DNA of 56,300 bases, filler included, from Catajapyx aquilonaris (GCA_000934665.2; 3 parts of 3 records of this genome joined end to end with filler, not necessarily neighbours in it); one strand, 5' to 3'. Positions 1 through 56,300 are shown, counted from the whole stretch's first letter. The notes: generated from the sequence alone by a model not told the origin. Numbers and translations: made by a program.

Positions 1-681
1 CCTTGAATGGAGCTAGACCGTGGACCAAGGATAACCCGCCGTGCCGCCGCTGTCCTCACCCACAGGAGACCCTACCTCACGTGCTGAACCACTGCAAGGT
101 GCATACAACATACATTATGAAGCGCCATAATGCAGTGGTGAGCCGCGTGAGGGAGGCAGCCAAGGCCAAGTACACCATATTGGCGGAGAACCAGCAAGTT
201 ATCCCAGGATGCCCTCTCCGGCCCGACTTGGTGGTGGCACAACAACGGGAGACTGCCATCATCCTAGATGTCGCTTGCCCGTTTGAGAGTGGCCCTGACG
301 CTTTTTCTGAAGCTCGTCGCCACAAGGAGGAAAAATACGCTGATCTGGCTGAAGAGCTCACGAAGAGGTATCGGCAGGTGTCGGTACAGGCCATAATCGT
401 GGGATCACTGGGGTCATGGGACCCAGCGAACGACAAGATTATCAGGAGACTGTGCAGCCGATCATATCTGCGGCTGTTCAGGAAGCTGTGTGTGTCAGAG
501 GTGATAAGCTGGAGCAGAAAGGCATACATCGCACATATGACAGGAGAAGAACAACACTAATGATTGTATAAATGTGTGTGTTATTTGTTTATTTTTTTTG
601 ACAGGAGTAGTAATGTATTATAATCTTGGACATGATTGTCTTTTCATTGTTCATATACCAGTTTTGACTATTTAATAAAAA
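1..681 (+). mobile_element. 3' end of a non-LTR retrotransposon with a restriction-like endonuclease (NeSL/Utopia/R2-type); ORF 3..560 plus 3' UTR
   Basis: ORF has the CCHC knuckle CRRC-x8-H-x4-C, then RHN, RPDLVV, ILDV and K..KY (PD-D-K REL nuclease). Stop at 560, AATAAA at 674-679, short A run to 681. The 5' part lies outside the window. Confidence 0.92.
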
Positions 682-1137
682 GACCGTAGCATGGATTTCA
701 ACAATGAATTTCTTCAACATCTTGTTGTTACGCTTTTTTTATTCGCCCTAACTCAAGTTCTGCTGTAGGTAGAGCTTCGAAATTTTGAACACAGATGCCC
801 ACCGTCGTGACGTGCATTCCTACCATTTATCGCTAAACTCAATTCCTCTTCAAAATGCCGCAAAAAATGAAAAATACGTTTCTATTTTTTCGCTCCATAA
901 CTATTCGGAATTCGGTTTCTTCATCAAAGGGCCGGATGCGCAGTAGGATGGTGCGGATCTATGTGCAAAACCTCGCAGTTCCACCTGCTGCAGGATTTAA
1001 GTTATGATTTTTCTTCCGTCAAATACTTCGTTTGTTCGCGATTCCATCGCCTAGCAATGTCAATTCTTATTTACACCTCGCCATATTGTTAGCGCAATGT
1101 TACCCGCTGCTCTGGGGTGAACGGATTGTACTTATTA

Positions 1138-1727
1138 CAGTTGAATCCGGATATAACAGCCTCGGCTATAACTACAGACCTTTGGTTATTAAGGCCGGTC
1201 CCGGCATGCTCCATAAGACCGTGTGTATTTTACTCCTGACAAAACACCTCACATCGGGTAGAGCACACCATTTCTTCAAGGGGGTAATCACTTCGGTACT
1301 CCGGTGTACACCTGCGAGTGGTACTCCCTAGTACTCCTCAGGTACCTCACTCTTTATTACTCCTTGGTACTCCTTGAATTTGGTACTCCAGTGTACACTT
1401 TTTAAGTTTTTAGTCGAGTGATTACCCCCTTGCATATTTCTTGGCCCTCGGTGGGAAAATATAGTTTTCCAGGTACAAAATTTGCACAAAGGAGACGGCA
1501 GAAGAAAATTTCGGATATTTTAGTCCTTCATCATTTTCGGGTGAGCTAATATTACATTTTTGACAGATTGCATTAATCGGTATGTAGTCTTGTAGTAGTG
1601 GATATTGCAGCCATATTGAAAGGAGAAATCTCTGTTTTCATTACGTGACGAATTGGCTATAACAGACCTCGGTTATAACGAACTTTTTCCGCAGTCTCTT
1701 GAAGTATGTTTTATCTGGATTCAAGTG
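1138..1727. mobile_element. Tc1/mariner (pogo/Tigger-like) MITE
   Basis: TA flanks both ends. Imperfect TIR CAGTTGAATCCGGATATAAC / GTTTTATCTGGATTCAAGTG. Confidence 0.7.
1277..1432. mobile_element. CAAGGG-terminated MITE (P-element-like), nested in the previous element
   Basis: TIR CAAGGGGGTAATCAC / GTGATTACCCCCTTG, internal GGTACTCC repeats, degenerate 8-bp flank CATTTCTT. A second family copy is at 10568-13170. Confidence 0.7.
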
Positions 1728-1736
1728 TACAATTAA

Positions 1737-2215
1737 CCCCTTTGCTACCTGCTATATCCCCATCGCCATCGCCAGGTATTACCGGCCAACTCTTAAGCTG
1801 ATTTTTAATTATTAAATTATGCTACAGTATATGCAGAATATCTACCTTGAGAAACGGGCCAGACGAATTTGCTGAAATCGTCGCATTTCGCCAAAATTAA
1901 GTACGGTTGGGAGTTTTCAGATGCGACAGAGGCAATTAAATCAGACTTTGAACCGTTGGCTGGTAGCACTCGAATTTCGTTTTTTTTTATGACTATCTCT
2001 ATGAAAATAATTTTAGGGACTTCTAAGCGACGAAAATCGTCTCCAATACATTCATAGTGCAGACTGTATAGTGTAGAGCACAAACGTGTTAGTATGATAT
2101 GATCCTACATGTATCACTGTAGCTGTTATTATTTGTAAATATATTGTCCTTGTCTTCAGAGTACGTGTATCCGGACAACCTAGGCGATGGCGGTATAGCT
2201 GGTATTGCGAAGGGG
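1737..2215. mobile_element. piggyBac-like MITE
   Basis: TTAA|CCCCTTTGCTACC ... GGTATTGCGAAGGGG|TTTAA. Subterminal sequence resembles the element at 40697-42914. Confidence 0.6.
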
Positions 2216-2240
2216 TTTAAAAAAAGAACTGAAATTAGAT

Positions 2241-2980
2241 CAAAAACTTTCCCTTCAGTAAAAAAAGAGAAGTAAGACCTCGGCGGCAGAATAAAAGTAC
2301 TGAAACAAGGTACCGCACGTAAGACCTTCACCAATTGATTTAAGCTGTACCATAGGTCCTACTCAAGCAATTCTCAAGTCCGGTATGGAACGGCTCGTAA
2401 AATGACTGCTGCAAACTACTCAGAGCAGCAGGTAGGATTTTATTATGAAAAGAAAAAAATGGGGGAAAAACTAAACCCATCCTAACAGACTTGGTCCAAT
2501 CGAAAAAGACCCTCTAAAATTCACCAATTAACGTTTACATGTGAAAAATTAAACGTTAGAGTTAAAATCAGCATCTAAAAGGGGTGCCGATTCTGCATGA
2601 ATGTTTCATGGCAATAATTCGCACCAATCGTATAGAAATTCAATGTGCTTAATATTGAAGTTCCTGATTTCAGAAAACACTAATATGTAGTGGCTCACGG
2701 AAAATTAATGGGTGGAATTTTCGTTGTACGTAATTTAGTAGTACCATTGCACTACACTGGTACTGCTAAGTTAGAAGTAACTAGTAGTATAACGAAAATT
2801 CCACAAATTGTTTTCAGAAAGGAGACTTCATGAGCAGTAAATTGGAAATTGCTTGAGTAAGACCTATGGTACAGCTTAAATCAATTGGTGAAGGTCTTAC
2901 GTGCGCCTGCCTTGTTTCAGTACTTTTATTCCGCCGCGGAGGTCTTACTACCCTTTTTTTCACTGAAGGGAATGTTTTTG
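2241..2980. mobile_element. MITE / foldback element with ~135-bp inverted arms
   Basis: 2241-2377 is the reverse complement of 2841-2980 (e.g. AAGACCTTCACCAATTGATTTAAGCTGTACCATAGGTC). Confidence 0.7.
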
Positions 2981-4633
2981 CTGTTATTAGGAGGCCCGTC
3001 CAACTCCGCTGGCACGAACCCGCAGGCAACACGATGCAACCTAGCATCCGCCCACAACAGTCAGTCCAACAATCATCGTTGACTGACTCGGTACTCACAT
3101 TAACGGAGTACACTCCCCCATCCTGCGACAACCAAGATGAACACAGTAGCCAACAGTGTCCACTACTGTGTTGTGCGAATTAATGCCATGCATTAATTCA
3201 AATGCATTGCGCTAACCAACAATTCAACTAATTGCCTACATCTGGTCGAACTGCACATTCCAGTACAACCAACCACGACCAGATAATCCCACGGAATGCG
3301 TCACATTCAGCAACGTGGGTACGAGAAAAGAAACGTCCGTTTCTTCCTCCAGCAGCCAGATGACCCGATTTTCCGGAATCTGACAGGAAGCCAAATGCAG
3401 TACGCATTTATTCTTCACATCGGCCGCGTCATGCTTGCCACATGATTGAACGGCCACATGCCCAATATCAGCACAGTACTTACTATGCTTCTCAGGACAC
3501 GCTTGCGTCAGGGAATATGACCATCCTCATCAACAATATTTCTGGACGCCACTTCCGGTTAACTTCCGGAAGAATATCCGGTGACAAATGATGCAACATT
3601 TTATCACACAGATATTGAACGGACTGTGTCCAACAATGGTCACAACTGCCCCCTCTGGTATGGCAGCATCAGCCTCCAGAGACCATGGACTCTGTTGCGG
3701 TGCAACCAACAGCACCCGGAACTCTCCACCAGGCTGGGAAAAAGCAGACTTCTGCTGACATTCCCCCCCAAGCCAGATGCGTCACACAGTAAACTACCAA
3801 GTGTTACAACTAGTCTGAAAACCAAAATGCTTCTCGCATTTTTCTTCCTTAATCGCCACCCATAAAGGGTCCTCCCGTTGACCTTCAAGAGCTTAGCTCC
3901 AAAGTCAGGCGAGATCGGAATGTGCCCACTCCTTTCTCCCCCAAAAAGGGTCCTCCTGCAATCGCCAAGAGCCCCTCCCTCCACTGGTGCCACACCGCAC
4001 CCCAGCTGACAAAGGAAGGCTGTGCATTCCTTCAATGCACTGTTGCCATATCTTTGTGTACATGTACCGGTACCGCAAATGTACATACATTTGGTACGGG
4101 TACATCCACACACACTAACTCGCGACGTAATTACGCCACAATCAGCACTGTTGCATCAGCAACATGGCGGCAACAACGGTTGAAGTGCTTCCAGCACAGT
4201 CAACCACGTCGTACAGCGGACTTTCATCAGCATGTGCCAAGGTCCGCTCCGACAATAGGTGGACGATGAGACCACCGCTATGTCGGTGAGACATGTATGG
4301 AAGCGTACCTTCCAGTACCATGTCAGCACCAGCCGGACAAATGTACGGGCACGCCCACCATCTTGTCCTGCATCTGCATGAGCGTTAGCTAACGGCCTGC
4401 AGAGCTTGCAACTGCGCCTCCGGAACCGAAATTTACCGACTCCGGATTTACAGCAGGGTCATTGAGGACGGCTTCGTCCCCCTCAACCCAACGTACGGCG
4501 GCAAGTCAACGCTGACTTGCCCGCCCGTACCGGCCGCGACCCCAACACCCTTGCTCGAATAGCAGCAAGTATGGGTCACAACCTCTTCCCGCAGTCCGCC
4601 ATCACGAAAATACATACAGATATACTGTATGTA

Positions 4634-4904
4634 CCCACGCTATGGGCGCCATTGTCAGGTTCCGCACTCTGCGGTACCGTACCCTGGCTAGATCAAGTAC
4701 TGGGTTCAGTAATGTTACTCCGGACTGGGGATAAATCAGTGTGTATTACGATTCAGAGGTTACAGAGCCCAACCCGCACACTCCTCCTCGGGTGGCAGAC
4801 AGGGAACGACTGGGGAAGGTGGGGCGAACCCCCCTCCTCCTTACAAAGGGCGAAAAGCTTCCCGCAGGGGCAACCATGTGGCAGGGTTGCCACATGGTGT
4901 TACA
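4634..4904 (-). mobile_element. 5' LTR (4653-4904) and primer-binding site of a decayed LTR retrotransposon; internal region probably extends toward ~3000
   Basis: Minus strand reads TGTAAC...CTGACA, a 1-nt spacer, then TGGCGCCCATAGCGTGGG (tRNA-Lys-like PBS). No matching 3' LTR or intact gag/pol seen. Confidence 0.5.
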
Positions 4905-5400
4905 GGGATGACAACGTGAGGAGGGTCGCTGTTGTCAGTGACTCGGCTCATGCTATTCTAGCGAGAATGAAAGTTGAAGAATCTATCATTGGGCAGAATA
5001 TTAGTCGTTTCCTATGTCTCTTCCAGATACCAAAATATGAACTTGAGCAAAGTGAAATTCCTGAGAGGGAATGGGTCTTCACAGCTGCCGGGCATGGTAA
5101 ATGACCCTGCGATGGAGTAGGAGGGCTAGTGAAGCATATTGCGACAGCGTACAACTTGTGGCACAGTGCAACGGAGGCCATAAAAACTTCTGGACAGTTG
5201 ACTGAGGTGCTGCGATCCTCCATTCCTAATGTGACCCTGCTGCACTTGCCAAGCGAAGAAATCACACAATTTCGTGAAACTATAGGGAGAAACTATGGCA
5301 GACAGTGAAACCGTTTCATGGTATGCAGTCCAGCCATTACTGGAACGTGAAACGTGGCCAGGTTACTGTGCAAAGAACAGCGCAACATTTGGTGTGACTT
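4905..5400 (+). pseudogene. Sola2-like DDD transposase relic
   Basis: Translation gives VVSD...EWVFTAAGHGK*PCDGVGGLVKHIA (the HGKGPCDGxGGxVK motif with GGA>TGA at 5102-5104). After a frameshift it continues LWQTVKPFHGMQSSH. Confidence 0.75.
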
Positions 5401-6910
5401 CTGGAAAAATGTAAGTAAGACTTTGCAATACCTCTATGCCAGATTTGACCTCACCCGACCTCACATAGCATTAACCAGTATCAGATATAAGTTTCAAGGT
5501 ATCATACAATCACATGTAGCCTACATGTACGAGAGAAGTTCTAACCAAATGTACCGTACACGATGCTATGAGTCGTGGGACTGGGTCAGTGGGCTCCATG
5601 GAGAGCGCCAGAAACGAGTAAGTAATAAAATTCAAATCAGGATCATAAACCTCGGGGGGAGAGAAATTATTGTCCTGGTGTGTGGCTCAGATGTTCCTCT
5701 GCCCAGAAATAAATCGGTGTTCAATTATCCCGTGGGTTTTTTGAAAAAATTATTTTCTTCCAAACCATGTTTTGCGAAGTTAACAATGTTCAACAATGGC
5801 TCCACTGTTAACCTTTGACTTCAAAGCTTAACAAAGCTGATAAGTAGAGAGGGTATGAGTTGTACTGGAAGGCTATATGTTTCATTTGCCTACAAAGATT
5901 ATTTTTTTGCAGAGAAAAAATATTGCGAAAATTGCTAAAATGTCTTAAAACAGCATTTTTGCCTATTTCTTCCATGGTTGCTAATTTTATTATATTATAT
6001 TCGCAATTATTTTATATTGAAAATTCAGACTTGCGCAGGCAGTTACTCTTGTCCAAATTTGGTTTTTGTGTAACGTATAGGAAAATTGGTACACGCGTCC
6101 AAAGTTGAGAAAAAATTAACTTGGAGAAACAGCAGATTTGGTACCCCTGCGGTTATGATTTTTTTCAGGGCAAATAAAAAATGACACTGAAAAATAGCCA
6201 ATGTCATTCTTCATCATTTCGACAGCGATACTTCGTGTAATTTATCTGTAATAATCAAGCCCTGACAACTTTTCTGGATCTGGCCTGATCTGAAATGGAA
6301 TTGCTCACCTGCACTGTTCCCATATTGACTTTGTATCATACTCGATCATGTCTGTCCATCTCTTGGTAACACTGCAGATGTCTATTTTCATAATGACAAT
6401 TGGTGCAAGTATAACTACTAGCAATTAGATATTAACTATTAGAGTGATGCAAGACACCAGAGATAATCATTATTAAATTTTCATAATTCAATTGATCAAG
6501 TTGCACTGGCACTAAAACTATGAATAAATTCAGGTAGGTAGCTGATGTTTCGAATAAAAAAATGTATGTTCAACCATTTTTGGTTCAGTGACCATTCGCA
6601 GTATGGCTGAAGGTCATGAAGATCATTCAGGTGTGTTTGTGTTGAGGGGGGGGGTATCATGGAACCTGTATTACATTGGTCATCTCTGCTGAGGCTAAAA
6701 ACAAACTCATCAGCTTGTTTCTAACAGTAAGTATCGTCCTGCTATAATGAAAATTTAAGTTCCAGTTTTACGAGCAAATTCCTTATGGAGATTGTGGCAA
6801 GGGGGAAATCAATTTTTTCCAGACACCACTTGCCTCTCAAATTAAAGTTCCTAGAAAAAGTCATCACCTATTTTAATGAGGGAAGCAATGTCTCCTCCAT
6901 GCTCTAATAG

Positions 6911-7124
6911 CAGTGGTTCCTACCCTGTTCCCTTGGTGATCGCTAAGCCTTTTCAAATAAAATAAATAAAATAAATAAATTTTATACGTAGGAAATATCA
7001 CCACGCATGGTTTTTTCAACACCTACTAACACTCGGGAGGGGGGGGGGGGGGTCACAGGTTACTTGACTTAGAGTTGACTATCATAAATGGGGGTCGCGA
7101 CCCGAAAAAGGTTGGGAACCACTG
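6911..7124. mobile_element. hAT (Charlie-like) MITE
   Basis: TIR CAGTGGTTCC / GGAACCACTG with near-identical flanks CTCTAATAG / CTCTAATG. Confidence 0.7.
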
Positions 7125-7369
7125 CTCTAATGTCTATGATTATAAGCGACTATTGGGGAATATTCGGACGAAAACTAAACCTTGTGCTACGAGGGTCGTT
7201 CCGAAAATAAGTTTCCCTTATTGATTATTTCCATAAGTATTGTACATGATGGGAAAATTTTTGCCGTCAGCAGTTAGAGGACATGATTCTGCATGGGTGA
7301 GCCAAAGGACCTGTTCAAGGTTATCCGGAGTAACTTTGCAACCCAAACAACAAAATTAGGCTTATCTTA

Positions 7370-7535
7370 TAGTGTACTATGGGGCTCAAATTGTTTGGGC
7401 CACTTTATCCTAGTCTTGAAGCAACCCTTCGAGCAGGCCCCATGGTGAGCGGGTGTGTGGGTGGGTGTGCGCGCGAAGGGTTGCTTCAAGACCAGGATAA
7501 AGTGGCCAAAACAATTTGAGCCCCATAGTACATTA
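7370..7535. mobile_element. small hairpin MITE
   Basis: About 60-bp near-perfect inverted arms (GTACTATGGGGCTCAAATTGTTT...) around a short GT-rich loop, TA flanks. Confidence 0.7.
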
Positions 7536-7790
7536 TATGCATGTAGTTTTACGCTAAAGGCCGCTGTGTTCGCCACGTACTGTATCTTTGATGTGGTAGG
7601 TGTTGCTACCTAGCAGTCTTAGTCGTTTAAAAAAAATGTTGCCACATGGTGAACTGTTTGATTAGTAGATTGAGATGTAAGAAAATTCATAAATTTTTAC
7701 ACCGTAAAAATGTAAGAAGATTAGCGTGGGTCAAATGCCTCGCGAGTCTCCAACATGCGCAATGCAAACTCACAGTTACATATCCCGCGT

Positions 7791-7824
<34 letters not shown>

Positions 7825-8221
7825 CAGGGATCCCTCGAAGAGAGAGAGAGAGGACGAGAGGGATTGATTCAAGATGGCGTACGTTGGCAGAGCAGGCCAA
7901 ACCCTTACTCCAAACTGGTGTAGGTCAGCTGTTAGAAGCATTCTTCCTTGGCAGCAGCCATTTTGATCCAACTCCCCTACGTTGCCAAGTTTCAGTGATC
8001 TGCTCCACTCTAAAGACACGAATCATTGTGCCATGCGGGCTGCCTGCCTTTCTTTGAGCATGTCCCTTGGTCTCCGCATGCGCAGGAGTAAGTGGAAGAA
8101 AGCGACTTTCGCGCCGAGCGTGCCCACTCCATAAGTGCTTGAGTGTTGAGTCAAAGACGTCGACAAAAGATGAAGTGAGGGGGGTTGTCCGTAGTCCGTG
8201 AGTTCCACGAAGTTCACCTTA

Positions 8222-9724
8222 AGGGGCGTTCAGACGAGGCAAACCGGTTCGCAACCTGGTTGCGTGCAACATCACATGCAATCAGCTCGCAACTTCCAAT
8301 ATGGCGTCTCTTGAAGAGCACGCTGCATATCAGCTGCTATAAGCACCTATTACAAGACATGATAGCACCTACGTGGGTGGGAAAGCTTTCTGAAAACTTC
8401 TTCAATGCAAGGCTTCCCAATATTTTTCGTTGGCGACCCCAGAAAAGTCTCATAAAATTCGCGACCCGTAATTCCAATTCCACACCCCCCCCCCCAATTG
8501 TCAATGGCAATCATCGATAAATTAATACAATATCTCGTTTAATTAGAATTATCTCTCTGGAAAAATATTTTCCAGAGATAATTCTAATGATTTTATTAAA
8601 ATATAGTTTGTGACCTTCCCTCACGATCCCAAATACAGTAAAACTTCTATAAGTGGAACATCCCTTAGTCGAAGTTCACTATAAGTCAAAGAAAATGATG
8701 AGCTTGGTTGGTCACAATGTAAAAGAATAGGAAATAAACTTCCCTAACTCGAAGTTCTCCATAACTCGAAGTGCAGGCAGGCCTTACGATGGGATATCAA
8801 TGCATTTTCAGTCTCCCTAAGTCCAAGTTCATGTTGGCGAGTACGGAAAATTGTCTCATTTCCCAGCCGAAGGGTCGAGAGTAGGCCACATGTGCAGAAA
8901 GGCTCAATTTCCTCATCTCCGTCTACCAGACGTAACCAAAGAAGTGTTTGACTCGATTGTGACAATTGAATCCTTGAATCTAAGAGTAGGCAAATGTCCG
9001 TAACGGAGTTCATCTTTTTACAACAAAAACGACAAGGGACATTGTAAGTGTGAAAGTGACAGTTCTTTTTAAATTTTGAACACCTTTCGTCGCTGGATGT
9101 AAAGGTAGGCTTCCTTATAGTTATGTGCTTTAAAAATCCCAACTTCTCTAACTCGAATCTTCCATAACTCGAAGTTTTTTCCCGGTCCCATGGAGATTCG
9201 ACTTATAGAAGTTTTACTGTATTATGTTCACGACCCACAGCTTGTCTCAATGCTATAATGTATCCGGCACTGGATTACAGCTGACATTTATTTAAAACCT
9301 CAATTAATTCTGGCGAGAATTCTGGCCACCCTTGCCCAACTAATGAAGTCACAACTATCAAATATGCAGCAAGTTCATAATATGTATGCTTCATAATATG
9401 TTCTGTAACTTCCAATTTAGGCTCATCTGTCATCTATCATGTGGTTTTCCAACACCTCTTGCATAATTTCTTCAGTACCGGTATATTTTATATCCCAAGG
9501 AAAGATTTCCCTTACGATATGTCATTTGGTCGTCATCTGCCCACGCAAAGTGCGCCCCAAAAGCACGCCGCCACTCATTTTCCGCCATCTTGCCCTTATG
9601 ACGCTCCCGAGAGCTTTCTGGTTGCAGCAACCTGGGTGCAACCTGGTGGCAGAGCTAGTTGCAGCGGTTTTTGGGTTGCCGCAACTTCCTATGCGCAACC
9701 AAGTTGCATCGTCTGAACGCCCCT
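8222..9724. mobile_element. PIF/Harbinger (Tourist-like) MITE with nested insertions
   Basis: Exact 3-bp TTA TSD. TIR AGGGGCGTTCAGACGA / TCGTCTGAACGCCCCT. GCAACC subterminal repeats. Confidence 0.8.
8636..9219. mobile_element. Tigger/pogo-like MITE, copy 1
   Basis: TA TSD. TIR CAGTAAAACTTCTATAAGT / ACTTATAGAAGTTTTACTG. Homologous copy at 54614-55116. Confidence 0.85.
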
Positions 9725-10633
9725 TTATATAGTCGTCGACATCGACGGCCTTGCTATTCTGGCGCACTGTCACGGGCATTTGCTGCGGGTTACTGTGGAT
9801 ACATTTGTCTGGACGATGACGTGGAACTTCCGAATAACCGCCAGCACTTCATTTTTCGTGCATGACCTTTGACTCCAGCGCTTATGGAGTGGGCACGCTC
9901 GGAGCGAAAGTTGATTTCTTCCGCTTACTCCTGAACATGCGCGGAGTGTACGAGGGAGACTAAATTTGGCTCGCATATGCAGAACAATGTCCTCTCACTG
10001 CTGACGGTAAAAATTTCCCAAAATGTACGTACAATACTCTCGGAAATAATCAGGAAGGGAAACTTATTTTTGGAACGACCCTCGCATGTTAGTGTGTAGT
10101 GTAGCAAGCATTGAGAATGTGGATCACCTCAGCTTCTGCTAATTTACAGTCCATCCACTCTTGAATCTTGGACAAAACTGGATGCAATGTCTCTATTTCT
10201 TTCTTCAGGCAAGATTTGGACAGAATCAACTTTTTTTGCATGTTTTCAACAGCTCTGAAACAAACATAATGGCCTTCATGAAATACACATCTGGAAAAAG
10301 GAAAAACTTAATGACTCTACACCACACTCCTGGAATAATACAGCATTTTACCGCATACTTTACTTGGCATTAACACCCATCTCCCACTTTGACTGGAAAT
10401 CACCAGTTAGAAAGTGCCTTAAAAGGTCACTTCAAGAAGGTTGAAATGAAAGTTACATGTACAAAAAAGTTGGGCCAACTGGAGAAAAGGCCAGAGCACT
10501 AGTATCATCACCAAGTAGGCTTGGAAGATTGGATGAAGTAATGGGGGGCTTGCATTTCTGGCAAAGGCAAGGGGTTAGCTACCTCGGTACTCCGGTGTAC
10601 ACCTGCAGTGGTACTCCCAGGTACTCCTTAGGT

Positions 10634-13081
10634 CAGGGCTATTCAACTAGTTTATGACAAGGTCCAGTATTTACCTTTCCTGGGCATTTGAAGGTCCCCC
10701 CCCCCTCCCCGGGTAAAGATATGTATTTTATGTACAACAGGGTTCATTTTTGATAATGGAAACATGTGAAGTAAGGGTAGAAGGGTATATCAAGACAGGA
10801 CATAAGACATTTTCGCCCTTTATGATGTCCTGTACAGGCGCGTAGGCAGAAATAATTGCGGAGGGGGCATTTCATAAGCACAAGGTGAAGAAGCCGTAAA
10901 GAGCGGGAAGCAAGCCCGCCGCAGGCGATTTGGGGGGGGGGTCAAGGTCACACGAGCTTAGGGGCAATTCCACGTGAACGCGGCCACCTTTTGCACGAAA
11001 AAATTTGCCCGTCGATGAGTGTGAGATATGTTTGAGTCCATCTCAAGTTATGACCTTTCCCATAAGGATTTGGTCCGCCGATGCGTGGTTGCCTATCTGC
11101 AGGCGCTTATTGCACTTGGATCACAGTTAGAGGCGCCCCCTTATTACATTTACATGACAGCGTAAATGCATGATGTAATACATGTTTCATGTGTGAAATT
11201 GTCTCCTCTTTCCGACAGAAATAGTCGCTTTCCGCTAGCTGTGCAAATTCATGTCAAAATGCGACATTTTTGCAAACAAATGACATTTTCAAAAAAGTGC
11301 CAAAATCAAATGTCATCACATTGATATCAAAATACACCTTGAAGTGTCCTCTATCAGTGGTACAAACGGAATTTTGGAATACGAAATGGTTACGGAGCTA
11401 TAGGCACTGACGTGGAGCGCTGCGCTAGTGGCCACGCCCGCTGAATGAAAATGAGCGGCCCACCTAGGTCCGTCTTCATGTCTCAGGTAGTGTACGCTTG
11501 TCCTTTGTGCTTAATTCACTTAATAATATAGTTAATGTAGTTATAGTTTTAATATATCTAGAAATAGTTCCAAATAAATTTGGTCCGCTACTGGGCAATT
11601 CCACGTGAACGTGATCACCTTTTGCACAAAAAAATCTGGCCATCGATAAGTGTCAAAGTGTGAGGAGATATGTTTAGGTCCATGTTAGAACCTTTCGCAT
11701 AAGAACTTGGTCCGCTAATGCGTGGTTGCCTCTCTACAGGCGTACATTGTACTTTGATCACATTTACACGACAATATGTAGTAAATGCTTGATATGATAC
11801 AAGTTTCATTTGTGAAATTGTCTCCTCTTTTCGACAAAAATGCTAACTTCCTGACAGATGTGCAAATTCATGGCAAAAAGCGAGAATTTTGCAAACAAAT
11901 GAAATTTTCGAAACGAGAGCCAAAGTTAAATACCATCAGTCATCACATTGATATCAAAAAATTCATTATAGTGTCCTCTATCAGCCATATACAAACGGAA
12001 TTTTGGCATACGCAAGGGTTACGGAGCTATAATCACTGACGTGGAGGGGTGCAGGAGTGCAATATATTCCATTATAGTGAAAGCAAGGGGCCCGTATGGA
12101 TCCGCACGGAATTCCGTACAGGCCTCAACAGTGAACATTCATTTGGACTGTGACTAGGAACGAATAGAGGAATGAATATATATATATATATAAAGTAGGC
12201 TACATGTTTCTCTATTGTAAATAATCGAGCATATTTTAACACACACTGGACACTTGTGAAAATTGAAACTTTGTTGAACATGACAAGGGAATTTTCATTT
12301 ATTCTTACTATTCTATGGTAATTTTTTTAACTATATTATTAAGTGAATTAAACACAAAGGACAAGCGTACACTACCTGAGACATGAAGACGGACCTAGGT
12401 GGGCCGCTCATTTTCATTCAGCGGCGTGGCCACTAGCGCAGCGCTCCACGTCAGTGCCTATAGCTCCGTAACCATTTCGTATTCCAAAATTCCGTTTGTA
12501 CCACTGATAGAGGACACTTCAAGGTGTATTTTGATATCAATGTGATGACATTTGATTTTGGCACTTTTTTGAAAATGTCATTTGTTTGCAAAAATGTCGC
12601 ATTTTGACATGAATTTGCACAGCTAGCGGAAAGTGACTATTTCTGTCGGAAAGAGGAGACAATTTCACACATGAAACATGTATTACATCATGCATTTACG
12701 CTGTCATGTAAATGTAATAAGGGGGCGCCTCTAACTGTGATCCAAGTGCAATTAGCGCCTGCAGATAGGCAACCACGCATCGGCGGACCAAATCCTTATG
12801 GGAAAAGTCATAACTTGAGATGGACTCAAACATATCTCACACTCATCGACGGGCAAATTTTTTCGTGCAAAAGGTGGCCGCGTTCACGTGGAATTGCCCT
12901 TAGGTGAATGTGGGACATTTGCATGGGTGTGTATTTGATGAAATTGGTAACACTTTTTCCAAAAAAATCATGAATTAGTAATTTCTAATGCTATTTCAAA
13001 CTGTCCTGCATATCGCCGCGGTCCAGACAAAATTGCGTCACGGTCCGGTTCCGAACCGCGATCTGCCAGTTGATAGCCCTG
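10634..13081. mobile_element. hAT non-autonomous element
   Basis: Exact 8-bp TSD CCTTAGGT at 10626-10633 and 13082-13089. TIR CAGGGCTATTCAACT / AGTTGATAGCCCTG. Confidence 0.85.
10962..12899. mobile_element. long-TIR foldback element, Sola2-like termini
   Basis: About 573-bp near-identical inverted arms at 10962-11535 and 12327-12899, GGG...CCC ends, 4-bp TTAG direct flank. An internal diverged third arm lies at 11593-12047. Confidence 0.85.
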
Positions 13082-13449
13082 CCTTAGGTACTTTACTCTT
13101 TGGTACTCCTTGGTACTCCTTGAATTTGGTACTCCAGTGTATACTTTACAGTCGAGTGGTTAGCCCCTTGGATAAAGGCCTATCACAGAATATACCATTC
13201 ATCATCTTCATTTTCATCATTATTAAGCAACTGCTTTGGAGACACATGACATACACCATATTACACAAGGTGCATTGCCTAGGTTTACATCACTAACACG
13301 GTAAAACAATTCCCTCGCTAGGAAACCCAAACATTCCCCAATAACTTCTTAATTATTGCATGGTTTCCTATGAAATTGACTTGCACTCATCTTGTATGCT
13401 GCAAAACAAGGTCTGCCTACATAATAGGCTGGAAATGGTCCCCTCCAGC

Positions 13450-13583
13450 CAAGGGATTAGCAACTCCCCAAAAAAGTGTACACCAGATCCTGGAACCGGG
13501 AGGTTACAAGCCGGTTCTAGGCCGGTTCCACCTGGTTCCTTGGCCAGGGTGTACAGCGGTTCCATGGAGTTGCTAACCCCTTG
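13450..13583. mobile_element. P-like CAAGGG MITE
   Basis: TIR CAAGGGATTAGCAACTCC / GGAGTTGCTAACCCCTTG, 8-bp flanks CCTCCAGC / CCACCAGC. Confidence 0.75.
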
Positions 13584-14577
13584 CCACCAGCATCCAAGCA
13601 CTTTTGTATGCGAGTCTGCATATTTGCGAAGACATACGTGCTAATTCGTACTCACAGGGGGGGGGGGGGGNGGGGGGGCATGAAGTGGGCTCTGTCAGAT
13701 TTGCATGAAACTTGCACAGTAGGTGTATCACAGGCCTGAAATTTCACTGGTATGGGCCATGTTCTGCTACGGCCAGCCGTTGTCGACCTATGAGGGACAA
13801 TAAATGCGCATGGGTGCGTTCAGGAGAGTAAGGTAAGGGGACGGGAAGCACTAGGAAAGCGGGCAGTTCAGTTTCCAGGGGCACCCAGCTAGTAAACAAC
13901 AGGGTAACCAACAGCGCAATGCTCCAGGGAGGGTTCGAATCACGTTAGAATCATCTTCAGTTTTGTTCCCTTGGCAAGCTGCTTTGCAAATGAGGCCTGG
14001 TTTAACCCTTAACTACTTAGGTGGCCGAAACACCTTTAACTACTTAGGTGGGGCCTGAGCGGCCCCAACGGTATATTTAAATCTCTGCTTCAGCTAAATT
14101 GTTATAGTGGACTTTTCACATACAGAAAGTTCAGTTGAGATCATTAAGCTTCCGAAAAAGTAAAAATCATACGCTGAGTCAGCATATTCCGACAGAAAGG
14201 CGGGCATTGTTTATGACATATTAACAGTCACGGGTGGACTGACTCTTGTCAGCCACTCGCCGCAGCACTTCGCGGCTCCAGGTGGGACCTATTCCTCCTT
14301 ACGAATTTTTTTCAGCCAAAGAATAGTGACTAAAAATTTTTTCCCCTTCTTTTCATGCTTAGGACAAATTTTTATGGTCTCGATTCTGCTATACACAGGT
14401 TTCATTGTGATAAACTCGCTGAAAAGATGTACCTATGTTTTCATTTTACACAGACCGTCAGACACTAGAAGTGGAATTAATTATACAGATAATGTGCATT
14501 TCGGAAAGATAAGATGTGTTTAGTTTAAAAAAAGTCCGAGCACCTCATCCGACCTCTGGGTAATGCAATCAGAACCA

Positions 14578-14880
14578 TTAGTAAACACCATTTCTTGAAC
14601 ACTGACCGTCATATGAGCGTAACAGGGTACATTGAAATAAGTTTCTCGCGAATTTACATAAAGAGCACCGTTTCATGCAGGGTCCACCTGCGATCAGTTC
14701 TTCTGAGATTTCCGCGACATCTGCAATGGTTGACCATGCTTTACCACAGCCACAAATAGCCGTCTAGATTTTTTTCTATCCCCAAGTATCTGGTGGTGGA
14801 GGTTTGAAGTCTTGATCTATAGACAATGCTTTCACATCATATTATGTGGGGTAGGCCTATAATAGCTCGCTTCACATTCC
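14578..14880 (-). pseudogene. decayed C-terminus of an Academ-like (XPG-nuclease + Cys-cluster) transposon protein
   Basis: Frameshifted minus-strand pieces NVKRA.., *KHCL.DQDFKPPPPDTWG*, WSTIADVAEISEELIAGGPCMKRCSLCKFARNLFQCTLL match the HxKRA..W..PxPxxWGW..W..ELI..C..RCxC..CT pattern. Recognised from memory of the family, not from a search. Confidence 0.5.
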
Positions 14881-15267
14881 TGCATAGTGTACAAATATAC
14901 CATAAGTAAGTATACCAATAGGATGGCTAAGTTTCTGAGTCTGGATGAGCCTTTTCATAATTGCAATGAACTCAAAATCGATTCGTTTAAATTTTTCAAA
15001 TAGTCACCTTTTCAGTTATCCTTTTATAGCTACAAACATGACTTAATGCGCGAAAAACGCTAAAGGTTTCCCCAGATTAACCCAGGATTAATCCTTCTAA
15101 CGTACGAGATTCACCCGATTGTCCGACATTTCGGGGAAATACGATTCATGGAGCCATAATTTTGGGTACCCGTACCCCTAGGTTTGATAATCTTTAGCTC
15201 GAACAAAAGCATTTTGCCAGGTTTATAAATTCAGGAATAGTAGGCCTATCGGAGTCTTCTGAATATA

Positions 15268-15310
15268 TCCACATATATATATATATAAAGCTCAAAATTT
15301 GTACATATAT

Positions 15311-15361
<51 letters not shown>

Positions 15362-17257
15362 TCACGCCTAATTAAGCCACTTCCCGGGCACGGAGAGCTC
15401 TCAAATTTCTCAGAGCCATGTCTTACATATCACTGACCCCGAGAAAAGTCCCAAACCAGAACTTTTTTGAGTCTAAGGGGGGGTTTTCAGCAGATTAAGC
15501 AATTGCCTAGCAACTCTGGCTGTCAACAAGCCCAAAAGAAGGATCTGCCTCTCGCACTTCATGTTCTACAATAATCAACATTGCATATTCAACAATGAAA
15601 ACAATAGAACAACGGGCAGGTTGGCAAGAATAATATAATTGCAGTATACGAGTAGGGTATTGTAACAATGAACGGTTGGAGTACTTAGGGGACTGCCAAG
15701 ATCAACAATACCGAACAATACGGTACTGTACAGTTCATATATCAGTTCATATATCGAGAGAACCTGCCACAAGGCACCAGGAAACACAGAGGAAAGAAGA
15801 GCAGGTACGTAGATACGTTCGTGTGTTTGGTCTCAGAAGTGTTGGAGTGATGCCTTCATGTTCAGATTGTGTTGTCATCTAATTTTTTTAAAAAATCTGA
15901 TACAAAATTTTCAAATGTAATTTTAAAACCGGGGTAAAATGGAGCTGGGTAAAACGGTTACTTCCCGTATGGGAAATCTTTCTTGGCCACTTCACAACCA
16001 GAAAGCTATCATAATTCCCACGTTATCACAATTTTTCAATTTAAACATTTTATGATGTCATTTTCAAACCGGCGTTAATGTAGAACGGCGTAAAATGGAG
16101 GGGGGTAAAACGGGTACTACTGTATTATTTTGATAATTGGACGGTGTTATGCAATAATGCATCAACCCACATGAGAACAGTTTTGAGAAAAAGGGCTTTG
16201 AAGGTCATACCTGTGAAATTAATTCAGTGTTCTTTTCGATCATTATTTATGGTAGAAGTATATGCACATTTCACCTGCGTGATTTTAACTGAATGAAGTA
16301 GGATCCTTTAGGTCAGCGAGCCTGGGGTGCCCGCACCTCCAGGGGGTGCGAGGTGGCTTCCCTGGGGTGCGAGCAAGGTGCACCTCTAAACAAGAGTTAA
16401 TATAAACCGGTCTAACCATGAACGTAATCAATCACCCCTGGTATAGGGGGTGCGACAAGGACCAATATATTGTCTACAAAGGGGTGCAGAGGCCCAAAAA
16501 GGTTAAGAAACTCTGCTTTAGGTGTATGTTCCTGGGCTTGGCTCAATTTTGATATTTTTGTGGGTTGACCCATTATTGCATAACACTGTCCAATTATCCC
16601 TCCGCTTTCGATCACTTCTGTGTGTACGTTGACTGACACCAGGTTCAACATATGTACCAGACACTACACACGGGTTTGCTGCTATAAATTAATTAATTAA
16701 TAACATATTTTGATAATCTACGTATGCCTTACCATTTTGTAATGTAAGGCACCAGAATTTTGTTGGTGATTACCATAGAAACAGGCCTATAAATGGTTTC
16801 AAATTTTGCACTTCCCTCAATTTTTTTATCAATTTTTTTTCTGCCCCCTCCCCCCAATGTATCTCCACCTTGCCGTGGTGGTGGGCTTTCGTTTTCTCAT
16901 GATCCTGAAGAGCTATGCCGGCGGTAGTTTCGTCTACTGGTAGGGCCGCCCAAGTTATTGGACAGGTCTTTGGGATAGGAGACAGACTAAGAGAGATACC
17001 AGTCTTTCCTCTCTTCTTTTTCCTCTTTGTTTCTCTCTCCATCTGTCCCACCTGTTTGTATTCTGATAACCACATAGCCATAGTTGCGTGGCTTTTATTA
17101 CGCACACAAACCAGCATTTTTACACCCTTCCAGCGCCTACATAATTATGCAAGGGAATGAGCAGTTTTGCATTTAATATTGCTTGAGATCTAAGAAGATT
17201 TCGGTGTAATTATCCACGCTCTTTTTTCCCCGTGCGAAGAACGGGTACCGCTGCTAG
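15268..17257 (+). mobile_element. non-autonomous Helitron with nested insertions
   Basis: 5' A|TC followed by (TA)n-AAG and an (ATTT)n tract at ~15307-15362. 3' hairpin CCCGT-GCGAAGA-ACGGG then CTAG|T at 17254-17258. Pairing of the two ends is inferred. Confidence 0.6.
16314..16515. mobile_element. hAT MITE
   Basis: Exact 8-bp TSD CTTTAGGT both sides, CAG...CTG ends, GGGGTGC subterminal repeats. Confidence 0.75.
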
Positions 17258-17762
17258 TTGTTTATGAACATAAATCAGTTATAGCGCCCGAACGGTCAAA
17301 GGTCAAAATATTGACCTTGCAAAAGTTAGCTGGCATATTTTTAAAATCTCAACTTTTCCTAAATGCCAGTAATAAGGTTCCTTACATTCTTATCTCTTCA
17401 ATGACACCTTGATTATCGCGGTAGTGCAAAAATAGTTCCTGAGATATGAGCCGAAATGTACCTGTATGTGTGCGATTTTTGCCACTAATATATATGACGG
17501 CGTTTTCCGACCTGCTATTGCGAGATACCCATTGACCTAGGAAAGAAACAGATGTCAAAAAATGTCGGGTGGACCTTGCGGTATATTTTTGGGCGATTTG
17601 TCCAGGACTCACCCGGTTGGGAATTATACTGTGTGTACAATGACAGTATCATACTACGGATTACGGAAAACCTCTTATGACATCTACCGTCAGGCAGAAG
17701 AACCAGTAACTGGTCTAGAACAGGGTGAGAAATAAATGGCAGGATGTGAGGGAAAACAAACA

Positions 17763-18130
17763 TGTGCGTTTGTTCCGAGACTCTATTGGGCTGGATGCGT
17801 TTGGGCCGTATGCATTATGTCCCGTACGCACCTTGGGCTGGAAGAACTTTGGACCTAGTGCGCTTGGTCCGGTCGAGGCAAAGCCTGAATGCGTTTGAGA
17901 CAGTTTGATGCTAGGTCCGCCTGGTCCGGATGGTGCAAAGTCCTGGAGCGTTTGTTATCGCGTGCTTTTGAGCTGAATGCGTTTAAGCCGGTGGGCAGCA
18001 AAGCTCGGTGAATTAGTTCTCCGGTGCAATTAGTACAGGTGTGGTTGGTCTCGAGGGCGTTGGGCTTGGTGTCTTAATTCCCGTGTGCGTTTGGGCCAGG
18101 GGTATTATTTCTCGTTTGCGCTTGGGCTGT
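17763..18130. repeat. degenerate ~15-16-bp G/T-rich tandem array
   Basis: Recurring TGCGTTTGGGCCG-like unit with strong strand bias. Confidence 0.55.
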
Positions 18131-18228
18131 GTGTGGGTAGGCACCCACCCACCTCAAAATACCGTACTTCTCACTTTTGTGAAAGCACCGTGCTTTAAGA
18201 ATTTCTTCTTCTTGTAATGTATGTTCAA

Positions 18229-18575
18229 GGGAGGCGAAGTGGCGCTGCGGTAACGTACGCGCCCAAGGATGTTAAGGTCCCGGGTTCGATCCCAGCCCGG
18301 GGACACCCCCTTCATCTCGTGCAGAGTTAGGCCGTCTCTGACTCCGTCTAGGGTGGTATCTCCAATAGACAAACCACCCAGGGGAGTTCACAAAACGACC
18401 ACACTTGAGACATTGCACTTGCACATTGCACATCCCCTCCTGTCATCCTGCCCGCGGGCCCGGGCGTTACGTATAAAGGTTCCAATATGTGTACAAGACA
18501 TAAATAAAAGTCCGTGCTATATACCTCTGATGAGGTCAAGCACTACCCGGAGTATTATTATTATTATTATTATTA
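18229..18575 (+). mobile_element. tRNA-derived SINE
   Basis: A-box TGGCGCTGCGG, B-box GGTTCGATCCC, (ATT)n tail. Two more copies at 37944-38530. Confidence 0.9.
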
Positions 18576-18712
18576 CTAGCAGGTTACCCGGCGTTGCCCG
18601 GGTATGTTGGGGTGATGGTAAGGGGTACATATACACTATTTTAGGAAGTGTGTTTGTTTGTAAAAATTTCCCTTCCGTACACTCGAAACTCGATATGTCT
18701 TAAAATAGGCCT
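18576..18712 (-). mobile_element. Helitron 3' end, truncated by the gap
   Basis: Minus strand CCCGGGCAACGCCGGG-TAACCTG-CTAG|T, inserted in the SINE tail. Confidence 0.65.
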
Positions 18713-18812
18713 NNNNNNNNNNNNNNNNNNNNNNNNNNNNNNNNNNNNNNNNNNNNTTAATTAATTAANNNNNNNNNNNNNNNNNNNNNNNNNNNNNNNN
18801 NNNNNNNNNNNN
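18713..18812. other. artificial contig spacer
   Basis: 44 N + TTAATTAATTAA (stops in all six frames) + 44 N. Confidence 0.97.
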
Positions 18813-18988
18813 GATTTTTATCTACCCAAATAAAAATTTTGAAGCCACGTGTGTTCACCAGTGCGAAGATTCGAGGGGGTCAAAATGACGTGAGTTGTGT
18901 CGGGTGAAGGTGGTCCGGCAGTGCGGCGAGAACTTGGCGGGGGCACTGCCGTGCCCCCTAAATTATGTACGTAGAGTGCTTACCGAAG

Positions 18989-20326
18989 TCAGCCGTTTCC
19001 TGTCGGTTGTGTTTCGGATCCCTTGAATTGCAACAGGACTATGAGGTACGTCGCTATTGCTCCAGTAATCTTCAATGGTAATAAAGGGTGAGAAAGTTAA
19101 TGTAATGATTGAAACGTATGTTTCGGAATTTTACCGTGGTGAGCAGGCCTCTATTGATGACAAAGAAGTTGGCTGCCGTGATTTGAACAGGAGGACCACT
19201 CATCCTACTCACTAGGGACTTCACCTGATGAGACACAGAGAATGACGACTTCAGAGGATATGTTCAGAGGTGCAATGAAAGGTACTGACCTGTCGTCGAC
19301 AGCTGGGGGTCAAGTCGGAAAGACGCAGCCGGGTCAGGTCGTCCAGCGAAGCAGTGGCCTGAAACAGTCAGTGGTCGTGATTGACTCTCCATTAACCCAA
19401 ATATCTTGCAATTTCGTACTATGTACCTTCTCCGAGAATACAGCAATCCGACATACGAAGAAGTACAGCAAGGTCATCCGTAATAATACAACGATACCTA
19501 TCATGACCATCATTTCTATGGTCAGACGGGGCATATAGCTTATGGTGGTGAAAATGGCAATGATCACTTCAAAAACGAAGGAGGTGACGCAGAGACACGA
19601 GGCCAGACCATACCCGCTGCTGACCTGTTGGCTCAGTTGGCACAGGTCAAGGTACACCCGGGCGGAGGTCACCAAGGACAGGTCAGGGTCAATCGACTGA
19701 CCGCTTCTTGGAGGCAGGAAGAGGCTGTTCATCCGACAGCAAATTTCCCCGATGGCTCGGTTGACATGGGTCATCCTCCGCTCCATTGCGGTCGACACGC
19801 ATATTATCTGACCAGGTATCAGGTCACGTATCATGGTCCTTTGCAGGATCCAGACTGCTGTATAGGCTAACAGAAGCCCAGAGTAAGTTTTGTCGGTCAG
19901 CAGATTCAATAAGCAGGTCATAGTCGCATCCAGCAGGCAAAACGCGACTATTTTGGCCTCCAGTCTGGTCAGATTGACGTGTCCCAACTTGGCCATGTCC
20001 CGGACAGATCCCATGATGCCAGAAATGGCCTTCCAGTTGTAGACGACGACCCCGAGGTTGATCCAGTTCAGAAATATTACCCCTACGTAGGACACGTAAA
20101 TTGAGTAAGCTTCTGTGTGCCCCAGCGATTGATCAGACATGACCTGGTGCTTTCCTGTTGTAAATCCGACAATCAACGTGAGAAGTAAGTAACCGAGGAT
20201 CAAAGCCACGTTTAGGACCAGTGCCCCCCATCTTGCGAGAGGTGACCTGCCATTGAGTGACCAAGGGATCAACCCAAAAGCAGCAGACACTTTCCAAACA
20301 GGACCACCTTCCATGGCTACACACAT
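18989..20326 (-). CDS. gustatory receptor Gr-1 (clade A), 379 aa; exons 20326-19427, 19358-19290, 19224-19135, 19069-18989
   Basis: Six hydrophobic helices in exon 1, three phase-0 GT-AG introns, QITAANFF.INR.LL exon and TM7 motif TYLIVLLQF. Confidence 0.93.
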
Positions 20327-20391
20327 CCAACTGTACCCTACATGGTACCTTCATAACGATATTCGATGATGTGTACACAATAGGGAGTGCT

Positions 20392-20485
20392 TTCTAAGCA
20401 TTTTTTAGGTTACGGTTGTCAGTATCGGGCGTATCCTTAAGGATACGCCCGATACTGACAACCGTAACCTAAAAAGTGCTTAGAA
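20392..20485. repeat. 94-bp zero-spacer palindrome in the Gr-1/Gr-2 divergent intergenic region
   Basis: 47-bp arms centred on CCTT|AAGG (20438/20439) with a single mismatch (20401/20476). Confidence 0.95.
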
Positions 20486-20815
20486 TTTTATATCTGACAC
20501 ATGATACACATTGTACTTTCCTCAATAGAATATATTAAGCCTGATGTTTTATTGAGGTGCAGTTAATGTCATTGAAGGTTTATATGACCAGGAATTTCCA
20601 TCGACACTATCATTTACGATCAGTGTGTGTTAATTCGATGTAACAATTGACAAGACATGTCATACTGCAATGATATAACAGTACGAGCCACGCACATATG
20701 AAATATTAATAATTGCACATTGCGGCGTTAAGCATGACCACAAGTAGGCGACGATTGATTTTGCCGCAGCGTTTGGATGTTACGTACTGTACCTTCAGTC
20801 TGCTTCTGACCAAAA

Positions 20816-22255
20816 ATGAAGAGCGAAGTGGGACCGACACCCTCGGGTACGGCCTGGGTGGCGAAGAGGCCCCTTCCTGGCAGTGTGTTCTGGAGATCAT
20901 TTGGTCCTGTGGGCACCCTGAGCTCCATCGGAGGATACCTGCCCCACCCTTGCCCTACCAGCCCAGAGGGACTCGAGGCTCGTCGGGTCAAAGGACGATG
21001 GCCAGTCCTCATCCACGGCATGGCCCTGGTCATCTACGTGGTCACCTTCATCTGCCAGGTCCCCTCGCCTCTGGAGGACCTGGCCCAGGTCGGATCCACA
21101 GAGAGGACCACCTACATCACCTGGCTGGTCGCCAGTCTCCTGTCGCCCTGGATCACACTGGCCATCATGCAGACCAGGGTCAGCCAGGTCTGGGAGACCA
21201 TGCACGAGTTGGCCAGCATCCCAATCCAGCTGGACCAATCCAAACTGAGGAGAGGCTCGCGGTGGATAGTTCTCTCCTGTCTGGTCACCACTCTGGCCAA
21301 CGTTGGTATGGCCGTGACCGGTGTGGTGGACAGCCGGTGCTCACTGGACTTTCCAGTTGTCATCTACGTGCTGGTGACCTCCCACAGCTCGCTGATCTTG
21401 TACATTCTGCCAGCCCAGATCGCATTCTTATCACTGGTGGCGGGGCAAGTGCTGCACGAGATCAACTCGGACATGAGCGAAGCATGTGGGTCACTCCGTG
21501 CATCAGGCGGAGGAACCAGAAGAGATGCCAAGGCCAGCCTCCAGCAGCTGTCAATCCATCTGGACCGCACCCTCAGAGTGGTGGACAGGATGAACTGGAC
21601 GTACGGGGTGCCCATCCTTCTCTTCTACTTCACCTTCCTGGTCACCATCACCTGTCTGCTATTCTACACCATTCTGAGTGGATTCGGACAGGACGTGCGG
21701 GTGTCCACCTCCATCTGTGTTCTCGTAGGGTTCTGCAACACACTCTACATCTCGGGGTTCACCATTATCCTCAGCTCAGTCACAGACAAGGTAATTGCAA
21801 TTGTTGATATCAAGTGCTCTGTTGAATTTATTCTCAACTGATGTGCATTGTGTGTTCTATAGGCTTCGACGTCGTTGCAGGACCTCATCATGGTGCAGAC
21901 TTTGGAAAAGTGGTCCGATTGCAAGCCGCAGGTTAATATCACAGGTTTGATAACAATGCACAGCATTATTAACCCGATTTGTTTAGATTTCAGGACTGAT
22001 CAAGAAGATGAGCTGTAACCGAGTTGAAATAACTGCGGCCAACTTCTTTGCCATCAACCGCGGCCTGCTTACCACTGTAAAATATTTATCAGCTGTCAAT
22101 GTTCTGTACTGTAATGGCATGTAATTGGTCAATTTCGTCAGATTGCAGGGGCGGTGACCACGTACTTGATTGTTCTGGCTCAGTTCAAGGGTGCAGAGAA
22201 GGACAACAATGTTTCCACAAGCACAGTAGTGACCACCGTCATACCCGCCCAGTAA
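20816..22255 (+). CDS. gustatory receptor Gr-2 (clade B), 415 aa; exons 20816-21790, 21863-21931, 21987-22076, 22142-22255
   Basis: Multi-TM exon 1 with YGVP, three phase-0 introns, TYLIVLAQF. Confidence 0.93.
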
Positions 22256-22529
22256 TACACTTTGTACTTCATTGATTAGCAGGGCGTTGCATATGTAAGG
22301 AGCCAACTGTATATTCCCAAGATGACCATATACCACGAAGGATGGCCTATAATTCATGTAATCCATCAACTTAATGGGGGCTACGGAGTCAATATAGGCC
22401 AGTCGGGATGATGACCAGCTACAAGCTATACAACACGTGATCTGATTGAGGCCCGTGATCAGCAACGTACTATTTATTCACCATGCACTGTAAGCATAGA
22501 GTTAACATATTTTCATATATTCCTCACAG

Positions 22530-22700
22530 ATACATGCTTTGATCCAGCAGATGACCAGCTCTTCTCCTGTGGAGGTCACTGCGGAAAACTTCTTTTTCTA
22601 TTAACTGCGGTAAGAAGACTATATTGACAAAATACCATTTTTGCAATAATGAAGCATTGTCTTGGTGAATATTGCAGGTGCTGTGACTATACTATCCTAG
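22530..22700 (+). pseudogene. orphan Gr exon-3/exon-4 relic
   Basis: CAG|IHALIQQMTSSSPVEVTAENFF-frameshift-LLTA|GTAAG, then ATTGCAGGTGCTGTGACT (IAGAVT) lacking its acceptor and the rest of TM7. Confidence 0.8.
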
Positions 22701-22755
22701 AATATTAACATGGATTAAAATTTTAAAAGCGGAAGTGTCTATGCTGGCATTTATA

Positions 22756-24103
22756 CTATGGGGTTGTAGCATTGAAGCTGTGTGTTTCTGATCCTTTGAA
22801 TTGCACCAGGACTATGAGGTACGTCGTAATTGCTCCAGCAATCTTTAATGGAAAAATATTTGTGGGATAATAATTGAAATATAATATTTTTGAAACATAT
22901 CTCGAGTACTTTACCGTAGTTAGCAGGCCTCGATTGATGACAAAGAAGCTAGCAGCTGTGATTTGAACTGGAGGACCACTCATCCTAATCACTAGTGACT
23001 TCACCTGATGGGACACAGAGAATGACGACTTCAGAGGATATGTTCAGAGGTGTAATGCAAGGTACTGACCTGTTGTTGAGAGGTTGGGGTCAAGTCTGAG
23101 AGAGGCAGCTGGGTCAGATCGTCCAGAGAAGCAGTGGCCTGAAACAAACAGTGGTCGTGATTTAATCTCTTTTGTGCATATGACCTACAATCGCTGACTG
23201 TACCTTCTCAGAGAATGCAGCAATCCGACACACAGAGAAGTACAGCATGGTCACCCGACATAATACATAGATTCCGGTCATGACCTTCATTTCTATGGTC
23301 AGCTGGGTCCCAAAGTCAATGGCGGTGAAAATGGCAATGATCACTTCAAAAACGAAGGAGGTGACGGAGAGACACGCTGCCATACCGTACCCGCTGTTGA
23401 CCTGTTGGCTCAGCTGGCATAGGTCAAAGTACATCCGGTTGGACGTCACCAAGTGCAGGTCAGGATCAATCGACTGACCACTTCTTGGAGGAATGAAGAT
23501 GCTGTTATTCATCCGACAGCAAATTGCCCCGATGGCTCGGTTGACCTGGGTCATCCTGCGCTCCATTGCGGTCGACACGCATATGATCTGACCTGGTATC
23601 AGGTCACGTATCATTGTCGTTTGTATGGCCATGATTACTGTGTAGGCAAAGATAGGCCCATCATACATTAATGCGTTGTAATATTCGATAAGACATGTCA
23701 TTCCGGCGTCTAGGACACAAAACGTGACTATTTTGGCCTCCAATCGGGTCAGATTGACGTGTCCCAACTTGGCCATGTCCCGGACAGATCCCAATATGCC
23801 AGAAATGGTCTTCCAGTTGTAGACGACGACCCCGAGGTTAATCCAGGTCAGAAATGAGACCGATGCGTAGTACGAGTAAACGGAGTACATCTCGGTACTC
23901 GACAATGATTGTATCAACTCTTGGTGATTTCTTGTTGTAAATCCGACAATCAACAGGAGAGCCAAGTAACCTAGGATCAAAGCCACGTTTATGACCAGTG
24001 CCCCCCACCTGGCGAGAGGTGACCGGCCATTGAGTGACCAAGGGATCAACCCAAAAGCTGCAGACACTTTCCAAACAGGACCGCCTTCCATCGCTACACA
24101 CAT
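22756..24103 (-). CDS. gustatory receptor Gr-3 (clade A, close paralog of Gr-1), 381 aa; exons 24103-23204, 23138-23070, 23004-22915, 22842-22756
   Basis: Same exon structure as Gr-1; TYLIVLVQF. Confidence 0.93.
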
Positions 24104-24407
24104 CCAACTGTACCCTACATGGTACCTTCATAACGATATTCGATGATGACAATATAGGGAGTGCTTTCTACAGACCGTACAGGTCGCGTTTGTCATTAAG
24201 GGGCGTTGTCTCACAATGAATTTTAGATAATTATTATGTGGCTTTTGTTCAATAGCTTCAATTTCAATGTCCACCCAGCAATATTTGACATATAAATGAT
24301 ATATAGTCCCCGACACTTTCCTATAGAATTGATTCTATTGTCCACCTACATGTCCACTACACTAATAATGCACATGTATCGACACTGCTTGACCAGTTCT
24401 TCTCGAT

Positions 24408-27053
24408 ATGTTCAGTACAGCCATGTTTCGACGGAGGAACAAGCCTATCCAGATCCAGCAGGACAAGTTTTGGGACACGTACCGACCTTTCGTGGTCCTA
24501 AGCATTGTTGCAGGATTCACATCATGTCCGATTCCACCTACCAAGTGGTACAGACGCTGGCCGAGCATCCTGCACGTCCTGTTCATACTGGGAGTGGTCA
24601 CTCTGTTCGGATGCAAACTGCCCTATCCGCTGTCCAGCATGGGCAGGTTGGGCACCACCCAGAAAGTGGCAGGGGTCACGGATCTAGTCATGAACATCGG
24701 CTGCTCTTGGGCCATGTTCCTTCTGATGCAGACCAAGCTGAAGGCAGTGTGGTCAGTCATGAAGGCTGTGGCTGACCTTAGGGTCACGCTGGACCGGGTC
24801 AGGTTACGGAAAATGGCTTTTGTCCTGGTTGCCCACTGCTTGTTTATGACCTTTATGAGAGCCATGCATCCGATATCTGACCTCATATTTTTTCCGGAGA
24901 AGCACGACGCAATGTCTGTCCTGTACACGGCGGTCATATGGCACTGCGCCATACCGGTGTACGCCCTGCAGACCCACGTGGCGTTTCTGGCCTTAGTTCT
25001 ACGAGAAATGTTCAGGGAGGTCAACCGGGAGGTCAATCTGGTGTGCAAGAGTGACCTGGACAAAGACGGAAAGGTCAAACTGCAGGAGCTGGCGGACAAG
25101 TTCGACTCCGGATTGGACCTGGTTCAAAGCATGTCCAGGGTGTACGGTATGCCCATGGTCTTGCTCTATCTGATAGTCATGGTGACCATCACCAACACCC
25201 TGTTCGGATTCATTCTCACCGGGTTTGACCCCAAGAATGTCATCCGGATGACCATCAGCATGGTCATCGTCACCTGCGAGATGCTCTCGATCGTCGGGTT
25301 CACCGTGGTCCTGGGTACGATACCGGAGAATGTAAGTCCTTGGAATGGCCTGCATTCATAATATGAACACCGTACAATCTTTTCCTTAAATTGATTTCCT
25401 ACAACCGGCCCTTTATTACTAATTAATTACAATAAAGTTATCTTAAATCATTATTGTCACTTGCTTAGGGAACAAATCCAACTACTGGCTACCACTATTT
25501 TCCACTCATTATCTGGATTTCCAATAGAAATGTAACTCTAACCGTTAATGTAGCAGCTAATGTAACAGTCAGTTTAACTAATAGTGTAACAGTCAGTTTA
25601 ACTAATAATGTAACTGTTAATGTAACAGACTTTATTATTAATTACAATTGATGTAACAGTCAGTTTAACTATTAGTGTAACTGTTAATGTGACAGTTATT
25701 ATTAATTACAATTAATGTATCTGTTAGTGTAACAATGTAAGTACCATGTTTAATGGTACATGGTTACACTAACAGATACATTAATGGTTATATTAACGGT
25801 TACACTAATAGCGATAGTTAAACTGACTGTTACATTAACAGTTACACTATTAGTTACAATAACAGTTACACTATTAGTTATATTAACAGTTACACTATTA
25901 GTTACATTAGTAGCTACATTAACAGTTACACTATTAGTTACATTAGTAGCTACATTAACAGTTACACTATTAGTTACACTATTAGTTACATTAACAGTTA
26001 CACTATTAGTTACATTAACAGTGACACTATTAGTTACAATAACAGTTACACTATTAGTTACATTAGTAGCTACATTAACAGTTATCATGTAGCTGTAAAT
26101 GCAGCCTTTAGTTTATTAGCTTAACTTTAATATAACTGTTAATGTAACCCTTAATGTAACTGACAATTCAACCAATAGGGCTACATAAACCACTCTTCCA
26201 CTTTTCCTGGATTTCTAATAGAAATGTAACAGAATTTAATGTAACCACTAATATAACTTACTGTCAAACCAAGTGTTAATCTAACTAATGATGTAACTGT
26301 TAATCTAACTAATGATGTAACTGTTAATCTAACTAATGATGTTACAACTGTTATAATGGCCTTTCAGGCAACCGTTAATGTAAAACTGTTAACGGTAAAT
26401 GTAACTGTCACTATAAACTCTTGACGTGACCGTTACTGTTAATGTAACCGTTGATACCAAAATGGCAATTATTTTCAGGCTACCACATCGTTGAAGAATC
26501 TAATTAAAGCTCGGGCGATGGAAAAGTGTAGTCCCAGTTGCGAAGCGCAGGTAAGGAACTATTTTACAGGCCAATGTATCGCCTCTATTAGTGGGAGCGG
26601 TACAAGTAAAATGACAGAAAAAAACAGCATTTGATGATAGAAGCAAGCCACTTCGCACACTTGTTCCTAACACCATAAGGTTCAATTTGACCCGCAGTAC
26701 CCTCAAAATTTTGCTAGGGGAGTGTGCGTGCGTCTCATAAAGTCATACCCTAGCAAGTTTGCTAGAGGCTATCGCTATATATCCAATACAGTAAGGTATT
26801 TTGCAGGTGAGCGGTCTGATCCAGCAGATGAGCGGTCCTCCGGTGCAAATCACAGCTGCAAACTTCTTCACCATCAATCGTAGCCTGTTAACTGCTGTAA
26901 GTAGCAATACATACTGTACACCATACATACATACATGTAATGCGCAGTGTATTGTGTAATAATTGTGAACTTCAGATTTCAGGTGCTGTAACCACGTACC
27001 TCATTGTCTTGGCCCAGTTTGAAGGGGCTGAAGACCACGGACGCAATCGTTAG
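24408..27053 (+). CDS. gustatory receptor Gr-4 (clade B), 387 aa; exons 24408-25331, 26479-26550, 26807-26896, 26976-27053
   Basis: Multi-TM exon 1, phase-0 GT-AG introns, TYLIVLAQF. Intron 1 is expanded by a minisatellite. Confidence 0.92.
25531..26455. repeat. 12-bp-period minisatellite with an internally inverted block, in Gr-4 intron 1
   Basis: TGTAACTGTTAA-type units at 25531-25740 and ~26090-26455. Opposite-orientation GTTACATTAACA / GTTACACTATTA units at 25760-26087. Confidence 0.9.
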
Positions 27054-27243
27054 ATTGTTAAGTGTTGTAACGTGTCCATATAATGTACCAAGGGTTACAC
27101 AATTCTCCGTATAAATTATTACCCGTTCCTTTCCCGGTATACCGCCTTGTTCGTCAACAACATATATCGACACCTCATCAATCAGTGTTGATGGACAGGC
27201 AGCCTTAATTCCACACCTGGTCTTGTTCAGTCGTACGCGAGCC

Positions 27244-28561
27244 ATGTTCGGAAAGGCTACAACTGTCCAGCCGGTCCTCCAGTTCCAGAAGTTCGTTGTC
27301 CGGAAGCGGTACTTCTGGAGGGTGTTTCGTCCTGTAGCCGCCTTCAGTGTGGTCGGTGGATTCCTGCAGTGTCCTGTACCGGCGAATCCGGCTGATCTGA
27401 GGTTGATTCGGAGATGGCCGGCTGTGTGTCACGTACTGTTTCTATCTGCGATTGTAACGGTGTTTGTTGCGTATCGGTTGCCACCGAAGCTGACGGGTGT
27501 GTCCGAGCTGGGGTCGACCCAGAAGACCTCGCTGGCCACTGACCTGGCTATGAACATGGGGTCGTCCTGGGTCGTGTTCGCAATCATGCAATCGAGGCAT
27601 CGCGCTGTCTGGCGCATCGTGTTCGGTCTGGCCAGTGTGGACGTGCAGCTCAGGAGGACCAGGCTGCGTCGGTGGTCCGTCGGTATGGTTCTAGTTGGAT
27701 CTACCATGATCCTGATGAGGGCGATGCATCCTGTTTCGGACGCCATAGCCGACCCAACCGGACGCGACCTGGTGTCCGTCTTGTACATATTCGTCATCGG
27801 ACACTGCGCCATGCCTGTGTATGTCCTGCTCACCCAAGTCGCCTTCCTGGCCGTGGTTCTTTGTCAGGTATACTTGTACTACTGTAGGACTACTGTTCAG
27901 TAAGTTACTGCTACTACTGATGCTGCTACAGGTGCTGAAGGAGATCAACCGAGACATAAGCATGTTGTGCGACTACCTGTGCGCAGGACAAGACTTCGAT
28001 GCGAAGGTGAGGCTGCAGGAGTTGTCCACAAAGCTATGGCAGAGCTACGATCTGGTGGAGGACATTTCGAAGGTGTACGGAGTGCCCATGCTCATATCGT
28101 ATCTGATCGTCATCATAACCTTGACCAACACTGTCTTCGGACTGATTATGACCGGATTCGAGGGCCAGGCGGAGATACCCAACGCCTTCGCTGTAGTTAT
28201 CGTCACGTGCGAGGTATCTGCCATCGCAGGGTTCACCATTGTCCTGGCCACCGTACCTGAAAACGTGAGTACGAATCATATCTTTGCGATACTTCCGACT
28301 CACGTGCATGTCACTATATTTCAGGCACACACGTCTTTGAAAGACCTCATTAAGGTGCGAGCTCTAGAACGATGTCACACTTGCGAAGCACAGGTTTGCA
28401 ACTAATAAGTGTTAGCTATAATGGTTGAACAATTATTGAATTTGAATAATTCGATTGTTCGAATAGGTTACAGGATTAATCCAAAAAATGAATGGAGCTC
28501 CCGTGCAAATATCTGCTGCAAATTTCTTTTCAATCAACCGCAGTCTGCTTACAGCTGTAAG

Positions 28562-28625
<64 letters not shown>

Positions 28626-28698
28626 ACTGCTACTGCTACTTCTACTTCTGCTACTACTTCTACTACTGCTACTACTACTTCTACTTCTACTACTACTT

Positions 28699-28729
<31 letters not shown>

Positions 28730-28734
28730 ATCTT

Positions 28735-28797
<63 letters not shown>

Positions 28798-28914
28798 GAT
28801 CGATTGTTTTTTGCGCAGATTTCTGGGGCTGTCACCACTTACATCATCGTTTTGGCGCAGTTTAAAGTAGCAGAAGATGGCAAGACAGCGATTGCGAATC
28901 ACGAGCATACTTAA
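27244..28914 (+). CDS. gustatory receptor Gr-5 (clade B), 403 aa; exons 27244-27867, 27932-28264, 28325-28393, 28467-28556, 28819-28914
   Basis: Paralog of Gr-4. Removing an extra 64-bp phase-0 GT-AG intron restores the frame. TYIIVLAQF. Confidence 0.9.
28562..28796. repeat. (CTA/CTG/CTT)n trinucleotide microsatellite filling the last intron of Gr-5
   Basis: Direct reading; begins immediately after the GTAAGT donor. Confidence 0.97.
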
Positions 28915-29558
28915 GCTGCATTACGTGTGTGCATTACGTTCATGCCAATGCAGCACATTGTACTAGTACTGTACATACATTAGAAAGTCAAATAGTGGAA
29001 CATTTTCAAGCGATTTTGTATTTCCCGGAATGTACTACGATCGTTCTGCATTTCAACAGTAGTTGCACGAAAATTGATTTGCGAATGCTTGATTAGCCAG
29101 AGTGTTTAATAATACACGACAATCCACATCGCACTTGAGGCTACGTACCTGTCACTCTACGACGATCACGCAAAGCCTACTAAATGATTCCATAAAATAT
29201 TAAAAGACAAACACAAACACTGACCAAAAATCGTCTTTTTTCAAGCGGAATTGTTGAGAAGAAATTGTTCCATGTCACACTTATTGCGGGACAAAATCTT
29301 GTGTGATAGGTTGAAATATTAATGATGTTTCCATTACATGTCACTCTTGAGCAATACGTCGCGTAGAAGGGCAAAGAGATACTAGTCGAAGGTGTAATCA
29401 GTCATTAAAACAGCACCTCACGCAACACCTTTCATGATCAATCATCGACCGAAAAGAAGCCTCAATTAATAATATTGGAGGTATGTCCAATACATGTCGC
29501 AATGCTTCCTGGAGTAGTCGGCATCGTCTGTACAGGTGAACCGGGAATATCTGTCACC

Positions 29559-31268
29559 ATGTCAACTGTTTCTCCAGACAAAATATTCAGAAAGAAAGAC
29601 AACTACAAGGAATTTTGGAGCCTGGTACGACCAATAGAAGTGTTAGGTGTGATTGGCGGTACAGTGCATTACAAATGTATTGGAAGCACGTGCCAACCTG
29701 GTAACCACAGGCTGCTGTTACATTGGCCATCTTTCGTCAACATCATCCTGCTTGTGACATACATTGTGAGCTTTGCCAGTTTGGTGACACCTTCGTTCTT
29801 GGGTATGGACCAGGCTGGATCGACCGAGAGAACCACGTACATGCTGTACCTGACCGTGACCAAGTGGGTACCGTGGATCATTTTTGGTCTGATGCAGACC
29901 AGGTTGGACCGAGTGTGTCGTATCGTCCATTCAATGTCCGAACTGACTGTGGACACTTGTATGTCCAAGATGAGGAGGACACGATCAGTGCTTGTGGCCA
30001 TCTGTTTGCTCGCTTCGTCCATCGAGCTTGTTTGGTTCTTCATCTCCGAGGTCACCACGACGGGGTTAGATTCAATGTCCGTACTGAGCCTGGTCATCAT
30101 AGGCCACAGCGCCTTCTTGTTCCTCATAGTTACGACCCAGATCACTCTCTGGGGGATGCTGCTCCGACTAGTGTTGGAGGACATCAATCGAGACATATCC
30201 AAGACATGCAACGCTATCAGAGACAACAAAAGGGACAAAAGACAAGTGCTTCAACTGCAGCGTCTCGCCGACAAGTTGAGACGTACCTTTGGAGTGGTGG
30301 ATGACATTTCTGAAGTGTACGGACTACCTTTGGTGGTCATCTACTTTGTGTGTCTGGTGGCCATTACCACTCAGGTGTTTTACATCATTCTGACTGGGTC
30401 CCATGGAGACACGGCGTTGACTGTGTCAATGACTGCAGTGGTCGTGCTGTGCTATATCGTGCTGACTGTCCTGTTTACGGTCGTATTGGGCGCCATACCG
30501 GTCGAGGTGAGTTGACAGCCGTACCGATCAACAAAAAAACTATAATCATATTATTTGACAGGCCACTCGTTCCCTGAACGACCTCATTATGGTGAAACCA
30601 CTAGATATGAATCCAGATTGTCAGAAGCAGGTGAGGGTCAGCACAATGCATCGTATAGGTCACACTATATAGAAACAATGTGTTTTGCAGGTGGATGCTC
30701 TGATATTGAAAATGACAAGCTGCTCTCCTGTGCAGATCACGGCTGCCAACTTCTTTTCAATTAATCTTGGATTATTGGTGACCTCTGTAAGTATATGACT
30801 GGGTCAGGTCAGGGAGCATAATTATACTACATAAGAGGCGCAAACATTCGATTTCCGCGTCTCTCTGTTTGGGGCGTTGCCAAGGCAGGCGGCCATTTTG
30901 AAGTGCGAGGAACGCCAACGAGGTATAAATAGAGTACAGGCAAAAATATGGCCCGCCATCTTTGATGGTTTTGGCGGCCATAGCAACTACATGACAAGAA
31001 CACGCGCGAATCAAAGATGGAGGACCCTATTTTTGCCTGCACCCTATTTATACCTCGTTGGCGTTCCCCACACTTCAAAATGGCGGCCAGCCTTGGCAAC
31101 GCCCCCAAACAGAGATACACGGAAATCGAATGTTTGCGCCTCTTATGTAGTAAATGCTCCCTGATTCTGAGTTCAATTTATTGTCATGCCTTTCATATTG
31201 GTGGTCAGATTGCAGGTTCGGTCACCACTTATCTTATCGTGCTGGGGCAATTCAAGGGAGCGGAGTAG
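29559..31268 (+). CDS. gustatory receptor Gr-6 (clade B), ~390 aa; exons 29559-30506, 30562-30630, 30691-30786, 31209-31268
   Basis: Multi-TM exon 1, phase-0 introns, TYLIVLGQF. Start codon is uncertain because an in-frame ATG lies further upstream. Confidence 0.9.
30827..31150. mobile_element. palindromic MITE in Gr-6 intron 3
   Basis: TA|CTACATAAGAGGCGCAAAC...GTTTGCGCCTCTTATGTAG|TA, ~140-bp arms. Absent from the Gr-7 intron. Confidence 0.85.
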
Positions 31269-31567
31269 GACAAAAGGAGCCACCAACATCAGACAATGAA
31301 ATTCTGCAGTACTTTCGGCACAAAATATTACGCCATATATTTTCTACCAACTGTTTGGCAACTGACTGAAAAATGCATTATTGTAACACATAAGTCTTGC
31401 AAATAACTGTGCATGTACCGCATCGCGTGCGTTGATGACTGATACAAACGGACTTCAGCAGCACTTAATAAATCCTGCATGAATGAGTTATGTCCACTCT
31501 GCATGTGCATGTCGACAGTTTGCAGGCACACCTCTTTCCGTCTGCATCGTCTCATATGAGGACCAGG

Positions 31568-32936
31568 ATGAATAGATCCGTGTGTCCAGTGAAAACATCT
31601 AGAAAAGACGAAAAGGACGACTTTTGGACACTGGTCAGACCGATTGCATTGTTGGGCGCGATTGGCGGTACAGTACGGTACAAGTGTGTCCGCAAGTGCG
31701 AACCTGGTAACCACAGGTTGCTGTTACGTTGGCCATCTTTGGTCAACGTCATCCTGCTTGTGACATACATTGTGAGCTTTGTCAATTTGGTGACACCTTC
31801 GTTCTTTGGTCTGGACAAGGCTGGAAAGACTGAGAGACAGTCGTACATGCTGTACCTGACCGTGACCAAATGTGGACCGTGGGTCATTTTTGTGCTTATG
31901 CAGACCAGGATGGACCGGGTGTGTCAGATCGTCCATTCGATGTCCGAACTGACTGTGGACACTTGTACGTCCAGCATGAGGAGGACACGATCAGTGCTTG
32001 TGGCCACCTGCTTGCTCGCTTCGTCCGTCGAAATCGCTTCGTTTTTCATCTTTTCATTCTACTATACGGGGCTGGATTCGTTGTCCGTACTGTTCATGGT
32101 CATCACAGGCCACAGCGCCTTCTTGTTCCTCGTTGTTCCGATCCAGATCATACTCTGGGGGATCATGCTTCGACGAGTGTTGGAGGACATCAATAGAGAC
32201 ATATCCAATGCATGCGACACTATTCGACACAACTTAAGAGACAAGAGACGATGGTCCGAACTGCAGCGTCTCTCCGACAAGTTGAGGCATACTTTTGAGG
32301 TGGTGCATGATATTTCTGAGGTCTACGGAATGCCCATGGTTGTCATCTACTTTGTGTGTCTGGTCTCCATCACCTGCCAGATGTTTTACATCATTCTGAC
32401 TGGTTTCCATGGGGACATGGCGCTCAATACGTATATGACTGCGGTTGTCGTACTGTGCTACGTCGTATTGACCGTCTTGTTTACCATCATCTTGGGAGCT
32501 ATACCGGCCGAGGTGAGTTGAAGTATTCAGAGGGACTAAGCATGCAATGTGTCTCTTATTTGTCATTATGACGTTACAGGCGACTCGCTCATTAGATGAT
32601 CTCATCACGGTGAAGTCTCTCGACATGAATCCATATTGTGAGAAACAGGTGAGAGTCCGTAAAATACATGGTAGTTCACGCTAACAATGTGTTTTCCAGG
32701 TGGATACCCTGATCTGGAGGATGACAAGTTCTGCTCCTGTGCAGATCACGGCTGCCAACTACTTTCCAGTCAGTCTCGGACTGGTGACCTCTGTACGTAT
32801 ATGACTGGGTCAAGTGCAACAATCATCATGATGCCTTTGACATTCTCAGGTTGCAGGTTCGGTCACTACTTACCTGATCGTGCTGGCGCAATTCAAGGAT
32901 GCGGAGAAGGACAATGGAGCCACGAAATCTTCTTAA
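31568..32936 (+). CDS. gustatory receptor Gr-7 (clade B, close paralog of Gr-6), ~397 aa; exons 31568-32512, 32580-32648, 32700-32792, 32850-32936
   Basis: Same structure; TYLIVLAQF. In-frame ATGs also at 31490 and 31556. Confidence 0.92.
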
Positions 32937-33179
32937 GATCGATTGGGTCAACCCATTTATACTACTGAGTTCATACAATCGACTTTTATAGCGTGGTCTT
33001 TCTCAGCTCGGTCACTTTAAAAAAAATCAATTTAGAGAAATTACAAAATTGATTTCCCTTTGGCTGCATGTCCATTACTCGCGCTTCAATCACAATGCTG
33101 CTCGCGGGAAATGTCATGTGCCCAGAAAGCAAAGGTTTGTTCACGTGTACTTTAGATTACGCAATGTCGTCTGCTGTAT

Positions 33180-33279
33180 ATAGGACATGTCATAGTGTTT
33201 ATAAAAGGTGTGTCCAGCTGTGCGACCTTGTATCTCATTCTGATGGGAATGGTCAGCCGGATCTGACCTGCTGGTCCCA
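33180..33279 (+). promoter_or_regulatory. conserved proximal upstream block of Gr-8/9/10 with a TATA-like box
   Basis: TATAAAAG at 33200 (Gr-8) and 35502 (Gr-9), TAGAAAAG at 37321 (Gr-10), each followed by a nearly identical ~65-bp segment before the ATG. Confidence 0.55.
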
Positions 33280-34677
33280 ATGGTCCCAATGGTCCCAACG
33301 AAAGGGCTTGTTTCTTTGGGTCCGATACGTGCAGTGTCTGTGTCACTCGGAATATTTCCATGGCCATTTGCATCATGCCACTGGATCCTCAAGAGGTGGA
33401 CATGCGCCTTCAACATTTGTCTGATGATTGGCTTGATCCTGGCTGCGGTTTATACTACAACTAATAACAACCAAGAACCTGAACATAAATCTGGTCAGTC
33501 TGAAACCATGACATATTCTGGCACTTTATACGGCATAGCATTAAGTATGTTGCCTTGGATCAACTTCGTGGTCGCCAATTTCAATGTGAAGAGGCGATCC
33601 ATGATTTTGGATGAATTGACCCAGGTAAACGCTGGGGATCTGACCATTCGAAAGATTGAATGGCGGATTGTACTTTTCGCATGTCTGGATGCCCTTCTTT
33701 ATGTTCTCTTAGTCGCACAGTACTCGATGGCAGTCATAATTCCCAGCATAATGATATGGCATTCCATCATGATCCGTAACATGATCCCGAGTCATTTGCT
33801 GTACGCCTCCATTTCCATCAAACGAGGATTCAAACGGGTCAACGACTCGATCACATCAAGTTGTCGCCGATTGAACACAGTGTTTGGCACACATGACACC
33901 TCTTCGTTGTCCAAGCACGACAATCCATTTGGAGCACCAGGAAAGATGTACTTCGAACTGTGCGACCTGACCGAAAGATTGTCCCAAGAGTACGGTGTTT
34001 CCATCTGCATCTCATTCGTATCATGGGTATGGGAAATCATTATTTCCGTATTCGTAATAATTGAATTGTTGACCATGAACCAATTAATGATGATGATGCT
34101 GAAGATTCTGATTCTCGTCGTTTCTAAAGTGGTGATGCTGTACTTGGGTACATCCCTGATTGGAGACATACCGGAGATGGTGAGCGACAATGTTGCAAAT
34201 TTCTAACGTTTATGGGAAACCCCAAAATGCTAAGTGAAAGCTTGAGATGTTGGACTCAAAATATAAAATGTCTAATATCCCAATTCCAGGCAACCACATC
34301 TAGGAAGGATTTGATCCGGGTTCAACTAGACAGCCTGACTCCAACATGTCGGAACCAGGTGAATTTTAATTATTGAGCTAATGTGAATTCATATCCTCCA
34401 TTCCTCTGTATTATTTCCACAGGTGAAATCTTTAATCGATCAGATGAGCGGACCTCCAGTTCAAGTCACAGCTGCAAACTATTTCGCCATCGACAGGAAA
34501 CTACTCACTTCAGTATGTTCCATCATATCCTGTTGCACCTTAAATTGAACTTCCAGTAATTAGCACCAATATTATCCTCAGATGGCAGGAGCAATCGCAA
34601 CATACATCATAGTCCTGGCCCAATTCAGACGATCAGAAGATTCCCTCACAACGGCTGGAAACTGCAATGTCACTTAA
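33280..34677 (+). CDS. gustatory receptor Gr-8 (clade A), 384 aa; exons 33280-34179, 34290-34358, 34423-34512, 34582-34677
   Basis: Multi-TM exon 1 (WIN, CLDA, MIRN motifs shared with Gr-1/3), phase-0 introns, TYIIVLAQF. The start is duplicated (ATGGTCCCA x2). Confidence 0.93.
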
Positions 34678-35584
34678 TTGAATTATGTTTTATTTCCATA
34701 CAGCCTCCTGTAGTCTACAACTGACGTTAAAAACTACCCCGTTAAAAACTACCCCTAATGATCGCCACCGTGTTGATTTGTTTCACGAACATACGTTGTG
34801 AAATATACATAAGATGAGTCTCACTTTTTTGTATAGTACTTAACTTAACAATAAAGATTGTCGACATCAGGTTATTGGATTGATTAAAACAGCCGAGTGT
34901 TATAAAGTGGTTTGGCATCGCCCACAGCACCTCAATAAAACATCAGGCATTGCTATTGAGGCACTCACAATGTGATTGATGATCAGATCTAAAATTCCCT
35001 GTAAGACAACGCCCGATATTGACTACGCAACCTGAAAGGTCTTTGGAAAGCACTCCTTCATTCGTCACCTCCTTTGTTTTAGAGTTGTTGATGGTGTCCA
35101 TTTTCTCCGCCATCAACTTACAATAAAATAATTACTATAATCAATAATTATTTTACCAATGCTTGCAAACAATTATGGGCGCCCACTTAATCTCCAAATG
35201 ATTTAGCTCGCACACAGTAAAACTTATCATTGAATGAATTCCAAGCATAACAAAGCATACTGATGGGGTAAATAAGCAATTTTTTCGGTCAATTTGTCTG
35301 TTACAGTTGGGCCACTCTTTAGAAGAATGAGCGGGGAGAAATTAATTAATCATTAATGATTTTCTTTTACATTCATGTTCATTATTCATCTCTGTGCGAA
35401 TGTCGATCGGTTGAGAAGTCTAGTGCCCATAAAACAAACACGTTTTGTGCAAATACATTAAAGACATTTATAGGACATGCCAAATCAAATGTACAGGTGT
35501 TTATAAAAGGTGGTGTCCAGATGTGCGACCTTGTATCTCATTCTGATGGGAATGGTCAGCCGGATCTGACCTGCTGGGCACAAA

Positions 35585-36913
35585 ATGGTCCCAACGAATG
35601 GGCTTGGTTCATATGGTCCGATACGTGCAGTGTCTGTGTATCTCGGAATATTTCCGTGGTCATTTGCATCATGCCACTGGATCCTCAAGAGGTGGACATG
35701 CGCCTTCAACATTTGTCTGATGATTGGCATGATCCTGGCTTATACTGCAACTAACGACCACAAACATGATCCAACTGGCATCCCGTCTGAAACCATCAAG
35801 TATGCCGCCCTATTGTACAACATAGCGTCAGTCGTGATGACTTGGATCAACTTCGTGGTCGCCAATTTCAATTCGAAGAGACGATCCATGATTCTGGATG
35901 AATTGACCCAAGTAAACGCTGGGGATCTGACCATTCGAAAGATTGAATGGCGGATTGTACTTGTCACATGTTTGGATGCCATGCTTTACGCTCTGACAGT
36001 CCCACCAACATCAGTCGTTGTCATCTTTCAATACATGATCTTTTGGCAGTCCATCATGATCCGTAACATGATCCCAAGTCAGGTGCTGTACGCCTCCATT
36101 TCCATCAAACGAGGATTCAAACGGGTCAACGACTCAATCACATCAAGTTGTCGCCGATTGAACACACACCAAACCTCTTTGTTGTCCAAGTACGACAATC
36201 CATTTGGAGCACCAGGAAAGACGTACTTCGCCCTGTGCGACCTGACAGAAAGGTTGTCCCAAGAGTACGGTGTTTCCATCTGCATCTCCTTCGTATCATG
36301 GGTCTGCGAGATCATAGTTTGCCTCTTCGTAATAATTGCATTGCTGACCTTCAGAAAAGAAATAAGGATGCTTCTGCTGAACATTTTGGTTCTGGTGGTT
36401 TCGAAAATGGTGATGCTTTACATAGGCACATGTCTTGTTGGTGACATACCGGAGATGGTGAGTGATAGTATACTGTATTAAAATGATGTTAAAAAGCATG
36501 ACGTGATTTTCCTAATTCCATCAGGCCATCTCGTCGAGAAAGGACTTGATCCGGGTCCAACTTGACAACCTGAGTCCAAACTGTCGGAACCAGGTGAGTC
36601 TTAATTAATTTCCTGTTAATTTATTGACCTCCATTGATCCGAACTGTATTCCTCAGGTGAAGTCGTTAATCGCTCAAATGAGCGGACCTCCAGTTCAAGT
36701 CACGGCTGCAAACTATTTCTCAATCGACAGGAAACTGCTTACTTCGGTATATGTTTCATCATATCCTGTTTCACATTACATGAAACGTCCAGTAATTAGC
36801 ACTAATTATATCCTCAGATCGCAGGAGCAATCGCAACATACATCATAGTCCTGGCCCAGTTCAGACGATCAGAAAAGTCCGTTACAGTAGCTGGAAACTA
36901 CACTGTCACTTAA
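35585..36913 (+). CDS. gustatory receptor Gr-9 (clade A, close paralog of Gr-8), 375 aa; exons 35585-36457, 36525-36593, 36657-36746, 36818-36913
   Basis: Same structure; TYIIVLAQF. Confidence 0.93.
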
Positions 36914-37399
36914 TTAAATTAGAATTTATTTGCATGCACCACAACCACATGTAAGTGTACCAACTGTGAATTATTATATAAATTATTCCAATACGTGACC
37001 AACACAACCATTCCTTGTACATTGGCATAGCTACATGGAAAAATGCAATCGAACAAAATAACATGACTAATTTGTACTTAGATTTTACTGGGATTGAACA
37101 AATTCAAAGGGGAGTAAAAAATTAATTCGCTGACCACTTCGGTTCACCCACTTTCTTTCAGACGATTCTGAAGAAATTACAATAATTACAATATTGATTT
37201 GTCTTTGCCTGTATGTCCAATATTCATGTCAACCTGAACGCTGCTCGCGTGACATGCCTACAAGGCACTACCTTATAAGAATACACAATGTCACCCATAC
37301 GGCATGTCATTCATAGTGTTTAGAAAAGGTGTGTCCAGCTGTGCGACCTTGTATGGCATTCTGATGGGAATGGTCAGCCGGATCTGACCTGGACACAAA

Positions 37400-37490
37400 A
37401 TGGTCCCAATGAAAGGGCTTGGTTCATTTGGTCCGATACGTGCAGTGTCTGTGTCACTCGGAATATTTCCATGGCCATTTGCATCATGCC
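37400..37490 (+). CDS. gustatory receptor Gr-10, 5' fragment cut by the assembly gap
   Basis: MVPMKGLGSFGPIRAVSVSLGIFPWPFASC, nearly identical to the Gr-8/9 N-termini, with the same upstream block. Confidence 0.85.
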
Positions 37491-37590
37491 NNNNNNNNNN
37501 NNNNNNNNNNNNNNNNNNNNNNNNNNNNNNNNNNTTAATTAATTAANNNNNNNNNNNNNNNNNNNNNNNNNNNNNNNNNNNNNNNNNNNN
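37491..37590. other. artificial contig spacer
   Basis: 44 N + TTAATTAATTAA + 44 N. Confidence 0.97.
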
Positions 37591-37942
37591 AAATCACCCC
37601 CCCCAACAACGACGTCTAGATCCGCCACTGTAGCCATGGTGTAAGCGGAGCGGGTACTAGCTAGGTATTCAGCTGCCCAAAATACGGCGGCTCCAAATAG
37701 CAGCATCACGAAAGTGCTGATTCGGGTGTCTGCTGGAGGAGAAGGATGTTATCAATATGCTATGAAAATAATTAGACCAGAACCAAGCCAAGCTAGTTTC
37801 TGTACAGGCGTAGGCTATCTTGTTAATACGGCGAGTTTGGTTCCAGACCACCGCACCACCGTAAAACGTATCGTGTTTAAAAAAATTTACCAGTACTGTA
37901 CATAAATTATCAAAGCATTAAAACAAGTTCACACTGTTATTA

Positions 37943-38087
37943 GGGGGAGACGGAGTGGCGCTGCGGAAACGTACGCGCCCACGGATGTTAAGGTCCCGGG
38001 TTCGATCCCAGCCCGGGGACACCCCCTTCATCTCATGCAGAGTTTAGGTCGTCTCTGGCTTCGTCTCTGGTGGAATCTCCAATAGAC

Positions 38088-38139
<52 letters not shown>

Positions 38140-38530
38140 TGGTTGGGTAATGCTTTCACCCATCAGGGTTTATCGCATAGACCTTTATTATTAGCTGTTG
38201 GTGTATACATAGTACATTAGCGTATCGCCCGGGCCCACGGGCAGGATGACAGGAGGGGATGTGCAAGGTGCAGTGCATCTGACGCTGTGGCCATTTTTAG
38301 TGAACTCCCCCGGGTGGTTTAGTCTGTGGAAATACCACCCGAGACGAAGCCAGAGGTGACCCTGAACTCTGTACGAGATGAAGGGGGTGTCCCCGGGTTG
38401 GGATCGAACCCGGGACCTTAACATCCGTGGGCGCATACGTTACCGCAGCACCACTCCGCCTCCCCCTCCAATAGACATATCCACCCTGGGGAGTTCACAA
38501 AATGTACCCATATCAGTCCGTGCACTGCAC
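37943..38530 (+). mobile_element. tRNA-derived SINE (same family as 18229), interrupted by another copy
   Basis: Head with A/B boxes at 37943-38091; the body resumes at 38466. Confidence 0.85.
38092..38465 (-). mobile_element. tRNA-derived SINE inserted antisense into a sister copy
   Basis: Full head-body-(ATT)n tail on the minus strand. 15-bp TSD CTCCAATAGACATAT at 38077-38091 and 38466-38480. Confidence 0.9.
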
Positions 38531-40012
38531 TCATATGATAGAGGGAAATTGAAAGCAGATCTGAATCAGTGTCCTTGGGGTAGGTTAGGCCACCTGTCAA
38601 ATTCCATGCCAAATAAAAATTTAGAAATGTAGACTTTTTCTCATTGTAAAAAGTCTTTAGAATGGGTCTGTCCATCCTTCCGTCCGTCCATCAGTGGACA
38701 GGTATCAGGACCTAAACCATGAGAGAGCGACAAACGGTTTTCAGATTCTGATTCTGCGGACCCGTGCGGACCATAGATTTCATGGTCAACTTCCGGTGAC
38801 TGGCCACTTCTGGTTTTCCTGGTTCACTCTATCCACCAAGGGTAAGTCTAGGGGCGGGTGTCCTTGGGTTCCTTGGCAATGGGAAATGAGACTTATAACA
38901 ATCAATGTCACTGTTGTCTAATTAGAATTGCATCGTGTTGTTTCGTAGCGGGTTTGTCAGCCTAATTTCCCACTGCCCAATTAGAAAAAATATACTCTAA
39001 TCATGTTCACATGATTTGCCAATCTCGTTTGAAATTTTGCAGGGTAGTGGCATCAATAATATCTATTTCAATGAGTTTTAAGAGAGGGATTCATGCAACC
39101 TAATACTAGAAGCTAATATTTGTAATCATTAGAAGCAACTGTTCCGAAGTAACTGATTAATATTAAGCAGCTTACAGTTAGTTCCAAGAAATCGATAACC
39201 ACTATGGACATTTCAGTTGGAACACACTGTAGATGTCACTCTTATTATTTTAAATAAGTAATATCAAGAGTTGGTAATATAAACCTTCACATAATCCCTT
39301 ATTTCATAGACTCATCCGTAAAAATATTATATATTGTATCAGGGATCAAGCATTTTCCCCAAAAAATGACCCTGTGGTCCTGGCAGTGTAATAAAATGAC
39401 ACGTCTGGTAAACCACAAAGCAACATTGATATCATTATCTGGGACATTTCACCCATGGAAACACAGTGTAATTTATATTTACATATATGCATATACTGCA
39501 TTAACCCTCAGAAGATAATCTCATCCATGTCATGAGGCCACACAACCTTGACACTCCTTGGCCTAATCTCATCAATGCGATAAGCTGAATATCTTGATTA
39601 CAAATCTGTGTCAAGTCGGATCGGCCGGCACAATAAAAATACTTTTGTAACATTGGGCCAAAATTTTGTTCACCCTGCCCAGACTGACTTTCTTTTTGAC
39701 CTCACTGCACTGACAGCCCCTCTGCTCATCAAAAGGCGTCCACATGCTGATAAGAGCCCTATTTACGCTCTGACTGGCTTGACAGCCAGAGCAACAGTGA
39801 CAAGCTCATGATAGCAACCAGGTTCCCCATATACTTGCCAGCAAGTCATCACACCGCTAGCATTCAGCTTCAGGTGAGCTTGATCCCTTCCTCATGTTTT
39901 TCACTTACATAAATCACATGATGCCAGTTGTATCAGGGGAAGAATACTTGGCAATAGTTATCAGACAGATAACAACTAGGTAGATCCTACCTTGTACTTG
40001 GTACTGTAGAGA

Positions 40013-43000
40013 ATGGCTTCCTTGTCCCAACTCACCTTTGTGGACCTGAGTGATGACGAACCCATCAATGATGAAGACAGGAGGCTAACACTAGCATATG
40101 AAGACCTGTCAACGCTGCCCAAGAACCTGGCAGATGACTTTGGCACACACATTGAATGCTTGGACTTGAGTCATAACCGCATCAGGTCAGTCACCAACAC
40201 TGTAGGTACCATCACTGCTGTAAAAAAGAATTCATGTTACTAACTGCCCTGTTCTTCACAGAGGTTTGCAATTTGTCCATTCATTTGTGAACTTGAAGAC
40301 TCTCATCTTGGATCACAACATTATCACTGACAATGTGATCTTTCCTGAGATGAAAAGCTTGAAAACACTGTGGCTAAACCACAACAACATCCAGTGCATC
40401 CACCCCTTTGTGTCAAACCTGCACAAAAGTTGCCCAAACCTAACCTTTTTGAGCTTGATGGGAAATGCTGCTGCTCCTAGCTACCTCAATGGCGGAACCT
40501 TCCAGGAATATTTGCAGTACAGGCAAGTAGCTTCTATTGATTTGTTTCCAGTTGTTGGTAGGTGATCTGATTTTATATTCCTACTGAGGTCATCAGAGGC
40601 AACTTCAAGCAAAAATTCACGCGGGGACTTGGTTAGGAAAAAAGGTGGGGGTGGAAGACAAAAAAAAATCGTCATTTCAAAACTATTTGAGGTTAACCCC
40701 TTCGCTACCAGATCTAGGTGATGAGATTAGCTTCTGTTCAACTTGAACATACGGTACTCTGAAGATATGCACAAGATATTTTACAAATAATAACAGCTCT
40801 ACTCTATGAATATGTTTGGAACAATTTTCCACTTCTAGAAGTCGCAAAATTAATTTCCAAAAAGATCACCGTAACAACTCGAAATTAAATTACTACTGGC
40901 CAACTGTTAGGCTGATTTAATTATAACATACGCTAAATATATGGAATAACAACCCTGAGATTTGTGCTATGAGGAATCTGCTGAAATAGTAATACTTCGC
41001 CAGAATTAAATTAACTCATTGACGGCGGGGTTTTTTGGGCCGATTTTTTTCTTTTCTTGACCAAAATGTAGTAGGAGTGATATTAATGAAAAACAATATG
41101 CTCCAATATTTATCATTTTAACTCGTGGTGGTCCTTTTGAATGTAAATTCCGAAAAAATTCATCTACAGGGTGTTCCAGAAAAAAATTTAAAGTGCAATT
41201 ACCTTTGAACTTAATTAAATTTATTTATATTTTTAAAGTCACTATAAAGTTCTGACTATGGTTACATAATACTAAAACACTGTACTATGAGAAATTCATA
41301 CGAGTCCAGACTTGTGGGCCACCCTGTTCTGACGCCGCGGGAGGTGGTATGTTTAGCTCACGCTGGGAGGCGGAAAAATTTATTAGTACAGGGTGGACGG
41401 AAAGTTTCGGACCCCCCCAGGTTTTTTAACCCTACTTTTCACAGCGTCTTTTCACATCTTTTAAAAGTCCACAATCAGTTCTAATGTACACTATCATTTG
41501 AAGCATAATCTTGAGAACATCTGAGCACCTTCGGTCTCGCAATTCCATTAATAACTTCGCCTCTGTGACTCATCTAAACATCCTATCTGTTATGCGTTTA
41601 TTTTGCTTGTTGCCTTGGAGGACCCCTGGTCATATTCTGCGTCAGATAAGGTTTTTATGACCCTTTTCCATGAGTTCCCCTTCATGCAAATGTTGTGAAG
41701 TCACTCCTGACCTTATTTTTCGCATTGGTCCAAAACCCGGTCCAATAAAAATTTGAAAAGGAATGCATGAAATGGCGGACCCGGATGCATTACTTTCGAA
41801 TTGGTACCATGACATTTGTCTCCATTTTTACTTTAAAATAAATTTTTGGTGGGAAAGGACAGTAAACAATCTTACCTTGGTAAATTAATCAACATGACAC
41901 ATCCTTTCGTTTACGTCCTTTCCCACCAAAAATTTATTTTAAAGTAAAAATGGAGACAAATGTCATGGTACCAATTCGAAAGTAATGCGTCCGGGTCCGC
42001 CATTTCATGCATTCCTTTTCAAATTTTTATTGGACCGGGTTATGGACCAATGCGAAAAATAAGGTCAGGAGTGACTTCACAACATTTGCATGAAGGGGAA
42101 CTCATGGAAAAGGGTCATAAAAACCTTATCTGATGCAGAATATGACCAGGGGTCCTCCAAGGCAACAAGCAAAATAAACGTAAAACAGATAGGATGTTTA
42201 GATGAATCACAGAGGCGAAGTTATTAATGGAATTGCGAGAGCGAAGGTGCTCAGATGTTCTCAAGATTATGCTTCAAAAGATAGTGTACATTAGAACTGC
42301 TTGTGGACTTTTAAAAGATGTGAAAAGACGCTGTGAAAAGTAGGGTTAAAAAACCTGGGGGGGTTCCGAAACTTTCCGTCCACCCTGTATATGCCACGGT
42401 GGTTGAGCCCCCTTCCACGAGGTGGTAGGAGCAGTTTGAGCCTCAAACTATGCCATTTCTGTCAAAACTCTAGCGCGGCCAGTTCAAAAACCAGCAGGAC
42501 ATCATAATTATGATGTCTGTAGGCCTCAAAGGGTTAATACTTACTGCGGCTTGCCTCTCACTTCGGAAAACTCCAAAATTGATTTAATTTTCGCAAAGTA
42601 CCGGTACGACAGTTTCAGCAGATTCGTCATAGCACAATTCTCAAGGTTGTTATTCCATATATTTTAACGCATTTCATAATTAAATCAGCCTAACAGTTGG
42701 CCAGTAGTAATTTAATTTCAAGTTGTTACAGCAATCTTTTTGCGACTTGTAGAAGTGGAAAATTGTGCCAAACATATTCATAGAGTACAGCATGAAAGTG
42801 TAAGTATAGCTGTTATTGTTGTAACACCATGTGAAAATATCTTGTCCGTATCGTCCGAGTACGTGCAAGTTAAACAGAAACGAATCTCATCTCCTAGATC
42901 TGGTAGGGAAGGGGTTAAAAGTGAGTTGAATCAGGAATGAAATCTTGTATGGAATATCAACATATCTAGGTATCAAGTAACAGAATAGAAAGAAAACGCT

Positions 43001-45717
43001 CCTTCTCAATCTCAACCCCTATCTTCTTCCTTGTTTCTTTACCCACCTGGTGAAGCCAGTCCGCTCCTTCCGGGCATCTTCCTTCCAGCCAGACCAGAAG
43101 GGAGGACTCAGGATCACACACACCAACATCATGCACTCACTTCTCCACAGGAGCAAAAAGCTCCCAGCCTACTGTGAAGACCTCTGACAGTCAACGGGTG
43201 GTCCGCCCCTGGCGGACCACGATGAAAGGGACTTAGAGTGATGATATAGGCCCTATGTGGGGCCCGGGGTTTAGGGACCTACATGGTCTGGAATAACCCC
43301 GTTAATATCTGACTAAGTCAACCTCTGCAATGCATGTTGCACTGGCTTGCATTGCACCACCTTCAAATCGAGACCTGCCTCCTGCAGGACAGAGTCCCTG
43401 GTCCCTTTATGGTTGCACATGTTTCGTCCAATTCAATCCCAACCACTTTGTTGGCAATCATACCAGTCCTGGAAAGATCCAACTTGTACACATCATTTTG
43501 ATTATTAACATCTATCCATATATTTTGTACTCAAAGTACCGATATTTTAGGTTTTAAAACTACGTGGGTTGTTTCATAAGTCATTGTGCGTATTTTTTAA
43601 TTCAAAAATGGTAACACATACAGAGATGACTTTTGCTGAGTTTTGAAGGTCAGGCGATTACTATTTGAGCTGATATATAGATGTCGCCCATATCGCGCGG
43701 GGGGCGGGGAAACAAAGGGAGGTCATGACCCCCCCCCACCACACCATCGCCCTAAGACGGCCCGAGCCTGACGCGCTTGGAGCTGCTGAACGTTGCATAC
43801 TGGACACTTGGAGATGGACAACACGGGAGCTTGCTTTCGAGTGTGGGACAAGTTTACCATGCTTAGGACTCTGAAAGACTAAAAGTTCTCACAAAGTTGG
43901 TATCCTCACCGGTTCCTCACCATTTCTTTGAGATTGCCCTCGCTTGGAACTCGATCGCAGTGAAGGCGATGGTTTTTTTTTAAACAGTTTGTGGCGATGG
44001 ATGACACAGTCATGGCTCCTGTCATAGTGCTCTGACCACATTCGAAAGCAAGCTCCCATGTTGTCCATCTCCAAGTGTCCTGCATGCAACATTCAACAGC
44101 TCCAAGCACGTCAGGCTCGGGCCGTCTTAGGGTGATGGTGTGGTGGGGGGAGTCATGACCCCCCTTTTCTTTCCCTGCCTCCCCTGCGATATGGGCAACA
44201 TCTAAATGCCATATCAAATTGTAATCGCCGTGGACCTTTTAAACTCAGCAAAGGTCATCTCAGTATGTGTTACCATTTTTGAATAAAAAAATAAGTGCAA
44301 TGACTTATGAAACAACCCATGTATTTTTATGCAATTTGCCCCACTTTGTCTTATTACTGGTGTTAATGTAAGTTAGCATACTTTGCACAACCTTACTTTT
44401 TACATGGTGCAATATAGCCACTGCTGGTGCTAGGCACAAAAAGTAAAATCACGCAATTAATCTATCTGATTGTTTTTTTAAACCCTGTTGAGAAAGGGCA
44501 GCGCTATTTTAAGCCGGTGGAACACCATAATTTATCAATAAATTTTTCAGAATATTTTCTTCAAATTCCATGCAGGGAAGGAAGGACATGAGGTAGGGAT
44601 GGGGATTTTTGGGGAGGAGACATGGGTGCTGGTGCAATGTCTGAATACCGGGTCATGTTCATTCTCCCTGGAGGTTAGGTTGCCAGACACCTCCCAAGGC
44701 GCAGGCGAAAGGGAGCTCCTGGGCGGGGATGGAACCTGGGACTTTCTGCTCAGCAAGCTGAGTCGCAACTCAGCGACCACGCCTCCCCTCAATTAATCTA
44801 TCTTTACTATGACAATTCACTTTCTAGGAGCTGAATTCCCAAACAATTATGTAGGAATTTTATGATAGGCGACTTTTTTCATTAGTGTAGGTGAGAACCT
44901 CTGCTTGAGGCAGAGAAATGCACCATGGAACAGTTGCAAACTACATCCTTTTATGTGAATCAAGCCCCCTGATTCTTAAATCTTCAGAAGAATTCCTCCA
45001 TTTCCAATACGGTACCACTACCAATTTTATGCTCGAAAAATAATTACAGTAAAAAGCAAAATGATGGGAGTCTTTTGGCACCACTTTAAATAATTGCATT
45101 CAAAATAAAATTATGACAGATGTTTGACAGAATAATTTAAAAACTTGTGGGACCTCTGCAATACTCGATACATTGTGAGAGATATCCTTCTCAGAATATC
45201 TTCACTGACTCTGTAGTATTACACTACAAGTGGAACTGTGGAAGTAACAGAACAATTTTATTTATGCAAATTCATTCATTTAAGATTTTGATATAAGTGC
45301 ATATGCAGGTACATAAGTATGCCACCAGAGATGAGGTACCAAAGGGTGCATGTAACAGGCTCATTACACTCTCATTACGCAGGAATAGTATACTCTAATC
45401 AAATCCACACAAAAGGCTAGTAACAGTGTAAATCACTGTAATCACATTGTACTTTACAGCTGAAAAACTGTGCCATGTCTCCTTACAGATTGTACGTAAT
45501 ATCACGATTTCCATTACTGGAGCACTTGGATGACCAGCCTGTGACTCGAGCACAACGTCAGAAAGCTAAGGAGGTGTATGGAAAGACGCTCCTGGAGCAC
45601 CTTGCTGCCATTCCCATGCCACATTACATACACAATGCCCAAGAAAAGATGAAACATTTTTTTGAGCAACTCATAGGAGGTCCTAATTCAGCACGAAGGA
45701 AAAACCGAGTTGTGTAA
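40013..45717 (+). CDS. LRMDA: leucine-rich melanocyte differentiation-associated (LRMDA/C10orf11)-like LRR protein, 220 aa; exons 40013-40185, 40262-40522, 45489-45717
   Basis: LRRs LDLSHNRI, LILDHNII, LWLNHNNI, LSLMGN and the LRR-cap YRLYVISRFPLLEHLDDQPVT. Phase-2 introns join in frame (663 nt). AATAAA at 45723. A likely 5' UTR intron spans ~39874-40009. Confidence 0.85.
40697..42914. mobile_element. piggyBac-like long-TIR element in LRMDA intron 2
   Basis: TTAA TSD both sides, CCCCTTCGCTACCAGATCTAGG / CCTAGATCTGGTAGGGAAGGGG, ~290-bp diverged arms. Confidence 0.8.
41389..42387. mobile_element. young Tc1/mariner-type foldback MITE (1-kb near-perfect hairpin)
   Basis: TA|CAGGGTGGACGG...CCGTCCACCCTG|TA. 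Arms 41389-41867 and 41909-42387, ~41-bp loop. Confidence 0.9.
43563..44321. mobile_element. Tc1/mariner-type MITE with ~285-bp arms
   Basis: TA|CGTGGGTTGTTTCATAAGTC ... GACTTATGAAACAACCCATG|TA. Confidence 0.8.
44550..44790 (-). mobile_element. degenerate tRNA-derived SINE
   Basis: GGGGAGGCGTGGTC head and B-box-like GGTTCCATCCC on the minus strand. Confidence 0.45.
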
Positions 45718-47339
45718 TTGGCAATAAAAATACTGCTATGTCTATGTCACACAATGAATATATGTATACAAAATAAATCGGCAATCAAATAGGCTGTGAT
45801 GCTGCAATGTGTTTAGGCTGTCTGCAAGATTGTCATGCAAACTCAAACTGGATGCCAATGACACCCAGCAAGGTACCCTAATATCCGCCTCACAATTTCG
45901 TGATCTTTTTGGAAACCATGGTTGGAAACTAATATATGGTCCGGCAGTCTTGAGCAGCTCCGAGTCGGTCCACTGGCCTTCAGGAAAGCAACCCACGTGC
46001 ACATAACGAAGCTACAGCAGTAACGAAGCTGACCGCATGGAAGCTGCCATATTGAGTTCGGGTTGCCAGACGAAGCGGGATGATCACAAAACTTCCGGAA
46101 ATAGAAAATCGTACCGATTTCATTAATTAATTTCATGTACTAACTATTTATTTAATGCTCACCATTATTAGGCGTTTATTATCAGTCAGGAGTTACCAGA
46201 CGAATGTATTCCTCGAGTGGGATTTGGAATGTGCTAGGCACAGCCTAACTTCGCACTGGTTGTTCCAGGTGGGAATAGCCTAAATACTATTCCGACTCCT
46301 TGGTTTCAGTCAGTGATCTAGAAGAAGTTGTTGCTGCACCACCGGTACAAAGGTATTAAAAAATTTCAATGTGTTAGGGCTGCTTGCAGATGCAGAAGCA
46401 GTAGGTAGAGATTTCGGATAGAGCATAGACCTAGTAAGGTCTATGGGATAGAGTTGGAACCTCAACTGTGCCAATTTGTTCTACTTTGCCCACTACAATT
46501 TGGTGCAACCTGAGCAGTTGCAACCACCATATTCAACAAGAAAGGAAATGCAAAGCTACGAAAAACTTTGGAGTTTGTTAAAATGTTGCACATTCGCATG
46601 TTCCTCCCATCGACTTACAAAGAATGGGTGTGTGGGTACATGTTCAATGCCCTGACAGCAAAGCGCTTGGAAAATGGTGTTGGTGGACACATCCATTACT
46701 GAATTATGGCTAAACTGACAGGAATTATTATGTGAAACCATGGGAAAGTGGGAGCCTCAAATAAGCGACAGAGCCAGCCTATATTTTAGTGTTTTGGTGT
46801 TCAGGCTGTCATTTGGAATAATCCCAGGACCAACCAATCTACTCTACATGAATTCAAGGCCCTTTCCAGGATGGTTTCCAATCAGAATGAGCAAACCTGC
46901 TTCCTTCCTCTCCTGTCCTTATCCTTGAAATGTGTAGCACTTATCTGGGCTATCCCTTCCCTCTTTGCTTCCTTCATTGCATTCTCATGATTATTCGCTG
47001 CGACTGAGAATTGCTAGAGCAGTAAACGTCCTATGAACAAACCAACCGACCAAGCCACAAAGAGAGCCAGATGTGCAGTGGAGGATTGTACAAGCCCAAC
47101 CTTGATGTATACAGTCACAAGCATAAAGATGTGGATGGTAGTACTCCCCTTGCTAGTTTAAGAGGCATTTGGCGATCACAAATAGCGAGGATCATCTGGA
47201 ACATGTGCATGGCCAATCACAGTCCTTCATGTACCATGTAAGTGAAAAATAAAGTGAAGGCTCTCTGATTGCATCTTCCAGATCAAATTGGGGGAGGCTG
47301 GAGCAGTGAGGGAGGTAGTTCGCAGCAACAGCTAATAGT

Positions 47340-48238
47340 GAGCGCCGGATTTACGGCAAGGCAACCTAGGCAGTTGCCTAGGACAGCAGATTTCAAGGGG
47401 CGACAAATTTAGGCATACAAAAAATATGTAAATGAAGAATTAATAATATATAATTTTTTTTTAAAGACTTACCCCATTAGAGGGAACAGAGCCCTTTTAA
47501 GGGGGTGGATTACCACCATTTTGTCTTACGAAATTTCTTCGCATTTTTTTCTCTCCGGTGCAGGGGTCAGGATAGGGATTTGTAAGGGGGGGATACGGGT
47601 GTAAGTGCGATGTCTCAAATTGGGGGTCGTGTGTAGTCCCCCAGGGGGCCAAGCTACAAGACACTCCCCTAGGTGCAAGTCAGACACTCCCCACAGACAC
47701 CGCACCTCCTCATGGACAGGACAAGGATAGGAAAGGAAGAATCGGCTGTGGCCTATTATTTAGGAAGTAACCCTGGAATTCTCCTGGGTGGACTACATAG
47801 GAATTTATTTGGACCATGGGAAACCACAAAAAACCACGGTTAGGATTGCCGGACCCCGGGGCTCGAACCCAGGACCTCACGATTAGCAGTTGGACGCCTT
47901 ATCCACTCCACCAAACTGCTTTGGTATTAATAATAAATAATCACGCGACTGGAAGCAGCACCAGATTTACCATAAGGCAGAGTAGGCAATTGCATAGGGG
48001 TGGCTGCAAGTTGCAATAATAAATATTTTTCAAATAGGCTTCAATAATAGGAAATAAAGGCGAAATCATTAAAACATTCAAAATTTTCGCCAGGGGTATC
48101 CCAGCACTGGATTGGCCACTAGGCAGAATAGCCTAAGGGCCCTCTGGGGGCGGCCATAAGTTAAAATATAAAATTTTAAATAAAATAAAATGAAACGAGA
48201 GAATGCCTAGGGGCGGATGGGGGGTAAATCTGGCTCTG
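47340..48238. mobile_element. hAT-type element with a nested SINE
   Basis: Flanks CTAATAGT / CTAATAGC. TIR AGCGCCGGATTTAC vs GTAAATCTGGCTCTG. Confidence 0.55.
47700..47920 (-). mobile_element. tRNA-derived SINE, second family
   Basis: Minus strand A-box TGGTGGAGTGG, B-box GGTTCGAGCCC, then the GTGGTTTCCC...GGCCACAGCCGATTCTTCC core. Confidence 0.75.
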
Positions 48239-48601
48239 CTAATAGCCAATGATAACTCACAAACACAATGGCGCAACACTACCAATTTGATAAAAGGGAC
48301 TAATAGTAACTTGCTTGCACAGGGAAGTTTTGTCATTGATTTTATTAAAAACTTATTCGAATTTTTCTGAGACATGTAGATCCCACTTCCACCTTTTCCT
48401 CAAAAAGATTATTTCCCTACTTTGTTACTGTGTTATGTAGGCTTTGCATTTATTTCCTTTCTTTATTCTTTTGTACCTAGGGTTGTTTTGTCTGCTTTTG
48501 CATTTTTTCTGCATATTCTCATGTGATAACCTGCCACATTATTCATTGCATACGTTTCTGTACATTGAACCTCTCCTTTTCACAATTGTTGTGAACCCTA
48601 G

Positions 48602-48784
48602 ATGTACGCCATGAACGTTAAGCGCCCACCTGCTGACGAAGAGAATGGTTCCAGCCCACCACAGAAGAAGCTGGCTGTGCAGGTTTCAGTCAACTTCACA
48701 ATCAAGATGGCAAAGGACTCAGAGAAACCCAATGGACATGCAGCTAACGGTGCAAGGGATAAGGGCCAGGCGCCACCTGCTTAG
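48602..48784 (+). other. candidate orphan coding exon / small ORF (60 aa, NLS-like)
   Basis: GC-rich, protein-like island directly after a T/C-rich tract and TAG|. Reads KRPPADEENGSSPPQKK. Parent gene not identified. Confidence 0.4.
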
Positions 48785-49941
48785 CAGGCACGAAGGAAGG
48801 TGACGCTGAGACTCTCTGCAGCCATGTGCTCAATGGACAAAGCTTAACATTCATTATTTTCATCCATTCATTTCATTTCATTTGTTCATTTCATTCATTT
48901 AATTCATTCATTTCATTTTATTCATGCATTCGTTCATTTTTATTCATTTTTAAAACAATAGCTCAACCCCATGTGCCTACTCTTTGTTTTGTGGGTTTTT
49001 TTTATGGACCTTGTTAGCAAAAAGTACAAATGAATGTGAACTGTTTAAGTTATTACGAAAACATTCTGTTCATATCTGTTTGGAGTTGACAAGACCTGGT
49101 AGATTTGTAGTAAAAAATAAATTCAATGCATATTGAACTGGTATTTATGATTCATCACAGTGAAATTTGGTGATATTAGTTGACTAGTCAACTTACTGGC
49201 TTCATTTGTGACTACTTTCCCCATTCTTGAAAATGTGGATTTTGCTTGGTAGGTTGAAGAGGGTATTTCTTCAGCAGTAGCTGGATTCACATGTGAAAGC
49301 AACCAAGTGCACAGCCAATATTGCACAGGTCCACATGTATGGAGTTATAGTTAGAGGTTATTTATGAGCACATTTTGTCAAGTTATCGTTATTGTGACTC
49401 TGGGTAGGCAGATCATCTCCAAAAAACTGTTGGAATTACGATCGCTTGACAAATAAGTCTGAAGACAAGTGGCTGTTACAAATAAGATCTGGGTAACTCA
49501 CGTATTCATGTACCTGTGTCTTCACCTGCAAGTTTTGGGTATCTGGGTTTCCCTAGCTCTGGTGTAAAAATGGCTTGAAACCGGGATCCATGAATTGAAG
49601 GCATAAAGCAGTAAACTGGGGGAAGCAATAAAGTGCCACTTCCACAGTAAAACTCATTTTCAATTGGTTCATTACCCTTTTCGAATAGGCTATCCAGACA
49701 AACAGTTCACAATCCAAGGAGGTTCCCTGAGTTGACTCACTCCCTCACTCCACTCAACTTCCACAATTTGAATGTGACGGCTCTGTCTTTTGACATAATT
49801 ATGTGCATTAAAACTCCTGTGTTTGGGGAAAGATTATGTCACTCCCACCCTTTTCGCCATCATAGTGGCAGAGGAGATCAGTAAGGCAGCAACATATGCC
49901 CTTGCATTATTTGATTGTGAAAAAAATTATTACATATAGTA

Positions 49942-50177
49942 CAGGGTGTGCACAAAGAACCTGCCTAGTTTCAACGTGCTATTATTAAGCGAGTTACTGG
50001 ACCATGGTGTTGAAATTGTACAAATGAGAAGGGACATTCATCAAGTTTATGTAAAAAAATCAGTAGCCTTCCACGTGTGCTCCTTTAGTAGCAAGGACAA
50101 TTTTAAGGCAATAATATCCCTCCCCAAGGTGCTCTCCAGCATGTGTATAGCCATTGCTGCTGTTGCGCCATTAAACC

Positions 50178-50210
<33 letters not shown>

Positions 50211-50841
50211 GGGGTGATGGAGAACTCATCATTATTTGGGCTGTCCACTTTAGTTGTATACTCTCTGTCTTAGAGTTGTGGAAAAGCAAACTGTCCAGCA
50301 TGTACAACACTTTTGTGATCGACTTCTGCTCCGCTAACCATCACTTGTGTTTTTCACTCTGTAGATGCAATGTTTGCATCTTCTGACAGCATTCCCCACA
50401 GGAGCACCACCACATCGCATAGGCTATTCCAAAAATTCAGGATAAAACTTGTTGCGTCTCCAGATCATTTAACTCTGGAACCGTGACATGCCTGAAAGTT
50501 ACAGGAACCGTGACGTGGGGTCTTTTAGGATCCCATCCATATTTTAATTTTTTAAAATTTTTATATAATACTTTTCAATGTATTGACTATATGCAATCAT
50601 TCTTTAAACAATGCCTAAAATGATAACTAATTCAAAATAAACATGCACTTCCTGTTATATAAGTTCCTTTTTAAAAATGGAAACAGTTCATTGTCATTAT
50701 CATTTTAATGCATTTTAATTCCTTTGGGGACCTAAAAGACCCCACGTTATGGTTCCAGGGTTGAACAACTAAGACCTTAACTACCTCCGCATATATATTT
50801 CCTGCTCTTTGAAACCAGGGACATTCATTGTGGGCACCCTG
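49942..50841. mobile_element. Tc1/mariner MITE containing a piggyBac-like MITE (50473-50760)
   Basis: Outer TA|CAGGGTGTGCACA...TGTGGGCACCCTG. Inner TTAA|CTCTGGAACCGTGAC...GTTATGGTTCCAGGG with CGTGGGGTCTTTTAGG / CCTAAAAGACCCCACG arms. Confidence 0.6.
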
Positions 50842-52013
50842 TGTATGGACATGATTTTTACAGTTTCTGCAGTGTGGGGCTGATTGAATAATGAGGTAAG
50901 GATTATGTTGGACCCCATGATGCAAATAGCCAACAAGATATACATATGGGACTTATGGGCCCATTTCTGATTATGGCCCACCAGTTGAGAGTAGGAAAGA
51001 AAATAATAAAAAATAGGATAAACAATAGCAAGAAGCCTGGCACATATTCAGATTTCAACCCCAACCTTTTAATAGCTATAATTCCAACATAGTACATAAA
51101 CTTGGCACTTCTCATTGGATGACAGACAGACAGACAGATATTTTGTCATTCGGTGGTTCCGTTTCAGATCAGGCAATGAGTGTCCAAAGGTGTCACGTCA
51201 TAGCTATCGATTTTTTTGAAAAAAATGTATGTGAAACCCACATCCAATTGAACTTTTATGGAGCAATCAGTTTTAGGAGATTAAATAGTTATTGAGATAT
51301 TAATATTTCTTAAGGGGTACCAAAATAACATTCATGGGAAGATGCACTTTTTCCATTGCTTTCAATATTAGTATATTTCCGGAACTGTTCTGAAAACCAA
51401 CATGAAATTTTAAACTCATGCTTTTGGAATAATGCACTGTTATGTAATGCATAAATTTACCTTATTTAATGGTACAGTCATCTTCAAAACAAAAATCTCC
51501 AATCTTGCATATTTTGATCAAAATGCGCACATTTTGCAATTTAATACACCGATATGGTGAACGTGACAGTTGTGCTGATTATACAGTATTGTGATATAGT
51601 GTGATGTACTCGGTGACCCCTAAAGGTTATTAAATAAAACCTTTGTTAACTCCGTGTGTAGTTGAGATGAGTTGAGATATACGAGGTGAAAATATGGCAA
51701 CAAGCAAAAACATGCACATTTCAAAAATTATTTTCTCAAAAGCGCCATTTTTAATTTTAATTTTTAATTTTAATTTTTAATTTTACACGGACAGACAGGT
51801 TATAAAATGAAGTCGTGTCAAAACCTGTGTATATTTTTTATAAGTGAGATACAAATTTTTGTCAGGTGACAACTTTCATCATTGTGCTACAATATGCACA
51901 CTTTAAATAAATATGTTCTTGAAGAAGGTGTTTCAAATCTTTAATCGTTATTTTTTGTATAACAAAGTAGCATGAGTTCTATTATGTAAAATTATATCAA
52001 AATTCGGTATATA

Positions 52014-52221
52014 CAGGGTGTCTCAACTTTTTTGTCCGAACAGTTATCGGAAAAGCCTATGTAGCTTCTAGCTATGTAGCCAGAATATGCCCCAACATTC
52101 CTGACACATCCCTCAACTGATAAAGCCACGGAAGCATCACTGGTTGCAAGTCACTGCTAACAAATAAGCAGCTTAGTGCAATATTTCCGATAACTGTTCG
52201 GACAAAAAAGTTGAGACCCTG
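52014..52221. mobile_element. Tc1/mariner MITE
   Basis: TA TSD, ~40-bp TIR CAGGGT(GT)CTCAACTTTTTTGTCCGAACAGTTATCGGAAA. Confidence 0.85.
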
Positions 52222-52364
52222 TATTTGTATTCAGTAATATACGAATTTATTTCAGAGCTGTGATTTTAGTTTTTATGCAACAACATGCACATTTCAAAAA
52301 TTAATATCTCGAAAACCCAATTTTTAATATGCAAGATTTTTTTATATTTCATAAGGGAAAGACT

Positions 52365-52678
52365 GGTTCTATGATAAAATAATATCAAAACCTGGTGTAG
52401 ATTCTTGATAAATGAGATGCAAATTTATGAAAAGTAGTACTTTTTGCTTTCATTTAGTCTTTTAGTGTCTTTCAACATCCTTGCAGTTACTTCTAAAGTC
52501 ATAATGAACTATAGGGGAAATAGGTTCTATGATAAAATAATATCAAAACCTGGTGTAGATTCTTGATAAATGAGATGCAAATTTATGAAAAGTAGTACTT
52601 TTTGCTTTCATTTAGTCTTTTAGTGTCTTTCAACATCCTTGCAGTTACTTCTAAAGTCATAATGAACTATAGGGGAAA
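52365..52678. repeat. 156-bp tandem direct duplication
   Basis: 52365-52520 and 52523-52678 read identically, separated by TA. Confidence 0.9.
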
Positions 52679-54318
52679 GTGTACATATTTCGACCATGTG
52701 CCTAATTCCAACCACCATGCTATCTCAGTGACAGTATATCGGTTGCAAATTGCCAGTGATGGTCGTAAAATGTCACAAAGATGGAATTGGTGAGCTGGCA
52801 GCACTGATGCGAACATCCATGCATTGTGCAACCTTTGACACCAGTTTGTTTGTAAGCGCATGGTGGACTGCAGCGCATGCTGTTATTGGCCATCATTTCC
52901 CAGCAATTAAGCTATGCTATTCAATAATTTATTTTAGCCTATGATGTTGCTTGCACTGTTTATGTGGAGTAGCGACATCATGCTGCAACTTGTCGATGTG
53001 AACCCCTCAGCTATACAGTAAAAAGTTGTCTTGTTCCTAATTTCGGATACCTACCGTACTATCACGCTCATTTTGACAGTTCCATTTATTTCGCGGAAAC
53101 TCAAGAAAGAAGTCACAGACAGCGTTTGCGCATCTGTACTACCTGCTGTAAAAAACGTTCTCGTATGATTGTACCGTATTGATCAAGTCATTGATCAACG
53201 CCATAATTTTATTTTTTTGCAAATACGGAAAATGTTTCATTTTCATCATGCAGATAAACCAGTTTTCATTGCATTGTTATTAATCAAGCATTTTAAAGCA
53301 TTCACAAATTTAGAAAAATTTTTTTTACACCTTTCCCATTCAAATGCAGGTTCCGACATTAGGAACACTTTTTTTGAAACTGGAAAAATGGGTGTCTTCA
53401 CTTTTTAAATTTTGTGCTTTTTCCTATAATTTTGTTAAAAATTTTCATTGCGGGACCTAGTAGGTAAATGTTCAATGCATTAACATTAATTTTTCTTACA
53501 TTGCTGCGTTCAGCCATTTTCTAACAAGAGGAAAACAACGTAAGGGTGTCGAAATTTGGGCCCCTTAGCCTAACCGTAGTGAAATCAATGTATATTTCTT
53601 CAGTTGCAACACTCTGTATGCTATATCATAGACTTGGGTACAGTTGTTTGCATATTAATATGCGTAAACTTATATTGCCTAACTTTTGTTGTGAGTTTTA
53701 TTGTAGTAGGGAACTTACTTGACAGTATTTAAGTAGCAGTTACTTCCTCTTGTCGGGAGAAGTATAATATGTCAGTGTCGTTATTGTACATCCATTGTCC
53801 ACAAACCAATGATGTCAACTTTGAATCCCTTTCGCCGCTGGAATGGCTACCCATTCATCCTTTTTTTGCTTCCAGTATGCTTCCACACGATCTTGGGTTA
53901 CAGGTATGATGTTCACATTTTCTAGAGAAGCACTCTAACTGTAAGAAGACACTGGGTAACCTGTTGTTGTTGCTGTTGTTAATGTTTCTTGCCCTTCCCC
54001 AATAGAGCTCACGCACCCCCAAAAAGTGGAGTGGTCTGGTAATAAACAAAATGTGATAAAAAATCTCCATTAAGATTATCTGGACTTTAGAATGGATAAT
54101 TATCATAACAATGGAGTTAGGACACCAAAGTTGAAGTTGATTTGACAGTTAACAACTGAAATAAATATGATTATGTCTTGGACAGTGAATTTTTGTGGGG
54201 CCTGGTAAAAATTGCTGCCACTACGTTTATCTGTTACTTCTTACTTAGCAGGGCATTAATATTTAAATAATGAACCTGACGGACCACACAAACCTGAAGA
54301 CTGTATTAAAATCAATTA

Positions 54319-54611
54319 CAAAAAAATCTACCACTGAATTTTTAAAATGTTCTTGGCTTGTGGACTTTTTCAGAAATTGCTACACTTTGGTGTACAGTAC
54401 AACATTTAAGTTACTCGTATTTATATACTCGTATAAATAAAAATGTGACGACATTGTCTATTTAGACCTCAGTCCAATGTGCTACAATAAAAATTTCGAT
54501 TCAATTATCGTGTAATGGTTTTTAAAATCCCTTCATTCAAAAATGCACAGAAAATCCACATATCTCGGCAAGCCATGAAAAACATTTTAAAATTCAGTGG
54601 TAGATTTTTTG
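54319..54611. mobile_element. TA-flanked MITE
   Basis: CAAAAAAATCTACCACTGAATTTT / AAAATTCAGTGGTAGATTTTTTG arms. Shares its right TA with the next element. Confidence 0.7.
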
Positions 54612-54613
54612 TA

Positions 54614-55116
54614 CAGTAAAACTTCTATCAGTAAAACTTCCCTAACTCGAAGTTCTCCATAACTCAAAGTGCTGGCAGGGCCTTACGATGGGATATCAAT
54701 GCATTTTCAGTCTCCTTAAGTCGAAGTTCATGTGGGCGAGTACGGAAAATTTTCTCATTTCCCAACCAAAGGGTCAAGAGGAGGCCACGTACGGAAAGGC
54801 TCAATTTCCTGATCTCCGTCTACCAGACATTACCGAAATAAGTGTTTGATTAGATTGTGACAATTGAATCCTTGAATCTAAGAGTCGGCACATGTCCGTA
54901 ACGGATTTATTTTTACAACACAACAACAAGGAACATTGTAAGTGTGATAGTGACAGTTATTTTTAAGTTTTGAACACTTTTCGTCGCTGGATATAAAGGT
55001 AGGCTTCCTTGTAGAGTTCTGTGCTTAAAAAAAGCCAAACTTCTCTAACTCGAATCTTCTATAACTCGAAGTTTTTTCCCGGTCCCATGGAGATTCGACT
55101 TATAGAAGTTTTACTG
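54614..55116. mobile_element. Tigger/pogo-like MITE, copy 2
   Basis: Aligns to 8636-9219. About 90 bp near the 5' end are missing and CAGTAAAACTTC is duplicated. Confidence 0.85.
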
Positions 55117-55119
55117 TAC

Positions 55120-55310
55120 TTAATAGGAGATCAAGACAAATTGTGGGCCCCTCATATCTGTTGTGGTTCATGTGTAGGTTTGCTTAGTAGTTGGCTGAAA
55201 AGGAAAATCTCATCAGTGTCATCACACACCATTTGTGGTTCCCATGGCATGGAGTGAACCAATAAGAGCAATCATAAATTAAGAGCTAAGATGATTAGTA
55301 CAACTGCTAC
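55120..55310 (+). pseudogene. Chapaev3-like (CMC) transposase N-terminal fragment
   Basis: IGDQDKLWAPHICCGSC..LSSW, then frameshifted PFVVPMAWSEP and D*YNC, matching the GDQDKxWAPH..C..C..W..PMxWREP..DCYFC signature. Confidence 0.75.
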
Positions 55311-56300
55311 TGGTACTATACTACATTGGTAATGGCATGGAGACACTTTTTGAACTCACTGACTGTACCCAGAGACTCCAGTTTATCATGGGCATAATGT
55401 ACAAGGAGTCTTGTCGCTTCTTTGATCCAAGAATATTCTGGACCAAAGTAACCCCAGCACTTACAACTTTTTTGATTTATTTTTCCCTCACAATTCCTGA
55501 TAAGAATTATTATTTCATGACTTACATGTGCCTTGAATGGCAACTAAATGTCCTACAAATCCTTGCATGCTAAATGATGGTGATACCTACACGTGTAGCT
55601 GCACTGGCCTTAGCAGTACAGACTTCTTGAAAACACGTGCCAAAGTGATTGGTGGAAAGTAGCCCTCTGCTGGCAGATTTACAAATTTCGATGTGAGACA
55701 CCTGTAGTCCTGTACCACAGATGTCACCAATCCTAAGTGATTCTGACTGTGCTTATTACAATCATGTAGTTAGTGTCATTCATTACCTGCCATATTATGC
55801 ATTTTTGAAGTACTTGGTACTTGTTTGGACCATAGTAGCCCCTGCAGGATCAAATTAGCCTCATTTTACGGTATGTAACTTTGCAATGCAAAGGTATCAA
55901 AATGTTCACCAGTGAGACTACTCTTGCAGACTGGTAAAAGAATTTCATCTCTGCACAGTACAGTATGCAGTACAGGGTCTGATAACCTGCTAACTCCTTT
56001 CACTTGCCCTGCAAAATATATTATAGTTGACAGGGAAAAAAAGTATTTACCAGGAACAGGGAAAAGGAAAATAAGTATGACTACTGTGATGACTACATTC
56101 AAATCATTCTCTTTTGATTATTGTTATTAGAAAAAGCACCAAATTATTTTGGCCGGACTCATGGCAGAACAGATCCACACAACATTTACACACAAGTGGT
56201 GACTACACTGTAAACCGCAAAGCATTAAAAAAGCATTAACAGAACATCACAGGTGAGTCTCAGACGGACCATTAAGTGAGGTATATTTTTAATGCTGTGC

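Follow-up and report, generated by a model that had tools for sequence, protein, structure and literature searches.

Patchwork divergence of three tandem pairs of putative gustatory-receptor genes in Catajapyx aquilonaris, probably reflecting partial homogenization by gene conversion

Silent-site and intron divergence is unevenly distributed along three tandem gene pairs of Catajapyx aquilonaris (Gr1/3, Gr6/7, and Gr8/9). The pairs are made up of tracts of low and high divergence, the spacers between paired genes are diverged, and the variable amino acid windows have a definite place on the predicted receptor fold. The best reading is probably that of old tandem duplicates partly homogenized by interlocus gene conversion. 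The divergent parts are only partly outward-facing, ligand-side segments.

Results

A cluster of putative gustatory-receptor genes

The window, i.e. the whole stretch of 56,300 nucleotides that was analyzed (GCA_000934665.2), contains ten gustatory-receptor (7tm_7) genes of four exons each, nine of them complete and the tenth cut, all confined to a single piece of 18,678 bases (18.7 kb) (Table 1). Intact four-exon models with GT..AG, phase-0 introns were obtained for six genes (Gr1, Gr3, Gr6, Gr7, Gr8, and Gr9); the coding sequence of Gr1 is intact (1140 nt). Three phase-0 introns ahead of short C-terminal exons, reportedly a family trait according to Robertson's surveys, were found in all six modelled genes, and the best exon candidates of Gr2, Gr4, and Gr5 also match this layout. 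A TM7 motif, TYhhhhhQF, marks the last exon in the gustatory-receptor superfamily. It was present in nine of nine complete genes, and scanning of the window located all nine motif-bearing exons within 18813–37490 and none outside this interval. Intron 3 of Gr6 contains a 356-bp foldback insert.

Table 1. Location of the genes, variable windows, and divergence tracts.
Feature	Coordinates	Strand	Details
Joiner (44 N, TTAATTAATTAA, 44 N)	18713..18812	.	Bounds the cluster piece on one side
Second joiner	37491-37590		With 18713..18812, delimits the 18,678-base cluster piece
Gr1	18989..20326	-	Exons 20326-19427, 19358-19290, 19224-19135, 19069-18989
Gr3 (partner of Gr1)	22756..24103	-	Exons 24103-23204, 23138-23070, 23004-22915, 22842-22756
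Gr6	29502..31268	+	Exon 1 29502 or 29559-30506; then 30562-30630, 30691-30786, 31209-31268
Gr7 (partner of Gr6)	31490..32936	+	Exon 1 31490 or 31568-32512; then 32580-32648, 32700-32792, 32850-32936
Gr8	33280..34677	+	Exons 33280-34179, 34290-34358, 34423-34512, 34582-34677
Gr9 (partner of Gr8)	35585..36913	+	Exons 35585-36457, 36525-36593, 36657-36746, 36818-36913
Gr10 (beginning of tenth copy)	37400..37490	+	Piece ends within block common to Gr8 and Gr9
Gr1 window 1	20057..20200	-	Gr3 23837-23977; 17/47 codons differ, silent 10/29
Gr1 window 2	19838..19939	-	Gr3 23618-23719; 20/34 codons differ, silent 9/13
Gr1 window 3	19481..19567	-	Gr3 23258-23344; 10/29 codons differ, silent 2/17
Gr8 window 1 (S1 end, loop, outer S2)	33424..33564	+	Gr9 35720-35851; 23/44 codons differ
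Gr8 window 2 (outer S3, loop, outer S4)	33679..33765	+	Gr9 35966-36052; 16/29 codons differ
Gr8 window 3 (outer S5, loop, outer S6)	34036..34125	+	Gr9 36311-36403; 13/30 codons differ
Gr1/3 low-divergence tract	19185..19383	-	3' intron 1, exon 2, whole intron 2, exon 3 start
Gr1/3 high-divergence tract	19079..19182	-	Exon 3 end and intron 3; 31/71 sites differ
Gr1/3 second intronic high-divergence island	19418-19384	-	15/34 sites differ
Gr6/7 low-divergence tract	29652..30408	+	Silent differences at 30/180 silent-informative codons
Gr6/7 high-divergence tract	30414..30604	+	Exon 1 end, intron 1, exon 2 start
Gr8/9 low-divergence (putatively converted) tract	33196..34009	+	85 bp of 5' flank and codons 1 to ~240; 21/254 neutral-like sites differ
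Gr8/9 high-divergence tract	34012..34447	+	Exon 1 end, intron 1, exon 2, intron 2; 68/181 sites differ
Gr8/9 second low-divergence tract	34450..34672	+	Exon 3, intron 3, exon 4; 15/114 sites differ

The cut-off of the Pfam 7tm_7 profile (PF08395; 26.6 bits) was exceeded by six of eight exon-1 translations (34.5 to 64.4 bits; Gr1, 42.6 bits). Gr8 scored 21.3 bits, under this cut-off, and Gr9 gave no match; these two proteins are linked to the 7tm_7 family via Gr1 and Gr3 (27–31% identity) and via their fold. AlphaFold models of exon 1, covering S0 to S6 (S7 is encoded by exons 3 and 4, outside the models), were obtained for Gr8 (pLDDT 85.2, pTM 0.82) and Gr6 (pLDDT 84.9, pTM 0.83). In a Foldseek search with the Gr8 model, ranks 1 to 12 were all occupied by Gr or Or chains (probability 1.00, TMq 0.51–0.71), with a best E-value of 1.7e-3, slightly over the 0.001 line of the tool. 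The top structural matches, BmGr9 and DmGr43a (PDB 8vc1, 8jm9), have the S0–S6 fold in common with the model (query-normalized TM-score 0.65–0.71), although sequence identity is just 9–12%; a sequence match was detected over S5 (E = 1.7e-5). A word-indexed library search for close protein relatives found none, and a profile search gave 22 weak matches. On the basis of sequence and modelled structure, the three pairs are putative ionotropic gustatory-receptor genes of the 7tm_7 channel type.

Amino acid changes cluster at extracellular turns in two of the three pairs

Three windows corresponding to the outer ends of the S1/S2, S3/S4, and S5/S6 helices were taken from the AlphaFold model (Gr8 residues 49–95, 134–162, and 253–282); their limits were chosen after the alignments had been inspected, yet were based on the helix ends of the model. 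An earlier note on this DNA had described a three-window mosaic in all three pairs. Amino acid changes do cluster at the extracellular S1–S2, S3–S4, and S5–S6 turns in Gr1/3 and Gr8/9, where 47 of 110 and 52 of 103 window codons differ, respectively, and the identity of exon 1 outside the windows is 0.89 (189 codons) and 0.90 (187 codons). Gr6/7 departs from the description, since 31 of 100 codons differ in the windows vs 55 of 214 outside (p = 0.34), and the second most variable stretch of this pair is the intracellular S4–S5 loop.

In BmGr9, the pocket has its opening on the extracellular side and touches S2 to S6 (PMC11062906). In the S5 sequence match, the aromatic bridge of BmGr9, Tyr332/Phe333, aligns with F258/V259 of Gr8, and F258 is invariant across eight of eight aligned paralogs. 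The variable residues of the Gr pairs are closer to the surface than the residues aligned to the base of the BmGr9 pocket.

Variability peaks in the same three windows within Gr1/3, within Gr8/9, and between both pairs (cross-pair identity of 0.16–0.21 in the windows vs 0.3–0.4 elsewhere). Windows shared in this manner are the prediction of a fixed constraint profile, and the observation thus favors an explanation by selection only. According to that explanation, the pairs would be fairly young duplicates (true dS about 0.2–0.3) with windows evolving fast under relaxed or positive selection; a silent excess in the windows would be due to mutations hitting several nucleotides at once, noise in the alignment, or a locally different mutation rate, and the divergence of introns and spacers to quick indel turnover. 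A dN/dS of just 1.3–1.4 is needed in the windows if dS is forced to be equal along the gene. With local dS free, dN/dS in the windows is 0.66–0.69, i.e. below 1, and the adaptive diversification of the pocket that had been suggested is therefore unproven.

Silent-site divergence is not uniform along the genes

A silent-only scan statistic rejected uniform dS in all three pairs (p = 0.02, 0.004, and 0.002). A two-state model drew on codons informative for silent change, on the aligned bases of introns, and on a 5' flank of 100 bp; it separated levels of about 0.1 and 0.4–0.65 differences per neutral-like site. None of the 60 shuffles run for each pair matched the gains in lnL (17.1, 15.9, and 20.6; shuffle maxima of 4.9, 4.1, and 4.6). 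Thus, dS is not uniform along the genes, as had been proposed, and selection on amino acids alone is insufficient. With the model restricted to four-fold third positions of exons, 11 of 60 shuffles reached the gain in Gr1/3 (not significant), the gain in Gr8/9 was modest (4.56 vs a null maximum of 3.88), and heterogeneity was detected in two of the three pairs. In our own permutation version of a Sawyer/GENECONV-type run test on silent sites, the longest run was significant in one of the three pairs (p = 0.55, 0.028, and 0.37), and the sum of squared runs gave p = 0.40, 0.004, and 0.18. The failure of the run test in two pairs speaks for selection only, as does a warning, in a study of Drosophila chemosensory families, of false positives under unequal constraint within a gene (PMC4122928).

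Maximum-likelihood estimates of dS in the windows and in the rest were 0.58 vs 0.24 for Gr1/3 (p = 0.002) and 0.53 vs 0.22 for Gr8/9 (p = 0.003). The high dS anticipated for extracellular tracts was accordingly observed in these two pairs, at 2.5–3 times the rest, and Gr6/7 displayed no such excess (0.30–0.33 in the windows vs 0.37–0.44 in the rest). Among codons specifying the same residue, silent differences were found at 21 of 59 in the windows vs 22 of 158 in the rest for Gr1/3 (p = 0.0009), and at 14 of 47 vs 17 of 157 for Gr8/9 (p = 0.004). This heterogeneity at same-residue codons, which extends to introns, is beyond the reach of amino acid selection. The excess survived removal of the indel-bearing window 1 (p = 0.002 for Gr1/3 and 0.001 for Gr8/9). 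If the windows were defined by amino acid identity, four-fold sites were not significantly different (p = 0.79, 0.085, and 0.08), a weak contrast that also speaks for selection only, and the maximum-likelihood dS test gave p = 0.075, 0.051, and 0.0014. GC3 was not higher in low-divergence tracts (0.592 vs 0.583, p = 0.75).

The individual windows are heterogeneous. In Gr8/9, silent differences are not elevated in window 1 (3 of 19) and affect 5 of 12 and 6 of 16 same-residue codons in windows 2 and 3, respectively. High-divergence islands called by the HMM lie within window 1 (20146–20071) and at window 2 (19951–19837) of Gr1; the scarcity of silent differences in window 3 of Gr1 places it inside a low-divergence tract. 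The silent differences TAT/TAC, CTC/CTG, and TCG/TCA listed in the earlier note for 33690–33765 vs 35977–36052 were all found, with ATA/ATC in addition. The blocks between the windows had been portrayed as almost identical at silent sites, and a dS near zero in intracellular tracts had been named as the expected support. The former description suits individual blocks: 33803–33879 matches 36090–36166 at 76 of 77 positions, the register given originally (36089–36165) being off by one base and yielding 20 of 77. It does not extend to all non-window codons, for which dS is about 0.4 in Gr6/7 and 0.17–0.24 in the other two pairs. The latter figure is contradicted by a measured dS of about 0.2.

Low-divergence tracts cross exon-intron borders and end close to the genes

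The introns form a mosaic, as reported before. For introns 1, 2, and 3, the identity of aligned bases is 47/65, 62/65, and 39/65 in Gr1/3 (p = 1e-5 for heterogeneity) and 35/60, 41/62, and 59/69 in Gr8/9 (p = 0.002). The conserved intron differs between the pairs, which counts against an intron function. The Gr1/3 low-divergence tract at 19185..19383 spans two exon-intron borders, and that of Gr6/7 (29652..30408) contains 26 informative codons in a row devoid of silent differences. The Gr6/7 high-divergence tract is broken only by short stretches adjacent to splice sites (30495–30518 and 30551–30561).

The position of the high-divergence tracts bears on the proposal that conversion homogenizes the anchor while the pocket escapes. 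The dS excess in the windows of Gr1/3 and Gr8/9 agrees with the second half of this proposal, and Gr6/7 does not. The first half fails, since the largest unconverted tract of Gr6/7 and Gr8/9 is the end of exon 1 plus exon 2, and the tracts 34012–34447 and 30414–30604 code for the inner half of S6 and the intracellular S6–S7 loop, with the exception of the S5–S6 turn of Gr8/9. The protein encoded by the Gr8/9 tract is still about 0.7–0.8 identical. Purifying selection rather than conversion preserves the protein in the intracellular-coding part of these tracts. High protein identity in the largest high-dS tracts of both pairs is at odds with selection only.

Self-BLASTN of the cluster detected pair homology only at 19008–20432/22781–24206 (Gr1/Gr3, 83%), at 29573–30809/31585–32815 plus exon 4, and at 33195–34702/35497–36938. 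Homology thus extends from about 100 bp 5' of the ATG to shortly 3' of the stop codon, and the spacers between paired genes gave no alignment. Under forced alignment, identity 5' of the genes is 45–60% over bases 101–300, and over bases 1–100 it reaches 84–90% in Gr1/3 and Gr8/9. Similarly, Gr8, Gr9, and Gr10 are 0.91–0.94 identical over 33217–33366 and 0.54–0.73 over the 150 alignment columns directly upstream of 33217. Spacers at a dS of about 0.2–0.3 would be expected to be alignable by BLASTN; their failure to align, together with the above observations, makes selection only an unlikely account of the three pairs.

Young pairs should likewise have kept alignable spacers if the islands had been pasted from less closely related paralogs at other genomic sites, conversion then generating difference instead of erasing it. 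The subfamily does have more copies than the window holds: Gr10 is truncated where the piece stops, and contigs with four to six differences from Gr8 over 33763–33996 were recovered at about twice the single-copy depth. Inside the window, the quartet patterns revealed no exchange across pairs, neither for Gr8,9|Gr1,3 (276 : 2 : 3) nor for Gr6,7|Gr2,4 (115 : 15 : 14), and such diversifying imports appear improbable.

A piece that ends inside a shared block is typical of a repeat-broken assembly, and the cluster lies on a short piece that ends in a block common to Gr8, Gr9, and Gr10. Near-identical tracts might consequently have been collapsed or cross-polished, with a chimeric linkage of the windows. 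However, the low-divergence tracts are about 90% rather than 100% identical, with longest exact runs of 56, 33, and 68 bp. Contigs from four of four sequencing runs reproduced 33984–34479, 34593–35551, 36259–36703, and 36832–37344 at single-copy depth; 15 of 16 contig pieces contained 0 other letters and the remaining piece (X3, 36259–36703) contained 1. The constant blocks were recovered from the reads in the versions of both paralogs, each on its own contig, and no joints and only four loose-end rows were reported. The read sets come from a single sample and may be the source of the assembly itself. The collapse envisaged in the earlier note thus left no sign in the contigs of any of the four runs, and an assembly or polishing artefact is very improbable.

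Discussion

We consider it probable that the three pairs arose long ago as tandem duplicates of ionotropic gustatory-receptor genes and that interlocus (ectopic) gene conversion has since homogenized them in part. Converted tracts would measure ~70–800 bp, span exon-intron borders, and have their outer limits about 100 bp 5' of the ATG and right after the stop codon. The result would be a patchwork in which young tracts show about 0.1 differences per neutral site and old ones about 0.4–0.65. We infer that the young tracts arose by conversion, not by partial re-duplication. A family-wide constraint profile would be superimposed on this patchwork, the extracellular turns and adjoining helix ends tolerating or favoring change and the intracellular and pore parts being intolerant of it. 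In the Gr1/3 and Gr8/9 subfamily, most extracellular windows would also be old islands spared by conversion, either because converted alleles lose a distinct ligand-side surface and are removed, or because dense mismatches halt heteroduplex extension.

Clustered protocadherins reportedly offer a parallel in their variable exons, with some domains homogenized and recognition domains diversifying (Noonan et al., Genome Res, in 2004, are said to have described this). The constant/variable logic may be common to both systems by analogy, protocadherins being adhesion molecules and Gr proteins ion channels. How gene conversion and selection jointly shape duplicated genes is a theoretical subject that Teshima and Innan are said to have treated in 2008. 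The review by Fawcett and Innan states that concerted evolution can long hold the divergence of duplicates low and that conversion interacts with selection, a general framework rather than a case of a 7tm_7 channel (PMC3924837).

Two screens of the same superfamily addressed the same question. In the available parts of these reports, GENECONV signals were obtained in 8 of 14 ortholog groups examined among Drosophila Gr, Or, Ir, and Obp genes, one Gr group being counted as unclear (PMC4122928), and no conversion was found after correction in Polistes 9-exon OR arrays (PMC8383895). Conversion is treated there as a nuisance for birth-death analyses or as absent, and tracts are not set against receptor topology. 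Another close system is that of the primate L/M opsin genes, which undergo interlocus gene conversion with selection against homogenization of the tuning exons (PMC3213168). In both cases, tandem duplicates of sensory receptors carry conversion tracts (putative ones in the Gr pairs) including introns, divergence is unequal among classes of segments, and segments that set specificity, or may do so in the Gr pairs, stay divergent. Protection in opsins concerns a small number of known tuning sites, and selection is shown by population data; the Gr pairs differ in having three putatively protected windows of 30–45 codons, in coming from one genome, and in that one of three pairs is off-pattern.

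It is conceivable, but doubtful, that conversion and ligand-side divergence are coupled, mismatch-dense windows blocking heteroduplex extension so that the windows become independent cassettes in a concerted scaffold. The scaffold would run from the promoter-proximal 100 bp through S1, S2–S3, and S4–S5 and would evolve in concert in no fewer than three tandem genes (Gr8, Gr9, and Gr10). If true, ionotropic chemoreceptors would possess a constant/variable architecture that maintains itself, of which no description in the 7tm_7 family was found in the literature searched.

The case is an ordinary instance of a well-known process, one more example of concerted evolution with protected segments, as is well documented in opsins and other tandem receptors. 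Whole-gene trees and duplication dates for Gr1/3, Gr6/7, and Gr8/9 will mislead because young tracts (dS about 0.1–0.2) and old tracts (0.5 or more) disagree. Gr1/3 and Gr8/9 are natural chimeras with a common scaffold, differing mainly in three short outward-facing windows, and are therefore convenient for testing which segments lie behind ligand tuning.

Content of the Gr cluster

The gustatory-receptor (Gr) cluster lies on the middle one of the three pieces of eukaryotic DNA that make up the window (18813-37490). The pieces are separate and were placed end to end, so the DNA that flanks the cluster in the window need not adjoin it in the genome. Long open frames of this piece matched Pfam 7tm_7. 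The curated cut-off was exceeded by six of the eight exon-1 translations; the Gr8 translation scored below it and that of Gr9 gave no Pfam 7tm_7 match. All nine occurrences of the TM7 motif in the window were on the same piece. In the four-exon models of the six genes of pairs Gr1/3, Gr6/7, and Gr8/9, all introns were GT..AG and in phase 0, and the frames were intact (1128-1272 nt). Alternative first exons with one common tail were ruled out, since the nine first exons each have their own three tail exons.

When Gr8 exon 1 was used to query a word-indexed protein library, 940 candidates were scored, none of which reached E ≤ 1e-5. A profile search of 1.84 billion representatives returned 22 matches at E ≤ 0.001, one of them at E ≤ 1e-10. 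Seventeen of the 22 were used, solely to enrich the alignments from which structures were predicted.

Positions of features in the window (nucleotides) and of the helices in the AlphaFold model of Gr8 (residues)
Feature	Position	Description
Joiners	18713-18812; 37491-37590	100 bases each, identical (44 N, TTAATTAATTAA, 44 N)
Hairpin	20392-20485	Loop-less, 47-nt arms, 98% complementary, 66 bp upstream of Gr1 start codon
Kin of hairpin	24158-24228	Upstream of Gr3
Kin of hairpin	34924-35056	Inverted, in Gr8-Gr9 spacer
Gr4 intron 2	25500-26450	Long imperfect short-period repeats
Gr5 exon 1 interruption	27867-27925	About 58 nt, begins GTATAC, ends AG; breaks the exon into two reading frames
Gr5 intron 3	28560-28800	Trinucleotide run
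Gr6 intron 3 foldback element	30809-31164	356 bp, not present in Gr7; nested and inverted arms (99 nt at 90%, 50 nt at 96%)
Gr10	37400	Start of a tenth gene copy; truncated by end of piece
S0	15-23
S1	34-63
S2	75-116
S3	121-145
S4	150-203
S5	218-265
S6	270-295

The interruption of Gr5 exon 1 could be an additional small intron that was gained or a disabling insertion. The foldback element in Gr6 intron 3 looks like a MITE-type insertion.

Variable residues of Gr8/9 are centered on the predicted extracellular turns

The AlphaFold model of Gr8 exon 1 (pLDDT 85, pTM 0.82) had DmGr43a, BmGr9, and insect ORs as its top structural matches (query-normalised TM-score 0.65-0.71). With the N-terminus inside, as in the DmGr43a, BmGr9, and OR structures, the turns at residues 64-74, 146-149, and 266-269 of the model are predicted to be extracellular. 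In Gr8/9, variation is concentrated at residues about 61-93, 142-161, and 264-275, three stretches centered on exactly those turns; the earlier note had thus placed them correctly.

Windows 1, 2, and 3, around the S1-S2, S3-S4, and S5-S6 turns, were set from the helix ends of the Gr8 model (residues 49-95, 134-162, and 253-282). The amino acid differed at 52 of 103 window codons in Gr8/9 and at 47 of 110 in Gr1/3, for identities of 0.90 and 0.89, respectively, in the remainder of exon 1. The three-window mosaic claimed for all three pairs therefore holds in these two but not in Gr6/7, which displayed no window excess (31/100 window versus 55/214 other codons, p = 0.34). The Gr6/7 limits were derived from a separate Gr6 model. 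An error in the transfer of limits was ruled out as the cause of this negative result, as Gr6's own model gave nearly equal limits and the same outcome. The windows were also the least conserved part in the comparison of Gr1/3 with Gr8/9, indicating that the amino-acid mosaic as such belongs to the protein family and comes as no surprise. The silent differences quoted around a Gr8/9 window were found in the sequence; the constant block quoted for this pair was one base out of register but identical at 76 of 77 positions once corrected.

Collapsed copies are unlikely to account for the near-identical blocks

Assembly artefacts were sought in four short-read runs from one sample, which may be the source of the assembly itself (67-73% of the sampled words were present). 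None of the five runs returned for this DNA was listed as RNA. Contigs assembled per run matched long single-copy pieces; of 16 such pieces checked, 15 contained no other letters and the remaining piece contained one. In the constant block 33763-33996, the Gr8 and Gr9-like versions were recovered as separate read-derived contigs, and no joints were found in such contigs from the four runs. Collapse of copies is expected to leave perfect identity; such identity was not seen, the longest exact run shared by partners being 68 bp, and this explanation is very unlikely. The contig agreement falls short of independent proof of linkage.

Contigs at about twice the single-copy depth were present on the constant blocks 33763-33996 and 36050-36230, differing from Gr8 by 4-6 letters or from Gr9 by 4 letters. 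They suggest that the Gr1/3/8/9/10 subfamily has further near-identical copies beyond Gr10. Just 3' of the Gr8 stop codon, positions 34650-34799 are a dispersed repeat, with a summed contig depth of 450-1000 versus about 25-45 for single copy; loose ends of read-derived contigs were located at 34729.

Silent divergence alternates along the genes

Near-identical and strongly diverged blocks alternated in the pair alignments. Whole-gene Nei-Gojobori dS and dN were 0.32 and 0.15 (Gr1/3), 0.47 and 0.18 (Gr6/7), and 0.30 and 0.13 (Gr8/9). Silent differences were scanned at codons specifying the same residue in both copies. Deviating segments were detected at codons 129-154 of Gr1/3 (9/11 versus 50/267 elsewhere, p = 0.02), 58-234 of Gr6/7 (13/124 versus 56/151, p = 0.004), and 240-303 of Gr8/9 (18/41 versus 27/233, p = 0.002). 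A two-state model was applied to silent sites combined with the aligned bases of introns and, except in Gr6/7, 100 bp of 5' flank. Its lnL gains over one state were 17.1, 15.9, and 20.6 for the three pairs, against null maxima of 4.9, 4.1, and 4.6, and were equalled by none of 60 shuffles in each pair. The states corresponded to near 0.1 and to 0.4-0.65 differences per site. Uniform dS, in which case selection on amino acids would suffice according to the earlier note, was thus rejected in all three pairs. When the model was restricted to four-fold third positions of exons, the two states held in Gr6/7 and Gr8/9 (0/60 shuffles each) and failed in Gr1/3 (gain reached by 11/60). A Sawyer-type longest-run test was significant in Gr6/7 only (p = 0.55, 0.028, and 0.37).

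Gr1/3 consisted of five low-divergence tracts alternating with five high-divergence tracts. Windows 1 and 2 fell in high tracts, as did intron 3 and the first half of intron 1; one low tract contained intron 2 (62/65 identical) together with the flanking exon ends. In Gr8/9, a low tract that began 85 bp 5' of the ATG and continued to about codon 240 was followed by a high tract (from the end of exon 1 through intron 2) and by a second low tract (exons 3-4 and intron 3). The layout was similar in Gr6/7 (high tract 30414-30604). The intron mosaic noticed earlier was borne out: intron identities differed significantly within pairs (p = 1e-5, 0.002, and 0.01), and the similar intron varied from pair to pair. 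Pair homology ended about 100 bp 5' of the ATG and about 25 bp 3' of the stop codon, and the spacers between genes did not align between partners. Gr8, Gr9, and Gr10 were 91-94% identical over 33217-33366 versus 54-73% in the 150 alignment columns directly upstream.

Switches between about 10% and about 50% neutral divergence within one transcription unit, in coding and non-coding sequence alike, together with the diverged spacers, point to interlocus conversion between old duplicates. Gene conversion acting on old tandem duplicates is the best explanation, and a probable one: it would have overwritten some tracts, others keeping the old divergence. The main rival, selection alone on young duplicates, would have to accommodate switches in introns as well as the diverged spacers, and appears unlikely. 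Exchange across pairs within the window was ruled out by quartet site patterns of 276 : 2 : 3 (Gr8/9 with Gr1/3) and 115 : 15 : 14 (Gr6/7 with Gr2/4). A signature of GC-biased conversion was looked for and was absent.

Gr1/Gr3 homology stops at 20432, near the center of the hairpin upstream of Gr1. The hairpin may represent a small mobile element or the scar of a fold-back rearrangement.

Extracellular windows and the ligand pocket

The BmGr9 pocket is described in PMC11062906 as opening at the extracellular surface, reaching almost halfway through the membrane, and contacting S2-S6. By sequence, Gr8 aligned with BmGr9 over S5 only, placing the aromatic bridge Tyr332/Phe333 of BmGr9 on F258/V259 of Gr8 if, as we infer, numbering in the deposited chain is offset by four residues. 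F258 was invariant across eight paralogs, and the variable residues of window 3 were farther out than this position.

The earlier note proposed that conversion homogenizes the intracellular anchor and that pocket-coding tracts escape it. Equality of the synonymous rate in the extracellular windows and in the rest was assessed with our own implementation of an MG94-type pairwise codon model. It was rejected for Gr1/3 (dS 0.58 versus 0.24, p = 0.002) and Gr8/9 (0.53 versus 0.22, p = 0.003) but not for Gr6/7 (0.30 versus 0.44, p = 0.18). Model-free silent counts were in agreement, at 21/59 versus 22/158, 14/47 versus 17/157, and 14/76 versus 36/142, respectively. The contrast was unchanged without window 1, which bears indels. 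Windows defined by amino-acid identity provided a weaker test (p = 0.075, 0.051, and 0.0014 in the three pairs), and with these windows four-fold sites alone gave no significant contrast. No silent elevation was observed in window 3 of Gr1/3 (2/17) or window 1 of Gr8/9 (3/19). These results indicate that, in one subfamily, the windows on the ligand side are older than the remaining gene sequence; the extracellular dS excess did not extend to Gr6/7.

The dS of the constant parts, anticipated to be near zero, was 0.17-0.24. Apart from the Gr8/9 S5-S6 turn, the largest old tracts of Gr8/9 and Gr6/7 code for the inner half of S6 and the intracellular S6-S7 loop, where protein identity was 0.7-0.8 despite a silent divergence of 0.5-0.8. 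The scaffold is maintained there by purifying selection, and conversion is not its keeper. Window dN/dS was 0.66-0.69 with local dS free, exceeding 1 (1.33) only when equal dS was forced. Positive selection, and hence the proposed diversification of the pocket, is thus not demonstrated. Overall, the observation was partly confirmed and its interpretation partly supported.

Discussion

Of the systems described so far, the primate L/M opsin pair comes closest: conversion homogenizes the genes and selection holds the tuning exons apart (PMC3213168). General theory for gene conversion and duplicates is reviewed in PMC3924837. Among insect chemoreceptors, screens found conversion in some Drosophila groups (PMC4122928) and none in Polistes arrays (PMC8383895). 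Our literature search found no publication tying conversion tracts to Gr topology. The mosaic of the Gr cluster is a further case of an already known process.
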